The position numbers and the translations under genes were made by a program. The notes under the pieces were generated by a model. The model did not search any database, was not told the DNA's origin, and was given only the letters and a program-made list of their open reading frames with translations. DNA of 8,788 nucleotides. Origin: a virus. Location: UHGV virus genome UHGV-1374307; one strand, given 5' to 3'. Positions 1 through 8,788 of this stretch are shown here, one piece after another; positions within the stretch are counted from its first letter, which is position 1; the number at the start of each line of letters is the position of its first letter.

Positions 1-26
1 GGATTCGATTTTCGCAGCGGCCTTTT
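1..26. terminator. 3' half of a bidirectional terminator hairpin that spans the window junction
   Basis: CGCAGCGGCC (13-22) is the exact reverse complement of the last 10 nt of the window (8779-8788), leaving a 12-nt loop (1-12) and a downstream TTTT (23-26), if the molecule is circular. Confidence 0.5.
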
Positions 27-27
27 C

Positions 28-56
28 AACATAACGAGTCGTACATTATGCGCACC
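28..56 (-). other. dif-like Xer recombination site A (candidate attP half)
   Basis: Minus strand reads GGTGCGCATAA-TGTACGACTCG-TTATGTTGAAA. Left arm is 11/11 identical to the E. coli dif XerC arm and right arm 9/11 to the XerD arm TTATGTTAAAT (dif quoted from memory), but the central region is 11 nt instead of 6. Confidence 0.6.
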
Positions 57-96
57 AATGGTAAGGATGGCGGGAACTGGCGTTACCGGTGTGCCG

Positions 97-330
97 TCAT
101 TGGTCACAGACCGTAATCCACTGGCCCAGGACGTCTTTCAGGCAATGTTGGCATAAATCCAGTTTTAAGCGATTACTGTCACCAAAAATTGAACCGTATC
201 CAGCTAAGTGATTAACAGACAGAAACTCATTGAACTCAATGTCATCTACCACCGTCTTCGCATGGCGACCACAGCGATCGCAGGTCTTCGCACATAACAT
301 TACAGTATCGCTGGATGTGAAAAATTGCAT
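97..330 (-). CDS. Small putative zinc-ribbon protein (77 aa)
   Basis: Strong RBS (AGGAG, 5-nt spacer, ATG 328-330). Cys motifs CAKTCDRCG and CQHC suggest a zinc ribbon. Last gene before the dif-like hairpin region. Confidence 0.55.
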   Translation of the reverse strand: MQFFTSSDTVMLCAKTCDRCGRHAKTVVDDIEFNEFLSVNHLAGYGSIFGDSNRLKLDLCQHCLKDVLGQWITVCDQ

Positions 331-374
331 TTTATCTCCTCGTAATGCTGCCGCGCCGAATCAGCAATAACGCT

Positions 375-446
375 AAAAAAACAGAATTGTTCGGCTTGGC
401 CAACCCCTGACACTAACAAAAGCAAGTTTTGTTATTGTCCGGGGTT
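375..446 (-). other. Structured intergenic region between the two accessory genes (hairpins plus T7 run); possible terminator
   Basis: AACAAAA-GCAAG-TTTTGTT hairpin (415-433) nested in AACCCC...GGGGTT (402-446); 8-bp palindrome TTGGCCAA (396-403); A7 run at 375-381, which is a T7 run on the coding strand. Confidence 0.3.
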
Positions 447-447
447 A

Positions 448-756
448 TCATATAAACCAATAGACCGTCCTTACGCCATTCTGGTTATCAATAACATAGC
501 CGCATTGTTTCCTTAAAAATTCTTCTGCTAAATCAATGGCTTTTACAGAAATCTCATAAGAAGGAAGTAAAGTGTATCCTTTCCCTTCACTGGCAGCTGC
601 TTTGATCGCATCCAGAGTATTATCAATCAGTAACAGAGCAAGTGATGCTTCATTTACCTGAGCCGAAGAACTTCTGGCTGCAAGTGTCATTGTTTTTGCT
701 TCTTCCGCTGTAATCGTTCGTTCTGCCAGAGCAGATAAAATCCCATAAGAATCCAT
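448..756 (-). CDS. Hypothetical protein (102 aa), accessory gene downstream of gIV
   Basis: ATG 754-756 preceded by TTGGGGTAACTA; no paralog in Ff. No family recognised by eye. Confidence 0.5.
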   Translation of the reverse strand: MDSYGILSALAERTITAEEAKTMTLAARSSSAQVNEASLALLLIDNTLDAIKAAASEGKGYTLLPSYEISVKAIDLAEEFLRKQCGYVIDNQNGVRTVYWFI

Positions 757-776
757 TAGTTACCCCAATCAATAAT

Positions 777-836
777 GTCCATTTGATGGATAGCGAGCAG
801 GGCTCACGCACCTACCCGCTATCCATCAAAGTGGAC
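777..836 (-). other. Long near-perfect hairpin overlapping the gIV stop codon; candidate packaging-signal and/or terminator hairpin
   Basis: GTCCATTTGATGGATAGCG (777-795) pairs with CGCTATCCATCAAA(G)TGGAC (817-836): ~19-bp stem with one bulged G and a 21-nt loop. No U-tract follows on the coding strand. In Ff the packaging-signal hairpin lies immediately 3' of gIV. Confidence 0.45.
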
Positions 837-2091
837 GAATGATATGTGCTGTAAGCAAAATATACATAATACGCTGTTCATTGCTGTCTGCCTTGCTACT
901 GAAAATCCAGCCTATAAGAGGAATTTTACTTATAACTGGAACTGAACGCTCGGCATTGCTGAACGATGAATCGATAAGCCCCCCCAATAACAACGTCTGA
1001 CCATCCTTAATCTGGACTGTCGTCTGAATCTGGCGCTGATTAGTAATAATATCGGATGCCTGATCATCATTGCTGATTGAATCAGCGCGAGTGTCGATAG
1101 TCAGAACTAGTTGCCCGTTACCCATGACAACAGGCGTTACCTTGAGAGAAACGCCAACATCATGACGCTCGATAGTCTGAAACGGATTATTTACCCCGGC
1201 AGATTCGCCCGTTACCTTTCCGGTGATAAACGGCACATTCTTACCTACGGAAATGTAACCAGTCTGACCAGACTGAGTAAGAATACGCGGCGTTGAAATC
1301 ACCTTAGAGCGTGAATTACTCTGGACAGCACGCAGAGACAGCGCCAACACGTTACCATCAAAAATACCAAAAGAACCGCCCGCCGTAGAAAGAGCGCTAC
1401 CCAGTGCAGAAGTATTAAAGCCCCCCGCAACCTTATGACCGGATGCAGAACCTGCCGCAAACGATAAATCAACGCCATCAGACAAGCTGGTTTCAAACAT
1501 CAGCGACTGAATGAGAACCTGATCGCGGGCAACATCCACAGAATTGATAAAATCGGACAGAACCGGCAGCAGCTCGTCAGGCGCAGAAACAATCAGCGAG
1601 TTATTGCCTGGATAATCCACGACATTACCACCACCATTAGAATCAAGATAAATTTTAATCAGTTGCTGAACATCGGACGATCTAACTTTTGTCAGCTTAA
1701 AATTTCTGACCGTAAGCGCCACAGGTACTGGCTGGTAAGATGGCTCAGAAGGAAAAGTATCATAAGACTGGTTATCAGAATCATCGGAATCCGAAACCAT
1801 CTGTGAAGGTAATTTAGACGGCAAAGAGACTACCGCAGGATTGCCAGAAAGCATGACAAAACCGTTAGCATTCAGAACAGACTTAAAGAAATCATCAATA
1901 TTTGCTGGATTAACATCAGCATTAAATACGGTTACGTTTCCTTTAATATCAGGATTAACAATAACAGGCTTGCCAGTTTTTGAAGAATACCACTGAACAA
2001 ATGAGCGAACAGATGAATTATTTAAATTAACAGTTTCAGCAGAAACGCAGAATGAATAGGCAAATAAAAAAGCAACAATAACAGAGCGCAT
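826..2091 (-). CDS. IV: Outer-membrane secretin pIV (421 aa)
   Basis: Signal peptide MRSVIVAFLFAYSFCVSA; secretin motifs shared with Ff pIV (VPFITGKVTGESAGVNNPFQTIERHDVG; DGQTLLLGGL; ISKIPLIGWIFSS). Preferred start ATG 2089-2091 with AGGAG 9 nt upstream; the track ORF is extended upstream to 2184. Confidence 0.95.
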   Translation of the reverse strand: MRSVIVAFLFAYSFCVSAETVNLNNSSVRSFVQWYSSKTGKPVIVNPDIKGNVTVFNADVNPANIDDFFKSVLNANGFVMLSGNPAVVSLPSKLPSQMVSDSDDSDNQSYDTFPSEPSYQPVPVALTVRNFKLTKVRSSDVQQLIKIYLDSNGGGNVVDYPGNNSLIVSAPDELLPVLSDFINSVDVARDQVLIQSLMFETSLSDGVDLSFAAGSASGHKVAGGFNTSALGSALSTAGGSFGIFDGNVLALSLRAVQSNSRSKVISTPRILTQSGQTGYISVGKNVPFITGKVTGESAGVNNPFQTIERHDVGVSLKVTPVVMGNGQLVLTIDTRADSISNDDQASDIITNQRQIQTTVQIKDGQTLLLGGLIDSSFSNAERSVPVISKIPLIGWIFSSKADSNEQRIMYILLTAHIIRPL

Positions 2092-2098
2092 AATAATA

Positions 2099-2473
2099 TT
2101 ACTCCTGACAGGTAACAGTCTGTAAATAACGGCCTTTTCTAATAACAACACGACAGGCATCTTTAATATCAACGGAATAACCATCTTTAATCAAATCAAA
2201 ATACTGATATTTCATACCTTTTGCATCAACAAACGTAACGGAAACGTCAAAGCCAAGTTGTGAAAAAGAATTAATAGAAAGTCGGGGTAAGTCACTGGAC
2301 GAATCAGGCGTTACCGCCCTCGCCTGTTCAGCATAAGCAGATTTAATAGCTGAGATTTCATCAACATTCTTTCCAGACTGGAGCCAGAAACCAAACGCAA
2401 GCCCCAGCGCCAAAAAAGAAAGCATTAATATAAGACGGTTCGATTTGCGAAAATAAATTTTAGTGAGGCGCAT
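2099..2473 (-). CDS. XI: pXI, in-frame internal restart in gene I (124 aa, membrane-anchored C-terminal part)
   Basis: Internal Met at codon 241 (ATG 2471-2473), MRLTKIYFRKSNRLILMLSFLALGLAFGFW; Ff pXI also starts at Met241 with MKLTKIYLKKFSRV... (from memory). Confidence 0.6.
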   Translation of the reverse strand: MRLTKIYFRKSNRLILMLSFLALGLAFGFWLQSGKNVDEISAIKSAYAEQARAVTPDSSSDLPRLSINSFSQLGFDVSVTFVDAKGMKYQYFDLIKDGYSVDIKDACRVVIRKGRYLQTVTCQE

Positions 2474-3193
2474 ATAATAATTAAATCCTCTGTGAACAGA
2501 AAATTGACCGTGCGTGATAAATGGTGGCAAAAGCGAAAATGCGCCATGAGGATAATTATCTGTGAACGCTTGTTTGGTATTGTAAGCAGAATAAAGAGAT
2601 TTTCCTGTATATATCCATTTATCAACAGTGATTGAATTAACATTGTCACCATATTTGACAATGCCAAAGTGTACCTTTGGTAGAGAAAATCTCGCCCCTG
2701 AAACCAAATTCATAATGGAGCCAACAAAAGGAATGTTTAATTTATCTGAACGGCGACAATAAACAACATGCTCAGCAAGCGCCAGACGAGCTTGCTTATC
2801 CATTATCGAAATATCCTGAATCAAAAATATAATATCCCAGCCTAATTTTCTGGCATGTAAAAACCAGTCAATAACAGGTTGTCTGTCTTTATCACCCCAT
2901 GAGCGGGAATTAAACCAAGTACCACATTCATCAAGTACAAGGAGGCCATTACGGGATTCATCGTAAGATGCATTCCCAATACCAATAGCAAGTAAATCAT
3001 TTAATGAAGGCTTGTCAGGAATGCGAATAACGCGCGTTTTTTTCGCATAACGCCCAACCATAGGCATATTATGCAATTTAAGATCAAGATTAGTGGCAAC
3101 AGGACAACCCTTAGCAAGTCTTTCCTGTATTCTGGAAACACTAACAAGTGTCTTGCCTGAGCCTAATTTGCCTGTTACTACATAAACCGCCAT
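2099..3193 (-). CDS. I: Assembly ATPase pI (Zot-like), 364 aa
   Basis: MAVYVVTGKLGSGKTLVS (Walker A), LVLDECGTWFN, IDWFLHARKLGWDIIFL, EHVVYCRR: strong similarity to Ff pI across the N-terminal domain as I recall it. ATG 3191-3193 abuts the gVI stop (TAAATG). Confidence 0.95.
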   Translation of the reverse strand: MAVYVVTGKLGSGKTLVSVSRIQERLAKGCPVATNLDLKLHNMPMVGRYAKKTRVIRIPDKPSLNDLLAIGIGNASYDESRNGLLVLDECGTWFNSRSWGDKDRQPVIDWFLHARKLGWDIIFLIQDISIMDKQARLALAEHVVYCRRSDKLNIPFVGSIMNLVSGARFSLPKVHFGIVKYGDNVNSITVDKWIYTGKSLYSAYNTKQAFTDNYPHGAFSLLPPFITHGQFSVHRGFNYYMRLTKIYFRKSNRLILMLSFLALGLAFGFWLQSGKNVDEISAIKSAYAEQARAVTPDSSSDLPRLSINSFSQLGFDVSVTFVDAKGMKYQYFDLIKDGYSVDIKDACRVVIRKGRYLQTVTCQE

Positions 3194-3535
3194 TTAAATC
3201 ACCCTGTTTGCATAATCAAGAAATTTTTGTTTTAAATCGAAAACAAAAACACTGATACGAGTAACCATAATAACGTTAACACACGCCTGAAAATGGTCAG
3301 GCAATACAGACGCCATTAAATGGGAGAAATCAGCAGGTAAACCGTTATACATGACCTCAGCAAGGTACTGCATTAAAAGCGTAACAGTTGTTGTAATTAA
3401 TGCGACCAATGCAAAGGCGATTAATCCTGTTCTGGTAGCAAGTCGAGCTAAAAAACTCGCCACATAGCCAATAAACAAAGGAACAAGACCAATAAGAAAA
3501 CGCAACAATGCAGGAATACCCAATAATAAAGGCAT
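3194..3535 (-). CDS. VI: Minor coat protein pVI (113 aa)
   Basis: [14 protein letters not shown]... vs Ff pVI MPVLLGIPLLLRFL...; C-terminal FVFDLKQK vs Ff FIFDVKQK. Preferred start is ATG 3533-3535, overlapping the gIII stop (TGATG); the track begins one codon earlier at GTG 3538. Confidence 0.9.
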   Translation of the reverse strand: MPLLLGIPALLRFLIGLVPLFIGYVASFLARLATRTGLIAFALVALITTTVTLLMQYLAEVMYNGLPADFSHLMASVLPDHFQACVNVIMVTRISVFVFDLKQKFLDYANRVI

Positions 3536-4782
3536 CACTCACCCCCTTTGCGAAGCAATGAAGTTAAAGAAGTAAAGACATACCAGAACGTAAGGCAATA
3601 AAAAACCCATGAAAGAACATCTTTAATAGTCAGTAATTTATCGCAACCAATATCAATCTGATAAACCTCTCCGGGAAATATAATAAAATCAGAGCAGCCG
3701 TTACCATTGGGTAAATTAGGCAGCATAGCACCTTTATTTAAAAATGCTTCCCATAAAGCACCGTGAGAATCCTTTTCAATTCCCAATTCAGAATCAGCCA
3801 AAGTAGAAGCGCCATCTAATTCAGAGTCGCCCTTTCCATAACGAGAATCACCACCTGAAGGGTCAGCAAAACGGCCAGCCCCCCGCGTAAGATTGTTAAT
3901 GGAATCGTCAAGACGATTTATATTATTCCTGGTTTGTTCATCGGCATTTTTTTTATCATCTGATGAAGTGTCTTTCTCCGTTAATTTATCATGAATATCG
4001 CTGGCTATTTTGGGTGAAGCACCTTCGATCGCAGACTGAATATCACCTTTAGAAAGACTGGAACCACTAGAGTCACCGCCAGAACTACCGCCAGAACTAC
4101 CGCCACCGGACTCACCACCGCCAGACTCACCACCGCTGGACTCACCACTGCCAGACTCACCACCACCATTTTGGGGGGTTGAGGGTTTATCAGAGGGGTC
4201 AGCTACAGCACCTGTAGGCTTCCATGTTGCAGCGCAAACAGTACCATCACCCTGACAAACAATGACACCAGTAGCCTCATATTCACAGCCGTTATAGTAG
4301 ATATAGCGACCACCATCATATGAATCAACATTATTAAATACACCTTCTTCTGGCGGCTTCGCTTCACAAATTTCTTCTGGTGTCGGGTCAGTAGGTTTTT
4401 CATCAGGAACAGAACGCTGAATATTACCAACAATATAAGCCGTTAAAGACCAATATTTATCCTTCTGCCCTGGTGAATCGCTGTAAGTACAATCGCCAGT
4501 AAAAACAAGACGGAATTCAGAATCAGGCCAGATACCCTCATAAGTTGGTTTAATCCGAGTAAATACACTCTGAGCACTGGATTTAGCACCCTGACAAGCG
4601 GAGGCCTGCATAGCAGCATCAATATAGTAAACCGTTATCTTAGAGCCATCCTGATTGGTTATTTGCTTACTTTCAGCGTAGGCAGAACTTTGATAAGTGG
4701 ATTTAGTAATGCTTTCCCATGACTCAGCATGTGAAAAAGGAGAAATGAGGACAGCGGAAAGAATTAATATTTTCCTTCTCAT
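3535..4782 (-). CDS. III: Adsorption/minor coat protein pIII (415 aa)
   Basis: True start is the internal ATG at 4780-4782 ([19 protein letters not shown] signal peptide); the track ORF is an upstream read-through. Contains an Ff N1-like TolA-binding motif ([31 protein letters not shown] vs Ff RYANYEGCLWNATGVVVCTGDETQCYGTWVP), a Gly/Ser/Glu-rich linker, and a C-terminal membrane anchor (CDKLL...[20 protein letters not shown] vs Ff CDKINLF...FMYVFSTFANILRNKES). Confidence 0.9.
4072..4168 (-). repeat. Tandem imperfect 12-15 bp repeats encoding the pIII Gly/Ser/Glu linker
   Basis: Plus strand reads CACCGCCAGAACTAC CGCCAGAACTAC CGCCACCGGACTCACCACCGCCAGACTCACCACCGCTGGACTCACCACTGCCAGACTCACCACC; encodes [31 protein letters not shown]. 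Confidence 0.8.
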
Positions 4783-4791
4783 AGTAACCCG

Positions 4792-4819
4792 CTTTAATAA
4801 AGGGGCAACGAGTGCCCCT
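4792..4819 (-). terminator. Rho-independent terminator between gVIII and gIII
   Basis: On the coding strand: AGGGGCA-CTCGT-TGCCCCT followed by TTATTAAAG, immediately after the gVIII stop and before the gIII start; same position as the strong post-gVIII terminator of Ff phages. Confidence 0.8.
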
Positions 4820-4828
4820 GAGTGAAAT

Positions 4829-5071
4829 TCAAACCGCTTTTGAAGAGAATTTTTTGAAAATACGAATGGCAAGCCCAGCGCCAACCACAGCAACAACAAC
4901 AGGCCATACTTTACCAATGAGATCATTTGCCTGAGTCAACAAAGCATCCATTGCCTGACCTGCATAATCAGTACCACCTGTAGCGCCTTCAGCCGCAAAA
5001 GAACTTGCAGAAATAAAAAGCGCAGTTGAAGCCAAAGCAATTTTATATTTAACAGTAGACAGAATTTTCAT
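4829..5071 (-). CDS. VIII: Major coat protein pVIII precursor (80 aa; signal peptide ending SFA, mature ~54 aa)
   Basis: [26 protein letters not shown] / AEGATGG...[25 protein letters not shown]: signal peptide, acidic N-terminus, hydrophobic core and basic C-terminal tail typical of Ff/IKe coat proteins (the KKFSSKAV tail is IKe-like, from memory). SD GGAG 8 nt upstream of ATG 5069-5071. Confidence 0.95.
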
Positions 5072-5090
5072 AGGAATAACTCCATTAAGG

Positions 5091-5186
5091 TTACATTAAT
5101 CGGTCAGAAAATGATTTAAATGAACCGACCGCATAGAAAAGGGCAAAACCAAAGGTATAAGCCCCGAAGAAATAAACGATATACAT
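5091..5186 (-). CDS. IX: Minor coat protein pIX-like (31 aa)
   Basis: ATG 5184-5186 overlaps the gVII stop (TAATG). Product MYIVYFFGAYTFGFALFYAVGSFKSFSDRLM resembles Ff pIX (MSVLVYSFASFVLGW...YFTRLM...). It is the C-terminal 31 aa of track ORF 5091..5315. Confidence 0.7.
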   Translation of the reverse strand: MYIVYFFGAYTFGFALFYAVGSFKSFSDRLM

Positions 5187-5272
5187 TAACGAAAGACCCC
5201 CGCAGTAATCGCGCCAAGGCCAAAAGAAATAACGATGCCAGACGCTATCAAAATTTGAATAACATCGTCCAT
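5186..5272 (-). CDS. VII: Minor coat protein pVII-like (28 aa, hydrophobic)
   Basis: Hand translation from ATG 5270-5272: MDDVIQILIASGIVISFGLGAITAGVFR, stop TAA 5186-5188. Small hydrophobic peptide between gV and gIX as in Ff. Below the ORF-track size cutoff. Confidence 0.6.
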   Translation of the reverse strand: MDDVIQILIASGIVISFGLGAITAGVFR

Positions 5273-5274
5273 AT

Positions 5275-5592
5275 TTAACCTTTGATCTCTGCGATGCCAC
5301 CATCGGAAGCAACATTATAAGTTACACCTTCCCTACCCTCCATTGACCACGCACGGACATAGACAGGAATTTGAACTAATTTCCCAATGAAAGCATTCGC
5401 CTGGTTCATTAGACCTGCGTTAACGAGAGCCTGAGAAACTCGAATAATAATTTGATCCTGCTTTGTACCACCAAAACCATCAGGTATTTCAAGGCCAATA
5501 CCAATTTCATTATAATAGCCCTGACCATTAACTTTATTACGTTGGCGGGCTCCCAACATTTTACCCTTAACGAAAAGACCATAATTAGACAT
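5275..5592 (-). CDS. V: Putative ssDNA-binding protein at the gene V position (105 aa)
   Basis: ATG at 5590-5592 with AAAGGAAAGTAAT upstream; sits exactly between gII/gX and gVII as in Ff. Sequence shows no clear similarity to Ff pV beyond a loose R...G.GY...L[DE] pattern, so the call rests on synteny. Confidence 0.55.
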   Translation of the reverse strand: MSNYGLFVKGKMLGARQRNKVNGQGYYNEIGIGLEIPDGFGGTKQDQIIIRVSQALVNAGLMNQANAFIGKLVQIPVYVRAWSMEGREGVTYNVASDGGIAEIKG

Positions 5593-5603
5593 ATTACTTT
5601 CCT

Positions 5604-5918
5604 TTAATGCCAGCTACTGGCGTGCGAAATACGGTTGTAATCGAAAATAAAACCTTTCTCATAAATCCATAAGGGGATTTCCGCTGGCTTGGCTTCCAGC
5701 GTTCTTATTAGCGGAACAACGTTATTAGAGTCTGGTGAATCACAATAGAAATTAATATCGATACCGAACGAAAGCAATTCTCTTCTATGGCGATAAAAAG
5801 TGTTATGAGGTAACATTTCTTTCATGTTAGCCCCTTGTTTCCAAAGTAAATAAGTTGACTGTATTTTTCTTGGCAGTTTCGTTATTTTTTCATCACTTAA
5901 AATAGCATTCTGATTCAT
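5604..5918 (-). CDS. X: pX, in-frame internal restart within gene II (C-terminal 104 aa)
   Basis: Internal ATG at 5916-5918 giving MNQNAILSDEK... (Ff pX also begins MN...); preceded on the coding strand by GGGAGAATAGAA (SD GGGAG). Same arrangement as Ff gene X. Confidence 0.65.
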   Translation of the reverse strand: MNQNAILSDEKITKLPRKIQSTYLLWKQGANMKEMLPHNTFYRHRRELLSFGIDINFYCDSPDSNNVVPLIRTLEAKPAEIPLWIYEKGFIFDYNRISHASSWH

Positions 5919-6656
5919 TTCTATTCTCCCTACATATTCAGAGAATAATTGACGTGGTGTTTTCATATTCCAGTTAGCGCCAAGCGTTAAATTTAAATCA
6001 ATAAGCTCAGTTGTTCTTAATGTTAATTCAATACGTAATTTATCTTTCGTCCAGTCCAGTAACCCGGCTCGTACAAACTCTTCGGCTATCTGGTGCCCTT
6101 TTTTACCAGAAACGTGTTCATCATATTTTGAATAAAATTTCAGACTCCATCGACGGGAGTTTTTACCTAAATAAACTGTACCGCCTTTCCCACATGCGCG
6201 ACCATGGCGTGTTTTAGCTTTAAATTCGGCGGCATAAAGCCATGATCTGACATTTTCCAGCGTAGATAATGAATACATGTAATTAATGTCAACACGTGAA
6301 ATTTTATACTGACCTGCCATAACGGCTTTATAAGACGCTAAATCATGAGGAATATTCAATAAGGATAAAATCCTGGCATAGACCGTCAACATGAGCCCTT
6401 GTATATCATCCGACCCAACAACAGAATGCCCCTGCAGAAACTTGGAAGGATTACCATCAATGTACAAATGTGTCGCTTTACCTTCGCCATTAGATCCTAT
6501 CGATCGTACTTTCATCGTTGCTTCATGCGAGCCGCGAACAGTCAGTCGCTTAACGGTTTCCCACTCAATTGCACCGTCAGCATCAACGCTGACAACACTC
6601 CCCGCCGGAAGCGGTTTGTGTGTGCAAGGGAAAATCCCGGTAAGCCAATCGATCAC
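5604..6656 (-). CDS. II: Replication initiation protein pII (rolling-circle nickase)
   Basis: Motifs shared with Ff pII as I recall it: KFLQGHSVVG (Ff KVLQGHNVFG) and C-terminal NNVVPLIR (Ff NNVVPLVR). ORF track starts at GTG 6698 with no Shine-Dalgarno; I prefer the in-frame GTG at 6654-6656, preceded by TTGAGGATTTATTC (GAGGA, 7-nt spacer), giving N-terminus MIDWL like Ff MIDML. Exact start uncertain. Confidence 0.85.
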   Translation of the reverse strand: MIDWLTGIFPCTHKPLPAGSVVSVDADGAIEWETVKRLTVRGSHEATMKVRSIGSNGEGKATHLYIDGNPSKFLQGHSVVGSDDIQGLMLTVYARILSLLNIPHDLASYKAVMAGQYKISRVDINYMYSLSTLENVRSWLYAAEFKAKTRHGRACGKGGTVYLGKNSRRWSLKFYSKYDEHVSGKKGHQIAEEFVRAGLLDWTKDKLRIELTLRTTELIDLNLTLGANWNMKTPRQLFSEYVGRIEMNQNAILSDEKITKLPRKIQSTYLLWKQGANMKEMLPHNTFYRHRRELLSFGIDINFYCDSPDSNNVVPLIRTLEAKPAEIPLWIYEKGFIFDYNRISHASSWH

Positions 6657-6825
6657 GAATAAATCCTCAAAATTGCAAAAATGACGACTTACTAACACAT
6701 GAGTTCAGTAGTTCATTAGTGTTTAAACATTACACCAGTGAGCTAGTGAGTTCAAGAGGCTTGGATGATATGAGTTCATGAGCATGTATACTCACTTCAA
6801 ATATTGCATTGAACGAGCGTAAAAA
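6657..6825. promoter_or_regulatory. Divergent control region between gII and the plus-strand accessory block, with three direct TGAGTTCA repeats
   Basis: TGAGTTCA at 6700-6707, 6747-6754 and 6771-6778, plus AGTGAG half-repeats at 6737-6742 and 6745-6750. The region must contain the gII promoter and the promoter of CDS 6826-7008. No promoter hexamers assigned confidently. Confidence 0.45.

Positions 6826-8788: not shown

Follow-up and report, generated by a model that had tools for sequence, protein, structure and literature searches.

The attachment region of the phage CTXphi contains two inverted dif-like sites, attP1 and attP2, which lie ~90 bp apart, have centres of 12 nt and 5-7 nt, and do not work as duplex (PMC4246890; sequences in PMC3089051). 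The tropism of CTXphi depends on the bases next to the XerC arm, which must match dif, the rest of the centre being free to differ (PMC4246890, PMC3089051). YpfPhi of Y. pestis and CUS-1Phi of E. coli O18:K1:H7, a lineage with ~99% nucleotide identity over a 7.1-kb core (PMC4266046), are described with inverted XerC/XerD sites like those of the CTXphi attP, and the CTX-like model for Ypf is worded as 'proposed' or as sites that 'may constitute' the substrate (PMC4266046, PMC3089051 and PMC4246890 for both).

In the UPphi group, an IKe/I2-2-like core is combined with a gII/gV module common with Ypf; gIV is followed by two additional small genes, and ORFs in reverse orientation adjoin dif. E. 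coli, Salmonella, Klebsiella and Citrobacter serve as hosts, the prophages stand in tandem at dif and end in a 15-base dif repeat, and membership is set at ≥75% nucleotide identity to UPphi901 over ≥1 kb (PMC7307601). 'A copy of the dif site' is the expression used in the same paper, from which the words hairpin, inverted and attP are absent (PMC7307601).

The window, the whole stretch of 8,788 nt of viral DNA analysed here, carries a 94-nt block (8751-8788 joined to 1-56) that is in all likelihood the attP of a temperate IKe-like (UPphi-type) phage, most likely working in the manner of the CTXphi attP(+). As in CTXphi (Val et al. 2005, summarised in PMC4246890 and PMC3089051), two dif-like sites with centres of unequal length, long in one and short in the other, stand in inverted orientation, neither is usable as duplex, and the strand of the long-centre site is presumably the one found in the (+) ssDNA. 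The TGT by the XerC arm likewise matches the host dif, dif is regenerated, the prophages form tandem arrays and no integrase is encoded. In CTXphi the centres measure 12 and 5-7 nt, the intervening DNA ~90 nt and the attP(+) ~150 nt; in the window phage the centres measure 11 and 5 nt, the intervening DNA is a GC-clamped hairpin of 32 nt and the attP(+) spans ~94 nt. The arms correspond to the enterobacterial dif and not to V. cholerae dif1, and the phage core is of the IKe kind, not the CTX kind. VGJphi-type and TLCphi-type elements also use the host XerCD and integrate at dif, but do so reversibly through a single attP, a duplex of 28-29 bp whose spacer is canonical (PMC4246890), in contrast to the two non-canonical sites found here. 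Integron attC sites resemble the proposed substrate as folded ssDNA hairpins on which a tyrosine recombinase carries out a single exchange resolved by replication (PMC3089051, PMC4792948); their recombinase is IntI and their sites are others, and the likeness is one of analogy only. The mechanism is not a new one, as it is already known from CTXphi and has been proposed for Ypf; here it is re-derived in a phage group for which the literature compared had not spelled it out, extending CTXphi-style integration to the IKe-like UPphi phages of E. coli, Salmonella and relatives.

The core genes of the window follow the order gII (Phage_CRI/G2P), gV, a 74-aa ORF, gVIII, gIII, a gVI-like gene (DUF5455), gI (Zot) and gIV (secretin). 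The pI protein is 65.9% identical to that of IKe and 63% to that of I2-2; pII is 56% identical to that of I2-2, with no match in IKe, and the nucleotide-level match to IKe is confined to 189 bp of gIV. An initial annotation made from the sequence had called the phage IKe-like, with which these identities (66% for pI, 56% for pII) agree, and had stated that no integrase is encoded; no integrase, resolvase or transposase domain was found in the ORFs scanned with Pfam and PHROGs. Its remark that Ff/IKe-type phages are strictly episomal is outdated, the IKe-like UPphi being a published dif integrator (PMC7307601). The position of the two cargo genes is occupied by other genes in related prophages. 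Among the cargo and accessory proteins, PADLOC detected no defence family, and PHROGs matches fall only into families of unknown function; the exact cargo proteins occur mostly in Salmonella enterica and E. coli.

The window phage shares with UPphi (UPphi901; PMC7307601) an IKe/I2-2-like core at about 65% protein identity, a gII that resembles those of I2-2 and Ypf and not that of IKe, two extra small genes after gIV, reverse-oriented ORFs by dif, occurrence in E. coli and S. enterica, and tandem integration at dif with the far end marked by a 15-base dif repeat. The core in IKe/I2-2 order, with the identities given above, and the I2-2/Ypf-like gII agree with the delimitation of the group, for which roughly 65-70% protein identity and a gII/gV like that of I2-2 and Ypf are taken as typical. 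Because gene content, identities, hosts and integration at dif all fit the published group properties, the window phage is probably a member of UPphi. With YpfPhi and CUS-1Phi it has in common the use of the same dif and the tandem arrays. The attP of Y. pestis NCTC5923 has the site A, stem and loop of the window without a change, its differences being confined to the outer bases of the XerC-like arm of site B. The attP identity and the size had suggested that the window is YpfPhi/CUS-1Phi itself. This was ruled out, as the NCTC5923 locus shares little with the window and aligns only over the attP (96%), gII (79% nucleotide identity) and two short stretches. The core identity that marks the YpfPhi/CUS-1Phi lineage is not found in the window, which shares the attP module and a diverged gII; most of the remaining locus is unaligned, and the cargo genes differ. 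An E. coli circular replicon with the left-end sequence of the Y. pestis phage carries a DUF2523-type gVI-like gene.

Anatomy and predicted fold of the attachment region

In E. coli, dif has the sequence GGTGCGCATAATGTATATTATGTTAAAT (PMC2731167), as the initial annotation had assumed. Sites A and B are inverted around the GC stem and lie about 32-40 nt apart across the circular junction, with the ends of the genome falling within the hairpin loop (Table 1). Site A has 15 nt, TACATTATGCGCACC, in common with dif. The initial annotation had read this region as a CTXphi-style folded attP, and the anatomy, the in silico fold and the dif junctions are as it predicted. The coordinates and TGACG centre of site B, the inversion of the two sites around a hairpin, the spacers of 11 and 5 nt and the exact XerC arm are found in the sequence as it described them. 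For site A, which it placed at 28-56 on the minus strand, the strand and the end are borne out, and the start lies at 24. Single arms with ≤2 mismatches occur at chance-level counts; for the composite XerC-spacer-XerD site with ≤4 mismatches, 4/300 dinucleotide shuffles stand against the 2 sites observed here. A search of the whole window against Rfam at gathering thresholds returned no family.

Table 1. Positions of the phage genes and of the elements of the attachment region in the window
Feature	Position	Strand or length	Description
Core filamentous-phage genes	826-6698	minus	Pfam/PHROGs scans; RefSeq annotation of near-identical prophages
74-aa ORF	5091-5315	minus	Similar to a small virion protein in its C-terminal part
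Two cargo genes (98 aa and 262 aa)	7657-8743	plus	Directly upstream of site B
Site B (attP2-like, short spacer)	8751-8777	plus	GATGCGCACAA-TGACG-TTATGCTAAAG; 11-5-11 spacing
Site B XerC-like arm	8751-8761	plus	GATGCGCACAA; 9/11 against E. coli dif
Site B central region	8762-8766	plus	TGACG, 5 nt
Site B XerD-like arm	8767-8777	plus	TTATGCTAAAG; 9/11 against E. coli dif
GC stem, 5' arm	8779-8788	10 bp	GGCCGCTGCG
Hairpin loop	1-12	12 nt	Variable among relatives
GC stem, 3' arm (plus-strand numbering)	13-22	10 bp	CGCAGCGGCC
Site A (attP1-like, long spacer)	24-56	minus	GGTGCGCATAA-TGTACGACTCG-TTATGTTGAAA; 11-11-11 spacing; strand presumably present in viral ssDNA
Site A XerD arm	34-24	minus	TTATGTTGAAA; 9/11 against E. 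coli dif
Site A central region	45-35	minus	TGTACGACTCG, 11 nt
Site A XerC arm	56-46	minus	GGTGCGCATAA; 11/11 against E. coli dif
Predicted XerC cleavage/strand-exchange point	45-46	minus	Border of XerC arm and central region

In tandem prophages of E. coli UR21/11-869, the sequence reads ...gaggccgctgcg|ggattcgatttt..., which makes positions 8788 and 1 contiguous. Since tandem copies run from 8788 into 1, sites A and B are truly adjacent. A related phage is a circular replicon of 9565 bp, in which site B, hairpin and site A are likewise contiguous. The initial annotation had allowed that the molecule might not be circular; the tandem read-through shows it to be circular or tandem across the hairpin.

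The core genes all lie on the minus strand, and the packaged (+) strand is accordingly taken to be the minus strand of the window. A minus-strand segment of 103 nt folds as DNA with a minimum free energy of -30.3 kcal/mol (z = -6.6, 0/200 shuffles as good). The fold is the forked hairpin that had been expected of the viral strand, with the bulge of 7 nt versus 1 nt seen in the centroid structure and a XerC-side helix of 13 bp that includes two G:T pairs, both as annotated. On the XerD side, where 12 of 14 positions had been called paired, the 14 positions hold and the tally does not: 11 are Watson-Crick, 2 are G:T and 1 is A.C. This A.C mismatch and the two wobbles of the folded XerD arm were counted against the attP(+) reading, as was the bulge, which is more asymmetric than that of CTXphi.

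Conservation of the attachment block

A pattern made of GGTGCGCATAA, 8-14 nt and then TTATGTT, with no hairpin required, retrieves 34 viral contigs, nearly all of which carry the GC stem and an inverted site B. Together with E. coli prophages of other lineages, which differ in their replication proteins and gIII and have DUF2523-type gVI-like genes, these contigs give 24 distinct attP variants. The conserved block is 94-95 nt long and bounded exactly by the two XerC arms, with unrelated flanks. Site B is kept in 24/24 variants, and the sequence beyond its XerC-like arm is unrelated. The spacers measure 10-11 nt and 5 nt. The TGT by the XerC arm and the CG by the XerD arm are invariant (24/24), the dif centre being TGTATA, and the 5-7-nt bulge and the loop are free to vary. 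The GC stem is nearly invariant, with a single change in each of three variants (L010, L014, L029). One nearly invariant block of 94 nt is therefore common to several otherwise unrelated enterobacterial filamentous phages, YpfPhi included.

Across the 24 variants, the proposed structure leaves 95.7% of cells paired, against 32-52% when the partners are slid. The non-Watson-Crick cells comprise 77 G.T at 8 positions and only 14 A.C at 1 position, and the viral strand folds better than its complement in all 24 (mean -31.7 versus -29.6 kcal/mol). Alignment columns 1-11 and 23-29 are invariant by construction of the search pattern, and shuffle statistics overstate significance because the arms are nearly invariant and the variants related. 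Covariation is thin, with 2 pairs changing on both sides in the alignment; in a Rosenbergiella genome, a compensatory change from CG/CG to CA/TG lies at the base of the XerD helix. Two contigs (L013 and L019) and a Pseudomonas genome (L055) show a long-spacer site, a hairpin and an inverted short-spacer site, with hairpin sequences that are unrelated. In a scan of the genome collection, the long-spacer pattern occurs at 45 loci, compared with ~60 expected by chance, and an inverted partner is found only at enterobacterial and Pseudomonas matches and on two probably mis-binned MAG contigs.

The conservation bears on whether site B could be a fossil, that is, a scar left by a previous Xer event or by a tandem neighbour, with site A amounting to a mere 15-nt homology to dif. 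Hundreds of E. coli records contain remnants with site B and the hairpin but no site A, as such a history would leave them, and the UPphi paper noted only the 15-base dif repeat (PMC7307601). A scar would drift, however, whereas the arms have stayed complementary across lineages to the extent given above, their changes are mostly wobble-compatible on the viral strand, the difference between long and short spacer is kept in every lineage, and the crossovers described below are precise, at the XerC border. Among the intact phages examined, no integrating variant naturally devoid of site B was found. A fossil origin is thus very improbable.

Integration at dif and the predicted strand exchange

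Prophages covering ≥80% of the window are present in 46 complete E. coli genomes, adjoining hipA, where dif lies; in 800 genomes the site is empty, the query of left flank, dif and right flank matching in one piece. In E. coli UM146, the left junction reads ATTTAACATAA-TATACA-TTATGCGCACC followed by the window from position 57 onward, which is a perfect dif, and the right junction consists of site B, the hairpin and TTTTCAACATAA-CGAGTCGTACA-TTATGCGCACC, followed by host DNA. The left junction, with a perfect dif fused to position 57 onward, occurs in 49 genomes, and the right junction, with hairpin, site A and host flank, in 174, the latter being commoner because the attP is common to other phage lineages. 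All prophage copies are circular permutations opened at 45/46, and the core identity to the prophages begins at position 42. Two Salmonella assemblies hold single copies with 98.6-98.7% identity. The enterobacterial host and the integrated copies next to dif with hybrid junctions, both anticipated in the initial annotation, are thereby found in E. coli and in Salmonella, and integration next to dif through a crossover at site A, leaving a perfect dif and a hybrid junction, is supported.

In both Salmonella copies, the arm at the regenerated dif is of phage type (..GCGCACC). At the other junction, the arm reads ..GCGCATT in one assembly and ..GCGCACT in the other (AATGCG.. and AGTGCG..), and it varies together with a diverged host flank. 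The crossover interval delimited by these copies extends over 13 nt, from position 3 of the XerC arm to position 5 of the centre, and includes the canonical XerC cleavage point at 45/46. The variant arms are probably host-derived, and the native XerC arms of the two Salmonella lineages (L088 and L089) would then be AATGCGCATAA and AGTGCGCATAA. This origin is read from the co-variation of arm and flank, as an empty Salmonella dif was not recovered: an exact-pattern scan of metagenome contigs gave none, a looser dif-variant scan gave ≥120 loci with none bearing Salmonella flanks among the matches listed, and the supplements of Kono et al. contain no Salmonella entry. In the looser scan, XerC arms with AGT or AAT are frequent among the dif sites.

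Tandem arrays are common, and single copies also exist. The arrays would be expected if the phage entered mainly by homologous recombination with resident prophages instead of by Xer, a route that has been raised for superinfection by Ypf between resident copies (PMC4266046). Recombination of this kind cannot account for the first integration into an empty dif, and the single-copy prophages of E. coli UM146 and Salmonella have precise dif junctions, so that it is the least probable of the explanations considered.

Elements of the CTX type are characterised by a single exchange on ssDNA catalysed by XerC, a XerD that is required in a non-catalytic role, resolution through replication, irreversible integration, and virions produced from tandem arrays by the rolling-circle mode. 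The attP(+) reading is hypothesized to operate as follows. In the packaged single strand, which corresponds to the minus strand of the window, site A would pair with the complement of site B, and the GC stem of 10 bp would clamp the two sites in register. The pairing would rebuild one dif-like duplex, with a XerC arm of 13 bp including TG/CA and a XerD arm of 14 bp. Its central region would be paired at the edges only, 7 nt being bulged on the top strand and 1 nt on the bottom strand, the latter provided by the complement of site B in the viral strand. Host XerC would then cut the viral strand after GGTGCGCATAA, between 46 and 45, and the cut strand would be exchanged with the top strand of the chromosomal dif. 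The invariant TGT, matching the first bases of the dif centre TGTATA, would stabilise the exchange. XerD would be unable to finish the exchange, homology being absent from the remainder of the centre, and replication would probably turn the intermediate into a prophage. The product would have a perfect new dif at one end and, at the other, a dead hybrid site composed of the host XerC arm, the 11-nt centre, the phage XerD arm, the hairpin and site B. With a live dif on one side and a dead hybrid on the other, integration would be one-way and presumably irreversible, and successive events would build tandem arrays, which would explain the pile-up of prophages next to dif and hipA. The exact boundaries of the prophage are set by the border of XerC arm and centre, at 45/46.

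The junctions also bear on the strand that folds. They sit at site A, and the top strand of this site belongs to the sense strand of the core genes; had the complementary strand folded, site B would be expected to hold the junction. Because duplex DNA exchanged at site A would yield identical junctions, the single-stranded step is inferred from other features. The identical topology suits an alternative of the VGJphi type, in which the double-stranded replicative form would integrate through a duplex site A by a XerC-only exchange and site B and the hairpin would serve another purpose. For such a route, the duplex centre of site A would be 11 bp long. Functional Xer sites have a centre of 6-8 bp, and neither the 11-nt spacer of site A nor the 5-nt spacer of site B provides one. 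The 12-bp centre of CTXphi attP1 is unsuitable as duplex for the same reason of spacing (PMC4246890). A duplex route further leaves without explanation the conservation of site B in every variant up to its XerC-like arm and not beyond, the excess of G.T over A.C, which is strand-specific, and the maintenance of the inverted pair around unrelated hairpins in L013, L019 and L055. The 11-bp spacer, a site B conserved as far as its outer arm, wobbles biased to one strand and the recurrence on unrelated hairpins all point to a single-stranded substrate, on which XerC would catalyse the exchange. The VGJphi-type route is accordingly considered improbable.

As an example of such another purpose within that route, site B and the hairpin could terminate transcription in both directions where the cargo and core units converge. 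The GC stem lies between convergent genes, with TTTT after it on the plus strand and TCTTT on the minus strand. When the tandem junction was scanned for terminators and promoters, no call was made at the hairpin, since its 12-nt loop exceeds the limit of the scan; the result speaks neither for nor against a terminator. Within the attP(+) reading, the GC stem may also terminate transcription between the convergent genes. The folded block offers a compact substrate for trials of E. coli XerCD on folded ssDNA.

Cargo cassettes and a possible portable module

The distribution of the block raises the question of whether it travels with neighbouring sequence. In ~690 E. coli genomes, cassettes composed of a 45-nt element, cargo and the site B-hairpin segment are found both on large plasmids and by hipA/dif; between the conserved ends, the cargo is exchanged precisely, as with a SIR2 gene and a STM4504-family gene. 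The attP(+) block might belong to a portable module that passes between unrelated enterobacterial inoviruses and persists in the absence of a phage core, although this is regarded as rather doubtful. Such a module would run from the 45-nt element through one or more variable cargo genes to site B, the hairpin and site A. Its shuffling could possibly occur by rolling-circle read-through across mixed tandem arrays at dif. The cassettes, rather than being debris, could be satellite-like elements that are mobilised by a helper phage and carry defence-type genes.

The 45-nt element (7529-7573) is identical to part of the major intergenic region of If1. A tie between this element and the type of pII was considered and rejected, as If1 gave no pII match. 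Taken alone, the element is weakly structured (z = -1.6).

The cargo slot and its boundaries

The genes between a 45-nt element and site B, the plus-strand dif-like site of attP, occupy a swappable cargo slot. In the window, the slot encodes two uncharacterised proteins of 98 and 262 aa; the prophage of E. coli UM146 carries an ECs_2282-family zinc-binding protein and a hypothetical protein at this position. Other copies hold STM4504/CBY_0614-family, SIR2, PD-(D/E)XK or Doc-toxin genes. The cargo differs between L003 and L004, although both flanks are common to these two loci at ~98%.

Coordinates of the cargo slot, its boundary element and the attP remnant
Feature	Locus	Position	Details
Cargo slot	Window	7657-8743	
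Cargo slot	L002	11550-12304	
Cargo slot	L003	5054-5995	
Cargo slot	L004	7642-8994	
45-nt element	Window	7529-7573	GGGAAACCACGGTAAAGTTCGGGTGTCACAGAACCCCGAACCGCT
66-nt remnant	L003	6001-6066	Plasmid NZ_CP189961.1
66-nt remnant	L004	9001-9066	Chromosome, adjoining hipA

The similarity among relatives ends at the 45-nt element, which lies at the boundary between core and cargo. The element is found in many related inovirus contigs, whatever their core lineage. E. coli carries it in 687 genomes, and 429 of the places are on plasmids. Its identity is 100% to a portion of the If1 phage 'major intergenic region' and 97.6% to Alteromonas phage phiAFP1. Rfam contains no match for the element, and when folded alone it forms only weak structure; our guess would be an origin or packaging signal. 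Within the core, annotated near-identical prophages encode gIII attachment proteins (window 3535-4926) of 411, 421, 430 and 440 aa, a length variation consistent with reports on the UPphi group of dif-integrating inoviruses, in which the glycine-rich linker varies in its repeats.

Remnants and arrays of attP

The 66-nt remnant retains site B, the hairpin and, from the minus-strand partner site A, just the XerD arm; the remainder of site A is destroyed. Approximately 700 E. coli records contain it at ~92% identity; 487 of its places lie on large plasmids and lack any phage core genes. The chromosomal copy, directly adjoining hipA, lies as expected of the oldest insertion at dif. A truncated attP was also observed in one viral contig (L032, 4419 onward), where site A runs into the first GC-stem arm and then into unrelated sequence.

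In the single genome of E. coli EC5502 (NZ_CP092647.1), 13-17 separate places match the phage or its junctions, which suggests either an assembly artefact or an array of unusual length or dispersal. In L006 (minus strand; 2553 and 10005), which belongs to a different phage lineage, the two copies of one tandem array carry unlike XerD-like arms of site B (TTTTTTACATAA versus TTTTTACACATAA), and arrays are therefore not always clonal.

Related sites in other contigs and genomes

L013, L019 and L055 (Pseudomonas sp. S30) combine a GGTGCGCATAA site (9-10-nt spacer) and an inverted partner site with a stem-loop of 40-60 nt that is unrelated in sequence, apparently representing independent versions of the inverted-pair attP architecture. 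Six contigs of a Candidatus Saganbacteria MAG (L067-L072) carry an identical TATATA-GGTGCGCATAA-TTAAATAGACA-TTATGTTTAC located ~105-135 nt from the contig end; this repeated element contains a dif-like site with an 11-nt spacer, and the contigs showed no inverted partner. The enterobacterial attP, together with an E. coli-like host flank, also occurs on contigs binned as a Candidatus Nanosynbacter MAG (L054) and a Ruminococcaceae MAG (L075), a placement that probably reflects mis-binning or contamination.

Follow-up and report, generated by a model that had tools for sequence, protein, structure and literature searches.

Two small genes that separate the secretin gene from a dif-like attP in a filamentous phage of the CUS-1/YpfΦ type appear to be independently acquired cargo

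Introduction

XafT of TLCΦ and other Xer activators encoded by IMEX are small phage proteins whose genes lie near a dif-like attP, and XafT belongs to an HTH family. Small zinc modules occur among antitoxins as well: the N-terminal domain of MqsA is a CxxC…CxxC zinc module that binds the toxin protein, not DNA. In antitoxins at large, DNA binding usually falls to the N-terminal domain.

The closest described system is that of YpfΦ, in whose 8.7-kb genome attR is flanked by a couple of ORFs named YPO2280a and YPO2281 (PMC4266046). The two ORFs are common to YpfΦ and CUS-1, were described as having 'no predictable functions', and occupy the place in YpfΦ that ctxAB has in CTXΦ (PMC4266046). A CTXΦ-like forked-hairpin attP has likewise been reported for YpfΦ, and a modest fitness advantage in vivo was found both for YpfΦ in Y. 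pestis and for CUS-1 in invasive E. coli K1; the review points to the end ORFs as the portion of the phage yet to be explained (PMC4266046).

Here we report a computational analysis of the corresponding region of UHGV virus genome UHGV-1374307, a stretch of 8,788 nucleotides which, in its full length, we call the window. An earlier note on this DNA had described two small accessory genes, for a 102-aa and a 77-aa protein, past gIV on the phage strand, and had suggested that they might serve Xer-mediated integration, form a toxin–antitoxin pair or counteract host defence. Neither gene is new to the catalogues: both are listed as hypothetical ORFs of YpfΦ/CUS-1 and as members of PHROG families. 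What the analysis adds is evidence against a link between the two genes, comparative evidence against the Xer and toxin–antitoxin readings, and the placing of the 77-aa protein in a very large, uncurated family whose inovirus members appear to move with attP as a cassette.

Results

The window is a CUS-1/YpfΦ-type prophage genome

According to its ORF map, the window is a complete inovirus genome with its genes on the minus strand (Table 1). The two small genes lie past gIV on this same strand and are non-core, just as the earlier note had it. By megablast against complete E. coli genomes, the element was recovered from dozens of strains, adjoining hipBA and frequently in tandem array; positions 60-830 of the window were present at ≥ 99% identity, adjoining hipBA/dif, in 49 of the 5,426 genomes. 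At the prophage junction of UM146, the 77-aa gene is followed after 39 bp by a perfect 28-bp dif. Collectively, the inovirus gene order, the E. coli copies at hipBA/dif and the published end ORFs by attR identify the window as a CUS-1/YpfΦ-type dif-integrating inovirus.

As in YpfΦ and its CUS-1 counterpart, two ORFs are found past the secretin gene and by the dif-side att site of an inovirus of ∼8.7 kb that resides, frequently in tandem, at dif. Position and gene order, along with the published description, thus make the 102-aa and 77-aa ORFs YPO2280a/YPO2281-type genes. There is probably no difference between the two systems, the window appearing to be a YpfΦ-length variant with 98-aa and 262-aa end ORFs. 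The possibility that these are ordinary phage proteins of a known lineage, with which the earlier note had reckoned, is therefore realized in part, namely through this positional match to YPO2280a/YPO2281 and through the PHROG families described below. A literature search retrieved no paper that names the accession or the PHROG of either protein, and a consensus scan of positions 1-1000 detected neither a sigma-70 consensus promoter nor a consensus terminator.

Table 1. Positions of genes, ribosome-binding sites, hairpins and attachment-site elements in the window.
Feature	Position	Strand	Basis or remarks
gII replication protein	5604-6698	-	ORF map
gV	5275-5592	-	ORF map
Major coat protein (gVIII)	4829-5071	-	ORF map
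gIII attachment protein	3535-4926	-	ORF map
gVI	3194-3538	-	ORF map
gI/Zot protein	2099-3193	-	ORF map
gIV secretin	826-2184	-	ORF map
Hairpin I2, 20-nt arms; overlaps gIV stop, precedes 102-aa ORF	782-830	-	Inverted repeat; dG -46.4 kcal/mol, z = -8.3
Weak Shine-Dalgarno GGGG, 6 nt before ATG of 102-aa ORF	763-766	-	Read from sequence
102-aa ORF, ATG start, WP_000378924.1, phrog_4115	448-756	-	ORF map; RefSeq 'hypothetical protein' in E. coli prophages
Hairpin I1, about 19 bp; right after 102-aa stop, about 70 nt before 77-aa ORF	402-446	-	Inverted repeat; RNA fold z = -4.1
Strong Shine-Dalgarno GAGGAG, 5 nt before ATG of 77-aa ORF	336-341	-	Read from sequence
77-aa ORF, ATG start, WP_001159442.1, phrog_5435	97-330	-	ORF map; RefSeq 'hypothetical protein' in E. 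coli prophages
Conserved 40-nt spacer, 77-aa stop codon to XerC arm	57-96	-	DNA-level conservation, window versus L016
attP arm 1, GGTGCGCATAA-TGTACGACTCG-TTATGTTGAAA	24-56	-	XerC arm identical to E. coli dif; XerD-like arm displaced (24-34)
attP arm 2, inverted degenerate Xer site, GATGCGCACAA-TGACG-TTATGCTAAAG	8751-8777	+	Across window ends

Both ORFs are true genes rather than chance reading frames, since their Ka/Ks ratios (0.14 for the 102-aa gene against its Salmonella homologue, 0.11 for the 77-aa gene against its Phytobacter homologue) indicate purifying selection. The ribosome-binding sites with which the earlier note had credited them are indeed present, the one of the 102-aa gene being the weaker; that of the 77-aa gene is partly kept, as GAGGGA, in the Phytobacter copy. 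The exact 102-aa protein occurs on at least 1,000 contigs, and the same holds for the exact 77-aa protein.

The two genes have separate distributions

We compared the slot between gIV and attP across related inoviruses. In a Salmonella inovirus (L003/L004) whose gIV is little diverged from that of the window (dN 0.036), a 103-aa homologue of the 102-aa protein is encoded, followed by dif, and there is no 77-aa gene. The reverse arrangement, i.e. gI-gIV followed by a 77-aa homologue with no 102-aa gene, was found in phages of Phytobacter (L016) and Klebsiella (L018) and at three further loci (L104, L105 and L107); the gIII, gVI, gI and gIV of all these phages differ from those of the window and represent other enterobacterial inovirus lineages. 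In L016, L104, L105 and L107, dif or the same attP 34-mer is located 40-420 nt past the 77-aa homologue, while in L018 dif is 3.5 kb off, beyond IS insertions. Three diverged E. coli relatives (L076-L078; gI-gIV 85-88% identical) carry in this slot a single unrelated ORF encoding a very basic 82-aa protein. Among these, a perfect dif lies close by in E. coli A20 (L078), and a match to the XerC arm in SCPM-O-B-12142 (L077); neither of the two carries the 102-aa or the 77-aa gene. In the window itself, the two genes are separated by 117 nt, within which lies a strong conserved hairpin.

Because each gene occurs without the other (Salmonella versus L016, L018, L104, L105 and L107), they are not an obligate pair, and we consider it highly probable that they are independent cargo genes. 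The 1,236 clusters of the 77-aa family described below likewise occur apart from the 102-aa protein. Judged by its contents in these genomes, the gIV-attP slot is a variable cargo locus, and neither gene is, on the same grounds, required for residence at dif in the relatives. The slot is also a mosaic: against the Salmonella relative, dS amounts to 1.78 for the 102-aa gene but to 0.38 for the adjoining gIV, i.e. the 102-aa gene evolves, by this estimate, much faster than its neighbour.

The 77-aa gene shares a conserved end block with attP

The dif-like attP beside the 77-aa gene, as claimed in the earlier note, is real. The sequence GGTGCGCATAATGTA at 42-56(-), 40 nt from the stop codon at 97-99, comprises the XerC arm and half of the dif central region, with 0.01 such matches expected by chance. 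The attP arm 1 34-mer is also found downstream of the zinc-protein gene in L104 and L105, i.e. in other inovirus lineages. A GC-rich stem (8770-8788/1-27) spans the window ends between the two attP arms, and arms 1 and 2 can, as predicted from the sequence, form a CTXΦ-style forked hairpin around it, in agreement with the attP published for YpfΦ (PMC4266046).

Hairpin I1 is present upstream of all seven inovirus-borne zinc-protein genes compared, five of its pairs being kept by compensatory changes. The window and the Phytobacter phage (L016) align in one continuous DNA block, in which hairpin I1 is followed by a ∼70-nt leader and then by the zinc-protein gene, the block ending at the XerC arm. 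This shared block, together with the covariation of hairpin I1 in all seven copies, suggests that the zinc-protein gene is exchanged among enterobacterial inoviruses together with the genome end, i.e. as hairpin, gene and attP. Hairpin I2 is kept in the Salmonella relative, where one A-U pair is replaced by C-G in a compensatory manner, and no U-tract follows it; it may serve in RNA processing, as a terminator or as a packaging signal.

In at least four inovirus lineages the zinc-protein gene is found immediately beside attP, a recurrence that may have a functional cause and not be owed to the architecture of the slot.

The 102-aa protein is restricted to the phage lineage

The 102-aa protein is acidic (pI 4.7) and, by eye, has no signal peptide or transmembrane segment. 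It matches phrog_4115 over its full length (E = 2e-68, residues 1-102), a family annotated as of unknown function. Scans against Pfam, NCBIfam and PADLOC gave sub-threshold noise only, a PDB sequence profile search with the 102-aa family returned no significant match, and no informative fold match was obtained. The AlphaFold model (pLDDT 72) shows N-terminal helices and a C-terminal helix-strand-helix-hairpin unit.

A word-indexed search of 5.8 billion proteins, with both sequence and profile, recovered no homologues outside the phage lineage, and a search of IMG/VR agreed with this restriction. On plasmids, tblastn found two records only, a 7.9-kb record from Salmonella and a single large plasmid of E. 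coli, each of them 100% identical. As far as these searches reach, the 102-aa protein is a lineage-restricted orphan, confined to CUS-1/YpfΦ-type inoviruses and the Salmonella relative. We take it to be an acidic alpha/beta protein whose most likely role would be a phage-specific interaction with the host or with a competing element.

The 77-aa protein belongs to a large family of acidic four-cysteine proteins

The 77-aa protein also lacks a signal peptide or transmembrane segment (by eye), and matches phrog_5435 over its full length (E = 4.5e-46, residues 1-77). This PHROG, too, is annotated as of unknown function, so that for either protein family membership is silent on role. Pfam, NCBIfam and PADLOC scans of the 77-aa protein yielded sub-threshold noise only; in fold searches, the best matches were PARP-type DNA-nick-binding zinc fingers, but these were weak. 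The remote-homology and structure searches advised in the earlier note hence led to the two PHROG families and to no Pfam or PDB relative or informative fold match.

A word-indexed search found few relatives of the 77-aa protein. A HMMER scan with a six-sequence profile retrieved 1,236 clusters at E ≤ 1e-3, of which 613 also passed E ≤ 1e-10, each cluster being a representative at 50% identity. All of the 147 family members sampled matched phrog_5435; none of them had a Pfam model for the zinc domain itself, and a profile search with the 147 disclosed no PDB sequence relative.

The earlier note had read the cysteines of the 77-aa protein as CxxxCxxC…CxxC. Two conserved CxxC knuckles, C17xxC20 and C60xxC63, bear out the zinc-binding signature: C60 and C63 are invariant in the 147 members and C17 and C20 conserved in ≥ 90%. 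The first cysteine of the proposed motif, C13, is not conserved, and neither is C75. The conserved core of the family reads CDRCGR…E(F)xEF…GYGSxFGDG…DLCQHC…LGxW. On this pattern, the 77-aa protein represents a putative zinc-binding Cys4 domain in its stand-alone form. The family is acidic, with a median net charge of -4 and a median pI of 4.8 (pI < 6 in 92% of members). The ECs_2282 zinc-binding family, encoded at the other end of CUS-1 in UM146, was considered as kin of the 77-aa family and rejected (hhalign probability 3%).

Approximately 38% of the top matches are ≤ 90 aa in length, i.e. stand-alone, and longer members have the zinc domain at the N-terminus. Antitoxin-type C-terminal domains follow it in about 8% of the sampled members. 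Specifically, Pfam detected Xre_MbcA_ParS_C in eight of the 147, DUF4926 in two and TacA in one, while NCBIfam named seven as RES/Xre antitoxins and one as VapB; a weak HI1420-type antidote match was seen at one genomic locus separate from the 147 (L020). In the readable flanks of the fused relatives, which lie on short contigs, no toxin gene was seen, whether co-directional or adjoining; the neighbours there included plasmid-type ParA/ParB, an SNase-type nuclease and TniQ.

The family was found on plasmids, in tailed phages and on chromosomes, and is plentiful in environmental bacteria, archaeal MAGs and tailed phages. Plasmid homologues are carried by Klebsiella IncF plasmids, by small plasmids of Proteus/Providencia and by plasmids of Ralstonia, Variovorax, Polaromonas and Shinella, one plasmid homologue lying near F-type leading-region genes. 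Homologues were also present on 70 IMG/VR contigs of 4 to 460 kb, with neighbours that, by eye, include polymerases, terminases and methyltransferases. Among 57 genomic family loci from many phyla, no neighbouring gene was recurrent.

Discussion

We propose that both ORFs are independently acquired accessory ('moron') genes, occupying a cargo slot between the gIV-ended operon and attP, and that they would be neither a functional pair nor needed for Xer-mediated integration. The 77-aa protein would be a free-standing copy of a widespread, uncurated, acidic four-cysteine zinc-binding domain, and its gene would travel as a cassette of conserved hairpin, gene and attP among enterobacterial dif-integrating inoviruses. 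Its most likely activity may be the binding of protein rather than DNA in the service of the mobile element, with an antitoxin-like, counter-defence or establishment role. This reading follows from the acidity of the domain, from the extreme conservation of its core across phyla and from its fusions to toxin-binding antitoxin modules; acidity and the near-invariant core also disfavour operator-specific DNA binding. The explanation as a whole, i.e. independent cargo genes plus a protein-binding conflict role of the 77-aa protein, we regard as evenly balanced between right and wrong. The conflict role taken by itself is put forward tentatively, as less likely than not.

MqsA provides a precedent, by analogy, for the proposed mode of the 77-aa protein, although no YgiT/MqsA-type match was obtained with Pfam or NCBIfam. 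The domains of the Xre/MbcA/ParS (RES-Xre), TacA and VapB antitoxins sit C-terminal to the zinc domain in some relatives of the 77-aa protein; in contrast to these, the window protein consists of the zinc domain only, without a toxin-binding domain, and no toxin gene adjoins it in the window. The acidity of the zinc domain also sets it apart from the DNA-binding domains typical of antitoxins. An anti-defence role, the third offered by the earlier note, or a protein-binding role would be plausible. A broader version, which we find rather doubtful, would make the whole 77-aa family a protein-binding counter-measure of mobile elements against host toxin–antitoxin, abortive-infection and other defence or stress factors, acting alone or fused and swapped together with attP.

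The 77-aa protein is small, acidic, borne by a mobile element and located in a variable slot, which are circumstantial traits fitting anti-defence.

For further work, the two genes are to be treated separately, neither being a likely integration factor or addiction module. Given the size of the uncurated mobile-element family of which the 77-aa gene is a member, a very large one, a single biochemical result, such as its binding partner or its zinc dependence, would annotate many hundreds of phage and plasmid clusters.

A counterpoint to protein binding is the N-terminal place of the zinc domain in the antitoxin fusions. As this is the usual seat of the DNA-binding domain in antitoxins, it would favour a regulator, i.e. 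a small DNA-binding protein that either corresponds, in free-standing form, to the part of type II antitoxins that binds DNA or is a structure-specific binder, and that would control phage or cargo transcription or act on folded phage ssDNA. The PARP-type zinc fingers among the weak fold matches and the position of the gene beside conserved DNA hairpins and attP point the same way. Set against the acidity and near-invariant core that speak for protein binding, we judge such a regulator unlikely.

It is less likely still that the 77-aa protein is an Xer accessory factor, as the earlier note had speculated, which would modulate XerC, XerD or FtsK or stabilize the folded attP. This would account for the travelling of the gene with attP, next to which it is encoded much as XafT is, being the last gene before attP/dif in CUS-1/YpfΦ, L016, L104/L105 and L107; the DNA block conserved from hairpin to XerC arm is the strongest argument for an attP link. 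However, relatives without the gene reside at dif-type sites nonetheless, with a perfect dif in Salmonella (L003/L004) and A20 (L078) and an XerC-arm match in L077. In the family at large, a dif-like site was found within 4 kb at three of the 57 genomic loci, all of them enterobacterial and one a copy of the window gene on a MAG contig, and the family is common in tailed phages. The 77-aa protein has no significant Pfam match, and in particular none to the HTH family of XafT.

The ctxAB-like slot, from the morphogenesis genes to attP, could suggest that the two genes encode effectors of lysogenic conversion or virulence directed at the animal host, and this would explain the modest, phage-dependent fitness effects reported in vivo for YpfΦ and CUS-1 (PMC4266046). 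Yet the proteins are unrelated to those of ctxAB and show no export signal, neither having, as judged by eye, a signal peptide or transmembrane segment, and the abundance of the 77-aa family in environmental bacteria, archaeal MAGs and tailed phages also speaks against this role, which we consider highly improbable.

The toxin–antitoxin (addiction) pair of the earlier note, which would stabilize the episomal or integrated phage, is scarcely credible: an adjoining couple of small genes, read in one direction and closing a mobile element, together with the antitoxin-module fusions among relatives of the 77-aa protein, would suit it, but it is largely refuted by the occurrence of each gene alone, and further opposed by the 117 nt and conserved hairpin between the genes, by the lack in the window 77-aa protein of the toxin-binding C-terminal module of its fused relatives, and by the failure of Pfam, NCBIfam and PADLOC scans and fold searches to give a toxin domain, PADLOC match or informative fold match for either protein.

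As a minor observation on the DNA that joins the 77-aa gene to attP, read-through of the 57-96 spacer yields a peptide motif, …ILT[IV]GAHNV…, that also occurs in the Salmonella phage (L003) and in two fusion proteins (P0004 and P0010).

Stable hairpins on either side of the 102-aa gene

On the minus strand, which carries the phage genes, the gIV stop codon is immediately followed by a very stable hairpin (ΔG of −46 kcal/mol, z = −8.3), and no U-tract was found 3′ of it. The structure is kept in the Salmonella relative that carries only the 102-aa homologue (L003), with a compensatory change from A-U to C-G. Ff phages have their packaging signal immediately downstream of gIV. Because of this shared position, the hairpin could be a packaging signal; an RNA processing element or a terminator are further candidate roles.

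A second hairpin, of ∼19 bp and followed by GGTTGGCC(A/G)AGC, was found 5′ of all inovirus-borne copies compared of the gene for the 77-aa protein with the four-cysteine zinc-binding signature (Zn gene). Compensatory changes between this hairpin and its counterparts preserve five base pairs. It could serve as terminator of the morphogenesis operon, as a packaging signal or as an element of the minus-strand origin.

Positions of hairpins, Xer-like sites and the alternative ORF
Feature	Location	Strand	Counterpart or remark
Hairpin past gIV	window 782-830	minus	L003 (Salmonella inovirus relative) 7927-7975
∼19-bp hairpin	window 402-446	minus	upstream of Zn genes in L016 (Phytobacter), L018 (Klebsiella) and the inovirus loci L104-L107
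attP Xer-like site, arm 1	window 24-56	minus	inverted relative to 8751-8777(+)
attP Xer-like site	window 8751-8777	plus	inverted relative to 24-56(−)
Unrelated 82-aa ORF past gIV	∼2092-2342	minus	L076-L078 (diverged E. coli relatives 7CC, SCPM-O-B-12142, A20)

Structure of attP

The attP (window 8751-8788 plus 1-56) consists of two inverted Xer-like sites on either side of a GC-rich stem (8770-8788/1-27), the XerD-like arm of arm 1 being shifted by ∼5 nt relative to dif. Since sites and stem are distributed over both ends of the window, its cut falls within the attP hairpin. Thus, joining the ends at the circular junction restores a forked hairpin of the form known from the attP of CTXΦ.

Variation past gIV and possible deletion derivatives

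In three diverged E. coli relatives, gIV is followed by an unrelated 82-aa ORF, whose very basic product (pI 11.6) has WWW at its end; the copy in strain 7CC is frameshifted. In addition, many database proteins (among them P0014, P0019 and members of one cluster) start with the N-terminus of gII, the replication protein, and continue in-frame into C-terminal sequence of either the 102-aa or the 77-aa protein. Such fusions suggest recurrent deletion derivatives, i.e. mini-phage-like or defective copies that would lack the whole region separating gII from the end genes.

Further copies and relatives of the 77-aa protein

Small Proteus and Providencia plasmids carry a large, defence-like SIR2-family gene divergent from a 77-aa homologue (L012, Proteus terrae pZF2-7kb, 1880-4940); this 7-kb plasmid also encodes a RelE/ParE pair. 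A contig labelled as a Candidatus Nanosynbacter MAG (L015, JARKOR010000214.1) has the 77-aa gene at 100% identity, with a perfect E. coli dif downstream; in all likelihood, the contig is enterobacterial and ended up in a Saccharibacteria MAG through a binning error. Longer relatives (P0029-P0168, many beta-proteobacterial) have two conserved short motifs C-terminal to the zinc domain, ‘FDPxxHGGEFP’ and, in a different subgroup, ‘DDPFDPxHK…AYQxYQ’, both of which look like linear interaction motifs.

Left-end cargo and copy number

The 62 nt at window 7525-7586 match Escherichia phage If1 at 92% identity, in its ‘major intergenic region’; for a 45-nt portion, identity with Alteromonas phage phiAFP1 reaches 96%. 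Such conservation among otherwise unrelated inoviruses suggests a putative origin or other cis-acting element. The segment also bounds the variable left-end cargo, the match of most E. coli copies stopping at ∼7520-7594. Cargo varies opposite the 77-/102-aa end as well: the window (7657-8743) encodes a 98-aa ORF and a 262-aa ORF, the C-terminal half of which resembles several membrane segments by eye, whereas the matching prophage region of E. coli UM146 (L002 11550-12304) holds a putative zinc-binding protein of the ECs_2282 family together with a 159-aa ORF. ECs_2282 was considered as kin of the 77-aa family and rejected, the two being unrelated upon direct comparison.

In E. coli EC5502 (NZ_CP092647.1), phage matches at 16-17 separate places indicate a very high copy number, tandem or dispersed, within one strain.

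What the first reader, a model, noticed from the sequence alone, without database searches (positions are those of the whole stretch)
777..836. 19-bp-stem hairpin overlapping the gIV stop: packaging-signal candidate
Near-perfect inverted repeat with a 21-nt loop whose arm contains the gIV stop codon; no U-tract follows on the coding strand, so a pure intrinsic terminator is less likely. Its position immediately 3' of gIV matches that of the Ff packaging-signal hairpin.
Basis: partly seen in the sequence, partly recalled or inferred. Interest (0 to 1): 0.45.

Follow-up and report, generated by a model that had tools for sequence, protein, structure and literature searches.

The report
IKe-type packaging hairpin of CUS-1-like phage
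The hairpin over the end of gene IV is real and is the counterpart of the DNA "packaging signal" of the classical filamentous phage IKe, here in a chromosome-integrating E. coli phage of the CUS-1/YpfPhi type; this is an expected feature, but I found no description of it for this phage group.

Summary
Bases 777-836 form the most stable 80-nt local fold in the window (DNA dG -24.5 kcal/mol, z = -8.8). All core phage genes lie on the window minus strand, so that is the viral strand. The gIV stop (826-828) lies in the 5' arm.

The window is one unit of a CUS-1/YpfPhi-like filamentous prophage at E. coli dif. Its pIV is 70-73% identical to pIV of IKe and I2-2. Every member of that clade has a hairpin over the gIV stop with a near-invariant apex (window GGTAGGTGCGTGAGCCCTGC, IKe GGTAGGTGCGCTAGCCCTGC). 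The IKe record annotates that hairpin as the morphogenetic signal.

Among 15 distinct homologues:
- 92% of pair cells are paired.
- 18-19 of 27 pairs show compensatory double changes.
- All 15 are more stable on the viral strand.
- The pVII and pIX C-termini are conserved along with the apex.
- No U-tract is conserved.

Verdict: the packaging-signal reading is supported, by homology and not by experiment. It is a new member of a known kind and of modest interest. One difference from Ff and IKe: cargo genes and the attP site, not the origin, follow the hairpin.

The parts
777..836 (-). Packaging-signal (morphogenetic-signal) hairpin, read on the viral strand: GTCCA[C]TTTGATGGATAGCGGGTAGG-T-GC-GTGA-GC-CCTGCTCGCTATCCATCAAA-TGGAC. 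It has 27 bp, one bulged C and two G.T wobbles.
   Evidence: Folds; genome-wide fold scan; covariance-model match of 95 bits on the - strand against 43.5 bits on the + strand; covariation.
797..816 (-). Conserved apex GGTAGGTGCGTGAGCCCTGC. Its four G-C pairs are invariant, its T.G wobble is nearly so, and the loop centre varies. Together with the preceding C at 817 it contains the CGGGT..GGTG motif on the ascending limb.
   Evidence: The apex pattern hit 16 IMG/VR contigs. All but one (L147, a chance match in GC-rich coding sequence) are contigs of pIV relatives whose hairpin overlaps the gIV stop. The IKe apex lies at 6160-6179 inside the annotated morphogenetic signal. Invariant columns are listed. 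The motif is described.
826..828 (-). gIV stop codon TGA, inside the 5' arm of the hairpin.
   Evidence: ORF 826-2184 (-); Secretin, Secretin_N and N0 domains; sequence.
826..2184 (-). gIV (pIV secretin). Its last three codons form the base of the 5' arm. RefSeq homologues start 93 nt further in.
   Evidence: pIV is 70% identical to IKe, 73% to I2-2, and 49-50% to If1 and Ff.
5186..5272 (-). gVII (28 aa, MDDVIQILIASGIVISFGLGAITAGVFR), the predicted partner that recognises the hairpin. Its last 14 residues are identical to IKe pVII.
   Evidence: The homologue is annotated 'tail virion protein G7P-2'. The role of pVII and pIX in recognising the packaging signal comes from the papers read.
5091..5186 (-). 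gIX (31 aa, ...FKSFSDRLM), the predicted second recognition partner. Its C-terminus follows the IKe-clade pattern FKS..(D/N/E)R...

Best explanation
The hairpin is the packaging (morphogenetic) signal of this CUS-1/YpfPhi-like filamentous phage, and it is orthologous to the signal of IKe and I2-2.

Proposed mechanism, inferred from Ff and IKe biology: rolling-circle replication produces the viral strand, which is the window minus strand. The gene V protein coats that strand, but the 27-bp hairpin stays duplex and exposed. At the inner membrane the C-termini of pVII and pIX, together with the pI (Zot-like) assembly ATPase, recognise the hairpin, chiefly its conserved apex. Assembly starts there, so the hairpin sits at the end of the filament that leaves the cell first through the pIV channel.

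What is shown here:
- the structure, and selection for it on the viral-sense strand;
- homology to the IKe element;
- conservation of the pVII and pIX tails along with the apex.

What is inferred: packaging activity, dependence on orientation, and the protein contacts. A secondary role at RNA level, such as an mRNA 3' end or rho-dependent termination after gIV as reported for f1, is compatible with the data and not excluded.
For: 1. Identity of the phage. The window is a filamentous prophage unit at dif next to hipBA. Its gII, gV, gVII, gIX, gVIII, gIII, gVI, gI and gIV all lie on the minus strand.

2. Homology.
- pIV is 70% identical to IKe and 73% to I2-2.
- Each of the 14 other distinct relatives with 69-97% pIV identity has a hairpin over the gIV stop.
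- The apex is near-invariant. In 15 of the 16 IMG/VR contigs that hold it, it belongs to this gIV-stop hairpin.
- The IKe copy lies within the feature annotated 'stem loop structure pot. transcription termination, morphogenetic signal' at 6141-6196.
- A preprint that cites Peeters 1985 and Russel & Model 1989 treats IKe 6141-6197 as the packaging signal. It notes a CGGGT..GGTG motif on the ascending limb of the Ff signal. The window has GCGGGTAGGTGCG there.

3. Selection for structure.
- 15 distinct sequences give 92% paired cells.
- 18-19 of 27 pairs have changes on both sides.
- 0 of 500 shuffles reach the observed score.
- Slid controls give 36-48% paired.
- Each sequence folds into the same hairpin on its own, without any model.

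4. Strand. All 15 homologues are more stable on the viral strand, by 5.3 kcal/mol on average. They carry 1-4 G.T wobbles there and none on the complement.

5. Partners. pVII ends in SFGLGAITAGV(F/L/H)R and pIX in FKS..(D/N/E)R.. in 9 of the 10 distinct apex-bearing phages checked; the tenth (L145) differs at two pVII positions. If1 and f1 have a different apex (CTGCGCAGCG) and If1 pVII ends in ..GGQR.

6. Module boundary. Homology of the morphogenesis module to IKe, I2-2 and other lineages ends inside or just after the hairpin. What follows differs between lineages.

7. The covariance model finds only one copy in the window.
Against: - No packaging experiment exists for this phage.
- I could not read Russel & Model 1989. 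The functional status of the IKe hairpin therefore rests on the GenBank annotation and on a secondary citation.
- Covariation and G.T (or G.U) asymmetry are equally expected for an element that acts in the gIV mRNA.
- In Ff and IKe the origin follows the hairpin directly. Here two same-strand ORFs, the attP site and antisense cargo follow it, and the candidate (+) origin is about 2.5 kb away along the viral strand.
- The genome has two other long conserved hairpins: attP (-30.3 kcal/mol) and hairpin 2 at 402-446.
- The alignment used for pair counts was fitted to a model built from the structure, which biases it toward pairing.
Confidence: 0.8

Rival explanations
1. The hairpin acts only at RNA level. 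It would end, pause or stabilise the gIV transcript (a rho-dependent or factor-assisted terminator, an RNase-protective 3' hairpin, or a processing site). It would thereby set how much transcription reads into the downstream cargo genes orf102 and orf77.
For: - As RNA the hairpin is very stable (-53.3 kcal/mol for 121 nt, z -7.1).
- It sits exactly between gIV and orf102, which are on the same strand.
- The IKe annotation also says 'pot. transcription termination'.
- G.U-compatible asymmetry and covariation fit RNA as well as ssDNA.
- From my own knowledge, not checked here: f1 has a rho-dependent terminator just after gIV.
Against: - There is no U-tract in the window, and the 3' flanks are unrelated across the 15 homologues.
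- In IKe and I2-2 nothing coding follows the hairpin, yet it is conserved there.
- An invariant apex that is conserved together with the pVII and pIX tails is not expected of a generic terminator.
- This reading does not exclude a packaging role; it is a rival only as the sole function.
Confidence: 0.1
2. The hairpin is part of the complementary (minus) strand origin: a duplex region in the ssDNA where RNA polymerase or primase starts the primer.
For: - It is a long ssDNA hairpin in the region downstream of gIV, where Ff and IKe carry their minus-strand origins.
- It is under selection on the viral strand.
Against: - In IKe the homologous hairpin is distinct from the annotated minus-strand origin hairpins at 6333-6385 and 6410-6438.
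- Other conserved non-coding elements in the window are better placed for that role: hairpin 2 with the stem that follows it (402-446 and downstream), and the If1-like element at 7525-7586.
Confidence: 0.05
3. The hairpin is a chance palindrome, a protein-binding dyad in duplex DNA, or a repeat-element remnant with no role in the single strand.
For: Inverted repeats of this size can serve as operator or recombination sites, and the prophage integrates through Xer recombination.
Against: - z = -8.8.
- The sequence is 100% conserved across 700-900 in almost all of the 49 full-length E. coli matches, three of which are 99.5%.
- Compensatory changes keep the pairing while the sequence changes.
- Wobble pairs make the two strands unequal, which a duplex dyad would not require.
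- The hairpin contains no dif-like sequence; the dif-like sites are at the window ends.
Confidence: 0.02

Closest known systems
Morphogenetic (packaging) signal of phage IKe (NC_002014 / X02139, nt 6141-6196) and its I2-2 counterpart
   Same: - The hairpin overlaps the gIV stop in the same way.
- The apex is the same at 18 of 20 bases, including the T.G wobble.
- The CGGGT..GGTG motif is on the ascending limb.
- The stem is of similar length: 21-27 bp in the MFE folds.
- The pVII C-terminal 14 residues are identical to IKe, and pIX is similar.
- pIV is 70-73% identical.

   Different: - The lower and middle stem sequences differ, with compensating changes.
- The window stem is longer and more regular: 27 bp against 21 bp for IKe in the MFE folds.
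- In IKe and I2-2 the minus- and plus-strand origins follow. Here a cargo slot (orf102), hairpin 2, orf77, a CTXphi-style attP and antisense accessory genes lie between the hairpin and the origin.
Ff (f1/M13/fd) packaging signal, hairpin [A] of the intergenic region
   Same: - It is an imperfect long hairpin in the viral strand that abuts the gIV stop. In the f1 sequence recovered as L010 it starts at the stop codon.
- It carries CGGGT..GGTG on the ascending limb.
- It is recognised by the pVII and pIX C-termini at the start of assembly.
   Different: - The apex sequence is different: GCGCAGCG in f1 and If1 against GGTGCG..AGCC here.
- If1 pVII ends in ..GGQR against ..AGVFR here; from my memory f1 pVII also ends in ..GGQR.
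- pIV is only about 50% identical.
- Ff does not integrate.
Packaging signals of integrative Xanthomonas filamentous phages (phiLf-UK and relatives; bioRxiv 10.1101/2023.12.30.573655)
   Same: These are also DNA hairpins that act as packaging signals in phages that lysogenise.
   Different: They are 20-26 nt long with 7-8 bp GC stems, lie mostly inside the replication gene, and do not depend on orientation. Those phages lack pIV. The hairpin here is of the long Ff/IKe type next to gIV.
CTXphi attP(+) forked hairpin
   Same: It is a long hairpin that forms only in the viral ssDNA of a phage integrating at dif. This phage has one of its own across the window ends, and that has been described for CUS-1 and YpfPhi.
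   Different: The 777-836 hairpin has no dif-like XerC or XerD half-sites and no unpaired central region. It is a separate element about 720 nt upstream of attP on the viral strand.

Membership tests
Ff/IKe-type filamentous-phage packaging (morphogenetic) signal | Long imperfect hairpin (about 20-30 bp) formed by the viral (+) strand | tested here: met
   27 bp with one bulge, DNA dG -24.5, z -8.8 on the coding and viral strand. It is the most stable 80-nt fold of the genome.
Ff/IKe-type filamentous-phage packaging (morphogenetic) signal | Lies immediately 3' of gene IV, at the end of the morphogenesis module | tested here: met
   The 5' arm contains the last three gIV codons and the stop at 826-828. 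The position is the same in IKe (6141-6196 against the stop at 6149-6151) and in f1. The element that follows differs: cargo, not the origin.
Ff/IKe-type filamentous-phage packaging (morphogenetic) signal | Sequence homology to a curated member (IKe) | tested here: met
   18 of 20 apex bases are identical. A covariance model built from the window type finds IKe at 29.9 bits (E 5e-6) and I2-2 at 45.5 bits, at the annotated site.
Ff/IKe-type filamentous-phage packaging (morphogenetic) signal | Structure maintained by selection (compensatory substitutions) | tested here: met
   92% of cells are paired, 18-19 of 27 pairs have double-sided changes, 0 of 500 shuffles reach the observed values, and slid controls give 36-48%.
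Ff/IKe-type filamentous-phage packaging (morphogenetic) signal | Acts in one orientation only (viral strand) | tested here: inconclusive
   A proxy only: all 15 homologues are more stable on the viral strand, and G.T wobbles occur only there. Orientation dependence of packaging itself needs an experiment.
Ff/IKe-type filamentous-phage packaging (morphogenetic) signal | Cognate pVII and pIX tip proteins are present, with C-termini that recognise the hairpin | tested here: met
   gVII at 5186-5272 and gIX at 5091-5186. The pVII C-terminal 14 residues are identical to IKe. The tails are conserved in all 10 distinct apex-bearing phages checked, with two substitutions in L145. Their role is taken from the papers.
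Ff/IKe-type filamentous-phage packaging (morphogenetic) signal | Confers efficient encapsidation on a replicon in cis | not testable with these tools
   This requires a transduction or particle-yield assay.
Rho-independent (intrinsic) terminator | G+C-rich stem followed directly by a U-tract on the transcribed strand | tested here: not met
   The 3' flank is AUUAUUGAUUGGGG. The terminator scan does not list the site. The flanks of the 15 homologues are unrelated, and only one (L100) is T-rich.
Ff/IKe minus-strand origin | Homology or positional equivalence to the annotated minus-origin hairpins (IKe 6333-6385 and 6410-6438) | tested here: not met
   The window hairpin aligns to the separate IKe feature at 6141-6196. 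blastn of the IKe intergenic region finds only that match.
CTXphi-type attP(+) | Two inverted dif-like XerC/XerD sites that form a forked hairpin | tested here: not met
   There is no dif-like sequence in 777-836. The dif-like pair lies at 8744-8788 plus 1-60.

The most novel reading that the evidence does not exclude
The hairpin may do more than start assembly. It is the fixed 3' boundary of the morphogenesis module, and new cargo genes are repeatedly inserted just behind it: orf102 here, an unrelated 82-aa ORF in another lineage, and nothing in others. As RNA it may also gate read-through from the late operon into that cargo slot. On this reading, one structure would couple virion assembly, cargo acquisition and cargo expression in dif-integrating phages. 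The slot is the position where CTXphi carries ctxAB.
Probability: 0.2. Interest if true: 0.45.

Novelty: new member of a known kind. Interest (0 to 1): 0.3.

Why it matters
CUS-1 and YpfPhi are the filamentous prophages of extra-intestinal pathogenic E. coli and of Yersinia pestis. The review I read describes no packaging signal for them. No paper in the searchable library mentions both CUS-1 and a packaging signal. A recent preprint states that the packaging signals of integrative filamentous phages are largely unknown.

Assigning the signal gives a concrete 60-nt element for several uses:
- building transducing or marker phagemids for this phage group;
- testing cross-packaging with IKe helper;
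- interpreting how tandem prophages produce packageable DNA.

The comparison also shows two apex classes of Ff-like packaging signals. Each travels with its own pVII and pIX tails, which makes this a natural data set for studying how the signal is recognised. Otherwise the finding is what a specialist would expect.

Tried and rejected
- **Plain MAFFT with RNAalifold.** On 90-nt segments it recovered only 5 apex pairs, because indels misaligned the 3' arm. I replaced it with a covariance model built from two gap-free sequences and realigned all homologues. That alignment also held reverse-strand matches and one spurious partial hit (L147). I removed these for my own count and also report the unfiltered tool count.
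- **Rfam.** No family matched at E <= 1 anywhere in the window.
- **Intrinsic terminator.** Rejected: there is no U-tract and the flanks are not conserved.
- **The + strand sequence GTTCTTTATTGTG at about 7052-7064.** It looked like an Ff nick site on the wrong strand. I rejected this reading because the I2-2 match puts the origin hairpin on the viral strand.
- **Hairpin 2 (window 330-470) against the phage collection.** No match.
- **More distant pIV relatives.** Halomonas, Chromohalobacter and others at 40-44% identity show no comparable hairpin at the pIV stop, so the placement is not universal among phages with pIV.
- **Primary papers.** Russel & Model 1989 and Gonzalez et al. 2002 are not held.
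- **Unused tools.** I did not use the protein-database or structure tools. They would not bear on a non-coding DNA element whose neighbours already have clear Pfam assignments.

Full report
**1. What the window is**

The whole window matches E. coli chromosomes at 98-99.6% identity. The match is a filamentous prophage next to hipBA, which is at the dif locus. In some strains it is present as a tandem array.

Pfam identifies these genes, all on the window minus strand:

| Gene | Coordinates | Pfam assignment |
|---|---|---|
| gII | 5604-6698 | Phage_CRI, G2P_X_C |
| gIII | 3535-4926 | G3P pilus-binding domain |
| gVI | 3194-3538 | DUF5455 |
| gI | 2099-3193 | Zot |
| gIV | 826-2184 | Secretin, Secretin_N, N0 |

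- The small genes gVII (5186-5272) and gIX (5091-5186) were found by translation.
- The viral strand is therefore the window minus strand.
- The organisation matches the published description of CUS-1 and YpfPhi. That includes two ORFs of unknown function after the secretin gene: orf102 at 448-756 and orf77 at 97-330, the counterparts of YPO2280a and YPO2281.

**2. The observation**

- The inverted repeat is real and lies at the stated coordinates.
- On the viral strand two G.T wobbles and a 2-bp cap extend it to 27 bp with one bulged C and a 4-nt loop (dG -24.5, z -8.8, no shuffle as stable).
- It is the most stable 80-nt local fold on either strand of the circularised window. The longer attP fold is more stable in absolute terms.
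- The gIV stop (826-828) and the last three gIV codons are in the 5' arm.
- The 3' flank, ATTATTGATTGGGG, has no U-tract, and the terminator scan does not list the site.

**3. Relatives**

Searching species-representative genomes and IMG/VR with pIV gave a graded series of relatives.

- Identical and 92-97% identical dif-type prophages came from Enterobacterales, for example Izhakiella.
- A 69-76% group includes IKe (70%) and I2-2 (73%).
- A 47-50% group includes If1, Ff and phages of Photorhabdus and Xenorhabdus. Ff was recovered as a contaminant contig that carries the f1 origin sequence.
- A 40-44% group comes from Halomonadaceae.

In every member of the first two groups the best fold around the gIV stop is a hairpin that overlaps the stop. 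The apex is near-invariant, GG(T/C)(A/G)GGTGCG-loop-AGCCC(T/C)G, while the stem below it differs.

An exact-pattern scan of IMG/VR for the apex found 16 contigs. Fifteen are pIV relatives whose hairpin overlaps the gIV stop. One, L147, was a chance hit in GC-rich coding sequence.

The 47-50% group, including f1 and If1, also has a hairpin at or just after the stop. Most of them have a different apex built around GCGCAGCG.

The 40-44% group shows no comparable hairpin there.

**4. Link to a known element**

- The IKe record annotates 6141-6196, which overlaps the gIV stop at 6149-6151, as 'stem loop structure pot. transcription termination, morphogenetic signal'.
- The IKe copy of the apex lies at 6160-6179, inside that feature.
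- A 2023 preprint that cites Peeters et al. 1985 and Russel & Model 1989 treats IKe 6141-6197 as the IKe packaging signal. It places the Ff and IKe signals between gIV and the origin. It quotes a CGGGT..GGTG motif on the ascending limb of the Ff signal.
- The window reads GCGGGTAGGTGCG at that place.
- I could not read Russel & Model 1989 itself.

**5. Selection for structure**

Plain alignment failed on the 3' arm. I therefore built a covariance model from the window and one gap-free relative, using the hairpin as the structure. I then realigned all loci to it.

After removing reverse-strand rows and the spurious hit, 15 distinct sequences remained. Two counts were made:

| Measure | Filtered count | Tool's unfiltered count |
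|---|---|---|
| Cells that form a standard pair | 92% | 92.2% (shuffles 73.5%) |
| Pairs changed on both sides, of 27 | 19 | 18 |
| Shuffles reaching the observed values | none of 1000 | 0 of 500 |
| Pairing with the partner slid 1-3 columns | 36-50% | 36-48% |

Because the alignment was fitted to the model, I also folded each sequence alone. All 15 give the same hairpin, with 21-27 bp.

- The four apex G-C pairs never vary.
- The T.G wobble beneath them is kept in 11 of 15 sequences and is C-G in the others.
- The loop centre varies.

Against Izhakiella alone the changes include A-T to G-C, A-T to T-A, C-G to G-C, T-A to C-G and an inserted A-T pair.

**6. Which strand**

All 15 homologues are more stable on the viral strand, by 5.3 kcal/mol on average. 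They have 1-4 G.T wobbles there and none on the complement. This rules out a purely duplex-DNA role. It does not separate viral ssDNA from mRNA of the same sense.

**7. Recognition partners**

In Ff, the C-termini of pVII and pIX recognise the packaging signal at the start of assembly.

- The window pVII ends in VISFGLGAITAGVFR, and its last 14 residues are identical to IKe.
- The pIX tail is FKSFSDRLM here and FKSISNRII in IKe.
- Nine of the ten distinct apex-bearing phages checked keep SFGLGAITAGV(F/L/H)R and FKS..(D/N/E)R... The tenth, L145, has two substitutions in the pVII tail.
- If1 has the other apex, and its pVII ends in ..GGQR. From memory, f1 does too.
- This correlation rests on two clades, so it is only suggestive.

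**8. Surroundings**

Homology of the morphogenesis module to IKe, I2-2 and the more distant dif-type lineages stops inside or just after the hairpin. What follows varies between lineages:

| Lineage | What lies between the hairpin and hairpin 2 |
|---|---|
| Window, L093, L094 | orf102 |
| L090 group | an unrelated 82-aa ORF |
| Izhakiella, L100 | only about 85 nt |

- Hairpin 2 (402-446) is a second conserved structure, and a further stem follows it.
- The candidate (+) origin hairpin is at 7026-7054.
- The packaging hairpin is therefore about 2.5 kb from the candidate origin along the viral strand, which is unlike Ff and IKe.

**9. Conclusion**

- The best explanation is that 777-836 is the packaging signal of this phage, orthologous to that of IKe. 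My confidence is about 0.8.
- The main rival is a purely RNA-level role after gIV, at about 0.1. It is compatible as a secondary function. As the sole function it is disfavoured by the missing U-tract, by the invariant apex, and by conservation in IKe and I2-2 where nothing coding follows.
- A minus-origin role (about 0.05) conflicts with the separate IKe annotation.
- The element is a new member of a known kind.
- I found no paper in the library that links CUS-1 or YpfPhi with a packaging signal. Two key older papers could not be read.

Noticed in passing
window 8744-8788 joined to 1-60 (viral = minus strand): The two ends of the window join into a forked hairpin made of two inverted dif-like sites: GGTGCGCATAATGTACGACTCGTTATGTTGAAAA, then a 10-bp GC stem and loop, then TTTAGCATAACGTCATTGTGCGCATC. 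Its DNA dG is -30.3 and z is -6.8. This is a CTXphi-style single-strand attP. The window is therefore a circular permutation, or one unit of a tandem array, cut in the hairpin loop. The feature has already been reported for CUS-1 and YpfPhi.
   Followed up: partly
window 7026-7054 (minus strand): The hairpin AACGTGCAGTGTTGGTAATACTGCACGTT matches the I2-2 intergenic region at 91% over 34 nt. It resembles the nick-site hairpins of IKe (GAGTCCACTATGTTTAATAGTGGACTC) and f1, so it is a likely (+) strand origin. It lies between two plus-strand ORFs (6826-7008 and 7097-7519). On the + strand it also looks like the terminator of the first ORF.
   Followed up: partly
window 7525-7586: A 62-nt structured non-coding element is 92% identical to part of the If1 major intergenic region (5045-5105). 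It is 96% identical over 45 nt to Alteromonas phage phiAFP1. It is 89-95% conserved in several dif-type relatives. Such conservation across distant hosts is striking. Its function is unknown; a minus-strand origin or priming site is possible. Rfam has no match.
   Followed up: partly
window 344-451 (minus strand; hairpin 402-446 plus GGGGTTGGCCAAGCCGAAC and a following stem): A second long hairpin (20 bp) and an adjacent stem are conserved at about 82%, with compensatory changes, in Izhakiella and in the L090, L091, L097 and L100 lineages. This holds whatever lies between it and the packaging hairpin. In position it is the analogue of the Ff hairpins B and C, the minus-strand origin. The phage collection gave no match.
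   Followed up: partly
window 448-756 (-), compared with L090 4510-4758 and L005 4412-4496: The interval just 3' of the packaging hairpin is a variable cargo slot. It holds orf102 (phrog_4115, function unknown) in the window, an unrelated 82-aa ORF in another lineage, and almost nothing in others. The YpfPhi review notes that CTXphi carries ctxAB at the position of these two ORFs.
   Followed up: partly
(loci L003, L010, L107-L115 against L100-L106 and L132-L146): Ff-like phages fall into two classes by the apex of the packaging hairpin. One has GCGCAGCG (f1, If1, Photorhabdus types). The other has GGTGCG..AGCC (IKe, I2-2, CUS-1 types). Each class tracks a different pVII C-terminus..GGQR in If1 (and, from memory, f1) against ..AGV(F/L/H)R. 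The comparison covers only two clades.
   Followed up: partly
window 3535-4926 (gIII) against L001 7533-8855 and L002 7492-8784: The gIII attachment-protein gene differs in length between otherwise 99% identical prophages: 1392 nt against 1323 and 1293 nt. Most of the length difference between the window and its best genomic matches lies elsewhere in the accessory region. The accessory ORFs at 7657-8743 are replaced by other genes in UM146.
   Followed up: no
loci L004, L010, L013, L022: Filamentous-phage sequences appear in assemblies labelled Nanosynbacter MAG, SAR11, Actinomadura and Paenibacillus. These include an f1/M13 origin, so they are almost certainly contaminants or vector carry-over in those public assemblies.
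   Followed up: no
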